DNA of 64,000 nt. Origin: Paragordius varius. Taxonomy: Eukaryota; Animalia; Nematomorpha. The first letter of the stretch is position 1; each line of letters starts with the position of its first letter. Location of the stretch: the NCBI GenBank assembly GCA_964247055.1, contig OZ176052.1, positions 1,054,001-1,118,000 of the forward strand, written 5' to 3'. Below, one piece after another: positions 1-64,000 of this stretch. Both the position numbers and the translations under genes were made by a program. The notes below the pieces were generated by a model. That model had not been told where the DNA came from and did not search any database. It worked only from the letters and a program-made list of their open reading frames with translations.

Positions 1-759
1 GGATATCTTGAGTAAATTTTTTTTTTTTTAAAGATAGATGGTGATCTTTTGTATGAATATTTGTAAGCCACATACTATTAGTTTACCTGGCGAGATATAT
101 TTACAAACGAGGAAATTTGGAGATGTCATCCAAATTTGGAAAAAGTCCCATATCTCGAAAATGAGCTGGGTAAGTAAATTTTTTACACTCTGTTAGCAAT
201 ACCATATGGAATCAGAAAATATTGAAAAATTAAAATCCAGAAAATTGCCCCAAATTTTGTTGCACAGTATAATATACATTTATTTGCATGTTGCATTAGC
301 GATGTAAAATAAAAGGAAAAAATGGCAGAAAAAAAGTTTGTCATGAGGATTTTTATAATTTTACATAAAAGCATTTTCGAATCATGCGCGTACAAATCTA
401 AAAAAGCATATTAAATTTGGCCCAATAATTATTATTAAGTTAATTATCTTTTATCGTTCTGCCTAAAACATCAACAATAAGAAATGAGATGGCAATAATC
501 CGTTATTTTAAAGTGAAAAAATGGTAGTAACGATAACCTTTAATAGGGACAATTATATATTTGGATTTATAATAAGATATGATTTTAAAATATATTTTAA
601 CGTGTTTCTAATGCTTAATCAAGGTGTATCAAGAAAAAGGTGTAGCAGACCCATGTCGTTATTGTCCACAAATGTCCCTTGATGTCCTTCCATAAATCAG
701 TGTATACACAAAATTTTTATTTTGAATTAAACATTTAAATCAGTTGATTAAATGTTGTT

Positions 760-3700
760 ATGAAAATAACAACAGGTCCCGAAGCATGGTCCTTGTTGAA
801 AGGGGTATTTTGCATTTACAAACCCCCCGAATCTTTCATGATAAAGAACATTAAGTCCTTAAAAAAGAAATTAGCCAATGGTTTAGAATTTTAAATCTTA
901 ATACTTTTATAGATTTGAATGAATTGGAACCCAGATTACCTAATAAACGCATGATTGATAAAGCCCTTATTAGCTATGACCATAATTTTAATGCCACTAT
1001 TAGAACTTATAAATACAATGCAATTGATATAGCAGATCATGTTTTGTGTAATTTTTGTTGTTATAAAGTTTAGGTGTGGGTGAGCGCTATGTATCAGACG
1101 AAATTTTAATAAATTTTCTCCTTAACACAAATTATTTTATGTCTGGCGTCACTTTATGTAATGTCAACAACTCAAGTTCATACATCAAACAATTCCAAAA
1201 AACTTATCCACAAAATGTAATGTATTATTTAATCACATATAATATAAAGACAAAACGTAAAAACTAAAAGACATATGTATTTTTAAAAAGACATATGTAT
1301 TTTTAAAAAGACATATTTTTTACCTGATATTGATTTTATCTCTGTAATTAAAATGTTTAAATACATAATTATGATGTTACCAATTACATTTCATACTTAC
1401 TCAAGATGAGTAAGATCGTCTTTGTTATATCAATTTTTATTGAAATTATCGACAAAATTATCTATTTGGCGAAATTTTTAAGTTATATATAATATATATC
1501 TTTTTTGTTACCACCCGTCCGCTTTTAATTTTACTCATTATACCTGAGTTATGTTGTTAATTATATTTTACCAGTCTTTTATAGTAAAGTTATTTGGTTA
1601 ATTAACTCATCCTTGATTTTGATTTTTTGTAAGTGATTTTCCCCAATAATAAAGGTTCCTAAATATTTTTTTTAGATCCTAAGTATAAATATTAAATTAT
1701 TGCATATTACAAGAGAAATAGCTTTAGATATAATATTTTTATTTAATTTTGTAGTTTGGTCAAATCCTAAAATTTTTTATCATTTAATTATTATTTAATA
1801 GCTAAATTAAATTTTCATAATTTTTTTTATTATTAGGTTTACATTCTGAGTGGTAAATTTGGGAGAGCCACCAATGATTACACTTATATGGGCAAAACTA
1901 TCATGGAACAATCTGATTTAGGTTATTAAATAAAAATAATTTTTTTTAATTATCAAACGAAAAAATAGATCTCAAAAATTTTAAATATCATATAAAAAAC
2001 TAAAATGGTGATTAAATGTAATTGTAAACTATGTGCTAAATTTTGGCAACTTTATTTGTCCTTTCTTTAAATTTGTGTAAAAAAATATCTTATTAAACTT
2101 ATTATTTCTAAACTCATTCAAAACCATAAGCATACTCTATATTTTTTTGATTTTTTATTTACTGTAAAACTCAAAAAGTATAAAGGCAAATCGTAAAAAA
2201 CATTCATTTTTGTAAAGTAGACCATATTTTGTAAGCCTCGACGATAATCTATTGTTTTGGGTTATGAATTATGGGTAGAGATATAAATTGGTAAAAAAAT
2301 CATGAGATTTTTCTTACTTACAAAATTATCAGTTACTTTTATATTTTTACCCATCTATTCGTTGGATTGATATACAATATGAGTAAGTAAGTATACATTG
2401 CTAAAAAGTTATTAATTATTGCCAAATACCACACATATACAACAAAGGGGGAAGTATTATAGGCATATAGTTATTTTTTTCACCTTTTTTTGCTATTATT
2501 ACCCAATAATAATTTTCTTTATTCCATTACAATATAATTCAGCTAAAATTATATGAAATTATTGTAAATTTTTGGTAACTACTAGTAATCTTTGTCAAAC
2601 GTAAAAAAATATATAATTAAAATATAACTTAACTAAAATTTAAATCATAAAGTAAAAAGTTGCATATGCTATTTGGAAACAATAATTAATATCTTTCTAG
2701 CCATATATTTATATATACTTACTTATACTGTAAATCAAAACCTATTTCTAAGAAAATCATTTTTTAAAACCATTTTTTTTTCCAAAAATTCCAAAAATTA
2801 ATCCAGAACACATAACCTTACGTCGATTAACACGTGTACTATCCACCCTAAAAAATGAACATTGCATTGAAATGCACCATGTTAGTGGGATAGGTGGTCT
2901 TGTGAGCCCAAAATCTCAATCGGCTTATGAACTGGCCAAGAGTGGTTTAATTCAATCCGGTCTTATAACTCAACCCACGGCCCCCTTGGTAACTGACATT
3001 AAACTCGTATCGTTTCAAAAACCATGGTTTAAAATTGGTAAACCTTTTTTTTTACAATTTTCTGAGGTTTTTAATTTTTTTAAAATTTTTTATTTTTTGT
3101 TTAGAGTAGTTATAAAGATGTTTAATAGGTTTTTCTGAGTGTTTAAAATTTAATTGAGTTGTTAAAAATGATTACAAATTTAAACCATTTTTTTGGGCTT
3201 TGATAAGTTCAGACGATAATTTATGTTTATAACCGCCAATTTTGAAATTTTTGTTTTATGAATAAATATTTGGGAAAACAGTAAAAACGTTTTAAATTTT
3301 ACTTATTTATCAATCTAATATAGTTTTATATAATACTTTAAATGTTTGTATCTTGCATTTAAAAATATGATCAAATATTACATGTTCATTCATGTTAAAA
3401 CTGTTTTAAATTTTTTCAACTTTGTGTAAACTTATATTTTCTATGACCTTCCTTTTTTTCATACGTGAGATCCGACAGATTATAACAGTAACTATGGAAT
3501 CATAAAGAAGACAAAGCTCGAAAACTAAATAGCATATATTTTTTTAAAGACAATAGCCATACTTTTAAACCTTAATTTATTAAGAATAAGCTTAGCATTT
3601 GAGATTTAAAACTAATGAGTAGTAAAGTTGTAAATATGTAAACTATCAATATTATTAATCACATCATAGGTCACAAAAAAATTAAAAAAAATATATGGCT

Positions 3701-4428
3701 TTTTTTATAGCAAAAAATAGTTATTCCCATCGTTAATTGACATCTTTGTATTGTATTTAGGAGATTTGCTGTAAAAATTTTACTAATATTATTATTAGCT
3801 CTATTATTCTCATAGAATGTAGCAAAGTTCAATCGTTTGTTATTTAAAAAATCGTTCCTGGTTATTTTAACAATTATTAAAAATTTATACATTAATTTAC
3901 CATATTATGGTTACCATTATCAATAAAATGTTTAATAATCTTTATTTTTACACATATATATATATTTTAGAGGTGACATGTATCAATGAAACACCCCAAT
4001 TTTTGCTTCATTTTTTGCATGGGATAGGGGAAGCTCTTAATTCCTGTACGCATTGCTTAGCCTTAAGGCGAACAAAGCTAGGTCCTTTTACCGTAGCTCA
4101 TACACTTTGTAAACCTGAATGGACTTTAGATAATATCCTACATAATATACATCATGTTTGTCAACCAGCCTATAACCAACACACACTTCAAACTGTGGCA
4201 AAACGAAAAATGCTTCAAAAACTTATTACTCAAGCTGCCGTGAGAGAAAAGGGACCCCTACCTATTTTGTATGAGCAAGTTCAAAATAATACAAGTGAAA
4301 GTTTAATTGAGGAGGGAGAATTTGAAAACTTTGGTGAGATTCAAAATAATTTTCCTCCTTATAAGATTACTAAGGATGATAATGAGATTAATAATAACCG
4401 TAAACTGTTGCAAAATAATGGTGGATAA
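760..4428 (+). CDS. TRUB2: Mitochondrial pseudouridine synthase TRUB2-like, 6 exons (760-880, 913-1047, 1074-1216, 1837-1921, 2807-3037, 3971-4428), 390 aa
   Basis: The spliced product reads GVFCIYKPP...LANDLN...DHVLCVGERY...SGV...YILSGKFGRATND...SQSAYELAKSGLI...EVTCINET...LRRTKLGPF...W, collinear with TRUB2 motifs (LFAVYKPP, GLLGKATDD, QEAYEMA, EVQCMHET, RRTRDGFF). All junctions are GT-AG and exons sum to 1173 nt. Confidence 0.9.
1267..1320. repeat. 20-bp tandem repeat (AAAAGACATATGTATTTTTA x ~2.5) in TRUB2 intron 3
   Basis: Read directly from the sequence. Confidence 0.85.
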
Positions 4429-7400
4429 TATTAGATCCTAGTGTTAAATTTTATATATTAGTACGAATGAGAGAGAAAGAGAATGAAATTGAAATATGAT
4501 GGTAAAATGTAAACATTTATATAATGATGAAATTGCATGTTGTGAAATAAATATTGTATATTACTAATTATAAGATATAAGTGTATTTTTTGTTTTTCTA
4601 ATGTTAAAATTAAATTGAAGTCGGACTGTGTTGAATGTAATGTTTTAGGGAACTATATGGATATGATTCATAACTGGTTATATGCACGGAAATTTTAATT
4701 AATATGCAAAAGATTTTTTATATCCAGATTCGTTTCATCACAATGAAATTTTATGGAAAAAGCAATCGGACCATCTTTTTGAGACAATCTCCTGGAACGT
4801 TAGTATAACGTACTAGCTATTAAGTTTATTTTCTCCAAGCTTATTTGTTAAAAAAAATTCTGAGTTTATATTAATAAAATATTTAAACTACCTTTTATTA
4901 GCTTAACAAGATGTTACTAAGCTTTTTGATGCTTTCATTAATCAAGTTTTATGATTTTAATAAAGATGGATTTAAAATATTTTATTATTGCGCCAAAAAG
5001 AGATATATTGTGCTTTGTTATGCAATGATTCAATAAAAGAAGCGCAAATAACTTTTAAATCATCATTAAATAATTAAAATAATTGATCCACGCCTATGCA
5101 TGCTGAAGGCGTCCTTGATTTTAAGCATATCTGTTTCGAATTGGTTATCTAGGATATTGCGCTTATAATCTCACAATAAAGATAAAAAAGAGTCCGAAAA
5201 AATCTTAGTATTTTAAATTTTCTAGCCTTCCTAATTTTATTTCCTTATAATCATAATTAGACCTATCAGACTCACCACAGTCCGGAGATCTTATAAATCA
5301 TCCCTATTCACTTTTTTAGATAATTCCAAAAATATAATATTTTTAAGAGAAAGTGTCCTATTTAGAATGTGATGTATATTAATAAAATTTCTTTTACTTA
5401 TATTCTAAGGATGTTAACAGTATTTATTATTTCTATTATTATTGTTTCATTTTATAATTTGTTAGTCCACCGATAACAGCGAAAAAAACTGGTTAATGGA
5501 AAAAGTAAAGATACGACTTTGAAAACTAAACTAAGAATTATAAAATGGTATGGTTTTTGATTTGACTAACTTATGCTGCAGAAAGCTGGCATTGAAGCTT
5601 AGCGATTGAAAAAGGATTTCAGCGTTTTAAATGTGGTTATAGAAGAGAATGTTATATATAACGTAACGTGTCAACCTAAAGATTACAACAATAATAATTA
5701 AATAATTGCAGAATTTCACTTAAAAATTTATTTGGCATGATCTGTACAAATATAGCAACTTTTTGATATGGAGCAAATATCACAAAAGTGGTAGGCCCAA
5801 AGCCACCATGAGAATACTGATACATTTATCAATATCGAGATATTCATACACCCCCCCCCCCCAATTTTGTGTGCAGTGTTATTAGTGATATTGCGTTCTC
5901 TTCCCTTATTAAAAAAATTAACCACCTTCTAATTATTTAACCACATGGAGAAAGGGCCATTTCAATACCGTATTGGTGCAGTTAAAGCCATATGGCCTTT
6001 ATACATGAAAACAAATGATTCAAAAAAAACAACTGCTTAAAAACAAATGATTTTAAAAAAACCTTATTAAAAACAAATGGTTTATCTTATATATATTTAA
6101 GCTATAAGCTGAATTCAAAAATATGTTTAGTCTTTTAGACGCATTATTAATAAATTTTGTTAAAAAATGTAAAATTATAAATAATCCTCAACTCAAAATT
6201 TTTAGCCGCCTTGTTATAAATTTCCTTAAATCGCTAATGCAACAGGTAAACAAATGTAAAAAAGCTTTCAGGTACATTTTTACCAGCAAAAACTTGATAT
6301 ATTTTAATATCAGCTGTTTGTTTCAATGAGCCGTCCCAATAATATTTACTCTAGAAGTCATAAAACTGTAAAAATATCTTTTTGTCAAATACATGAGAAC
6401 AATGTTTCTTATTTAAATTTTAACTAAAATAACTTTCAAAACTGTAGTTTATTTACAAAATTGAGCTCCGTGGGGTAAACTAGGACAAAAAGTGAAAACG
6501 TGATGAAGTGTTAATAACTCACTATAGTCAAAATACCTAATTAACAAATATAAGGCCATAGATTTTCACTCAACAAAAATGTATTATTTATGTAGAATCA
6601 AAAGATGATTTAGTATTTAAAGGGACTTAAAAGGATAAGATTAATTCACTTTTATAACAACTTTCATGCATGCTTTTGCATGGATAATCATAAATCCTCT
6701 TTTATCGATTCTTTTATGTGCCCATGATATATAATTAAATAATATTTTTCATTATCATTTAAAAATTTAAAGTTGACACCCAAATCGATAAGTTGACCAA
6801 TAACTACCATTTAACATACTCTTTATAACATAAGTATGTAAAATATTTCTGGCCATATTAAATAATATCAAAATCATGATGGACAAATCAGTAGTTATTT
6901 CCACCATAAATTAAACTCGTCCTCAAAATCTAAAAATATTTTATTATTTATTATATCTCGTTGTTTATTTACTTAACCAAAGTGATTTTAAGAAAGGGTT
7001 TTCAAAAATTTCAATTCGTTGATTAATTCAAAAGAACATCTGCATACTTGGCGTGAAAATATATATAAGGTTTCAGGTCTACCTTAGTGTGTTTTGAATA
7101 ACCTTAACACATTGATTCCTAGCTTTCTGCAAATAAGATAGCATGTTGTACATTTTTAATTTTATATATTTTATTGTTAAGGGTCATTATCAGCTCTAAC
7201 ATACTCACAACCAATTAGAGTAAGTAACCTATATTTTATATACTGACTCTCAGGCTAAATTGTTTACATCAAGAGTATTGTGGTATAAATAAGTTTTTTA
7301 CAATAATGATACATTTTAAAATTATCAACTTTTTTATCCATGAAATTCATCACTTCCCGGGTAATTTTTTTATTTTAATTATTATATATTATCAATGATT

Positions 7401-8245
7401 TTTCTAATAAAAATTGTTAAAATATTTATAATGCCTATTCAGGTCCATAGCAATATTTTTGATTAAAATATTTGCACATTTATATTTTATTATAGATGTC
7501 ATAAAATTTGACATGATGTAATAAAATAAGCCTTTTCATTAAAATGTATTGTTGAATAATTTTAAGTTTTTATTTATTGTAATTACAAAATCTCCCGAAT
7601 GGGAAAACCTTATATGACATTTATATACCGTAGCAAAATCTTCAAATTATAAAGACAAAACATAAATAGTAAAAACTCATATTTAAAAAACAAACAACAT
7701 TTTTGAATCTTGATATTTTTGATATAACATATTGTTTTGGTTGCGAGCGAAAAGGATATTACAGATGTAAATTATTAACATACAAAATTTTCACAATCGT
7801 AATTAAAGTTAATGGAAAAAATCAAATCCTTTTTTGATTTTTATTATGTATTTAAAAGAGCAAAGTATTATTGGCTAATAACAATAAAAGAGAGAAAAAA
7901 TAAATTTAAGACATATTATTTTTCTCTACTGCATATGACATCTGGCAAACTAACTATATATACCTACTCCTCTTTATATTATTATATCCGTCAAAACACA
8001 AAAATTATAAAGATAAAAATAAATACACATAAAATTTTTTTGAAACGCTATATTTTTTAACAACCTTAATGCTTTTAATAATTAACCTATCGTTTTAATT
8101 GCGAAATAGAGATACAGATGTTGCTTTTATCATTCTTAATCATTTTACGTTAATCAAGGATCATAAAGTCCTGTTTTCATTTCTCAAATCACGAATCAAA
8201 TTTAGTTTTTACCTTTCTTGTCCGTATAATTTTTATTTTTAATGT

Positions 8246-8272
8246 TATATATATATATATATATATATATAT
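8246..8272. repeat. (TA)n microsatellite; others at 8957-8982, 18823-18851, 20774-20813 and 59886-59923
   Basis: Perfect TA dinucleotide runs read directly. Confidence 0.95.
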
Positions 8273-8276
8273 TCAG

Positions 8277-8840
8277 GTAGGTCAAATCGTTACGCGGAAT
8301 ACTATTATATTCTATGCCTTTGTCTTAATTCCACCACTCACGATTAAAATGTTAGGCCCTGTCATCATGTACAAATGGTTCTCCTTACACAGGCTTTTCA
8401 ATAATTATTATTATTGGGACGAAATACCAAATTATACCGATTACAATCACAATTTAGAAAATTTTATCCGCTTGTCATCATCTTTTCTCGAATCTGACTA
8501 TGGTTGCCATAGAAACGACCATTTTTATAATGGCGATTGTTACGATAGTAATTACGAAGATAATGAACAACAGTATGCTCCCTATGGATACTACTTGGAA
8601 GATAAAAACTTAATTTATCACAGCAATCCACAAAGGCGATATAGATATAGACATCTTCGTAAACAACAGAGAAGAAGGCAAAAATATTTTACCAATATCA
8701 TGTATTTGACACCCACGGATTTGTGTGAAATTATTTTTTGTTGCTTTTTACTATTTTTTATATATCTGTCAAACGTTTTACATCTTTTTCTTATACTTAA
8801 AAACAATATGTATATATTAGCGCATAATAATTATATATAA
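8277..8840 (+). CDS. Orphan coding exon/ORF (~187 aa): hydrophobic ends around a Tyr/Asp/Asn-rich then Arg-rich loop
   Basis: A TTCAG acceptor at 8272-8276 is in frame with the track ORF 8349-8840. The segment is GC-richer than its flanks. No family recognised and no partner exons found. Confidence 0.4.
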   Translation, partial: VGQIVTRNTIIFYAFVLIPPLTIKMLGPVIMYKWFSLHRLFNNYYYWDEIPNYTDYNHNLENFIRLSSSFLESDYGCHRNDHFYNGDCYDSNYEDNEQQYAPYGYYLEDKNLIYHSNPQRRYRYRHLRKQQRRRQKYFTNIMYLTPTDLCEIIFCCFLLFFIYLSNVLHLFLILKNNMYILAHNNYI

Positions 8841-9182
8841 TATATGTATTGATATAATGTTGCAATAATATACGTGTGTAATTATTTTAGATGTTTTTTA
8901 AATTTAAATAAATAAAAGAATGTCACAACATAAAGTTTACTCGTATTACACAGTAAATATATATATATATATATATATATATCTATTTGAGAAATATAGA
9001 ATCTCATGGTGGTTTTGGGTTTGGCTTCACGAATGATTTAACAAAGTTACTTTTTTGATAATTCTCCATATTAGAAATTGCGAATTTTTTGTTAAATAAA
9101 ATATTTTGCCGAAGCTAAATGCTTCATTGCAAAAATATGCTTAAATATATCATAACACAGTGTGCAAAATTGCGGGTATTTT

Positions 9183-10156
9183 TTTCTCAGGATATCATAT
9201 TTAGCTTAATATGACCGTTGTGACATAGGCATCTCAAAAATATAAGGGTAAAAAAATTGTCAATGTAGAAAATTTTTTTTCCACTTTTTCCGTATATGGA
9301 TATATTCGGAAAAAATCAATTTATTTGCATAATGCTTGATCAAAAATTATAAAACTTATATATAATATAAATAAATATTATTTGCAAATTTTGGCTCGAT
9401 ATGAATGGATAGCTTTATAATAAACCTCAATTTAGTAAATCCAACTAAATTTAACCCTTTATATTATTAACATAAAAATACTTGATGAAAATCAATATAA
9501 TATGCGCCAAAATTTAAGTTTACCTTTATTTGTTAATATTAATATTCTTAATAATAAAAATTACATTATAACAAAGTAATAAATTTTTATTAATTTTTAT
9601 TTTACTAAAATAAAATTAAAATTTTTTATTATAAACTTTCATATGATCATATCTAGTGATTAAATATAACCATATGAATAATTATACCTGGATTTTTGAA
9701 TTGTGGATGATATTGACTGTTGTTTTACCCTGATACTGATGGTATATTTTATAATAATTATAGACTAAAATATTGTGGAATTTAGTTTATCAAGATAACA
9801 TTGAAAAACCAATGTAATCCATTGTGAAAATCATATTTTAAAGACAAACTTGCTAATTACAAGCAAACATCCACCAGAAAATTATATTTTGATACATTAT
9901 GTTCATTGTGTAATAAATCTAATACATATAATATATTTAATTTTCTCAATCTAAAATTATTTACTTGTTTTTGGATATATATAAGTCTCATAATTTTTGA
10001 TCAAGTATTATGCAAATAAATTGATTTTTTCCGAATAAATTCATATACGGAAAAAGTGAAAAAAAAATTTCTACATTGACATTTTTTTATCCTTATATTT
10101 TTGAGATGTCTATGTCACATCGGTCATATTAAGCTAAATATGATATCCTGAGAAAA
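9183..10156. mobile_element. Fold-back/MITE-like element with ~180-bp inverted arms (9183-9364 and 9975-10156)
   Basis: Left arm CTCAGGATATCATATTTAGCTTAATATGACCG...GATCAAAAATTAT is near-perfectly reverse-complemented in the right arm, with a ~610-bp spacer. Confidence 0.75.
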
Positions 10157-10199
10157 TTTGTTGCAAACTGTGTAATACATGTGAAAAGCAATATAAAAA

Positions 10200-10890
10200 T
10201 CTATATTTTTAAACTTGAGAGGTGAGCCCCCAAGTCTTAAATTTTCGGACCTGTCTAGAATGAGCAAGCTTATAAACGCAAAAATGCTGAGATTGCGCCA
10301 TAAAAAATTTAAATATATGCTAAATTTTGCCACCAATTTCCGAAAAATTGATCACTAAAAAATTTAATTTAAGGAAAATTTTCGTGGACTCAATTTTATG
10401 ATATTTTGGAGTGTTGGAAACAGTATAAAACATTTTAAGATATTATGTAAACATTTTTTTATATAACTCAATTATGCTCACTTTCTATCTCGGATTATCT
10501 AAAGGTTTTGACTTGAGTTTAAATTTAACGAAAGCATTCACAATCTGATAAAACTCATTTTAAAATCAAAAATTTAAAGTGATAGATAAGTTGAGCATCA
10601 GTGAATTATAATATTAAATGTGTTTATAATATCTTAAAGTAGTCTCTAACGTTTTCCATGCTTCGAAATATCATAAAATTCGGATCACTACAAAATACGT
10701 TAAATTTTTAAGCATAATATCCATTTTGATACCAAAATTTGGGATACATTTAAATTTATCGCGTAATCTCGGCATTTTGCGCCTATTTTAAGAATAGTTG
10801 TTAGAATTCGACTAGTCTACATAGAAATATTGGTTAAGATATTTAAATTTCAAATGGCTTTGAGATATAAAAATACCCCAAAAGGTAATG
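10200..10890. mobile_element. Old long-TIR palindromic element; related copies at ~41845-42530 and ~51940-52815
   Basis: Imperfect inverted arms share AAACGCAAAA-TGC-G-GATT-CGC-ATAAAA and GAAAGT-CTAAATTTT motifs across the three loci. Boundaries are approximate. Confidence 0.55.
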
Positions 10891-10974
10891 GCTTGTTTTA
10901 ATAATAAAACTGACAATTTTGTAAGTAGTCTATTTGCAACAAATACACATGAAATAACCAGCTGAATTTATAAT

Positions 10975-12480
10975 TATTTTTGGATGAGCTTCTCCTTATT
11001 GTGATGACCAGGCTATTGCAATTCGTATATTCTCCCTTATTTGAATGCATCTGAACTCGATCCTCCAATTGTGAACGAAGTGCTATTCGCTTTGTAACAC
11101 CTTTCCCTAGGTTAAAATGACCTCCCAATTTTGGTACTTCACTCAATCCATGTCAACTATTTAATAAATTTTTTGCAAAATGTTTTTCAATCCCACAATT
11201 GGCTTGACAACTGTAATAAATCGTATCTCCTATCGTTCTTCAAAAAAAAGCAACCCTCATCTAGGTCGGAATTACCGAATGATCGCTATCACCAAACTAT
11301 CCAAACTTCTCCTCAAGAAAATGCTCCAAAGAATTTCATCCACTCTTGATTTTTAAATTTCTGATGTACAGGCTGGCTTTAGATCAAAGCGAAACACTAT
11401 TAAGCATACTCAATATAATTCAGAGATATTTTGAATTCGTTAAAAATTGTATTGCTGTTTATTGTATTTCAGTATGGCATTTGACACAATCAATTACGAC
11501 AGTTTTTGGATTTACAATCTTCCGGAGTTTCCTCCCACATAATACTTTTGTTACAATAGCTATATATTAAGCAAATTGCGATCAAAACACAATAGGGTCC
11601 ACCGACTGGTTCCCAATCCTCAGATGTATGAGACAAGAATGTGTCCTTTCTCCTCTCCTGTTTAATTGATACACAGAAACATTAATTCGCATTTGTGAAT
11701 TTCCTCAACATATTGATCCCCGATACGCTGATGATACGGTGCTCTTGACTGAATTTTCATCCGGACATGATTTTGATCTTAAATAGACTTAGAGTCGAAT
11801 CAAATGTGAGGGTCTGAAGCTTAACCCTTCTAAATACAACTAATGATCTTAAACGCCCCCAGATATCAATATCACTCAATACCTCCTCTATCAATTTAAC
11901 CGACTACTGCAAATATTTAAATTCAATTAATGGATCTGACGGCACATCAGATACCGACATACGAGCACGGCTTGCCCTAGAGTGTGCTATCATGGGAAGG
12001 CTGTTCAGAATTTGAAACCCTTCTGTCATAAGAGATTCAACTAAATTAAAACATCCTAAAAGCGATGGTTTACCCCGTCGCCATTTACGGGTCTGAATCA
12101 TGGGTATGTAAATTCACAGACAAAGCTAGCTTCAACTCATTTCAAATGTGGTGCTTTCGGGAATTTTTGGGCTATAAAGCCCCATCTCCAATTCACATAT
12201 ACTAAACTTCCTCAAACCAGAATTTTTACTTTATGATCTGGTGTTTTACAAGCAATTAAAATATCCACATCCTTCAATCCGATTCTCTGGAAAAAAACAT
12301 TCTTAGGTCGACGGGGCTCGCAAAAGAGGCCGCCCTAAAAAGCGGTTTTCGATATCATAATATCAGTTACAAACCTTACCCTGTCCTAAATAAAACGAAA
12401 GTCTCAAAATCGTTTGGAATGGAAAACACTGATGAGAAAGCTAAAAGTCACTACGCGACTAGCTTTCAAACACATCACAA
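10975..12480 (+). mobile_element. Degenerate non-LTR retrotransposon (RTE-clade-like), RT domain and 3' end
   Basis: Frameshifted fragments: NYRMIAITKLSKLL, RQECVLSPLLFN, RYADDTVLL (YADD 11724-11735), GLKLNPSK, CKYLNSINGSDG..DIRARLA, and an RTE-type C-terminal G.RKRGRPKKR..D (RGRP 12325-12336). Confidence 0.85.
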
Positions 12481-13441
12481 TAATCAAGCCATATGATGCA
12501 TATTTTTCAATTAAGTGAAATATTATGGATGATATTAAAGTTTTATATAATTAATTTTTTCCATTTTTCCATTGTAATGTTAGTATTACTAGATAGTAAT
12601 TACTCTTTTTATTGACCCATTTTTAATTCAGCCCATTTAGCCGAATTTCTCATTTAAAGGCATAGTTTTTTTAAAAACTATGTAATTGTATTAATTTTTT
12701 ACATTCGATGTTACTATGTTAGTATTGCTATATAGAGAATATTTTTATGCGCATCTACCCAATTTTATGAGATTCAGATAACTGTACACCTCAACAAACG
12801 ATTATGCCTAAATTGATATTAACTGAATATCGTATTATTATAAGGCCGCCTTGTTTTTAAAAATTAATTTATCTAAATATAAAAGTATAGAAGCTATTTC
12901 AAGGCAAGTTAAAAATCAGATTTATATTCTATAATTTGCTTTCACCATTTGACAAAAAATTTGCCAATTTTATTTCACATTTAAAAATATTGGCTTGTTG
13001 CTACACAATAAAATATTAAAAATATTGGTATTTGTATGCTTTGAAAAATATTAAACAAATAATTTTACCGCGCGGTGGTAAAGGTAGGAAATTAAAAATA
13101 TTTTTACCCACCTTTATTTTAGTTTTGCTCTTTCTCCCCATACAAAAGATTCTATTCTTATGGCAAAAACTAGATGATCGTTTTTATCTATTTTCTTTTA
13201 TTAATTGGGTAAAGAAAAGATAGAATAGATTTCTGCCTAATTATTATTAATGAAATCAGCCATTGCTTTTTCATAACTATACAATTTTTTATTATAATAT
13301 ATATTTGTAATGACAACAGTTAATAAATATAACATCTCTTCTAATTTTTGATATATCTTTTTCGGAATTTTAAAAATCCACATATCCCTCTTTTTAAAAC
13401 TCGGGAAAATGGTGGCGTTTTACCTGTTACAATGCAATAAA

Positions 13442-16400
13442 ATGACAAACTTATTGGTCTTCAGGAGTTTTACTTACCTTATTTTCTGGATCTATTCTTT
13501 GTGGAGCGATAAAACAGTCGTTGAAAGTCGATACCTTAGAAATTTTCCAACGAGTCAGCTGGTCAGTTTAGGGGACCTGAATATAGGCGCCCTCTACGAA
13601 ATTTATGAACGGAATGCCGAACGCGGTGTAATGTGTAGCAACTCCTACAACGATTATTCCATAGTTAATGCACTGAGCATTGTATATACATTGGGGGTTT
13701 GGAATGAACGATTATTCCAACCCGAATACAACCTTACCATTGGGTACGTTATGTTACCTACCTGTCGTAAACAGGGTACTTCACAGGTAATAATTTTAAA
13801 CATGTAAAAAATTAAACAAATTTAAGGATTGAAAACAAAATAAAGGTGGCAAATAGTTTTTGCAAAGACAACAATTTTTTAAAACTTGATTTTTTTCTCT
13901 CCCAATTGCCAAATATATACATTGTGGTACTATCTTAAATCTTTCCATCAAATCGATCGGTTAAAGGACTTTTTTATAATTTTTATTTAAAAAGTTTTTA
14001 CGTTTTGTTTTCATTTTAATTTTTACTGTATTTTCCATGTAATTGTTCCCTTTTTTGTAAACCATATTGTAAGGCCGTAATCGTTCAAATTAAAATATAT
14101 AAGCTTTAATAGGGTCAAAAACCTTCTATTGAAAAATAAAAATAATAATTAAATTTTTTAAGTGTTAGTTATTTTTTAACAACAAATAGTTTGATCCATT
14201 TCTATAATTTATCTCATGTAATAAACATAGGAAACCATATTAACTGCTTACGTTTTTAAGCGGCCATACTATGAAAGGCATAATATCTGTGACCTAACTA
14301 CATATATTATAAAGTTAGGTTATAACTACCAGGTGTAGTCATAAGTTATTACCGGTTTAACTAAGAGAAGGCGGTGATGAAAAATGCACCGACGATTAAT
14401 TTGATATAAGTCTTATATCATGCATTAAATTACGAACATAAATTGAGTCAACCAAAAGATAGCGTCTTGCCTGAAAAACATTTACACAACTTATTGCTTT
14501 TCTCAGTAAGTTCAGAAGAAAAAGGATGTTAAAATCATCATTTGTTTGGAAAAACATATGGTGAACATGCCCGCTCTATTGATTGAAACATGTACATAGT
14601 TTCGAAAATTCAAAAGTTGTGATTTCGATGCGAAAGACAGTCGGTACTTTGGCAGCAAGCTATTGGATGATGATCCAACTCAACCCAAGAGCAATTGTCA
14701 GAAGCCTATCACAAAAAACACTCAGCAGATGTCTACGAGCAACGATAAAGACCAATAAACTCGGTAAAGGCACAAAATTTGGATCAGAAATCGCAAAGTG
14801 ACTATTTCATTGAATTGTGAGATTATTTAAGATGTGGCGTTTATTTGCAAATTTAAGCGAAAAATGTGGTTTTCAACTCGCCACCGGTCTATCAACACTA
14901 AAGCCAAATCAATTCGGTAAAACCATGTATGTCTGGGGGGACCAGAGGGGTTTTGTATATTACCAGTTTTGGAAGCCTAGTTTAACCGATGCACAACGGC
15001 ATCGCTAACAAATGTTTGATTTAAACCATGTATTAATCGAAAAAGACCAGGATTGACCAGAAGACAAGGCAAATTATTTTGCATGACAATGCTCCGTCTC
15101 ACACAGCAAAATTAGTTAAAGACACCTTAAAATCGGTTCGTTGGGAAACTCTTGCATTCGTATCCGACGTACTCTTCAGACCTGGCGCCATTTGACTAAT
15201 AGCTCTTTGAATCAATGGGGCACCCCCTCGCAGAATAGCACCTCAATAATTTTGAAGATGTTGGAAAATGGCCTGACAAATGGTTTGCCAAAAAGACAAT
15301 CAGTTGGGACAGCATTCATTTATTAGCTGAAAGATGGGAAGAAAATATGTAGAAGCTGGAAAATTTTCTAATAAAATAAAAACCGTTTTTTAAGATAATA
15401 CAGTTTTCGTAGTAAAAAAATTGGTAAATATTTGAATAGTACTATTTAATTAAATCTTCATTCCCCTACTATGTGTATTATGCCAGTTTCATTTAAGAGC
15501 CCTTTAAATAATAAATTTTTAAATGCAAATTGTTTCTGATTAGATTCAATGCATCATATTGAATTCAATCAAAGATCGTATCCATTTACGCGGAATAATT
15601 GGGCCAACATCTAGTTATGAAAGTAGATTTATTTCACCCTTTTTGGGTTTTCACGAAATACCTCACATTAGCCCTGAAGTTAACTCTGCAAGCTTAACGG
15701 GACGAGCGTAAGTGTCATAATTACAAATATAAAATGAATAAAAGCATATATATATAAGAGACGCTGCGCGGTTATTTATAACTCGAATATATCATTATGT
15801 ATTAGTTGATAATAATGTTCTTTTCTATAGATCTTTTACCATTTTTACAAAAAATAACATCAATATTGTGTTTGTAGGGTTATAAATAAGTTATGGGGAT
15901 ATGTATCTTACAACTTATAAAATGACTAATTGATATTTATCCGTTATCGTAAATTATATTATGGTATTAACCCATGTTACATATTCTCTTTACTATTTAG
16001 TTATGAATATCTGTTTACCATTATCACCAATCAGGAAGTTTATTTGAACGGAATCCTTGATTTATTCCAATATTTTGGATGGAATCAATTTACCATTATA
16101 TATTCGGAGTATCCTTTTTATCATTGGTTCGTACAACAATTGAATCAACGAACCCCTAACCTAAAAATGTGTATACTAGATACTATCATGATACCTTTTG
16201 AGATTATTTTTACGCAAACATATTCAAAAAAATCGCCCAGTATTGAAGAATCTTTCAGGGAACTGCTTCAAAGACCAGGGCCCCAGTTAGTTGTACTTGT
16301 TTGTTCTCTCAACCATCTCCTGTATAGCTTAGTGCGCTTAAAAGAACTTAGTGCTGAAATTGCGTATAACAAGCAGTTGTTATTTGTTGGCTTGGACACC

Positions 16401-18706
16401 TGGCCTTCGACCTACAACCTACGTCTGTATAATTTGACCGATTTCGCAGCTGGCTCCATAGTTATATATGACATAACGACGGATAGTAATTCGTTTCGGG
16501 ATTGGTTAAAGAAATTATCATCTATGAATACGTCCTTGACCCAATACCCCTGGGTTTCTCACCTCGATGCCAACTTACAGGGGCTGAGTGAAGAGGGTCT
16601 TTCCTCCATAGTTGATGACAGAGTCTCAACTAACATAGATGCGGCTACGGCCATGCTCTATGCCATAGATGATATTATACGTGGGGAATGTAAGAGGTTT
16701 GTCAGTCAACCCAATGCTTCTCCGAACAAGAGCGAATTAGTTTCATGTGTTTACGCAGCCAATCTCCGTAATTACATCCTTAATGTCAGTTTTAACGGAC
16801 TTACGGGGCACGTGAGTTTTGGTCGGTCAAGACCATTGGAGACCGATGATCGTTTCACGCTAAGCTATGGAAACTATTTACAAATCGGTCATCAAAACAA
16901 TTATAGCTTAGGTCGTCATGGGCAGCTGCTGGAGAATCGAACCGTTATCATTAGTCGACCCTTTGTTTGGAAGAATTATTCGTTTGCTACGCAAATTGAA
17001 GCACCCCCATTCCGATGCACTCCACCCTGTAAACCTTTTGAACAAATGGTAACGCGTGACAAAGTATGTTGTTGGGGTTGTCGCACATGTGGAAGGCGAC
17101 AAATTTTTACACCGCCTGAGGCGTTAGCTAATAATAGCTTTAATCCTTGTATGTCATGTCCGCCATTTACATGGCCCGTATTTAATCTCACGTATTGTCG
17201 AGCCTTACCCATTGCACATGTCAACAGTGTTAGATGGTATCCTTTTTTAGTGTTTCTTGGAGTCCTGGGGCTTTTACTAGTCATTATACTTCTCATATAC
17301 TATGTAATCTATCGGAACACGGTCAAATATCAATTCGAGTACCGTCCCTTGCTTTATGCGCAATACTTAGCAATACTGTTGGGATTCATAGCACTTTTCC
17401 TGTTAATTTCAAATCGACCCAATCCACGTATTTGTGGAAGTGCTACTTTCCTGTATCTTATAACTGTAGCTTTGATACTGGGCGTTATATTGGCAAAACA
17501 ATACATTATATTACGGAAACAGAGGGCTAAGGGAAAATCAGCCAGATCAATTGAAAAAATGGGATTTGTCTTGTTGCTTATCATTGTCATTGTGCAGGTA
17601 TTAATTTTCTTCTATGATAAAACATTTATTTTAAATGAGGAAAAGAGTTTTTTTATTATTCTTGTTTACGAAACATAGGTGCCAAATTTGTGTTATTATT
17701 AATAACTTATTTTCTCTATTTTTTTCACATCTAGATAATTTGGATAATCTTGGATTTTGCCGATGGCACCTCGTCCTATAAAGTTGAAATAGTTCCAGAT
17801 AGTTTTCTTACGTTTCTGGACACGGCCAGAACAAATATTATAAATGCATCGGCCACAACTACGCCGATAGTAAAACGAACTTGGATAGCAAGGTTACAGG
17901 AAAGGTTTGCAATGGCCGAAAGCGCCGCACAAACGCAAGAATTTTGCATGCCTTATTTGTGGCCTGCTGAATTACTCATCTTGGGTATCATGTATCATTT
18001 GGTGCTTATAGTCATCATTTTGATACAGAGTGTCATCCTTTATCAAACATTTTTCCAGCGCTACAAGGAGATTAATAAGTTACAAGCTCAAACTATCATA
18101 ACTATACTCTCGTACGTGGTTGGTGTCCTGTTTTATTACATATGGGTCGGGCTTAGGGCTCACATATGCATATTGCTAGTGTTTTGTATCATTCTTTTCA
18201 CTCAACTCTATTTTGCGTTTGCCATTTCCAACGTACTTCGCGGCGGTCAACGTGTTCCCATGACAACCTCAGGAGCAGGGGGTGGCGGAACTGCCAATAG
18301 TATTCCTAACAGACCCTTAACGCCCCGAAAAAATTACCCGTCTAGCATGAATAGCGATACTAAAATAGGAGTAGACGACGTCTCACCTCTAAATGATAAC
18401 ATGAACAATAACATAGCTACTAATCAGCCTGGAGACCTAGACTTAATATCAGACCCCCAAATAATTGATCAGAAAAATATGGAAAAAGCAGGGATGATGG
18501 AAAATGAAATGGTTTACGGTGCCGATTATGGGGAGGAGCCCAATGAACAAAAAAATGAAAATGAAAAAGATGAAATAGCTATTCATGATTATGATGATAA
18601 TTCCACAAACACGAAAAATGTCGCAGTTGGTGACACAGTATTAACTGCTAATGATGAAAAAATTAATGATATTAAAGGCATTGATGATAAGAAGAAAATG
18701 GATTGA
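13442..18706 (+). CDS. Divergent class C (mGluR-like) GPCR, 4 exons (13442-13786, 15544-15707, 16001-17597, 17735-18706), 1025 aa; alternative start 13409
   Basis: Signal peptide; Venus flytrap motifs GDLNIGAL, TIG..LPTC, GIIGPTSS, IPHIS, FGW, FNGLTGHVSF; nine-Cys domain CTPPC..CCWGCRTC..CMSCP..WP....YC; seven hydrophobic segments; acidic C-tail. Exons sum to 3078 nt. Confidence 0.9.
14329..15452 (+). mobile_element. Decayed mariner (DD34D, Mos1/mauritiana-like) in GPCR intron 1
   Basis: Left end TA-CCAGGTGT (Mos1 TIR starts CCAGGTGTAC). Fragments FRKFKSCDFD, KPNQFGKTMYVWGDQRGFVYY, HDNAPSHTAKLVKDTL (15082), YSSDLAPFD (15170), SMGHPLAE, LAERWE. Stops and frameshifts present; right TIR degenerate, so the end is approximate. 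Confidence 0.9.
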
Positions 18707-18819
18707 AATGAAAATAGACATTAGGTAAATAGGTGGAAATGTATGTCCCTTATAAATATTCTTCCATAGCTAATCCTATTTTTTTGACCAAATATCTCTT
18801 TTTATGTTTGTGATACCTA

Positions 18820-18853
<34 letters not shown>

Positions 18854-19261
18854 GAGATATTCATTCATAATTATACAATGTGATTTTTATCAAAAAATTT
18901 TAATTTATAATTTAATTATTATTACAAAATAATAAATTCTTTATTGTGAATTTAGTTTATCCTATAGTATCTAACGTAACTCATACCAAAATGTCTAACT
19001 TATAACAATAAAAATTGCAAATAAAAAATACAGGATAACTTATGAATTGGAAAAAGTATCTGGCTTAATATAGTGAATGAGTTTAACTATAAATCACTCC
19101 CCATCATTGATTTGTTTTTCTTTTTGATTCCATTATCTTTCCAATTCTCAAATACATATTTATCATTATATTTTTAATTCCTTCTCTCGTAATTTCTATA
19201 CAATTTTTTTGGATTTCAAAATCCATATGACTCATATTAAACTAGGAAATAATTTTACTTA

Positions 19262-20771
19262 ATGAATCACATTGAATGGATTTTAGTCTTGTTATCAATT
19301 ACAACTTTTGAATTCCATATTACAGCAGTTGCCATATCAGACCTTACACCTATAAAATTTAATGGGTTTTTCCTCGATGTTTTGGGTAAAAAAAGTTTGA
19401 GCATTGATAAAAGTAAACTTATAACCAATAGTATCGCCAATGTTTCTGTTACAAATGGAGGAGGGAGTCTTACAAGGAGAGATGGAAAAAAAGTTTCTTT
19501 GGCTGTAAAACAGCCATCTTATCAAAATAAATATGTTGCCCCCAGACGCATTTTAAAGCTTCGGAAAGACAACTCCACCTCTCTTAAATTGCTATCCAAA
19601 AATAAAGATCCTAAAATTTTCAAAAGTTCGACCAAAATCCCTGATAATACCATAGGAACTACTGGTAAAATTTTTATGAATTAGTTTTTCTATTTTTATA
19701 TGACAATAATAATTAATTGAGATTATACAGACAAAAAAAACATTAAGATAATTATTTTCAAAAGACCGCTGTACCATTTTAAACTTGTGATTTTTTTGAG
19801 TATATCTCATTTTAAGTATGTAATGAATTGGCAGGTAACACAATCAATTATATATATTATAATTATACTTAAATAATTTATAAAGGTTTATAAACCCTAA
19901 GTATAGAAATCTTTCTTTTGAATAAGATATATGTGGCTTTATGCTTTTACGTTTTGTCTGTATAAATAACTAATTCAATTTTTATTGTAATTAAATATGG
20001 TTTTTTTCGCGGGTTAGATCCCTCTGAAACATTAGCACATTTAAATCACAGTATAAATGCTTCTCCTTTTGTACCAGCAAAACATACAGATGGAACATTT
20101 GAAATATCCAACATTCTAAAATCCTTATTAGAGACTTATGATGTACGATTAAGACCCAATTTCGGCGGTATCTAATTAATTTTATTATAAACTAAAAAAT
20201 GTATCAATTTTTTTAACGAAAGTTTCAATATAAAATATTATTTTCTTAGCTCTTAAATTATAATTTAAAAAAAATAATCCAAATACTTCTTGTATCGCTT
20301 ATTAATTTTGTAAATATATTGTTCAAAATAAATTATGATTTTGATTGGTTTTTGCTAATTGGATTTTACGCTTGATTTAAGATTCCGTATGCTACGAAAC
20401 ACACATTAATCACAACACGTAAATTTGCATATCAAAATTAATAATTATATATATAGGAAATTGATTATAAAAAAAATTAAAAAATCTATAAAATCCGAAA
20501 ATATTTATGCAGAAATAATAAGAAAAAATTAATTAATTTGCATTTTTCTCACATTAACAAAATAATAAACGAATTGAGTGAAATAACTATTTTGCTTAAT
20601 TTCGATAATCTACTGAAATCTTTAATATTTGTTGCCAAGTAAATTAATATCAAGCACAAGTTAGATAAAATGAAAATTTTGTCATTATAATGATAGATTT
20701 TTAGTAATTTTGTCATTTCATTGTCACATATCTCTCCAAACAAATCACAAGACGTTAAATCAAATTTTTGG

Positions 20772-20816
<45 letters not shown>

Positions 20817-23800
20817 TTAAAAAGGTTTATATTATATAGCATTATGATTTATACATTTTCTTGTATATATAAATCTCAGGGGATCCAGTTTATGTGGGAA
20901 TTTCGCTACGCATCTCAAATTTTGATAGTATGTCAGAAGTCAATATGGTATACTTGCTGTTCTTATTTATAATGTCATTTATTGTTTTTTATCTATTATA
21001 TACAAGTGTTTACATAAAGTATTTGGTGGTTTTGAAAAAATAGCTATCTATAATTATAGGATTAGCTAAATATTTGGGATTTTTAAGGTTTTTCACTTTT
21101 TACTAATACCTCCATTTAATTAATTGTCTTAAAACCACCCTTTGGTAGTTAATTATTTATTGCTTTAAAACTTTAATTTTCTAGAAAGTCTATTACAGCA
21201 TTTTTATAAAATCATCTGGTCTCAGGGTATAAAAAATTAATATCCAGCGTTTTCGTATTGGAACTACTACTGGGTTTTAAAATTTAGCAATAGATAGTGA
21301 GACATTTTGGCCATGTCGCATGTTTATAAAACAAATCGAATCAAATCGTCGTAAACTAATGTCAAAAATGATTTTAATTAAAAAGAGTTAAGTTAGGTTA
21401 TTGAAATGACAGGAAAATATTATTTTTAATTGATGTAAAATAAATATTTGTTTTTATTACTGGTTAATTTTTAGTATTTGAAAATATATTATGTAAAAAA
21501 CAAAGGAGTGGCCATTGATATTTTCTTCCATGTAATAGTATTAACAATTTAACCCTAAAACTGATATTTATGAAGGGCGCGGTTTCGTTAGGAAAACGAT
21601 AGTCCAGTTCAATTTTATAATTATTATTTTTGCCACTTGATAGAAGTTTTTTAATGTTTTATCTTTATGCCGGCACCTATTTTTAAATAATCCCTAACAA
21701 AATTTGTTAGATTAAATGTTTCCGATTGTATCTTGGTTTTGGATTATTAATTTTCGACTCTAACTCTTAAACATTGCCATGATATGGCTTTGTCTAACAT
21801 TATTTTTCATAAATTTTAGTCATCAAATACAGTATGAGTAAATATACATTGCTAGTTTTTCATTTAGCATTGATTACTGGATAGTATTTACAGTAATAAG
21901 CAATATTTTAGCCTAAAAGCGAGAAAAAATAAATAAATTTTTAATGGTTTTTCCTTATTATAAGGGCTCCAGTACCCCTGCCTTGTTACAGTAAATATTG
22001 AAATTATACGGATGAAACGGCAAAATAAAGACAAATTTTTTTTACAAAAAACATCCCCATACTTTTTTAAGCTGGGATTATTGCTATCATAATTCATCGT
22101 TTTAGGTTGCAAAATAAGGAGTAGCGACGAAATGGATAATTTCTCAATTACATAATAATTGGGAAATTATAAAGTTTATTTAGAAATATCGGGATTCAAA
22201 AAGTATGGTTGTTATATAAAAAAGATGATTGTCTTTTAATTTCTACATTTTGTCCGTACAATTTAAATTTTTCCTGTAAATTTATAAATATCACTCTAAA
22301 CCTAAAATGCTTTTAACTTTAAAAACAATGACCTTATGGGAAATTCGAAAAAAGTGCCTGAATAACCAGCATAAAATAAGCCTATATTCCCCTTTTCTAA
22401 GAGAGCTTATAAACGACATTTTTAAAAAAAAACATATTCATAATTTTAGATATGAAATTAAAATATTTTAAAGCTCTTAATTTTATTTTTACAGTAATTG
22501 AAATTATACGGACGAAACGTAAAAATATAAAGACAAATAGTTTTACTTAAAAACAACCATACTTTTTAAAACTTTAATTTTTCTCATAAAAGCTATTTAG
22601 TTACAATTGTAAAATCTAGAATTGATTGTGTTAATAATATATATCCCTACGTTTTGACATTTGGAACAATGAGTTATATTGAAATAAATCAAAATTTAAA
22701 TAGTATGATTGTCTTTTTTAAAAAAATATTTGTCTTTATATTTTAACATTTTGTCCGTATAATTTCAGTTTTTACTGTATATTTATAAAATAGGATTATA
22801 CAATAACGCTTTTGTTGTACCAATATTGGCGCGATGACAGACTAGATTGGGGAGGGAATCCAAATACCAGAATATCTTTGCCAGCTTCAGTTTCAGAAGC
22901 CATTTGGGTCCCGGACACCTTTATAGCTAATGATAAAAATTCTTTCCTGCACGAAATCACTGAAACCAATAAACTTATATGGCTGTATGGAGACGGTACA
23001 ATTATCTATGGGTTAAGGTAGTGTAATTTCACATTTTAATATGTGGTTAAAAACTTTTCAGGTTTAACTTATAATTCTGCCACTGTAAAAAGAGATTTGA
23101 AATTATACATTATAAAGTAACTCTTGTTTGTTTTATATTATCTAAAAGATTCACTACAACGTTGGCATGTATGATGAATTTGCGAAATTATCCATTGGAT
23201 GAGCAAAATTGTACCGTAGAGATAGAAAGCTGTAAAATTTTTACACTTTTATTATTATTGAATATCAATATTTTTAGGTGCTTAATATACAGTAAAAACA
23301 AAAAATGGCCATATTAAAAAACATTTAATAAACACTTTATTGTTGGCCAATAAAATTTTTGCCAAATTATTTTAACAAGTAAAGCTAAAAGGAAAGAAAA
23401 GGGCAGACGACGAGTTGTTATAAATTTGAATGGAGGAGTTATTAAAAACTTTTTTAATACCCTTTAAGATTTATAGTCTGCTTACCTACCTATTGTGTTA
23501 AATAAATATTTTAATTTTACAAAAGATGGTTACACAACCTCAGACGTCATAATGTATTGGCATGGGAATGAATCGGTTCAAGGCTTAAATGAAATGAGTG
23601 TATCTGTGTTTGATCTTAAAGATCACAATGTTATAACCACGTTAGAATCTTTACCCACAGGTAATTGGCAATTCTAAATTTTATGGATATGGATATTGTA
23701 AAAAGATTTAAAATACATAACAAGTTAAAGGAAATTTTTCATCTTCTTTTGAATTAAGCCTTATGCATTTTCTTTTATACCGCCCAAAATTGGGGTCCGA

Positions 23801-26800
23801 AAATTCTGGTTGGACAAGAAGTTAAACTACCCACAAATAATCCCTATTATAAATATAATTTTTTTGCTTTTTTTATTTTTTTCCCCTAAATAATTCCCTT
23901 AAGCCAATAAGAGGTCTTTATGCTAATATTAATTCCATTTATTTATATATAGGTGATTATCAAAGATTATCTCTTAGTTTCCATTTTAAACGTAACATTG
24001 GATACTTTATATTCCATACATATCTGCCCACCATTCTCATAGTTTTATTGTCATGGGTGAGTTTTTGGATAAATCATGAAGCCACCTCAGCTCGCATAGC
24101 CTTGGGTAAGATTATTAATTAAACAATTTTCGAACTGAGATGGAATTTTCAAATTCCGATTGAAAAGGGCAAATAGGATGGATGTTAAATTTTTACCCTT
24201 TTCTCATCCATAATTGAAACAAATACAAGTATTAAATCATTTCTTTTTTCAATGATAAGTTTTCGTCATAATTTTTTGACACTTTTAGATTCTAGAACCA
24301 ATTTTCATATATATACCATTTACAGTTCAAATTCACCCTTGAACAATTCGAATTCACCTTAAAAATAAACTATGTGTTTTCGAACTAATATAACTCATTA
24401 TTAATATGAAATATATGTTTATCGTATAGTTTATTTTCTTCAGTATTTTTCAATTTAAAACAAAACTTTTATTTTTTAAAAAAAATATATATAATATAGG
24501 TAATTTTTAATCTTAAAAAATATATATTTTATTTGAGGGTGAATTTGAATTGTTTGCGGGTGAATTTGAATTGTTTGAGGGTGAATTTAAATTGTTCAAG
24601 GATGAATTTGAATTGTTTAAGGGTAAATTTGAATTGTTCAAGGGTAAATTTGAATTGTTCAAGGGTGAATTTGAATTGTTCAAGGGTGAATTTGAATAGT
24701 TTGAGGGTGGATTTGAATTGTTCAGTGAATTTGAAAATTGAATTGTGAATGGTATATATTATATTAGGAATTACAACTGTACTAACCATGACAACTATCA
24801 GTAGTGGCGTCCGATCTACATTACCTCGAATCTCGTATGTTAAGGCCATTGACATTTACTTGGTTGTGTGTTTTATGTTCGTTTTTGCGGCACTTTTGGA
24901 ATATGCTGCAGTGAATTACACTTACTGGGGCTCCAAAATCCGTGAAACGAAACTATCCCAGGAAAAATTTCCATCAAAAAAAGTTTCAAATTCTGACAAA
25001 AACAAAAAACGATTATCGCCGACTCTTATAAATAATAAGAATGCAACAGACACAAAGCTACAATGGGCTGCTCAATACTTAAGAAGGGCTGGGAAAAATT
25101 CAATCTTTGGGCATTCTACCCTATTAAATGGTGCTAGTCACCATCTTACAACACATAAATGGCGGACAACTGGGAAAAAGACCACCCCTAACGTTATGGG
25201 GCATGTTGGAGCTCAGAAACGAAAGAGTATCGTGGCAAAACTTATGCAACCAGCTAAGGATAAGGTTTTTAAGGTTAGTCTAAAAAAATATGTGAATATA
25301 AACTGATATAAATTTTTTGTATAAAAATGTATATGGTACATAAGCCTGATGCTAAAAATTTTTTATTTAATTGATTAAAATTACCTAGGGATTAACCAGA
25401 TTGTATTAAATTTAATAATTAAAAATTCTATATTTAATTAATTCTTATTAGAGTTTTATCAATGGTATCTATATACCATATGTCGAAATTAGTAGAAGTA
25501 TATAGATGTAAATATTATAAATCCATTTAAATTAAGGAAAAACCATCAATGTATCACAAGAAAAACAATGTCGTACGAGATTTCAAACCCGCAAGTAACG
25601 AAGGGAGCATAAAAGAAAAACGAGAAACGTTAACCGATGATGATATGTTGTATGTTTTGCACTTAAAACCTGTCCCTATGCTCGTGAGAGGCACGGGTGA
25701 GATTTATGCCTCCGATGATGTCATAATCAAGGAAAATGGTGACAAAAATGAACAAACAGTATATAGTTTTAATTTTAGTTTAAATTAGCATTTATTTAAT
25801 AAGTCAACTAATCGAAATGCGCATGCATTATGTTAATAGCCTACACCCTAAAACTCTTTTGATAATTGCACATAGCGATAGATAAAAATATTATAATAAA
25901 TGCTCCACAAAAACCTATTATATAACGGTGTAAATATTATCTAAGGTCCATAAGTCTCACCCTTTGTGCCTTGTAATAGTGGATAAAAATATTAGATTTT
26001 AGGTTTTGATTATTTATATTCGAAATAAGTTTGAAAAATATATGATGTATTTTATAACGACAAATGCCATTATATAATAAATATTTTTAACCATATACAT
26101 TCATTATGAAATACAGCAATCTAGCACCCCAAAACAATCCGTAATAGCACAAATGTTGGGCGTGAAAAAGAAACCATCGTTTAGATTGATGCCAACAAGG
26201 TTAAGTCAAGCTGCACATTACAAAAATATGATGGATAAATCGGTTCTAAGTCATTGGGATTTACTTAATCCTTGGTCGTCCTCCATCATAGAAAATTCTG
26301 GTGAAAGTTATGCCACTGAAAAACACTTTAGGGTGGACCCAGAAATGAAAGAAGAAAATGCTTGTGAAGCAACACTACCTATAAAACAATCAAAAAGTTT
26401 TGCAGATTTTAGAGATTCCCCTAATCTAATGGCTCCTCAAGACAAAATGGATTCAATCGAAACAGAAACAGCTGTTAAGGAACCAAGTAAAATGAAAAAA
26501 GCTCTGATATTTGATAAATACTGTAATGATCAGCAGCATAATAAACAACAACCTGCAAGAAAAAATCATAATTTTCCAATGTCGCAATATCATAATGATT
26601 CAAATGAACTCTTGGGTGGTCGACGCTTCAAGAAAATGGCGACCGGAGTAGGTGGACAATTCAAGCATCAAGCCAAACGACTAAAACAGCTGATTCCCGT
26701 AATCACAAACGTGAATGTGATTGATAGATATTCTCGCATAATATTCCCTGTTTCATTTCTCCTCTTTAATATCGTATATTGGTTTTACTATGGCTGTAAA

Positions 26801-26818
26801 AGCAACAAATGTTTTTAA
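19262..26818 (+). CDS. Lcch3: Cys-loop GABA-gated chloride channel beta-like subunit (LCCH3/GAB-1 type), 10 exons (19262-19664, 20018-20167, 20880-20947, 22794-23017, 23149-23231, 23526-23660, 23953-24105, 24768-25273, 25537-25758, 26117-26818), 881 aa
   Basis: [38 protein letters not shown], Cys-loop [16 protein letters not shown]1 [11 protein letters not shown]2 [23 protein letters not shown]3 [21 protein letters not shown]4 [10 protein letters not shown]. Exons sum to 2646 nt; the M3-M4 loop exon boundaries are less certain. Confidence 0.93.
19704..19987. mobile_element. MITE family A (Tc1/mariner-type, ~285 bp), diverged copy in Lcch3 intron 1
   Basis: Inverted ends GAGATTATACAGACAAAA / TTTTGTCTGTATA resemble the other family A copies. 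Confidence 0.65.
21989..22276. mobile_element. MITE family A copy in Lcch3 intron 3
   Basis: TA-CAGTAAATATTGAAATTATACGGA...TCCGTACAATTTAAATTTTTCCTG-TA, with ~80-bp TIRs. Confidence 0.85.
22492..22777. mobile_element. MITE family A copy in Lcch3 intron 3, ending 16 nt before the exon-4 acceptor end
   Basis: TA-CAGTAATTGAAATTATACGGAC...GTCCGTATAATTTCAGTTTTTACTG-TA. CAGT termini with a TA target duplication are typical of Tc1/mariner. Confidence 0.9.
24314..24754. mobile_element. Fold-back element with TACCATT termini and subterminal 21-bp repeats; truncated inverted copy at ~39310-39505
   Basis: Left end TACCATTTACAGTTCAAATTCACCCTTGAACAATTC matches right end ...GAATTGTGAATGGTA. 39310-39505 is the reverse complement of ~24310-24525. 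Confidence 0.75.
24532..24745. repeat. 21-bp minisatellite (consensus GGGTGAATTTGAATTGTTCAA, ~10 units)
   Basis: Read directly; it produces the repetitive ORFs EQFKFTL / VNLNCSR in the track. Confidence 0.95.
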
Positions 26819-26917
26819 TTTTATAATTAAAGAGCCTAAATGAATTATATTTGCTGTAAAAACTAATTTATTCATGTAAATTTATTTATTCAAAAATTTC
26901 AATAACACAAAAGTTAT

Positions 26918-27106
26918 TCACCACAAAGTTTGATCTTCAGCAAGTTCCCGGTGTAATAATTGACTTTTATTTCTAAACTTTGTTTCACGAGAGCAACACC
27001 ATCTAAATTCGGCCCAGCCTAAAACTATTGCAAAAATGGCAACAGGTACATCAGAATACTTTTGGACCAAATACCTAACATCCTTGGAACCAAATTTCAT
27101 AACCAT
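26918..27106 (-). CDS. NDUFB1: NADH dehydrogenase 1 beta subcomplex subunit 1 (MNLL), 62 aa from ATG 27106
   Basis: LGWAEFRWCCSRETKFRNKSQLLHRELAEDQTLW aligns without gaps to human [35 protein letters not shown] (recalled). Confidence 0.85.
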   Translation of the reverse strand: MVMKFGSKDVRYLVQKYSDVPVAIFAIVLGWAEFRWCCSRETKFRNKSQLLHRELAEDQTLW

Positions 27107-27111
27107 GGTTG

Positions 27112-27280
27112 TTAGCTGGATTTTATTTTCTTTAAATACTTTAATTAAAGAATATTTTACCTTTTCAGATTTTTTGTATTCTTGCGTTAGTTGATAATCC
27201 TTATGGATACAATAAAATAGAAAAGCTGGAAAAGTTATATAGAACCAATTTTTCTTAACAATGGGATAATATCTAACCAT
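27112..27280 (-). CDS. Upstream single-TM micro-ORF (45 aa if the 31-nt intron 27160-27130 is spliced); in frame with NDUFB1 if unspliced
   Basis: MVRYYPIVKKNWFYITFPAFLFYCIHKDYQLTQEYKKSEK | GTAAAA...TTTAAAG | KIKSS*. The stop lies 5 nt before the NDUFB1 ATG. Confidence 0.6.
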
Positions 27281-29216
27281 GCAAAATAATCATTCTTTCG
27301 CTTTAAAATATGACATTTTGTGTATTTCTGTGTTTTGAATTTTAGTTGCTATTAAAACATGTAAAACTCGTTTTAAATATCTAAATATTGGGAACTTAAA
27401 CTCCATTTATCTAATATATAAACTAAAAAAGCGTAAATAACTGATTCTTATAACACTTGTGTTATAACTTTAAAAGCATTGCCTGACTTTACGCTTTCGC
27501 ATTTAGTAACTTTGGCTAATTTTTATTTATTAATCTATTTAATTCAAAATATGTAGTAATTTTTAAGGCTATATATGGATATATGGATTTACATAAATGA
27601 TTATCAAAAAACAGTTTCCAAATTAACAGAACCGGTTCTAGTTTAAAAAATTTTCAGGGAAATGATTTTGGCTTTGGCTTCATTGTTTTTCAGCGGTTAT
27701 CAATTAGCTCGAGTTTTATAGAATATATTATTTCACTGATTTATTTTTATGCTCTCTGTGTTTAGTTGCTAAGGGCGAGATTCAGTGCGGCTAACTATAA
27801 AATATTAAACTCCCCCGAACTACAGCTCGCTGATGAAAACAGATGAATTTTTAATATTTACGTTTTCACAATTACAATTGTTTGGCTCCTTTCCCGTTGA
27901 AATAATTAATGCAAAAACATTCATACATTTCTCAATTTATTTTCCCGTGTGTGGATGAAATCTTTGGAAATAATAGTTTTATGTATTTTCAATGTCGGCC
28001 CTCTTAATACACTGATACTATTGAAAAGGTGGCCCCGGTATCCGACGTTTACATTACAGATATCAATAATTAGAATTCCTTATATCATAATATAAGGAAA
28101 GCACTATATTAAACGTAAAATATATAACAATAAATCAGATAAAGGAGATAAAAAATACAAAAATTATTATTATAAATCTCCGCATTCCTTAAACAAAATT
28201 TTTTAAATGAATATATTCACTAGAAAATTCACGGATTCGATCCATTTGTTTAACTCGTTTGGAGCCGATTTGTCTAGTTGAAAATTATGGACTAAAAACA
28301 TTTTCTAACTTTGCGATTCCGGCATGCATCTGTAACGACTTTCAACTTATGATTTATGCTATGAATCCAATACAAATGACTTGGCCGGACTCATTTTCGA
28401 CTCCAAAAGACCAGGTTGCATCTTTTTAAATATAAAAAAATTTTACTCTAAGAACCTGTTGTTCTTTATTTTTTAAGGAATTATTAGTTTAAAAAAATCG
28501 TATAATCAAGTGTTTGTGTATTTCCAACAACAGAAAGTATCCTTGATGAAATAAGACAATTATATTGGGCAGAAATTAAAATTTTATAAGAATATTCTCA
28601 TAAATTAAAATTTCTAATTTTATTTGATTTTTTAAAGATGGCGGGCCGCACAAAAAGTTACGGAGAGGCACATGTTGTCGCTGATCTATACGATTTGATG
28701 CTCATTTAGCATTCGTACCTATGATTAAAATATAATTTCAAAGAACCGGTTGTTTTTAAACAAATTAATGTCTTGATATAAAATTATTCCAATCCTGTGC
28801 AGACGATTTTGCAGATTATGTCATTAGCAAAATCATCTATATTCATTGTTATTTCCAATAAAAGCGATTGATTCGATTTTCAAATTTTCATATTAAATTA
28901 AAATAAAATGAGATGTAATTTTAAATCAAAATATAACAAAAAGAAAAGGGTGAAAAACGTTAAAGAATAATCTCTATAAAATACCTTTTTCAAGTGGCTT
29001 TATTATCGGTAAAATTTCTGTGAATCGCACCAAAATAAATAGTTTAAAACCCAAATTAAACCAAGCGCGCCATCGCGGTTTAAGATAACAACCCTATTTG
29101 CATCCTCCTTAATACACCCCTTTTAAAAGTTAAATTTGAACGCATATGTTTTTTTATATACATTTTCATTTAGTTCACTATTAAATACTGCTTTTTATCT
29201 TAACTATATAAGTTAA

Positions 29217-29786
29217 CACTTCGATTTAAATTGGGGTATCTAAATACCCCAGACTAAATTAAAATTGAAATTTTTAAAAAAATACTGAAGAAAACGGTCC
29301 CAATATGAATTTATGCTTCTATCTTGATAAAAATTATATAAATATGCTAAAATATTTGATAAAATTTTGTTATAAAAAAAAGTTCCATCTCAAACTACTT
29401 CGCCATTTTTATTTTACAAAATTTTTGTAAAATATCGTCTTCATTTAATTTTAAGGGTATAACTAAAGCTATTTTTTTATATAAATTACATCTAACATTG
29501 ATAGAAATAGAAAAAGCCGTTTATTTTGTATTTTTTTTAATTTTGCGATTTGACACATGTCACGTGACGAAATTATCATCTTTTGGTTTTAGCTTAAAAA
29601 AAGTATTATCAAGTATTTTTGAATAAAGTTTTAATATACTTCGGTTTATTAATGTTTTATAAGTGCAAAATTTTGCCATGGCTTCGATTCCTTCCATAAA
29701 TTTTAAAGTATTTGATTTTAAACAGCCTGGGTCCAACTACCCCAATTTGAATCGAAGGACTAAAATGAGTGTGTTGTATCAAAGTG
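29217..29786. mobile_element. piggyBac-type non-autonomous element (570 bp, TTAA target duplication)
   Basis: TTAA-CACTTCGATTTAAATTGGGGTA...AAGTG-TTAA, with an asymmetric 19-bp subterminal inverted repeat. An inverted copy lies at 42916-43497. Confidence 0.85.
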
Positions 29787-29819
29787 TTAATATATTAAAA
29801 TGATTAATGGTAAAATAAG

Positions 29820-30500
29820 ATTCACCACGAGAATTCAAGTAAATCTTAAGGCTTTGGGGATATTTTTGGACCGTAAAATATATGAAAAATAATTTATTAT
29901 TAATTGGCTGCAAGAAAGCATTTACACATTGAATTATCAATTTTATTTGTATCAACCAATGTTATATATGGGCAAAAAACACTTCGGTCCGTACGCGGCA
30001 TGCGCTTATAAAACCATATATTATGTGTACTATCATTAAATGCGTATAACCTACACTGCTCAACAAGGTTTTGCACCACACCATTATTTTTGCATTTTCT
30101 GATAATGGCATGGAAAGGCCAAAACAAAAAAGAAAACTGAGGCCACCAATAGGATTTTTCCAAAATTTAATTTTTAAATTTGTATTTAATTTAATAATAA
30201 CAATCATTCCTCGTGTACATATGTTTAAATATTCAAACAAGCAAGTCGATACAAGTAATATTCCATGCATGGATAACAAATTCTAGGCATTAAATAAGAT
30301 ACTAAACAAGCTAAGAGCCAAAGTATTAAAAATCTAAAAGGGGCTTATGTATAGTGTGATAGATATGGGCGGCTGCACAAGCTCTGCATATCCCCCAAGC
30401 GATCCTATAATTATGCCAGATATGACAAAGATAACAATAAGTAATCGGAAAGTCCGATAAGAGAGACTTGCAAGCAAAATCGTGGCAAATTGACATGTCA
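29820..30500 (+). mobile_element. Possible heavily decayed LINE RT C-terminal fragment
   Basis: LKALGIFLDRKI (~29845-29880) and GLMYSVIDMG (~30343) resemble KYLGI.LD.KL and IRSVLDYG, but the spacing is irregular. Confidence 0.3.
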
Positions 30501-31898
30501 AATTAAACAATTTACAGAATAAAGTTAGATAAATTCTACAAATGAATTGAATATAAATTAGGTAAATACAAATAGTCCAACCCCATAACAGTAAATTCTA
30601 CTAAATGTGGCTACACAACATCCATCTGAAATTCAAAATACAAAACAACCAATAATTTTAAAAAATAAGGTATATATCCACTAGGTATAAATATAGGATT
30701 TTTTATAAGAACCAACTCAAGAGAAAAAGTATAATAAGTACTCGAAAGACCGAAATCTAACAAAAAAATATAGCCTATCTGAAAGCCGAAAGTTTAAACC
30801 ATAGAATGACTTTTTTAATATTTTTTTAAAAATATTTTATATGGGTTAAAAATTCACTTGAAAAAAAGACTAAATTTTGATGTTTAAGTCCGTCCTATTT
30901 TTTTCTCTCTGATATTTAAGTGACATATTTGTATTCAAAAGATAGAGTTTAAAACGCTTTATTAAATGATATTAAGTTTATAATATGATAACATTTTATT
31001 ATAAAGTTATATTTAATTTTCTCTCGATTTTCTCTTGTTTTTAAAAAATTGAAAAACCTATAAAATTTTAAAATTCTGATTGGCGGGATCAATTTTTTTT
31101 CAAATTCGGTTTTAAAACACTGAAATTAGTCATAATTTAAAAAGTTTAAGTGGTGGTGCTTAAAAATGTCCAAATTTGTCGAATAGTGCTATCAAAATTA
31201 TAGAATGAAGTTTCTGTTTAATACGAATTGAGTTTTTGTTTTCCAAATTTAATATTAATGATTTTATATGCTCATTTAAAATTAAATACATCATGGCCTT
31301 AATGAAGCCATTAGGGACATAATTGAATCTATTAAGTACGTTTATAAGGGTTGCCTTACAATTTTCACGGTGGTTTTTTAAATGACACAACTTTGATAGA
31401 ATGGATTTTCAGGAATTGTTATAGTTGACTAAATATTTTATTAACTATATAAAGATGAAATATTCCTGGTATACTAATTCTTTACTTTAGCTTGGTATAC
31501 ATATCAGTAAGCTTTTTGAAATATATCTAGATTATTCATTGTCGTCTTTATAGAGCAGTTCAAGCAATTTTGTTTTGGATTTATCAAACATTACCCCGGG
31601 ATCGCAATTTAACTAAATATTTTATCTCAGTTCCGGATAAATTAGATTTCTTAAAATATTTTTATTGACGAATTCCGGTTCATTGCTTTTTAGTCTGATG
31701 CTCATATAGGTTTAACGATTAAAATTTAGGAATATCCTTATTGATACAATGTGGATAAAATAACGCAAACATAAGCATAAAACCTGTAAAAAAATTTTTT
31801 TTACCTCTTGTTATATAAGATTGAAAAAGTTGATCCAAATTAAATGAAACATAAGATTTACGTTTCTTGTATCAAAAATTTGAAAAATATTTATAATA

Positions 31899-33947
31899 CT
31901 AGCGTAAATCTCTTGCTGCTACGCAGCCAGAGGAAGTCCTTCGGACTTCTGGGGGGAGAGGGATTATTAAAAAAGGGATCAATTAAATGATCCATATATG
32001 TGGATTATTTCGAAACATTATTTAATAGCTATGATCTCATAGGATTTTAAAACGGTGCATTCATACTAATATATTGTTTATAAAGGCCCAAATTGACTAT
32101 TAACGGAAAAAACCGCTATACTATAATTTTTACCTTTTTATTGGTACAAAGCCTTTATTGAACTCGTATGGCTTCTTAAGTTTTTTCAATTAGCAAAGCC
32201 ACGCCATTTTTGTATGGCGTCTCAGTTTTAAGCTGGTAGACCCCTGCCCATAGGCCTATATAGAAAAAGCGCTAAGTAAAATTTTTTGCCTTTATAGGGA
32301 AAATATTTGGAATCATCTTTGAGACCATCGTCTCATCAGTTATTCAAAATACCTCACACTAAATAATCGTTATTTGATGGCGTATTTTTAGGACATAACC
32401 ACAAATTAACGGCTAATAAAAATGTCCGACCTTAATTTATACCAAGTTACGGGTAATATTTCAAACTTTGAATGACCTCATATGGCATAAAATTTCTTTA
32501 AATTAGGTCCAAAACAACGATATCGTGGCGCAGTTTTTGGAGGATAGCTTCTTGCCCAGAGGTAGGTATAAAAAAGCGTCAAGCAAAATTTTTGTCTTTA
32601 TATGGGGAATATCTGGAATTATAACAGTCCATATGTTCCTATAAGTTCTTGGAAATATGGCTCTAAAATTATTTCAGGGCGTAAAACTTTTCTTAGCGAC
32701 TCATTGAAAGGACCCCCTATACTAAAATATTTGTTTTTTAAGGGGTAATAAATATTGCCCTTATTGAACTCCCATAGTCTCATAGGTTTTTTGAAATTTG
32801 GCTCCAAAGGCATGATGTATGGAAATGGTGGCTCAGTTATAGGCGGGCAGCCCCCTACCCAGAGGCTAATATAAAAAGACGTTCGATGATAATTTTGCCT
32901 GGGTATACCTGGAATCATCATTCATTCCATATGTTCTTAATAGTTTATGGAAGAATGGCTTTAAAACTAAATAATAGTTCAATGATAACGCATTTTTGAG
33001 GAAGTAAAGGGCCTATTCAACCGCTAATTTAAAAAAACCGCTCGACGTAAATTTTTACCTTATTACGGGTAATATTTTAGACCCTTATAAAACTTTATGG
33101 CCTGATAGCTTTTCTGAAATTAACTCCTTAACAACGCAATTTGATATGGTGGCGCAGTTTTAGGCAGGTATCTCCCTACCCAGAGGCTGATACAAAAAAA
33201 CGCTTGATAAATGCCTTTTTACGGATGATTGATTCCATATACTCTCATTAGTTTTCATAAAAATTGCCTCAAAATTAAAAAAATTATTCTATGGTAGGGC
33301 ATTTTTCAGGGCGTATAGGGCCAATTTAAACGCTATTTTAAAAAATCCGATCGACTTTAAGCACGGATTGAACTCATATGGCCTGATAGTTTTCTAAAAT
33401 TTAGCCCCAAAAGCACGCTTATTCGATATGACAGGTCAGTTTTTAGCGGAGTTTTCTTACCCGGCAGCCTATATAAAAAACGCACGACGAAAATTTTTAC
33501 CTTTTAACCGGAAATACCTGGAATCCTCATTGAAATTTACGGTCTCATAGCTTGGGTCAAAAATAGATTCAAAAAATATTTATGTAGACTTAATTTTGGA
33601 AAATATGTTTTTCGTAGTGGGGGGGGGGTAAAAAGAGGGCCTAAATTAAAAGGCGAGCCGACTATGTTCGGCGCCATCAAAAATAATTTAAAAAAATATT
33701 CGAAATCAAATGGTCCAACACTTTATCCGGAAAATTGTCTCAAAGACACGATTTTTGTGGACGTTTTCAAAAAACCCCGTTTTTTACACGGGGTGGACCC
33801 GAACTGGGGGCCCGATTCAAAAAAGACGAAGCTATTGTCGGGGCATTCAATAATGATTATATTTTTTCGACAATTGAATTTGAATGGGTCTACCGGTTTT
33901 CCGGAAACATCACAAAGCCACCACTTTCCATTTTGTAAATATATAGA
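31899..33947 (-). mobile_element. Non-autonomous Helitron, 2049 bp, with ~5 internal ~305-bp repeat units
   Basis: On the minus strand it starts A-TCTATATATTTAC and ends with the hairpin GAAGTCCGAAGGACTTC ...TACGCTAG-T. It shares both ends with 44775-46190 and 54105-54720. Confidence 0.88.
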
Positions 33948-34168
33948 TATTTAAAAAAATAATTTTTGAAACCGCGGTTTCCAAAAACGGTTATGAAATT
34001 TGAAATTTTGTGTTTAAAAAAAGGATAGTTATTCCGGTTCCATGAAAACATTTGGGTCTTGAGCTGCTTTTAATGTTATTGAAGGAACGAAACGTTGGAA
34101 GATATATGTTAGTATTACAATACATAATTTAAATTCCTATATGTATGAGAGTTGGTGTGTATTAGGTA

Positions 34169-34798
34169 TTAATGTATTTTAGCAAGTGAGATAAAAAAGT
34201 TTCTTCTGTGGGATGCACAAATTTTTTGGTAGCTAGCGCTGTTTAATAAAGATATATATATATATAGGGCACAATTTGTGTGGTAAATATATTTTTCATA
34301 AAATTTATTTAAACTTTCACAAATTCGGACATTTAATTTACTTAAGCTTGATTCACTCTTTGACCCTTTACCCCTTTTATCCGTATCGGGTTTCTTTTTC
34401 TTTGCATTTTTATTTTTCAAGATTTTAGGGGAGCTTTCTTTTCGTCCAACTGATACATCTATGATTGAAGAATTTTGTTCATTTGGACTATTATTAGTTG
34501 AAGGAATAGAATTGTTTGAAATATTTGGAGATTCTAACGGCAATATGGGTTGATTAGGTAGCGGGTTTAAATACTTATCATAACTAAATTGTTCCTTTGC
34601 ACTATTTGAAATGTTTGATATTTCTGCAGACCTTAACTTTTTATCAGGACTGGTATCATCCTCTATATTTTCCTGCTCATCGGCATTTGAGTCATTACTG
34701 TCGGAATGCGTCGTAGATTCGACACCTGGGTTGCTTGATGATTTATTATTTTTCTTGCTGCTAAATTTAAAACATTTACAACAATGGCGTATAACCAT
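34169..34798 (-). CDS. Orphan low-complexity protein (up to 209 aa) with an N-terminal Cys cluster and acidic and basic tracts
   Basis: A 630-nt ORF with coding-like composition in AT-rich DNA. The 3' part (YIYHTN..YIYIS) looks intron-like, so a donor near 34338 is possible. No family recognised. Confidence 0.55.
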   Translation of the reverse strand: MVIRHCCKCFKFSSKKNNKSSSNPGVESTTHSDSNDSNADEQENIEDDTSPDKKLRSAEISNISNSAKEQFSYDKYLNPLPNQPILPLESPNISNNSIPSTNNSPNEQNSSIIDVSVGRKESSPKILKNKNAKKKKPDTDKRGKGSKSESSLSKLNVRICESLNKFYEKYIYHTNCALYIYISLLNSASYQKICASHRRNFFISLAKIH

Positions 34799-34824
34799 AT
34801 AATATTACACATGCACACATATTT

Positions 34825-34832
34825 TGACGTCA
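34825..34832. promoter_or_regulatory. Perfect CRE palindrome TGACGTCA, 26 nt upstream of the orphan ORF start
   Basis: Read directly. One such 8-mer per 64 kb is not rare by chance; only the position is suggestive. Confidence 0.25.
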
Positions 34833-35462
34833 TTCACATGAGAAAAATTGTTTAGGTATTGCGAGACGTTTTGAAGGCTGAAAAAATATATGATTTAAAG
34901 GAAGGGTGTTCAACACAAACATTTAGCGGGATGCCTTGATAATTTTCTTATTAATTTATTTTAAGCTCAATTTTGGATGATATATTAGAATAATCGTAAA
35001 TTTTTGATTGAAATCGATTTTTTAATTTTTAGCATTTTTATAGCATGCTTACCGCAAAAAGCGTGAACACCTGATATTTCCGTTGCATTTTGACGCAAAT
35101 ACTCATATATTTGAGATATATTGTTCATGATGAAACAATCTGATACAATAAGTGCTTTTATTTTTAAGGCTTACGAGTGATGTTAAGTTAAAATGGTTTC
35201 CATATTTGACCGATATATAAAATGTGTTCTCCATATTTTATGAAAAGTTTGGGCCACAAATTATGAATTAGCATGTATCAAATAATGGCAAAATATATTT
35301 TAAGATTTTTTTTCCAGTAACTGCCTGGGCAAATAATATTAAAGAGTTTTGTGTTTATCATAGTCAAATATAATTATTAATAATTTATTAGTCTATCTAA
35401 AATAGTATATGCGTATTTTTCTATCTTTACATATTATTATAGTCATAGCAAAGTAAATTAGG

Positions 35463-38400
35463 TTAAAAGTTATTCAAATATTTGTGATAAATTGATTTAA
35501 AATCATTTTCTTTTCCACCATTTTTGGTGCGCTTGTTAACAATTTTGGTGATTGTTGGCCCACGTCGTTTTTTATTAGGTTTCTTTGGCATATTTCCATC
35601 TCTGGAATCTAAAACATTAATTTTCCGTATTTGCTCCAAAGGTAGCACAGGTCCTATTAGAAAAAAATGTCATTTATAATTTAAATATTTTTTACTTTAG
35701 TTTCGAAAAATAGCGAAATGTATTATTCAAAAGTTTATATAAATAATGTATAGAATAAATATAATTACCTTTATACTGTTCATACGTTAATTTGGTATAT
35801 TCAAGGGATCTTTTTGGGTCATATGCCAGTCGTTTTTTAAGACCAGAATCTTGGGGTAATCGTGATAATAGTTGACCTTTAAACAAGAAAATTATAAATT
35901 TACTCATAGAACTCTTTCTTTTTATTGATATTAAAAGAAAAATTTCAAATTAAATAATTATACTTTTGGATTTGGTTAAAGTGGATGTTGAAACAATCTT
36001 TTTAGCATAAACTTTGTTATGAGGCTTTTGTCCCGTATTTTTAATATCATTACATTTAATTACATGCTTATTATTTTGTAATGAGCTTTGTGTTAAAGGT
36101 AATACTACATCTTTTGAAAGGTGAGGAGCTGACCCCTGCGCCTTATTTTGTTGTATTTTAAGAGTTGGTTCAAGCGGTTGATTTAGTCGAAATTTAGTAA
36201 TGGATGGCTATACAATTTATAATATAAAATTTTATGTTTGCAAACAAAATAAGGTTGTTTATTGTTATGGAAAACGAGAGGTTTATTCTTTTCATCTATC
36301 TGTAGCAAATTAAAAATTTTTTGGATGTATATAATGAGTAATTTTATTAAGTAGGGACATACGATAAGTGATAAATAATAAAAAATGAAACCCCATAAAA
36401 CAATACATATTTATCCAGAAAAACTTAATTTTTAATTCTTAAATCCACCAAAAAACAACCTGGTAAAATCAAAAAAATTATTTAAACATTTCACCATTTG
36501 GATAATAAAAAGGTTGTACTACAGTAAGATTAATACAGTAGCGTATGGCATAAAACATTATTAGTCCATAAAAAAATAAAAAAGTGTTTTTTTAAAAAAC
36601 AAGCCTAATTCTATATACACATTCTTTTATGGACTAATAATGTTTTATGCCATACGCTACTGTAAATGATCATTACGAAAAAACAACTGAAGATCCAAAA
36701 TGGTAAACTATGATTAGCACATGGTTAAAAAATATGTTACAATAATTTATTGAAATAAAAACTGTAAATTTTTTCCATATGTGTGGCATTTTTTTATCCT
36801 CCTAAAAGTTGTTTCGGTGGTATCAATAATTACATGTACATATATATTTATATGTACATACATGTCCCTTTTCGGTACACATATATGAGAGATATAATAA
36901 CATTCTAATATGTCGCTTCTCGCTACATATCTTATTAGAGAACTGGTAAAATTGCATATGTTTTGCATTTTTTTATAAAATTAGGTATTAATCAGTATGT
37001 TATGTGTAGTGCATACTTCAATAATTAATTTATTAGTTTGATATAGGTTTTTATCAATTTATTTAAGGAAGGAGATATTTAGAATTTATGCATAGCTTTT
37101 GTGAAGAAGATAGTACAGATAAAAGTTTGCCATCAACATCAGATTCAAACTATGGGAACACAATAATAACTCAGACTTTGGAGATCAAAAAAGTATTTTT
37201 CATCGATATTTTAGGGCAGTATTGTTGTAAAAAAGGTAGAAAAAGCTATCCACCTTTTTCCATTATCCACAATGAAAAAACAAGTTGATGGTTTTGTGAT
37301 TTCTTAGATTATATGTCAGATTCAATCATAAAAAAAGTTTATGCGAGGACAATCAATGATCATCGCTAAACAAGGCCGAAAGAGATATGATAATTTAAAA
37401 TTACAAAGAAAATTATAACTGATATCATCAAAAACACTAATCAAATATATTTGGAATTAACAAAAATACGTATATGTGCGCAATAAAACTTGTGAAAACT
37501 TAAAATTATACAAATCTAAATATTGTCGTTAATTTTGGCAAAGAAATTTTCAATTGGATTTAATTGGGGGCTATAAGGAGAGTCATAAATATTAAATTTC
37601 TCTTATTTTGAATAGATTTCGCATGCTGTATTGGAGCGTTATCTAACAAAATATAATCTCATCCGATGAAATCACACTTTCCTGGCATCTTCAAGAAAAC
37701 TGTCAAAACCTGCAGAATCATAAATACATTATTCTGGAAAACTTGAGCGTTTCTAGATCCACACTTTGGAAATGTTTGAAACACACATGTATATGACACA
37801 CAAAAGAGATTATTTTGAGAACCTATAAATCGTAACACACCCCCTAAATATAGAAAGACAAAAAATTTCAATATGCCAGGGGGAAGTATTACAAAAAGAC
37901 ATGGATCTTTTTTTACGTAGGTGAATGTGGAATTAATATGAATACTAAAAGTTTTTATGGGTGGACGCGTTCGGGAAAATCACTGTGGTCATATAAAAAG
38001 ACGACCCTTTATTGTGCATGATTGGAATTTCCGATAATCTATTTATTTTATTTTAGGGACGGAATATGAATTAAAATTCGGCAATTTCCTTCTAGATGCC
38101 AGAAAAGTGATTTCACCGGATGGGATTATATAGTGTTGGATAACGCTCCGATACACCATGCGAAATCCATTCAAGACAAAAGAAATCTGTTATTTATGCA
38201 GCCATACAGCCCCCAATAAAATCCAATCGAAATTTTTTTGTGCTAAAATCAAAAAAAATGTGGAAGAATTGATTGAAAATTTAACTCAAAGTCTTAAAAA
38301 TATTCAGCACATTTTCATCTTTTTAAATATTATGAGCACACCAAAAAAATTGTCAAAAATATTTGCTTAAATAAATTACCACTAGAACCAGAAAATAATT

Positions 38401-41330
38401 ATAAATAAATAATTGATATTATTTTACCATTTTTCGTGACATTTATCAGTTTTTAGGTGAAATATAATGTTTTCATAAAAAAGTAAGCAAAATCAAATCA
38501 ATATTTAAATTTGTATAATATACAAGTTTTATTGCGCACATAAGCGCTTAATGATATTTTCAAATATATTTTTTTATAGTCTTATATGATATCAGTTATA
38601 ATTTTCTGAAATATCTTCTTAATTAATTGATAAAAAATAAAAAAATATATATAAAACCTAAAAAAGTAATTATCGAAGTAGGCACAACACATATGCAATG
38701 TTACTATATCTCTCATATAATATTTTATATATGTACATGTAATTATTAATATACCACCAAAATTAACGTAAAAAATGACACACATATATTGAAAAAAAAA
38801 TTACAGTATCTATTTCTATAAATTACTGTAAATATGTAAGTAAATACAACAGAAAGGTTTCATCAAGGGTCATATATGGTGTACTTATTACATATTTTTA
38901 CCATTTGCTAATCATTTTTTCTTTTAAATATTCAATTGTTTTTTTTTCGTGATAATCAATTATTAATATTATACTGTGAAATAAAATTAAACTATTACTA
39001 TGTATCAAAGTAAAGTGTGTTGCTTACAAAAATATATTATCTCGTTGAATTAACTTATAAAAGTATATCCGAAATGCATAATAATACACACACACCTTTA
39101 ATATCTTTGACAACCACTATAAAATACGCAAAAATTATAACCAAAAAATGAGAATCCTGTTTTGAATTGTTTCTGGGTATTTTGGGGACATTACATTCAG
39201 ATAATATATCATCGTGTCCAGTTTCAACGATAGCTTTGTTGGGTGTAGATGATTTTTTTCTCTTATTACCTGGTTAAACAATTAAATTAACCGTCAAATA
39301 AATTATGTTTTTTAAGATTAATATTTACCTATATTAATTTTTAAATCTTTTTAAAAAATAAAATTTTGTTTTAAATTGACATAATAAACTATGTCATAAC
39401 GATATATTTCATATTATAAAGGAGTTATATTAGTTTGAAAACACATAATTTATTTTAAATGGTGAATTTGAATTGTTGAGGGTGAATTTAAACTGTAAAT
39501 GGTAATATAGAGTATAAAAAATATAAATTTATCAGTTACACCTATAATCAATTGTTTTTTGTGAACCAAATATTGATTTCTAAGATAAACATAAATAAAT
39601 ATTACACACTATTTTTTAAACAAAAAAGTTTATTTTTTAACGAATATTATAATAACATCGTATATATGATAATAAATTTCCTGTATGTTGAGCGAATTTG
39701 GTCTAAAATTTGCAATTACCCTCTTTCTTAAAGAAAGTCCTTAAAAAGTGTGGTTTAAATAAAATAAAATTATTATAAAAATATACTAAAATTATTATAA
39801 AAATTGTAATACCTCCACTCATTTTAGGCGTCACAGTTTTATCTTTGTGAGAATCATTTTTTTGATCTTGCACACTTTGTTTGTTTCGCTGACTTCTCTA
39901 ATACAACATCATAAATCAAGTATTAATTTGTAATATAGAGTAGATAAAACTGTAATTATAAAAAATAAAACACCAATATTTTTAACAGTTTTACCATATT
40001 TTTAAACCTTGATTTTTATTCATAATAATATAAAGTTTTAGGAATAGGTTTTTAATTAACCAAAAAATATATTATATTTCAAAGTAAAGATACAACAGAA
40101 AGGATTGATCAAGGAATAATTAGTATATGGTGTATTTATTACATATATTTTTAACCATGTGCTAATCATTTTTTTCAATTGGATATTCTTTTTTTCTTTC
40201 ATAATAATAATTTGTTATTTTACTGTATGTCGTATTTCAATTATATAATAGGGTTATAAAGAAAGGATCTGATATAAAAAAATTTAGACTTTAAGTTTTT
40301 GCGTTTTGCACTAAAGTTCTAATTTATATATGTGCTTCAAAATTTGGTTTAAAAATGATAAATATCAAAATAATATAACGAGGATCATAATTTTTGGTTT
40401 TTTCTATTAATTTTAGGCAAAATGTTTGATCTTCGAAATAACCTTATTTTGATTAAAATTCAATAATTTTTTCATCATTTTTGAATGTTGGACATCCTGT
40501 TTTAAAGTATAATTTTATTTTTTTTCCCGTGAAAATAATATACAAAATAAACAATTGCAGTTTGTAAAATTATCAATACAAAAGTTATCTTAAAATATAA
40601 AAAAACGCTATCGAAGTAAAATATGTTTAATTAGTTTTTACTGAGTTTTCTAATAAAAAATATGTTAAACCGGAAATAAATAGGGTTTTAAATATTAGAG
40701 TTACCCTAAGCATTCCGTGTTTTTCCCACATAGTTTCATAATCTTGCAATTTTGCTTTCTTACGATCTTGATATTCGTCAATACTTTCCATGCGAGCAAA
40801 TAACTTTGCATGTAAGTCCTCTAAATTGGGTTGCTTGTTCCCTAAAAAGAGTTAATCAAACATTTAATACTTCGGCCAGATGATTTGATTAATCTTTCGA
40901 CCGATTTGTGAAGGGCTTTTTGAAATGCCGGACTTGATTGTATAATATCGTCAGGGATTTTGGCTTCCTTTATAGTTTCAATTTTTGTTTTAGAAACTTC
41001 AACTTGAGGTGAAGTGGTTTCACTTATTAAAGAATCATCTGGCGCAAAGATTGAAGACTCTCCAGGACCTATTTCAAAAGTCGAGTTTAAGAGATCTGAA
41101 ATATTTTGTTCATCGGTGTTAGCTTTTGGTATGGTTGCTTTTGGTATGGTTTGCTTTTTCGTTTTACGCCGATGTTTGGTAGCTTTTTCGATTTTGTAAA
41201 TCAATATTCGTTTCTAAACTTTAACACTTAATTATACGTTTAGTTTTCCTTTAACATCCAAGTTCATATCCTGTGCCATTTTATAGAGATCTTTGAATTG
41301 GAGCCCATTTAATTCTGACTTTTTCTTCAT
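35463..41330 (-). CDS. NUSAP1: Nucleolar and spindle-associated protein (NuSAP)-like, 8 exons (41330-41238, 41213-40871, 40841-40705, 39897-39813, 39269-39142, 36207-35964, 35876-35769, 35653-35463), 442 aa
   Basis: N-terminal SAP-like ELNGLQFKDLYKMAQDMNLDVKGKLNKRILI; central PNLEDLHAKLFARMESIDEYQDRKK (cf. human [25 protein letters not shown]); C-terminal YDPKRSLEYTKLTYEQYKGPVLP (cf. [22 protein letters not shown]). Exons sum to 1329 nt. Confidence 0.85.
36536..36662. mobile_element. MITE family B (Tc1/mariner-type), internally deleted 127-bp copy in NuSAP intron 5
   Basis: TA-CAGTAGCGTATGGCATAAAACATTATTAGTCCATAAAA...TTTTATGGACTAATAATGTTTTATGCCATACGCTACTG-TA, with a perfect 38-bp TIR. Confidence 0.92.
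37475..38540 (+). mobile_element. IS630/Tc1-like transposon relic (1066 bp) in NuSAP intron 5, antisense to the host gene
   Basis: Perfect 19-bp TIR TGTGCGCAATAAAACTTGT flanked by TA. Decayed transposase fragments: VSRSTLWKCLK, DLFYVGECGIN..FYGWTRSG, VLDNAPIHH, PYSPQ*NPIE. Confidence 0.9.
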
Positions 41331-42915
41331 AATTCAAAAATTGCGGGCACAAACCTTATTTAGAAATGTTACGAGTTGTTTTTCAGTTAGAATCAAAAAA
41401 CCTTAACCGTAATAATAGTACTTAATATATAAACAGAATTTAATTAAATTCCTCTACCGATCTGCTTATACAACTAAACAACTTAGTAGTTTTTTGATTT
41501 TAATCGTGAAGAGTATTTGAATTTGCGTTAAAATATTTTTGTAATTATTAAAAAAAGACATTTTGATGTTTATAAAGGCTATATATATCAAAAAATATGA
41601 ATGCTAATTCATCAAGTATTTTTATGTCCAAAATAGGGCTAAATAAATAACCTGTTGAAACATATATATTGTGATAGGAAAATGTATGAGGATTATTATG
41701 GTGCTTTTGGTATTGGGCCATCTGAGTGATATAAGAAAATTACAATAGGTTGGTAAGTGCTTTAAATATATTTTTTTATCAAAGCTAGAGTTTTTACTAC
41801 AAAAAATATCACGAAAAATAACATAAAATACGTATAAAAAGCAAATAATATTTTCAAAATAGTGAAATGTTAGATGTGGTGTCTGAAAGTTCTAATTTTT
41901 TACTCTTCTAAAATGGGCTAGTCCTGTTAAAATAAATGCAAAGATACCGGGGGTAGCATAACATTTACAAAGCTAAATTTTAATATCAACGGGACACCAA
42001 ATGCATACCTTTTCCAAAAATTTGATTTTAAGCAAAATTTTGTTGAGGCGTATTTCATACTATTTTGAGTCATGATCGAAATGGTTTAGTAATGGTAAGA
42101 CATAATAAAAAGACTTTTTTAATAAATTCAATGATGCTGAACATCTCTATCATATTAGTTAAAATATTCGTTATTTAAATTTTTGTTAAATATATATTGT
42201 GTTTCTTCAAAAATTAAAAACATACCTTTTAATTTAAATTCTGAAACGATGCAAATGTTGAGCATTATCAATTTCATATGTAACAAGAAGTTTTTAAACC
42301 GTATCCTTGCCTAGAAATATTATAAATTACGCTCTACCATTATGATTAAAATAAAATATGCCATTTACTAAAGATATTTGTAGTTGATATCAAAATACAG
42401 CATATTTAAAATTTGTATCTGGCAACGGCATGTTTACGTTTATTTAAAAGGACTAGCCCATTTTAGAAGATCAAAAAAATTTAGGACTTTCGGAACCCAC
42501 ATCTAAAAATTGAAATTTTTTGAAAATATTGTTTATTAGTTTATTATATAATATGTTATTTTTGAGGCCTCTAGCTTTAAAACCATTTATAAATCTTCGC
42601 AAATTTTCCCATTTTCTGATCTTAACGCCAAAGTGTAAATTACTTTCTGATATCAATCTTAAAAATCAAAGGCACCATGATAAGGGAGAATTATCCTACT
42701 CAAATATATATGATTCATCAGGATAATATTTTGTGAACACTGTGTTTTAAAATAAAAACATTTACATTTCATAACTTGGGATAATGGACAAAATGATGAA
42801 TTCGGATTTCTTAAAAAGTATTAAACGTATGTACTGACTTCAAAAAAATTTTGATAAAAAATATAAATTAAATTTTTATCCCAAACTTTTTACCCGCCAT
42901 TTTTCTGTTTTTTAA

Positions 42916-43497
42916 CACTTGGATACAACACACTTATTTTAGTCCTTCGATTCAAATTGGGGTAGTTGGATACCCCAGGCCTGTTTAAAATCAAATACTT
43001 TTAAAAGTATGGAAGGAAAAGAAACCATGGCAAAATTTTTCACTTATATAACATTAATAAACCGAAATATAAAAAAATTTTTATTCAAAATTACTTGATA
43101 ATACTTATTTTAAGCAAAAACCGAAAGGTAAAAATTTCGTCAACGTGACATGTGTGAAATGGTAAAATAGAAAATAATACAAAATAAACCGCTTTTTCTA
43201 TTTCTATCAATGTTAGATGTAATTTAAATAAAAAAATTAGCTTTAATTTTACCCTTAAAATTGAATGAAGACGATATTTTGCAAAAAATTTGCAAAATAA
43301 AAATGGCGTCGAAGTAGTTTGACATGGAACTTTTTCTTCAAAACAAAATTTTATTAAGATATTTTGGCATATTTATATAATTTTTATTAGGATAGAAGCA
43401 TAAATTTAAATTGGGACCGTTTCCATCAGTAGTTTTTTAAAAATGTTAATTAAAATTTAGTCTGGGGTATTTAGATACCCCAATTTGAATCGAAGTG
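42916..43497. mobile_element. piggyBac-type non-autonomous element (582 bp), inverted relative to 29217-29786
   Basis: TTAA-CACTTGGATAC...CGAAGTG-TTAA. The internal sequence is the reverse complement of the 29.2-29.8 kb copy. Confidence 0.87.
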
Positions 43498-44774
43498 TTA
43501 AATCGTTATCACAATTACAAATAAATAATTATATAATATGGCTCAAAATTAAAATAATTAATTTAACAAGTTTTCAAATTGTACAAGATATTCAATTTAT
43601 AATTTACCTGCTTTGGATCGTTTTGGAGTTAAAATTATTGGAAAGAAAAGACTGTAAAAAATTTACGCTTTTGCATCTAATACCAGATCAATGAGTTGTT
43701 TAACCAAAACAACTTTCAAAACAACAGTCAATTTACAAGTTTAAGTCTTGGTTATAAAACTACCCCAAAATAAATCGTTTACAAAAAAATAAAAGGTCAT
43801 GAATGGCCAATTAAAATTTTAAAACAATCAGATATTTTATTTAAATAATTAGCTATTAAAACAAAATCAAATGCATTTAAAATTAAATAAACATTATATT
43901 TTAGCCATCAATTTTTCCAGTTAACTAACGAATGAGAAAAACTAAAATCTGAGGCATTTGGAAAACTATATAGACGGATTCATACTGTGCTAGTTTTCAA
44001 GATCTTTAATCTGTATTTTTCAAATTATTATTATATTTATATTATAAACTAAAAAAAGTTTTTACATTTTTCGAAGCTATATATTAACCCAAATAAGCAA
44101 ACTTATAATTATTAATTCATTTTAAAGGTTAAATTATTAAGCTAAATAGAAATTATTACAAGTTATCATTTTTAAATATTATATTTTGTAAAATGGTATT
44201 TAATCAATTATTATAGTTCTAACTATGTTTGATTGATATTGTGAATGTCAATTAAGACAAAATCCAGCCTGAGAAATAATATCTGAGGCCATAACTAACC
44301 CAATAATGAAGCCGGACATAATAAATACCGTCTCTAACCTTATGTTATTGTATCTTTAACATCAGATTTGAACCTTGAATGCGAGAAAAGCAATAAATTA
44401 TGGCTATGTAAGGAATTTTTATTTATGAGTTAGTAAAATATTTTTTGAATGATATGCTTGACTATCTATCCCCGTAGTCGATAAATATTTAAGTAAAAAT
44501 CGCAAAACAAAAGTTTTTTTGGATTTTTATGATGGCAAATATTACCCGTAACTAGGTAAAAATTAAAGATAAATACTAAAATATCAATTATAAATACCCT
44601 TTCCTAAAAATTGTGCGGTCCAGTTGCTTCCCAAAAGTTGCATATTTCAACATATAGTATGTGCAAATTAAAATAACATACTTTTTAGCCCAAATTTATG
44701 ATTTTTTTATGTGATGATATGTAGTTAATAAATATAACTTGTTATATAATATGATACTAGTTAAATTTCCCTAA

Positions 44775-46190
44775 TCTATATAATAAAAATGAAAAATGCT
44801 GGCTTTGTGATCTGGTACAGGAAAAACGGTAGACCCATTCAAATCCAAACTTCGAAAAAATATAATCATTAATGAATGCCCCGACAATAGCTTCGCCCCT
44901 TTTTTGAATTAGGCCCCCAGTTCGGGCCCACCCCGTGTGAAAAACGGGTTTTTGTTGAAAACACAAGTCCACAAAAATCGTGTCTTTGAGACAATTTTCC
45001 GGAGAACGTACTGGACCATTCAATTTCAAATATGATTTTTGTTAACTTATTTTCGATTGTGCCGAACATAGTCGTCTCACTTTTTAAATTAGGCCCTCTT
45101 TTTAGCCGCTCCCCCCGTAAAATGCCATTTTTTTCAAAAAACCACAAAAATAATTTTCTGATTCTATTTTTGGCCCAAGGTAGGAGACAGTAAAAATTCA
45201 ATAAGGATTCCACATATTCCCTGTTAAAAGGCAAAAATTTTATTCAAGCGTTTTTTTGATGATAGCTGCTGAGTAAGGCTCTACCCACTAAAAAGTGACC
45301 TGTCATATCTAAATAGCGTGCTTTTGGGGCTAAATTTCCGAAAACCTAACACGCCATGTTCAACAGCTGATAAAGTATTTGTAAAGAGTCAAATTTTTAG
45401 ATCGTGCGGTTTTTTAAAATTAGCCGTTAATTAGGCCCTTTACACCCTGAAAAATGCGCCATTATAGAATGATTTTTTAATTTTGAGGCAATTTTTCTAA
45501 AAACTAATAAGAGAATATGGAATTAATCATGATTCCAGGTATTCTCCGTATAAAGGCAAAAATTTCACTTAAGCGCTTTTTTGTATCAGCTTCTGGGTAG
45601 GGAACTACCCGCCAAAAACTGCGCCACTATATAATTACGTTGTTTTGGAACTATTTAAAAGAAAACTTATGCCATATGAGCTCATTTAAAGTTCGAAATA
45701 TTATTCGTAACTAGGTAAAAATTAAAGTCAGGCCTTTTTTGGGCCTTTATGCCCTAATACGCCATCATATAACGATTATTTAGTATTGAGGTATTTTTCG
45801 AATAACCCATGAGACAATGGTCTCAGCGCTTTTCCATATAGGCTTATGGGTAGGGGTCCGGTTTAAAACTGAGACGCCATACAAAAATGGCGTGGCTTTC
45901 GAGATAATTTTCAAAAAACTTAAGAAGCCAAGGCTTTAAATATTACGCATAAAAAGGTAAAAATTATAGTATAACGGTTTTTTCCGTTAGCCGTCAATTT
46001 GGGGCCTTTACACCAGTAAACAATATATTAGTATGAATGAAATAGAAAATCCATGGGATTATAGCTATTAAATAATGTTTCGAAATAATCCACATATATG
46101 GATCATTTTATTGATTTCTTTTTTCAAATAACCCTCCCAGAAGTCCGAAGGACTTCCTCGGGCTACGTAGCAGCACGAGATATACGCTAG
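44775..46190 (+). mobile_element. Non-autonomous Helitron, 1416 bp, ~3 internal repeat units
   Basis: A-TCTATATAATAAAAATG start; hairpin GAAGTCC-GAA-GGACTTC (46140-46156); palindrome GCTACGTAGC (46162-46171); CTAG-T end; no target duplication. Confidence 0.9.
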
Positions 46191-46874
46191 TTAATATATA
46201 ATTTTTACATTTCGATTTATCTCAATGTTTCTAACTTTAAAATTGAGAGGGAGCCGATTTGAAATTAACCAACCAGTTTTTACCATTTTTATAAGCTTGT
46301 AAAGTACCATTAATAAACCGTGGGGCTTTAATTTTAAGATTCGTTTTGAAAGCGATATCTTTACTACATGCTTCATCATTATCAAAAAAATATTGACTAA
46401 CTATAAAATATAAATAAAATATGTAACCGTATTTGATGTGAGTTTGTTTGATGTCACTTCTATTTACCATATAATATATTTATTATATATCTGTGAAAAA
46501 AAGAGATATCTCAAGTCATCAACAATTTAATGTGATATATCATTTACCGTTTATTATCATTTTTTTGTCGTAGAATTTCTTAGTAAAATCTACAACGTTC
46601 TGTATTTAGTAATTGCAAGTTCAATACACTTTATATCTTATCATATTCTTATTTAATTATTACATATATTATAATTAATTAATATGCATAAATGTCAAAT
46701 GCTTCTTTAAAATGAATTCCATTTTTATTAGTCTAAACGCTAAGAATTCCCCAAATTTATATTTCTGGAAAAATGCGATACGAAGTCTATTCTAATTGAA
46801 AATATTTCATTTAGCTTTAATCTAGAATTATGTAAATGGCTTTTCAATTTTTTTGAAAGATCCGTAATTTTTAT

Positions 46875-49449
46875 ATGCTGCTTATTATGCCACCATACCT
46901 CTTGGCTAAATTATCGCGAAAATCCAATAAGAATAAAAACAACGTTGTTAATATGTATAAAGGATACATATTAACCACCAATGGCTATAATAGAGACCGT
47001 TGGGGTAATTCCTGGAAACCAATGCTTATATTATGTCTTAAAAATTTGGTTCCTAAACTAATACTCCTAAGTCTCTTCATATATTCCGTATTTCTGTTTT
47101 GTGCATCAATATACACAAATGGCTCAGGTACAAGTTAATTTATTAAAACTTACATTTTCGATATAATTAATTTATATTTTGTTTTTTATCAGATTTATCC
47201 AATGCCAAAAAATTTTTAAAGATTTAATCTGTGTGTGAAATCTTAAGTTAAATTTATTCCCGTTTTTGAGTATAATTTTTCCATGAATCCAAAAATTTAT
47301 TTATCCCTTTTAGATTTTTTATGGTTTGCGAGGAGTCCATCCAAACTTCGGGTAAATTTTTGCATTGATATTAAAACTGAAACTTATTTTACGGATTCTT
47401 AGATATTATAGTATTTTTGCATTAAAACCCAAATCAAATACGTTTGTTTATTATATTATTAAAAAACGCATTTTGATGTTCTTAAATCGCTTTTTCAATT
47501 AGTTAGATAACACTGAAAAACAATGAAATCCTACCATCTCAAAGTACAAAAAATTCTAAAGAGGCCCAAACTCTCCCCGAATGGTTCCTGAATGAAGAAG
47601 CTGGTGATTTGTTGGGACAAGAACAAAAACATCGAATCCTTCACATGAATAAACAATGTGGACGATTGGAAACATCTCATTTAGCAACTCTAAGAAATAG
47701 GTTTTTAATCATAAAAATTATTTTTCTCGGCCATTAAAATTATTAAGACAAAGCACAAAAAGTAAAAGACTAACTATCCTTTCTTTAAAGTTTCGAAATA
47801 AAAATTAGATAGGTAAATTGGTAAGCTATTAAATTTTACATTACTCTTTGATATCATATACGTTAACCAAGGTTTGAAAAATATGGCATTTTAATAAATA
47901 TAGTCTGCTTTTTATGTATTTTTTTGTATTTTAATTTTTATTGTATATTTTAGATAATCATTTTTTACTTTATGACTGCTTAGATTGTTGTTGGGAACGC
48001 CCGAAAAATCAGCGCTTTTAAATGGCCTTGATTTCAGGAAAACTCCCATTCATTATTCTTTGGATGCTTTGGAGCCGAGGGATTTTAAACATTTCATATA
48101 CGATGATAAACATAAACTAGTGTACTGTTACGTACCTAAAGTAGCTTGTACTAATTGGAAACGCGTCCTTATAGTTATGTCAGGCAAAGGTGGTCCCACA
48201 CCCTTAGATATTTTGCCCGAAAAAACGCATAATAGATCAAACTTTCAATTTCTCAGTGCGCTGGGGAACATGACTGAAATTCGATGGAGACTTTCACGAT
48301 ACTTAACGTTCGTAGTGGTGAGAGATCCTATGGAAAGACTCCTCTCCGCCTTCCGTGATAAATTTGAAATGCCTTGGAGCGGTTACTTTCAAAAAGTCTT
48401 TGGGACAAAAATCATACGAAAATATCGGCAAAATGCTACCCTTAGATCACTAGAAAAGTATTTTTGGTTTTTTATTTCTTGGTTTACTGTTTAAATTTAT
48501 TTTATTACCTTTCTATGCAGTAAAAATTGAGATTATACAGACAACTTCAAAACAGAGACATTTTTTAAAAAAACCGTTGTACTTGTTACTTATCCTTTTC
48601 AAATATAAGTCATTATTTTATAATTGCATTGCAAAGTGTGAAATCTGTATTGGTATCACAAATCAACTATGTCTTTTACAATTGTAATTAAATAATTTAT
48701 ACGGAAATTAGAATTCAAAAAAATATGGTTGTCTTTTAAAAAATTTTTATCTTTATATTTTAACGTTTCGTTTGTATAATTTTAATTTTTACTGTGAATA
48801 AAGTATTAAATACTTTCTTATTCACACTCCCCAATCAACGGTGCAAAATAACTTTTAGCGATGTTCAAAAATTTCTTGTTTTTGCCCGCATTCATTAGTT
48901 TTTTAACAAACATAGTCAACGTTATAAGGCTTACCATTACTAAAAATGGAAATTAAAATTGTTTACAATAGTGTAAGTGTAACTGTGAACAAAATATAAA
49001 GTTTTTTTTCCATCAACTATAGGGGTCATGACGTAACTTTCCAAGAGTTTATCCGTTACCTGACGGATCAATACGAGCTTCCTGGGGTCGGGACACTCGG
49101 GTTGAATGAACATTGGCAACCGGCTTATGCTATGTGTCACCCGTGTGCCATAAACTACGATGTTTTAGGTCATTATGCAACGCTTGAACGCGATGCAAAT
49201 TACATACTCAGTCTTGTAGGCGTTTACCCTCAAATAGCCTTTCCTCCTATGCCTGGCCACCATGCGGGAAACAGAAAAACGATTCATATGATCAATCGAT
49301 ATGTCAGGCGACTGACCCCAGAACAAATTGGAAAATTAGAGCGCATATACGCTCAAGATGAATTGATCTTCAATTATACGTTCCGTCGACCAAGGACACA
49401 TAACCTTAATATTCCGTTGGTGTCGGCTTCTGAAATCATTCGAAAATAG
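46875..49449 (+). CDS. CHST11: Carbohydrate sulfotransferase 11-like (chondroitin 4-O-sulfotransferase family), 5 exons (46875-47127, 47314-47351, 47507-47700, 47984-48457, 49023-49449), 461 aa
   Basis: Type II TM; 5'-PAPS motif YCYVPKVACTNWKR; 3'-PAPS motif FVVVRDPMERLLSAFRDKF; DVTFQEF; NEHWQP..CHPCAINYDVLGHYATLERD. The 5' exons are less certain and paralog identity within CHST8-14 is not resolved. Confidence 0.88.
48518..48794. mobile_element. MITE family A copy in sulfotransferase intron 4
   Basis: CAGTAAAAATTGAGATTATACAGAC...GTATAATTTTAATTTTTACTG; flanks are TG/TG rather than TA. Confidence 0.8.
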
Positions 49450-49788
49450 TTTTGAAATGAAGGAAGTTTTTATGGCAATCTAAAGAATTATCTGTGGTAA
49501 AATATTGAACGTCTATACAATACACTAACACTACCTTACGTTATATAATTGTTATGTTAGTAAATAAATTATTGTTATACATAATCAGTAATTACTTTTG
49601 TCATTTTAGGTGATTGAACTATCAATAATTTGCAAATATTATCTGTTTTTAAAAAATTTCTTATAAACAATCGTCTGCCAATTTGCCACAGTTAAAGTAT
49701 TACGTACAATAGTTTCATTTATTTACAGAATATGGTAATCATTATATAATTTTTATTTGGAATTGAGCGATACATATGTGAAATGACA

Positions 49789-50565
49789 TCACATATCTTC
49801 CGTGCTCCATTTATAAGCCAATTCTTTGAGTGCTGTTTGTTTTGCCTGCCGTTCAAAGTATCGTTTTTCATAACCATTAGATCGGTCGACTCCGTCCCAG
49901 CGATAACCAGGCGGAATACCAAATCTGTTTGGTGCGTAGTGACCTTTGTATTTGGGCGTTTCGGGTTTCGAAGGGTCTCGTTTGGCTTTAGAGAAAAATT
50001 TGAACATGGGATCATCTTTGTGTAATTGTGATTTGAGATAAGAATCGACAGAGGCATCACCTGCTTGACGAGTTAATGGCCCCTCCATAGATTCCTTGGC
50101 CATTTTAAGCCTGTCAGCCTTTTCGGCATCTTGTTTAAGACCACGTTTCCAAACTTCATGCATAGTTTTTGTAGGCGATTTATCCCTAATTTTATTATTT
50201 TGAGAGGTGTGACTTGGACTCAATTTACTTTGGGGTGATTTTGGTTCTTCTTTCACTTTTATGATTGAGGGTATATTTACAATTTTGGGCTTTTTAAAAG
50301 TTTTTAAATTATCACGTGGAATATCTAAATCACTACCATCACTATCTCCGTGGTCGGAAGAAGCATTTTCAATAGATTTCCAAAACATTGAGCTTGAGTC
50401 ACCTTTTGAAAGCAGTCTAACATCTTCTATAATTGGTTTATTTTCTTCCAAATTAGAATATACATCAATATCCAGGTCTCCATGCGATTCAATTGGAATA
50501 TCATCGTCAATCAAAAAGTGTGATTTTTTACCAGGCTTCGTGCGATGTTTAACTTTTACACTCAT
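49789..50565 (-). CDS. BUD13: BUD13 homolog (RES splicing complex), intronless, 258 aa
   Basis: C-terminal Bud13 domain D..LK.QLHKDDPM..F, P.YKGHYAPNRFGIPPGYRWDGVDRSNGYEKRYF..A...ELAYKWSTEDM; N-terminal IDDD motif. Confidence 0.93.
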   Translation of the reverse strand: MSVKVKHRTKPGKKSHFLIDDDIPIESHGDLDIDVYSNLEENKPIIEDVRLLSKGDSSSMFWKSIENASSDHGDSDGSDLDIPRDNLKTFKKPKIVNIPSIIKVKEEPKSPQSKLSPSHTSQNNKIRDKSPTKTMHEVWKRGLKQDAEKADRLKMAKESMEGPLTRQAGDASVDSYLKSQLHKDDPMFKFFSKAKRDPSKPETPKYKGHYAPNRFGIPPGYRWDGVDRSNGYEKRYFERQAKQTALKELAYKWSTEDM

Positions 50566-53500
50566 TTATTCGTGTGCGATAAAAATAAATAAATATGGTA
50601 AAAACAATAAAACACTAGTTGTTATCAGTTTCTATATAAATAGATATAAATTTGGAAATATAATATATGTTTCCCAAATATAGTATCGATATGTCTTTGC
50701 AGTTTATTTGATTATATTTTTATCATCTTTATTTTCTCCTTTAGTAATATTAACATTTATTCCTTATTATCACTAAATATTTATCAAACAATTTATTATT
50801 TTATGAGTCAAATTGTTTATAAATATGAGTGCAAAAAATACAAAAAACTAACTAATTATTTTGAAGTTATCTATCCATAAATATTTCGGAAACTGAAGGC
50901 CAAATTTTATTAGCTAAAAAATTTTATGAATTAGATCAATCAATGTTTCACCAATTTTAGCGGTATCTGCACCTATTTAAACTAAATAACCTTTTAAAAT
51001 ACCGATAATTAATGTCATTCATCTATCTTTTAGTGTAATTTTTGATTCAAACCAGCTATATTTAAAATTCTGTTTTTTAGGAGTGCACTGCACACCGGGA
51101 CGTATAAAAAAAATATCCTGATAATTTTGATTATAAATGCAACCGGATTATTACACTTTTTGTTTCCTACAAGTGATATGACACAATTATGATTCTGTAT
51201 ATTCGATAATATATCGGAAATATTATGGTAGTCTAAACCATATAATGGCAAAGTTTACATTTTATTGAAAAAAATTCCTTCTTATGAAAGCCAAAGGCTT
51301 TATTTCAAAAATATTTTTAAAAAATATCAGGCAAACAATATTTTATAAAACTTTTAATTTTAGATGTGTACATCGAAAGTTTCAATTTTTTAAAACCGTC
51401 AGTGGGAAAGTTTTCGGGATATATATTTGAATAAACTAAAAAAAATATTTTTAATGAATATTCTTTTTATAATTAAAGTAATTGTAATAAGAAGTTTTGG
51501 CAAAGTAGTTTTATGGTATTTTTAAGCAGGGTAAAAAAGGTATAAGAAACCTTACAATATTATATTAGAATTATTTATATATATTTTGCTGATGCTGATC
51601 ATTTATATCAAATTAGATTTCAAAAAAAGTTAGTTTGCTTAGTGAATTTAAGGGAAAAAACATACACTACGTCCAAAATCGGGGGGTATAAAAAAGTAAT
51701 CTGAAATTTATCTGATAGGAAAGTGTATCAAGATTATCATAATCTTTTTGGTTTGAGCCCTTACGAGTGATATCAGAAGACTATATTTTTACACTTTTGT
51801 GGTAAGGGCTCCATATCCGAAAATGACAAAATCGTACATTAAAATTTTTGGTGAAAAATAAAGGCCTCATTCCAAAAAATATCTCTAAAATATATCTATC
51901 CCTTTTTAACACTAAAACAATATAATAAAAAAAGTTTTATTTTTGGTGTAAGCTCCGAAAGTCCTAAATTTTTCTTCTAAAAAGGGTCATAAAAATAAAC
52001 GCAAAATTGCCGGGATTACGCGATAAAAATTATAACTATATGTAACATAAATTTTTTTAAAAATGCATACTTTGTACTAAGAATTGTTTTCAGTAAAATT
52101 GCATTGAAGCGTACTTCATACTATTTTAAGGCATGATAAAAACGGTATAAAATCGCTTTTGGATATAATAAAATGACTTTTATATAATTTGATGATGCTA
52201 AACATTTCTATCACTTTAGAAATTTAATTTTAAAATGTGGTCACTCTAAAATGCTGAATTTTCGTAAAAAAATTAATTTTAGCAAAATTTTGATGAACCG
52301 TATTTTATGGTATTTTAGACCATGGTAAAAATGGTAAGAAACCCTTTGAATTATTGCAGAATTTTTTTAAATAACGATGAAGCTCAACATTTTATTCACC
52401 CCAAAATTTCGATTCATACTAGTCATCCAATTTTATATAAATATAAAATGTGTTTTTCACACAAATACTTAAATTCTATACGAACAACTGTTTTCATCAA
52501 AATTTCGAAATGTGATAGAAATGTTTAGTTGTCATATAATTATATTGAAAAAGTGTGTTTATTATATTTTAAAATGTTTTCCATCGTTTCTACCATGATC
52601 CAAATACCATAAAATACTGTTCATCAAAATCTTTATCAAAATATGTAACAAAGTCTATTGTTTTGAAAAAAAAAATTTTTTGATTTCATAATCTACGACA
52701 TATTAAAAACTCTTATCGCGAAATGTCGGCTTTTTACGTTTAACTCTAAAAAATTATCGCATTTCGGAGGGGGTCAAATAATTAAAACTTTGGGAGCACT
52801 CATCTAAAAATTTAAATTTGATATTAAAATTGTTTTGCTTTTTAAATATAGTATATGAATTTTTTATATTTTTTAAAATGGAGCATTATACTTTCCAAAA
52901 AAAATTTTTGGCATAATGGGAGCAAATTTTGTAATTTTTCGATATAAATCACCAAAGTCTAAATATTTCAATTATATCACTGGTAAAGCTCAAAAAAGCA
53001 CTATAAAAATCTTCCACTTAGCTCTCACAATATTTATTTCTAATTAGAATATTTTTAGTGTCCGCTTTAGATATTTTTATGGTGAGTTCGAGGGTGAATT
53101 TAAAATGCTCAATGGTACAACGATATATTTAGAACAGTGATGCTCACCCAAAAAATTTCAAGGGCCATGCACCATAAAACTGGAAACTTCATAGCTGTTT
53201 AGCACATTTGCAGAGTTTTATACTCAAAATCAGTATAAAAAAAATTAATATAATTTAGGGCCATAAAAATACATTTTTAAGACCGCGATTTAATGTCTTC
53301 CATGGTGGATTGGAGGTATAGAATAGATGGTATATATGCTTCTCTATGACATTAAAATAAAATATTTTTAAAAAGCCTACTTTCATTTAATATTTAATTT
53401 TTGGAAAAATTTTGAAGCTCATTTTATAGTTTTTCCTAGCATGTCGGATACAGTATAAAAACACTAAAAGATATTATGCTGATTTACTACATAATTTCAA

Positions 53501-54104
53501 ATTTTTTTAATAATTTTTAGTTGAAAAAGATAGAAATCCTAATACTATCCTAAGTGAGGGCAATAATATATGGTCACTTTATTTTCGCACAGGGGCTCCG
53601 CAATCATTTCTAAAAAATCACTAATTACAAATAAGAATTACAAATTACTAATTTTGCGCTCATGTTCGGGAAACGCAAATTAAATGTAAAATGCTTTTTA
53701 TTATATATAAATGTGATGAGGGTGTCAAGGCCACTTTTATATTAGCTTTAAGTTTATCCCCCTTGAAAAAGTAGATTATTTGAAAAAAAAAAGTATATTA
53801 AGCCGCTCCTTCCTAAAATCAAGTACGAAAACCAAGAGCCCCCTAAAATTGAAGCAAAATCTCGAAAAATTTATAGGACAATATGGTTCAAAAATGGTTT
53901 TAGTTATCCCGTATGAAAAATTTTTTTGAAGCCTTTTTTGGAAATACTAGAAGTTGATATGGATTTAAAATTATTTTAGGCATTCCTAAAAAATGAAAAA
54001 CTTTTAAGGGAGACCCCTGTGTTTAATATTTTTAAAAAATAACATGGCTTTGATAAACTTTTGTAAAACCTAGACCTTATAAATTTATCAATAGTTATAA
54101 GGTA

Positions 54105-54720
54105 CTAGCGTAAATCTCGTGCTACAACGCAGCCCGAGGAAGTCCTCCGGACTTCTGGGGGGGGGGGGGGGGGGGGAAGGAGGAGGGGGGCTATTTGAAA
54201 AAGGACAATAAAATGATCCACATATGTGGATTATTTCGAAACATTATTAAATAGTATGATCTCATAGGAATTTTAAAACGGTGTATTTATACTAATATAT
54301 TGTTTACTTGGGGGAAAAATAGATTCAAAAAATTATTTTTGTGGATTTTGTTTTTTTTAAAAAAATGACATTTTACGGGGGGAGCGGGAAAAAAGAGGGC
54401 CAAAATTGAAAAAGCGAGACGACTATGTTCGGCGCAATCGAAAATAAGTAAACAAAAATCATATTTGAAATTGTATCATCCAACACGTTCTCCGGAAAAT
54501 TGTTTCAAAGACACGATTTTTGTGGACTTCTGTTTTCAAAAAAAACCATTTTTTACACGGGATGAGCCCGAACTGGGGGCCTAATTCAAAAAAAGGGCGA
54601 AGATATTGTCGGGGCGCTAATTAATGATTATTTTTTTCGATATTTGGATTTGAATGGGTTTACCGGTTTTCCGAAAACAGATCACAAAGCCAGCATTTTC
54701 AATTTTTATAAATATATAGA
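54105..54720 (-). mobile_element. Non-autonomous Helitron, 616 bp, internal repeat array deleted
   Basis: Same termini as the other two copies (minus strand A-TCTATATATT...CGCTAG-T). The sequence jumps from the 3' segment straight to the 5' segment. Confidence 0.88.
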
Positions 54721-55492
54721 TTATCCGTATTAAATAATTCTTCGTGGGCAATTATTAATTAGCCTGGGTAGGCTTTTGCCCGTAAATGCATTAAAATAGC
54801 GGCATTTAAGCAATTTTCAAAAACCTATGAAACGGTATGGATACAAAGATGGCTTTAAGTGTTGTACAAAGATAAAATTTTTAGTGCGCTTTTTAATTAA
54901 CGGTTAAAAGAGTTCTACCTCCTAAAAATTTACGCCACCATATATTAACAGCATGGATTTAATGCACGGGAACTCCAAAATGATTTTGATATTCCGTAAA
55001 TATAATTTTAGCCAAGGGCCCTTTTGAAATTAACAGCTGGTCACAGTTCTATCCTCTAAAAACTGTGCCGACATAAACGTAGCTTTATGTAATTTATCAG
55101 TAAACTTATGAAGCCATGTGGATCAAAATGATTTTAGCTATTTTTCGTTTGAATATTAGAAATTTCAGTCCATTACTTTATTTAATTATCCAGTGGGTAG
55201 TACCCTTTTGAATATGCGGCACATTAAAGCAATTTTTCGGTTAACTCAAGAGACTATACGTTTTAAGTTAGAGTTGCGGACTAATATATCTTTGGTAGCA
55301 TTAAATTTTCATACTTCCTACAATTTATATGTAATACACTCTCTTTTAAAAAAAAACTTTAACTTTAACCCAAATTTTAGTTTTGGAATGTCCAATTTAT
55401 ATTATGAATTTAGTACAGAAAAATTATTTAAATGCGTAATCGCTGCCTTAATTATTTGAAAGAGGAGCCTTAAATGCGAAAAACAAGTTTTA

Positions 55493-55663
55493 CAGTAGCG
55501 TATGGCATAAAACAATATTAGTCCATAAAAGAATAAAAAAATGTTTTTTTAAAAAACAAGGGGATATTATGGATATGTATACATACAACTAGGCTTGTTT
55601 TTTTAAAAAAACATTTTTTTTATTCTTTTATGGAATAATAATGTTTTATGCCACACGCTACTG
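55493..55663. mobile_element. MITE family B, 171-bp copy
   Basis: TA-CAGTAGCGTATGGCATAAAAC...GTTTTATGCCACACGCTACTG-TA, with ~68-bp TIRs. Confidence 0.92.
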
Positions 55664-57075
55664 TATATGAAGTTTCCCTAAATAATTTTATACCATATCA
55701 TGAACCTTTATACTATATAAATTGAAAAGACGTGATGCTTGTTCAGTAAAAGATACTTCCTTCACTTATTTTTTGGATTACGGTTGGAAAATCATTGATA
55801 GATTGACTGTAATATTTATGATATTTAAATGAAACAGAAATGCCTACACATTAAAAGAAAATATTTTCAAGAGTAAATTCGAACTCTGTTTCATAAATAA
55901 TTAAGACACAAGACTCTCAAATGCGACATATAATTGGTAGATATCCATAAAGTAAATTTTTCTATTTATATGCAGTAAGAAAAGATATCTGCCACACTTC
56001 AATAGCCCTCTAATGTTATCGTAAAAATTTATTTGAAAAAATGTGGAGAATTAATATATAATATCTACATTTAGAAGATTTGCTAATTAGAAATTTTTAT
56101 AACCGTAAAAAAATAATTACTGCCGTTATATAATAACTAATAAATGGACATTTGGCTATATATATCAATTTTATCGATATATTTTAAAATAAATTTAATT
56201 TTTTCAAAATTCGTTAAAGATCATTCGATAAGATAAAATATTTTAGGGCACGTGCCGACCTTAAACCAGAGATTTTCTATTTTTTGTTGTATTTTTTTAA
56301 AACTTTTTTTTTGAAAGGTTAATAATTTTATTATAATTTACTGAAAAATTTTAACCAGCAATTTTTTTACAGGAAACCTTAGTTAAATTAATATAATCAA
56401 TTATTTAAATAAAATATATTAAGAGGTACGTTTTTAATTCATTACTGAATTGCATAAACTCTCATTTTATTTGCAGAGATATATTAATAGACATCTGTCA
56501 ACTATTAAAATTAGTGATTAAAGCATATATATATGTATGCATATATATCTAATGTTTTTGCAAAGGTATTTTATTACATATATATTTATGTATGTAATTT
56601 TTAAATATTTTTTTTAATATTTTGGTGTCATCTTTTTTTTTATTTTATCATTAAAACAAAAAAAGTATATATAGATAAAATAGCCGTTAAAGATTATTAT
56701 TATTATTGTACATTAAAAAAATATAAAAAAATAGTAAAAAAATATTCTGATAAAAAATTAATGGAATATTAAATATCATAACATTAAAGGAAACGTTGAC
56801 ACCTGTTCTCATCATAAATATATTAATAATTTTTATATGTGATCACTAAATTTTTTTTGGTGTAAAAATGCTTTTTCTCCAAACTTTTGAATAAAATACA
56901 AAAATTTTTTTATCACAAATGACTTTTAAAATTAAATCCTTTGATAATAAAGTTTATGCAAAAATATATTCTTCTGAAATTTCTGATTTTTTATTATTTT
57001 AAGTCTTAAAAATTGCATGATTCAAGTCTAACCCTCATCAATTTTTTTAAATAAGTAACATATAATTTTTTCGCA

Positions 57076-59882
57076 ATGTTACTAAATTTAATATTCTGTT
57101 TTTGTACTCTTTGGATATATCTTATTCATAATGCTGCCGGTAATTTTTTATATTTTATTTTTTTATAAATTTTAATAATTAATAAAAAATATTTTATTTT
57201 TTTTATAAAATTTTTATAAATTTTCATAATTATTAAATATACTTTATTTTTTAGATTTGGCATTGCTAGTGCAATATGGCTCAAACAAGCAATCCATTCA
57301 TTATGCAATCTATAATTTAATATTAATCCTTCTTAATTCTATTATCATCCAGGTAAAGATTATTTTTAATATAAATATATATATATATATACATAAAAAT
57401 TATTTTTCAAATAAATATTTGATTATAAAATTAAACTAAAAATCAATTTTTTAGCTGTTCAGTCTTCATTGGTTCCGCAATGATGGGAGGTATGAAAGAA
57501 AAAAGCGGTTCTTAACTTTAATTCATGGCTTTCAGATTGGATTCATTTTTAGGTATTTGAGATCAATTTTAAAATATTGTAAATGTCAAATGGTCTTTTA
57601 GTCAAAACTTATTTGATAATATTATTATTGGGAAAATTTTATTAGTTTTGGCACAAGAAAAGCTTAGAAAAAATTTAAACTAAAAACTCCTGTCTGTAGA
57701 ATATCATTTACATAACAATTTAACCACCATTTTTATCTTGCTCTGACTTACATATAGACATACTATTTTTCTTTGGATTGTCCTTAGATTAATCAAATTG
57801 AATGTATTATGCCTCCGTATATGTCAACAAAAGCTAATTTTAAACTCCGACAAATTTAAATCAAAACTCAAGAGCATATTCCGTTGGAAAGATAAAATTT
57901 GGAAAAAAAGTAGTATTGATAATAATAATAAGAACAAAAACTTAAACACACTGCAAAAAACGAATACTTATATTTCATCCTTCAACTCATCCAGTTTTGA
58001 TAATGAAAAAGTATATAACGACTGGGAAAAATTAGCGTATCTTGAAGCCCAATTCGAACTTGCCAAGGATGATTTAATACTTTTGCTAAATTTTGGCGCA
58101 TTTATACGCGTAATTCCCACATCAATCATTCAATTATATGCAATTGTTTTAAATATCCACAATTTCACATGGAATAGTAAAAGGCCACCATTTATCTTTA
58201 TTGCCAGGAATGGGAGCGATGGCATATACCGTTACGCAAGTAGGAATTACATATATATTTATTTGATTTATGAGGAAAAGCAATCTCTGTTTTTTCAACT
58301 CGGATTTTTACCGAAATGGTTTTTAGCGGTTCCAGATGTGTATTCAAAAAAATTGTTCGTTTTAGGTTCCATTTTTTTGTCATATGGTGCTGTAATTTTA
58401 ATTTTATAACGGAAAATCCCAAACCCTATACATACTACAAAAGTTTATTGATTAATATTAAATTTCTGTAAAAATAAATAATTATACTTTATGATTAGAA
58501 AGATAAAAAAGTATCAAAAAATACGGTTCATATTTTATTTGAATTAATAATATAATTAAAATATTTTTTAATCTTTTTTTGAAACCGTAGAAACCGAGCT
58601 TTATTTCATTTTCAAATATTTTTTGGGTTTCACAATGATTTAATTTAACACATATATTGCCTTTAACAATTTCGATTCCAATCCATGCTTTGGAATAAGC
58701 TTTAAATAAAAAATATATATATCGTCTTTAACATTTTTTATTCAACAATCTGATAGTTATCTCCCTTGCTTGCGGATTGGTTTATCTTACCTGGGCCCTT
58801 AGTAATTACATTTGCAATTCATATCACAAAGATAATTACAATGGCGGCAATCAAAATGAGTTATTATTTGCATGCAATAAAAACATATTGGGCACAAAAA
58901 ACGGGCAAAATGTTATGCCAAAACGTATGACTACATTTAATTCGTTAACTTCAAATTCTGTTACAAATTCATCGACCTATTCAAACACCACTGATAAAAA
59001 TTTATCATCTACTGGGTTATCCTCTTATACTTTTACACCTTCTGGACTTTTTACTACTACAACTACGTCGGAAACACATGAGAGTTCTTTGCTGGGCGAA
59101 TCTATGTTGCAAAAAATACCCTTACATACCACACATAAAGATAATAAACTCAAAAAGTCAAATAGGATTCATATTTTATCATTCACATTACAATTGATTT
59201 GGAGAATGTCCATAATACTAAGTCGTATATTAGCACTTACCTTATTCACTACTATCTTTGAGGCTTGGATCATAGTTTATATGGGTAAACTTTTTTTTCA
59301 TCCTAAATTGATATAAATTTGCATTTGTCACACCCTATTTTTTTAGAAAAAAATTGATTTTTAAAAAATTAAGTTATTAAATTAATCAAAACAAACTCAT
59401 TACATTACATAAGCTATTTAAAAGCTACACAATAAATGTCAATTTTTTTTGCATTTTATATATTAATTTTGTCTGGGTTGGACATCTCACGTTCGTTATA
59501 GTTTTAATAAAAATTTATTTTACATATTTACCTGGCAACATTATCATGTATCATATAGAAAAGCTTTTATAATAATTAATTTTCCTCATTGTGTTATTCA
59601 ATTTTGTTATTTATGTTATATGCATTAGTTTTATTTTTTGGATATAACGCCATTTTTATCTGGGATTTTATATTAAATATACATGTTTAATTGTTTTCCG
59701 AAAATAGCTTTATTTATCACGTTTAGCGTTCAAATTTGCAAATAATAAGCACTGTAAGATTTAAGTTAGTTAATATAATGCTATAAATATAAATATATAT
59801 TATGATTGGGTCACAGTAGGAATTTCTACTGTACATAAGGCAGTTATTTCGTTAAGACTGTATACTCATTATGAAAATAAAC

Positions 59883-59924
<42 letters not shown>

Positions 59925-62900
59925 GGAAAAAATTGAATTTATACGGAACGTGAAAATATAATGAATGTTTTTTTTTTCAAAAAAACAACCATACTTTTTT
60001 ATTCTTGATTTATATATATAACTCATTGCTTTAAACCACAAAGTATAATATAGAAATGTAAATTGGTAATACAATATATCATCTATTTTACCGTTGTAAT
60101 TAAATGTTTTTTATAGGTCAATTTAAGGTTTAAAAAAATATGATTGTCTTTAAAAAAAATTTTTGTCTTTATATTTTTACATTTTGTCCGTATAATATCA
60201 ATTTTACTGTATATTTTAAATAAAGACTGCTCCACTAATGGTTTATAATTAAATTCAAAAGCGTTATGATTGATATTTACATACTATAGTTGTCTTTTAA
60301 AATTTTAACAAGAATCTAATTTTTTAGCAGCACTTTTTATATGAACTGTAAAATTTTGTCTTGAAAAAAATATATATAAAACTATTATTTAATTCGGTTT
60401 AATCCGTGTTTATCCCGTGGTTATTTTAACCTTTACAAAAATATAAATTAAACAGCCAGAAATATTGCCAAATTAGTTAATTCAGAATTAATATAAAAAT
60501 TTCTTTAAACATAAACATTCTAATAATTTAAATATTTCCTAATTTTATAATCCATTTTTGCATGATCTTTATTTAAAAAATTGTTCATGCACAACCTATC
60601 TATCCCATTCGATATCAGAAAATTTTTTAACCATTTCTTTTACAGTAAAAATTGGAATTATACGGACAAAACCTAAATATATAAAGACAATTTTTTTTCA
60701 AAAGACAACCATACTCAATCAAACCTTATTTTATTCTATTGAAACCATTTAATAACAATTGTAAATTATGTCATTGATTGTACCAATATACGTATTTTAT
60801 AATTTAAAGTTAATAACTATGACTTATATTTATATAATTAAGGTTTAAATGTATGGTTGGTTGTCTTTTAGTAAAATACATTTTGTCTTTACATTTTTAC
60901 ATTTTTTGTCCGTATAATTTCTCAATTTTTACTGTATGTTTCAAACAAAGCTGTTGACATTATTAAAATATTGTTAAAAAAATTTTATTTTTATCCTTTG
61001 TAGGTCTTCACTGGCTTCTTATGACACTTTGGGTTACGGTTCAAAAAACTCGGTTTTCCGAATCAAACGCTGGCGAAGAAATACTGTTTCGATGCGTTAT
61101 GGGTTGGATTTACACATTTTGTTTTTACACGGTTAAGGGTCGAGGTGATCGGACACGCGGGAAATTGTTAACTCATCATATATTCCTGGCTGCTCAAAAC
61201 ATGGCTATTTTTACTGCGGCTTATTACATAGTCATACATCATCCTGTGTTTTATACACTGGATATTTGGAAACTTAAACCTAAGCGATTACATTATCCTG
61301 CTTCTTATATCTATAATAAAGAGTCATCAAATACCAAAGGATTAAATATGACTGATCAAAATCTTAACCTAAGCCGCAGAATAAATGATATGAATAATGC
61401 AAGTTTAACGAACCTATTCACGTCCAGTCAACATTACAATGTGGCGCTAAAAGAATATTTGTTGTCCAATCTTATAGTGTGGATTAGTGGAACCTTTATT
61501 TTAGGTGTGTTAAATTTGATATATTGATTTTCATTTTTAGAGATATTTTCAGCCTTTTTAGTTGAAAATGCACTTGAATTACAAAAATAATTTTTTCTTT
61601 TACATAAAAAGACCACAATTGAGGTGAGTATTTTGATTTTTCGTTTATAAAAATACAAAAAACTAGAGCATAGGGATTAAAATAATAAAAGAAATGGTTT
61701 TAACTTTTGAGAGGATTTCTATTGCCGAACCCATTGTAATTTTATTATAATTCATCATTTTTTATATTAATCTGATAGGTTGGATATGTATGTTAATATA
61801 CTATACACGATATCATCACCGTTGTGGAAAAGCTGCTTTCATAGATCATATTCGAGATGATTTGATGCAAATGCTACGAAGTAGTCTAAGGGACAAATCA
61901 TCGTACAACAAGGGAAGTTTTGACCTTATATGTGCGGAAAGAAATGAGGAAAACAAAAAACAAAAGGTATACTGCTCAGTTTTAAAAAAGGAAATTATTA
62001 GCTAAAAATTTTATCATCCAATTTGCAAAATTTGTTTTTTTCAAAACTTTTTAGTAAAAAGTTTTGTTGGTAAATCTCACTTTTGAAGACTAACCTAAAA
62101 TGTTTGATATTATAAAGAAAACCATTTTAGTAGTTCCTTAATTTTTATTTTTTATCCTTGCCTATGTGATTTTTAATAATAGAATTGTTTCCACATAACC
62201 TATATGAATACCATGGAGATGTATAAAATTGTCTACCGATTTAGATCTCTATTTTTCGTAATATCAAACAATACTATGATAAAAATAATCATAAAAAATT
62301 ATAGCCTTACTTTTTATGTTTTGTCTTTCTTTATAAGAATAATTTATACGGCACTCCCCTTCTAGATGATACATCAAAACAATACACCCCATTTCATTGG
62401 TATGAAACGAGTAAACTCGTCACTGAGATCCAGTTTTAAAGGCTCTTTTAATAATTGTCACCCTCAGAAAAAGCATTTGCCTTCTGCTACTACCAAACTA
62501 AACAACAGATTTAACGAAAGTTATTTTTATGAGATTGGTTCAATTTCTCGTTCTCTCATATCTTATCGCCAACAACGGTTAAATCAACCAACCTGTACTG
62601 AACAAAGCCAAATTTTAAATCCACTTAAACTTTATCAATTACAACAAACAACAAGAAATGATGGTACAATGATAATAGGTGACAAAGAACGAGGAATTAA
62701 ATTTAAAAGTGTACATACTGATTCATCTTCCATCATGTTTGGTACAATACAACGCAAAAATCCTGAAATCAAACACAATTCGACGAATTTTCACTTTAGC
62801 AGTAATAAATTGAAAACTCCGGGCAATATTGAAATTCTGTCTAAAAAATTGAATTATAATCAAATTAAAACAACGGTCAATAAGAAGTCCTTAAAAGAAA

Positions 62901-63598
62901 GTGAATTGGATAAAAATCAAAGAGAACATAAAATAATCACTGCCAAAGGGTTTATGGGGGGTAGGAAACGCATTTCGATAAATCTCAGAATACCATCTTC
63001 CCTGGTAAAAAGTATTCAAGCTAAAAAAATTATTAAAACAAGACACAATCAAAACTGCACAGATAATGAAATTCAAAAAATTTGTCCATATAAAAACGGT
63101 ATAACAACAACTCTAAGTAACAATAAAACGACGAATAATTTTTACGCTTCAAAAATACCCTTTGATTTAAAAAAGCAAATTCTGTCACCTTATAATCATA
63201 ACAAAAATAATGGTGAAATTAAAAATGTGAACAACATGTCTAAAACCTTGAACACTCCACAAAATTTTCACAATAGCACGGTGCTGGAAACTATCCATGA
63301 AGTTAGTTCTATGGCTTCTTCCTCAAACAGCAACAGTAAAAACTCAAGTAAAAATGATTCAAACAAAAATTTATTAAGTTCTTCGCATGAAAAATGCGTA
63401 GTTAACCTTATTAAAGTTTTCAATCAAACCGTAAAAGACCGCTCAACATATAAACGATGCATACTGGAATCACCAGCTAAAATATTACATAAATTTCGTA
63501 AAATATCGTCTTCACTAACAACTCCTACGAAAAAATCAAATAATAATTTACCATTAATAAATAATTCTCAATATTACATTGTTAAAACACGTCTATAA
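57076..63598 (+). CDS. XK-related protein (Xkr/CED-8 scramblase family), 8 exons (57076-57139, 57255-57352, 57455-57552, 57788-58176, 58757-59284, 61004-61504, 61779-61966, 62366-63598), ~1032 aa
   Basis: XK motifs in order: DLALLVQY, QLFSLHWF, IHGFQIGFIFR, D..LL..GAF...P..IIQL, LVYLTWALSNY, W....SRILAL.LF, HWLLMTLWV, EEILF...GWIYTF, R.......QN, MLIYYTRYH. Long Asn/Lys/Ser-rich tail. Exons sum to 3099 nt. Confidence 0.85.
59924..60209. mobile_element. MITE family A copy in XKR intron 5, abutting a (TA)19 run
   Basis: CGGAAAAAATTGAATTTATACGGA...GTCCGTATAATATCAATTTTACTG-TA. Confidence 0.8.
60643..60934. mobile_element. MITE family A copy in XKR intron 5
   Basis: TA-CAGTAAAAATTGGAATTATACGGAC...GTCCGTATAATTTCTCAATTTTTACTG-TA. 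Confidence 0.9.
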
Positions 63599-64000
63599 CA
63601 TAAATATAATACTCATTTAAATCTTGTGTGGCTTCAGTTTTTTGTGTGGATATATTTTTGTACACTCTACAAGCAATTATAATTATTTTAATAAATGATT
63701 ATATTTATAATTTTATGCATAATCTTGGTTTAAGCAATTTTTTGCAAGTGTAGGTTTTTTTATATTATTTACTCCGATTATTGGCGAAAATCAAATCCCT
63801 AAAAATATTTTTAATGCATTCATTAAAGCAACAGTTAAGAAACCAGCTAAAGTTTTAAACGGGGCTAGATTTCTTTTTTCTAAAGATATATATAAATATA
63901 TATATTATAATTTAGCGCATAATAAAAATTGACTCTCTAAAGCCTGTCCTTGTATTAAATAGGCTTCCAAAAATTAATTTTAAACAATATTATGCAAAAA

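Follow-up and report, generated by a model that had tools for sequence, protein, structure and literature searches.

A probable NDUFB1 (MNLL) gene with its homology in two segments, and a possible second isoform start, in the hairworm Paragordius varius

The 64,000 nucleotides of Paragordius varius DNA that were analyzed here (the window) contain, on the minus strand, a locus that is best read from its homology as one NDUFB1 (MNLL) gene and not as two decayed tandem copies. The reading that we favor, tentatively, is that of a single gene in which an upstream exon is spliced into a downstream ORF and in which a downstream ATG gives a second isoform of 62 aa; the transcription of the upstream exon, the splice choice and the making of both products are what we infer from the sequence. 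Positions 27280-27211 would encode the canonical N-terminus, together with the beginning of the single membrane helix, and the end of the downstream ORF would encode the canonical C-terminal loop. Since the ends of NDUFB1 lie in two segments, the standard subunit would have to arise by in-frame splicing that joins the upstream exon to a site within the downstream ORF, either from a putative donor at 27210 to an acceptor at 27025 (58 aa) or 27019 (56 aa), or from a putative donor at 27160 to an acceptor at 26978 (59 aa). The DNA that would be removed in this way includes another ATG, this one with a strong context, as well as another hydrophobic segment, and as it is coding-looking and free of amino-acid changes between haplotypes, the 62-aa isoform is probably translated. 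This isoform, with another N-terminal half and the same C-terminal loop, would come from unspliced or internally started mRNA.

The open frame is 120 codons long and runs from ATG1 at 27280 to a TGA stop at 26920-26918. An in-frame TGA is found 4 codons 5' of ATG1, and the second start, ATG2, is codon 59 of the frame (27106). Given the stop-codon frequency of the window, an open run of 58 codons 5' of ATG2 has a probability of ~0.014. The features of the locus are as follows:

26918-27280, minus strand: 120-codon open frame from ATG1 to TGA, uninterrupted only in the window's haplotype
27211-27280, minus strand: upstream exon core, codons 1-23 plus 1 nt, with the predicted canonical NDUFB1 N-terminus and start of the membrane helix
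27161-27210, minus strand: 'tail' of the upstream ORF, codons 24-40, coding or else the 5' portion of an intron; begins with the candidate donor 27210
27155-27160, minus strand: candidate donor AAG/GTAAAA, phase 0 after codon 40; the same hexamer is also a donor of the channel gene
27107-27160, minus strand: spacer of 54 nt, non-coding-looking, with the candidate micro-intron acceptors 27139, 27130 and 27116
26918-27106, minus strand: downstream ORF, 62 codons plus stop, with ATG2 in an ACCATGG context
27026-27106, minus strand: the downstream ORF's own N-terminal part, 27 codons, coding-looking and without detectable NDUFB1 similarity
27019-27026, minus strand: candidate acceptors AATAG/ (G at 27025) and TTTTAG/ (G at 27019), 6 nt apart and in phase with 27210
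26978-26980, minus strand: candidate acceptor AAG/, in phase with 27160 and followed by the codons for FRNKS
26921-26977, minus strand: conserved NDUFB1 C-terminal loop FRNKS..L..REL, from PF08040 and the solved chains
26867-26890, minus strand: two AATAAA signals 3' of the stop (26890-26885 and 26872-26867), the likely 3' end of the gene as read from the sequence

The window has a GC content of 21-39% and is animal DNA; its genes include a class C receptor, a Cys-loop channel, a sulfotransferase, Bud13 and an XK-related gene. NDUFB1 and the channel gene are arranged tail to tail and, because their stop codons are 100 nt apart, the 3' UTRs of the two probably overlap. The Cys-loop ligand-gated channel gene itself (22794-26818, plus strand; Pfam Neur_chan_LBD and Neur_chan_memb), which converges on NDUFB1, has AAAAG at two of its five acceptors and one donor with a T at -1. 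Within one of its introns (24513-24748) lies a tandem array with a unit of ~27 nt that is open in several frames on both strands, encoding repeated peptides such as FKFTLEQ. The class C (metabotropic-glutamate-like) receptor gene (13409-18706, plus strand) has a 582-codon exon, and its best relative among 5.8 billion proteins is 24% identical. In a TRUB2-like gene on the plus strand, the GT..TAG segments 880-911 (32 nt) and ~1048-1073 (26 nt) sit between open exon pieces and are plausible ultra-short introns.

PF08040 (MNLL) is the only Pfam family matched by the frame. The match covers the last third (E 2e-4 to 7e-4) and scores 21.7 bits with the 120-aa ORF, 20.7 with the 62-aa ORF and 19.6 with the last 34 aa, so that the gathering score of 27 bits is not reached by any single uninterrupted ORF. 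In a HMMER comparison of the whole 120-aa frame with solved structures, the NDUFB1 chains (9cwt_n, 6g2j_f and 5gup_n) were split in two alignments. In one of these, NDUFB1 residues 33-53 align to frame residues 98-117, the middle being skipped, which places the FRNKS..L..REL loop on the human, mouse and bovine-type chains (E 0.1-0.3). In the other, NDUFB1 residues 1-25 of the solved human, bovine-type and mouse chains align to frame residues 1-25, with 3.3-6.0 bits and an independent E of 110-750 among 177,635 sequences, i.e. ~0.0006-0.004 per comparison. HMMER does not carry the NDUFB1 alignment into codons 24-40. The downstream ORF, which also contains one hydrophobic segment (frame residues 75-96), carries the NDUFB1 C-terminal motif, as had been claimed in the initial annotation and as borne out by both PF08040 and the solved chains.

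The N-terminal similarity was also evident from direct scoring. Against three N-terminal NDUFB1 pieces the upstream peptide scores 38-42, which ranks it first among 364 decoys (all ATG-started open peptides of the window; mean 15.7, sd 3.9), and at most 1 in 5000 shuffles equals its score. The N-terminus of the downstream ORF scores 12-15 against the same pieces, which is background (decoy mean 15.7). In terms of protein-language-model features (Atlas), the nearest cluster to residues 1-45 is a nematode one at 0.92, and two PF08040 clusters follow, one at 0.91 and one at 0.90 with 182 features in common; the complete 62-aa ORF had no usable Atlas match. The family's N-terminal pattern (M1, V2, I7, V8, a basic residue at 9, W12 and P18, leading into the helix) is present in the upstream exon only. 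Taken alone, the upstream segment gave zero Pfam matches, either as the 23-residue core or as the full 40 codons. On these scores, codons 1-23 to 1-25 resemble the NDUFB1 N-terminus above chance. The matches to human NDUFB1 that the initial annotation had listed at M1, V2, I7, V8, W12 and P18 are reproduced by the HMMER alignment and the one at D28 by the solved NDUFB1 chains; its claim of an NDUFB1-like upstream N-terminus holds for 23-25 codons by HMMER, by decoys and shuffles and by Atlas.

The same annotation had viewed the locus as a tandem duplicate with complementary decay, and this view was abandoned. A local alignment shows no similarity between upstream exon and downstream ORF (p 0.27 for protein, 0.17 for DNA), the first 43 residues of the downstream ORF alone have no Pfam match and thus no MNLL match, and a tblastn search of the window with the 40-codon upstream exon yielded no additional copy. 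The locus thus holds one NDUFB1's worth of homology split in two, and a duplication is not supported.

A second haplotype allowed an estimate of constraint. The three sequencing runs that cover the locus look like DNA, because intergenic DNA is evenly covered and two haplotypes are present; one probable RNA run (X4) contained no sequence at the locus. Between a variant contig of 678 nt (26627-27300) and the window there are 21 differing positions and 2 indels. The most variable part is 26855-26914, in the NDUFB1 3' UTR, where 99 nt contain 6 substitutions and an insertion of 3 nt. Across the frame, codons 1-23 have two synonymous and no non-synonymous differences, codons 24-40 have no synonymous and two non-synonymous ones (H26Y at 27205 and E39D at 27164), the spacer (27160-27107) has two substitutions and a 1-nt insertion behind 27154, and the downstream ORF has one synonymous difference in its first 27 codons and four in its last 35, with no non-synonymous difference in either part. 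Both amino-acid changes and the indel therefore fall between 27210 and 27107, and the upstream 23 codons and the downstream ORF are without amino-acid changes, as would be expected from the coding capacity that the initial annotation had given them.

These differences amount to one haplotype pair (11 substitutions, 1 indel), and the tests on them were picked after the data had been seen; with that scope, the following values were obtained. All five differences in the downstream ORF fall on third codon positions and are synonymous (P 0.0003-0.001), which holds for this frame alone: in neither of the other frames is any of the five synonymous. The restriction of non-synonymous changes to codons 24-40 gives a Fisher p of 0.03 against the other segments. 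In codons 1-23, 2.9-4.0 non-synonymous changes are expected and none is found (P 0.02-0.05); in the downstream N-terminal part the expectation is 3.3-4.6, again with none found (P 0.01-0.035). At the non-coding rate of the haplotype block, which is 5.2%, zero non-synonymous changes have a P of 0.05 for codons 1-23, 0.035 for the downstream N-terminal part and 0.012 for the rest of the downstream ORF. Codons 24-40 and the spacer vary like neutral DNA. Just 5' of the gene, at 27271-27300, the contigs of both runs of sample S1 (X1 and X2) break, 20 nt 5' of ATG1: the contig of the variant haplotype stops at 27300, and a contig for 27271-28400 shows no differences and has a lower depth. The haplotypes may differ structurally here, at the place where the promoter is expected.

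Base composition and codon use gave a mixed picture. The exons of the neighboring gene have 36-39% GC and its introns 23-26% (0.25 +/- 0.06). At the locus, the spacer (GC 20%, codon score -4.6) is non-coding-like, and the downstream N-terminal part (GC 35%, +2.2, p 0.07) and codons 24-40 (GC 30%, +3.0, p 0.048) are coding-like. Codons 1-23, with background GC (24%) and a score of -5.4, come out as non-coding-like. Given that these codons are clearly homologous, the codon-usage score is unreliable on hydrophobic segments, and it was dropped as a general test.

The two starts differ in strength. ATG1 has a weak context (tgcATGg, T at -3) and ATG2 a strong one (accATGg), and the 171 nt between them contain no ATG, which holds for 3.8% of windows of that size (p 0.038). 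Together these properties agree with a two-product locus, and the lack of an intervening ATG suits a bicistronic mRNA better than the split-gene reading. The 27 private codons of the downstream ORF and its ACCATGG speak against a plain intron; they are compatible with leaky scanning along a bicistronic mRNA as well as with an isoform whose mRNA is left unspliced or starts internally. Further 5', an out-of-frame ATG at 27293 (minus strand) opens a 6-codon mini-ORF that overlaps ATG1 and ends at a TAG at 27275-27273, and an acceptor-like AAG/ lies at 27301 on the same strand; if in the mRNA, mini-ORF and site would reduce initiation at ATG1.

Several splice sites are conceivable within the frame. 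From donor 27160, the candidate AG acceptors 27130, 27116 and 26978 would give introns of 31, 45 and 183 nt and products of 45, 105 and 59 aa, respectively, and retention a product of 120 aa. The 31-nt splice places a TAA at 27114-27112, 5 nt 5' of ATG2, and the 22-nt splice 27160-27139 likewise leads to a TAA 5 nt ahead of ATG2; this 22-nt GT..AG segment starting at 27160 ends in TTAATTAAAG. Removal of 22 or 31 nt restores no conserved frame, as the shifted frame stops after 8 or 5 codons. Beyond the sites in the initial annotation, candidate AG acceptors are located at 27139, 27083, 27059, 27025 and 27019, and a second candidate donor, T/GTATCC, at 27210. The positions, coordinates and product lengths (45, 105, 59 and 120 aa) given in the initial annotation were all correct, including the TAA 5 nt before ATG2 after the 31-nt splice, and its core, an NDUFB1-like N-terminus 5' of NDUFB1 with several products possible, stands; the micro-intron switch that it proposed gained no support from these analyses. 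The site types match those of the neighboring gene, where the donors are GTAGTG, T/GTAAAA, GTAATT, GTAAGA and GTATTA, the acceptors are often AAAAG and AAG acceptors are normal. Donor 27210 is weak, with a T at -1 and a C at +5 and +6. A U12-type reading of it, defined by a donor RTATCCTT and a branch site TCCTTRAY 10-15 nt before the acceptor, was dropped: only GTATCC matches (AT follows, and the other haplotype has GTATCT), and before 27025 or 27019 no branch-site match was found. A 30-nt GT..AG segment with a CTAAC motif (27210-27181) was dropped as well, since its removal makes an immediate stop.

The joined products were compared with human NDUFB1 in alignments read by hand from the exon translations. 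On these, the 56-aa product of 27210 to 27019 would be gapless from M1 to the REL motif and adds R29, R34 and T36 to the matches. The allele of the other haplotype at 27017 makes a TGA junction codon if acceptor 27019 is used, so of the two neighboring acceptors only 27025 works in both haplotypes; the resulting 58-aa product would have two gaps against human NDUFB1, and all non-synonymous changes and the indel become intronic in this model. The splice from 27160 to 26978 has a good donor and an acceptor that is normal for the genome. Its 59-aa product would have a hydrophobic stretch of only 14-15 residues and three extra residues, and it loses the juxtamembrane G/R/R/T positions that are common with human NDUFB1. 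In a rough weighing, 27210 to 27025 and 27160 to 26978 come out even.

Among the other explanations, a bicistronic mRNA of the Sloth1/Sloth2 type is rather unlikely in our judgment. Here ATG1 would give a single-pass NDUFB1-like peptide of 45-48 aa (46 aa in the other haplotype if unspliced), ribosomes that bypass ATG1 would start at ATG2 to make the 62-aa NDUFB1, and a micro-intron of 22 or 31 nt may set the frame so as to end the first ORF 5 nt ahead of ATG2. The ATG-free 171 nt between the starts (3.8% of windows), the T at -3 of ATG1 as opposed to the ACCATGG at ATG2, and the TAA 5 nt before ATG2 after either micro-intron, which equals the Sloth1/2 gap (PMC9681215), are all in its favor. 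The 880-911 segment, which reads as a plausible ultra-short intron, the indel inside every candidate intron starting at 27160, and the unconstrained tail, compatible with a peptide that functions through its helix, point the same way. However, in the intermembrane space the C-terminal loop of NDUFB1 is in contact with NDUFB5 and NDUFB10 (PMC8762328), for which reason the N-terminal module is expected to need the loop, and a loop-less peptide would be unable to make these contacts. Moreover, the hydrophobic stretch of the peptide is 14-15 residues long with no 15-residue window passing the hydropathy cut-off, the two ORFs are not demonstrably paralogues, and removal of the micro-intron restores no homology. 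That one transcription unit yields two single-pass proteins of the NDUFB1 type that differ in their N-terminal and helix segments is, to our mind, quite unlikely. In its boldest version, a micro-intron of 22 or 31 nt would let a microprotein of 45-48 aa end 5 nt before the NDUFB1 start, and the two would form a pair like Sloth1/2 that works on complex I, at the ND2/ND4 lipid pocket.

A plain two-exon NDUFB1, composed of 27280-27211 and 27024 or 27018 to 26918 around an intron of 186 or 192 nt that is open by chance in one haplotype, would leave the downstream ATG and the 62-aa ORF unused. We regard it as improbable. In its favor, each family position is covered exactly once, the 56-aa product would be gapless against human NDUFB1, the acceptor is T-rich, the modules are mutually dissimilar, and all six exonic differences are synonymous, with both amino-acid changes, the indel and 3 other substitutions being intronic. 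In addition, a scan that selects long open frames is expected to meet an occasional 1% coincidence. Against it stands the 3' part of the intron, with an exon-like GC of 0.35, a coding-like codon score (p 0.07), a single change in 81 nt, which is synonymous (P 0.01-0.08), and an ATG in a perfect ACCATGG context; its donor at 27210 is weak and without a U12-type branch site, and with acceptor 27019 the 27017 allele leads to a stop. Distinctly improbable is that the 62-aa ORF is the sole subunit and the upstream ORF, lacking a stable product, the relic of an old first exon or purely regulatory. The downstream ORF is indeed complete, constrained and equipped with a strong start, and the upstream segment has a background GC of 0.24, non-coding-like codon use and, as core (23 residues) or full 40 codons, no Pfam match of its own; yet a neutral relic at 27% genome GC should not retain an ATG, an open frame and the conserved N-terminal positions, nor show 0 non-synonymous changes in codons 1-23 where 2.9-4.0 are expected (P 0.02-0.05). 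In-frame two-helix fusions of 120 aa (retention), 105 aa (acceptor 27116) or 94 aa (27083) are hardly credible. In the window's haplotype nothing interrupts the frame, and acceptors that keep it are present, but the fusions of 120 and 105 aa proposed in the initial annotation are not conserved, because in the other haplotype the insertion behind 27154 breaks the 120-aa frame and the CAG at 27116 is changed to CAC, by which the acceptor is lost. The spacer looks non-coding as well, and with two helices the C-terminal loop would come to lie at the matrix side, as against the intermembrane space in the solved structures (PMC8762328).

Searches for relatives returned little. Word-index protein searches with the 62-aa ORF and the 40-codon upstream exon gave no matches, the 120-aa and 62-aa products are absent as exact sequences from the protein collection, a metagenome scan yielded no relative, and an Rfam scan of 26000-28600 had no matches. 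The sole HMMER match of the 120-aa ORF among 1.84 billion representatives, a 288-aa tandem-repeat protein (P0001) that was hit four times, was judged to be due to chance, as it is without a hydrophobic helix and repeats inflate the score. Synteny via the neighboring class C receptor led to the 24%-identical protein only and to no related hairworm locus. A limited literature search turned up no alternative N-terminal forms of NDUFB1 and no bicistronic partner.

An accessory subunit with a single helix, NDUFB1 is specific to metazoans and required for complex I assembly (PMC8762328). If the locus does make two forms, complex I of this animal could swap its lipid-holding helix at the ND2/ND4 interface, and this parasite, whose life stages differ greatly, would offer a small, testable example of subunit switching. 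Should the locus be a plain two-exon gene instead, it serves as a warning that an intron in an AT-rich genome can stay open and mimic a tandem duplicate; gene finders would then probably annotate the 62-aa or 120-aa ORF and overlook the canonical N-terminus.

Compared with known systems, the locus shares with NDUFB1/MNLL (PF08040) a predicted product size of 56-62 aa with a single hydrophobic helix, the FRNKS..L..REL loop and the M-V-x4-I-V-basic-x2-W...P N-terminus. It differs in that the N- and C-terminal signatures are found in two segments ~190 nt apart and that the intervening segment offers a second start and a second helix. In UGT1A and the clustered protocadherins, alternative first coding exons are joined to a common exon. 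In a similar manner, alternative N-terminal coding modules would here share one C-terminal segment, although there are two modules only, these have no mutual similarity, and the proximal one runs on into the common part, which puts the acceptor inside the ORF. For NDUFB11, likewise a single-pass accessory subunit of complex I, a long and a short splice isoform are known that differ by a 10-residue insert (PMC8762328). Alternative mRNA processing would thus give two forms in both cases, putatively so at our locus, whereas here the whole N-terminal half, with most of the helix included, would be swapped. Finally, the Sloth1/Sloth2 pair of Drosophila (SMIM4/UQCC6 family) has two consecutive small single-pass mitochondrial ORFs with a weak and then a strong start, and for this pair a common transcript and the translation of both ORFs, by leaky scanning and across a 5-nt gap, have been experimentally shown (PMC9681215). 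Our locus has the same succession of ORFs and starts and possibly the same 5-nt stop-start gap with shifted frames, the latter only after removal of the putative micro-intron; in contrast to Sloth1/2, its ORFs are not detectably paralogous, and its common transcript and the products of both ORFs are putative.
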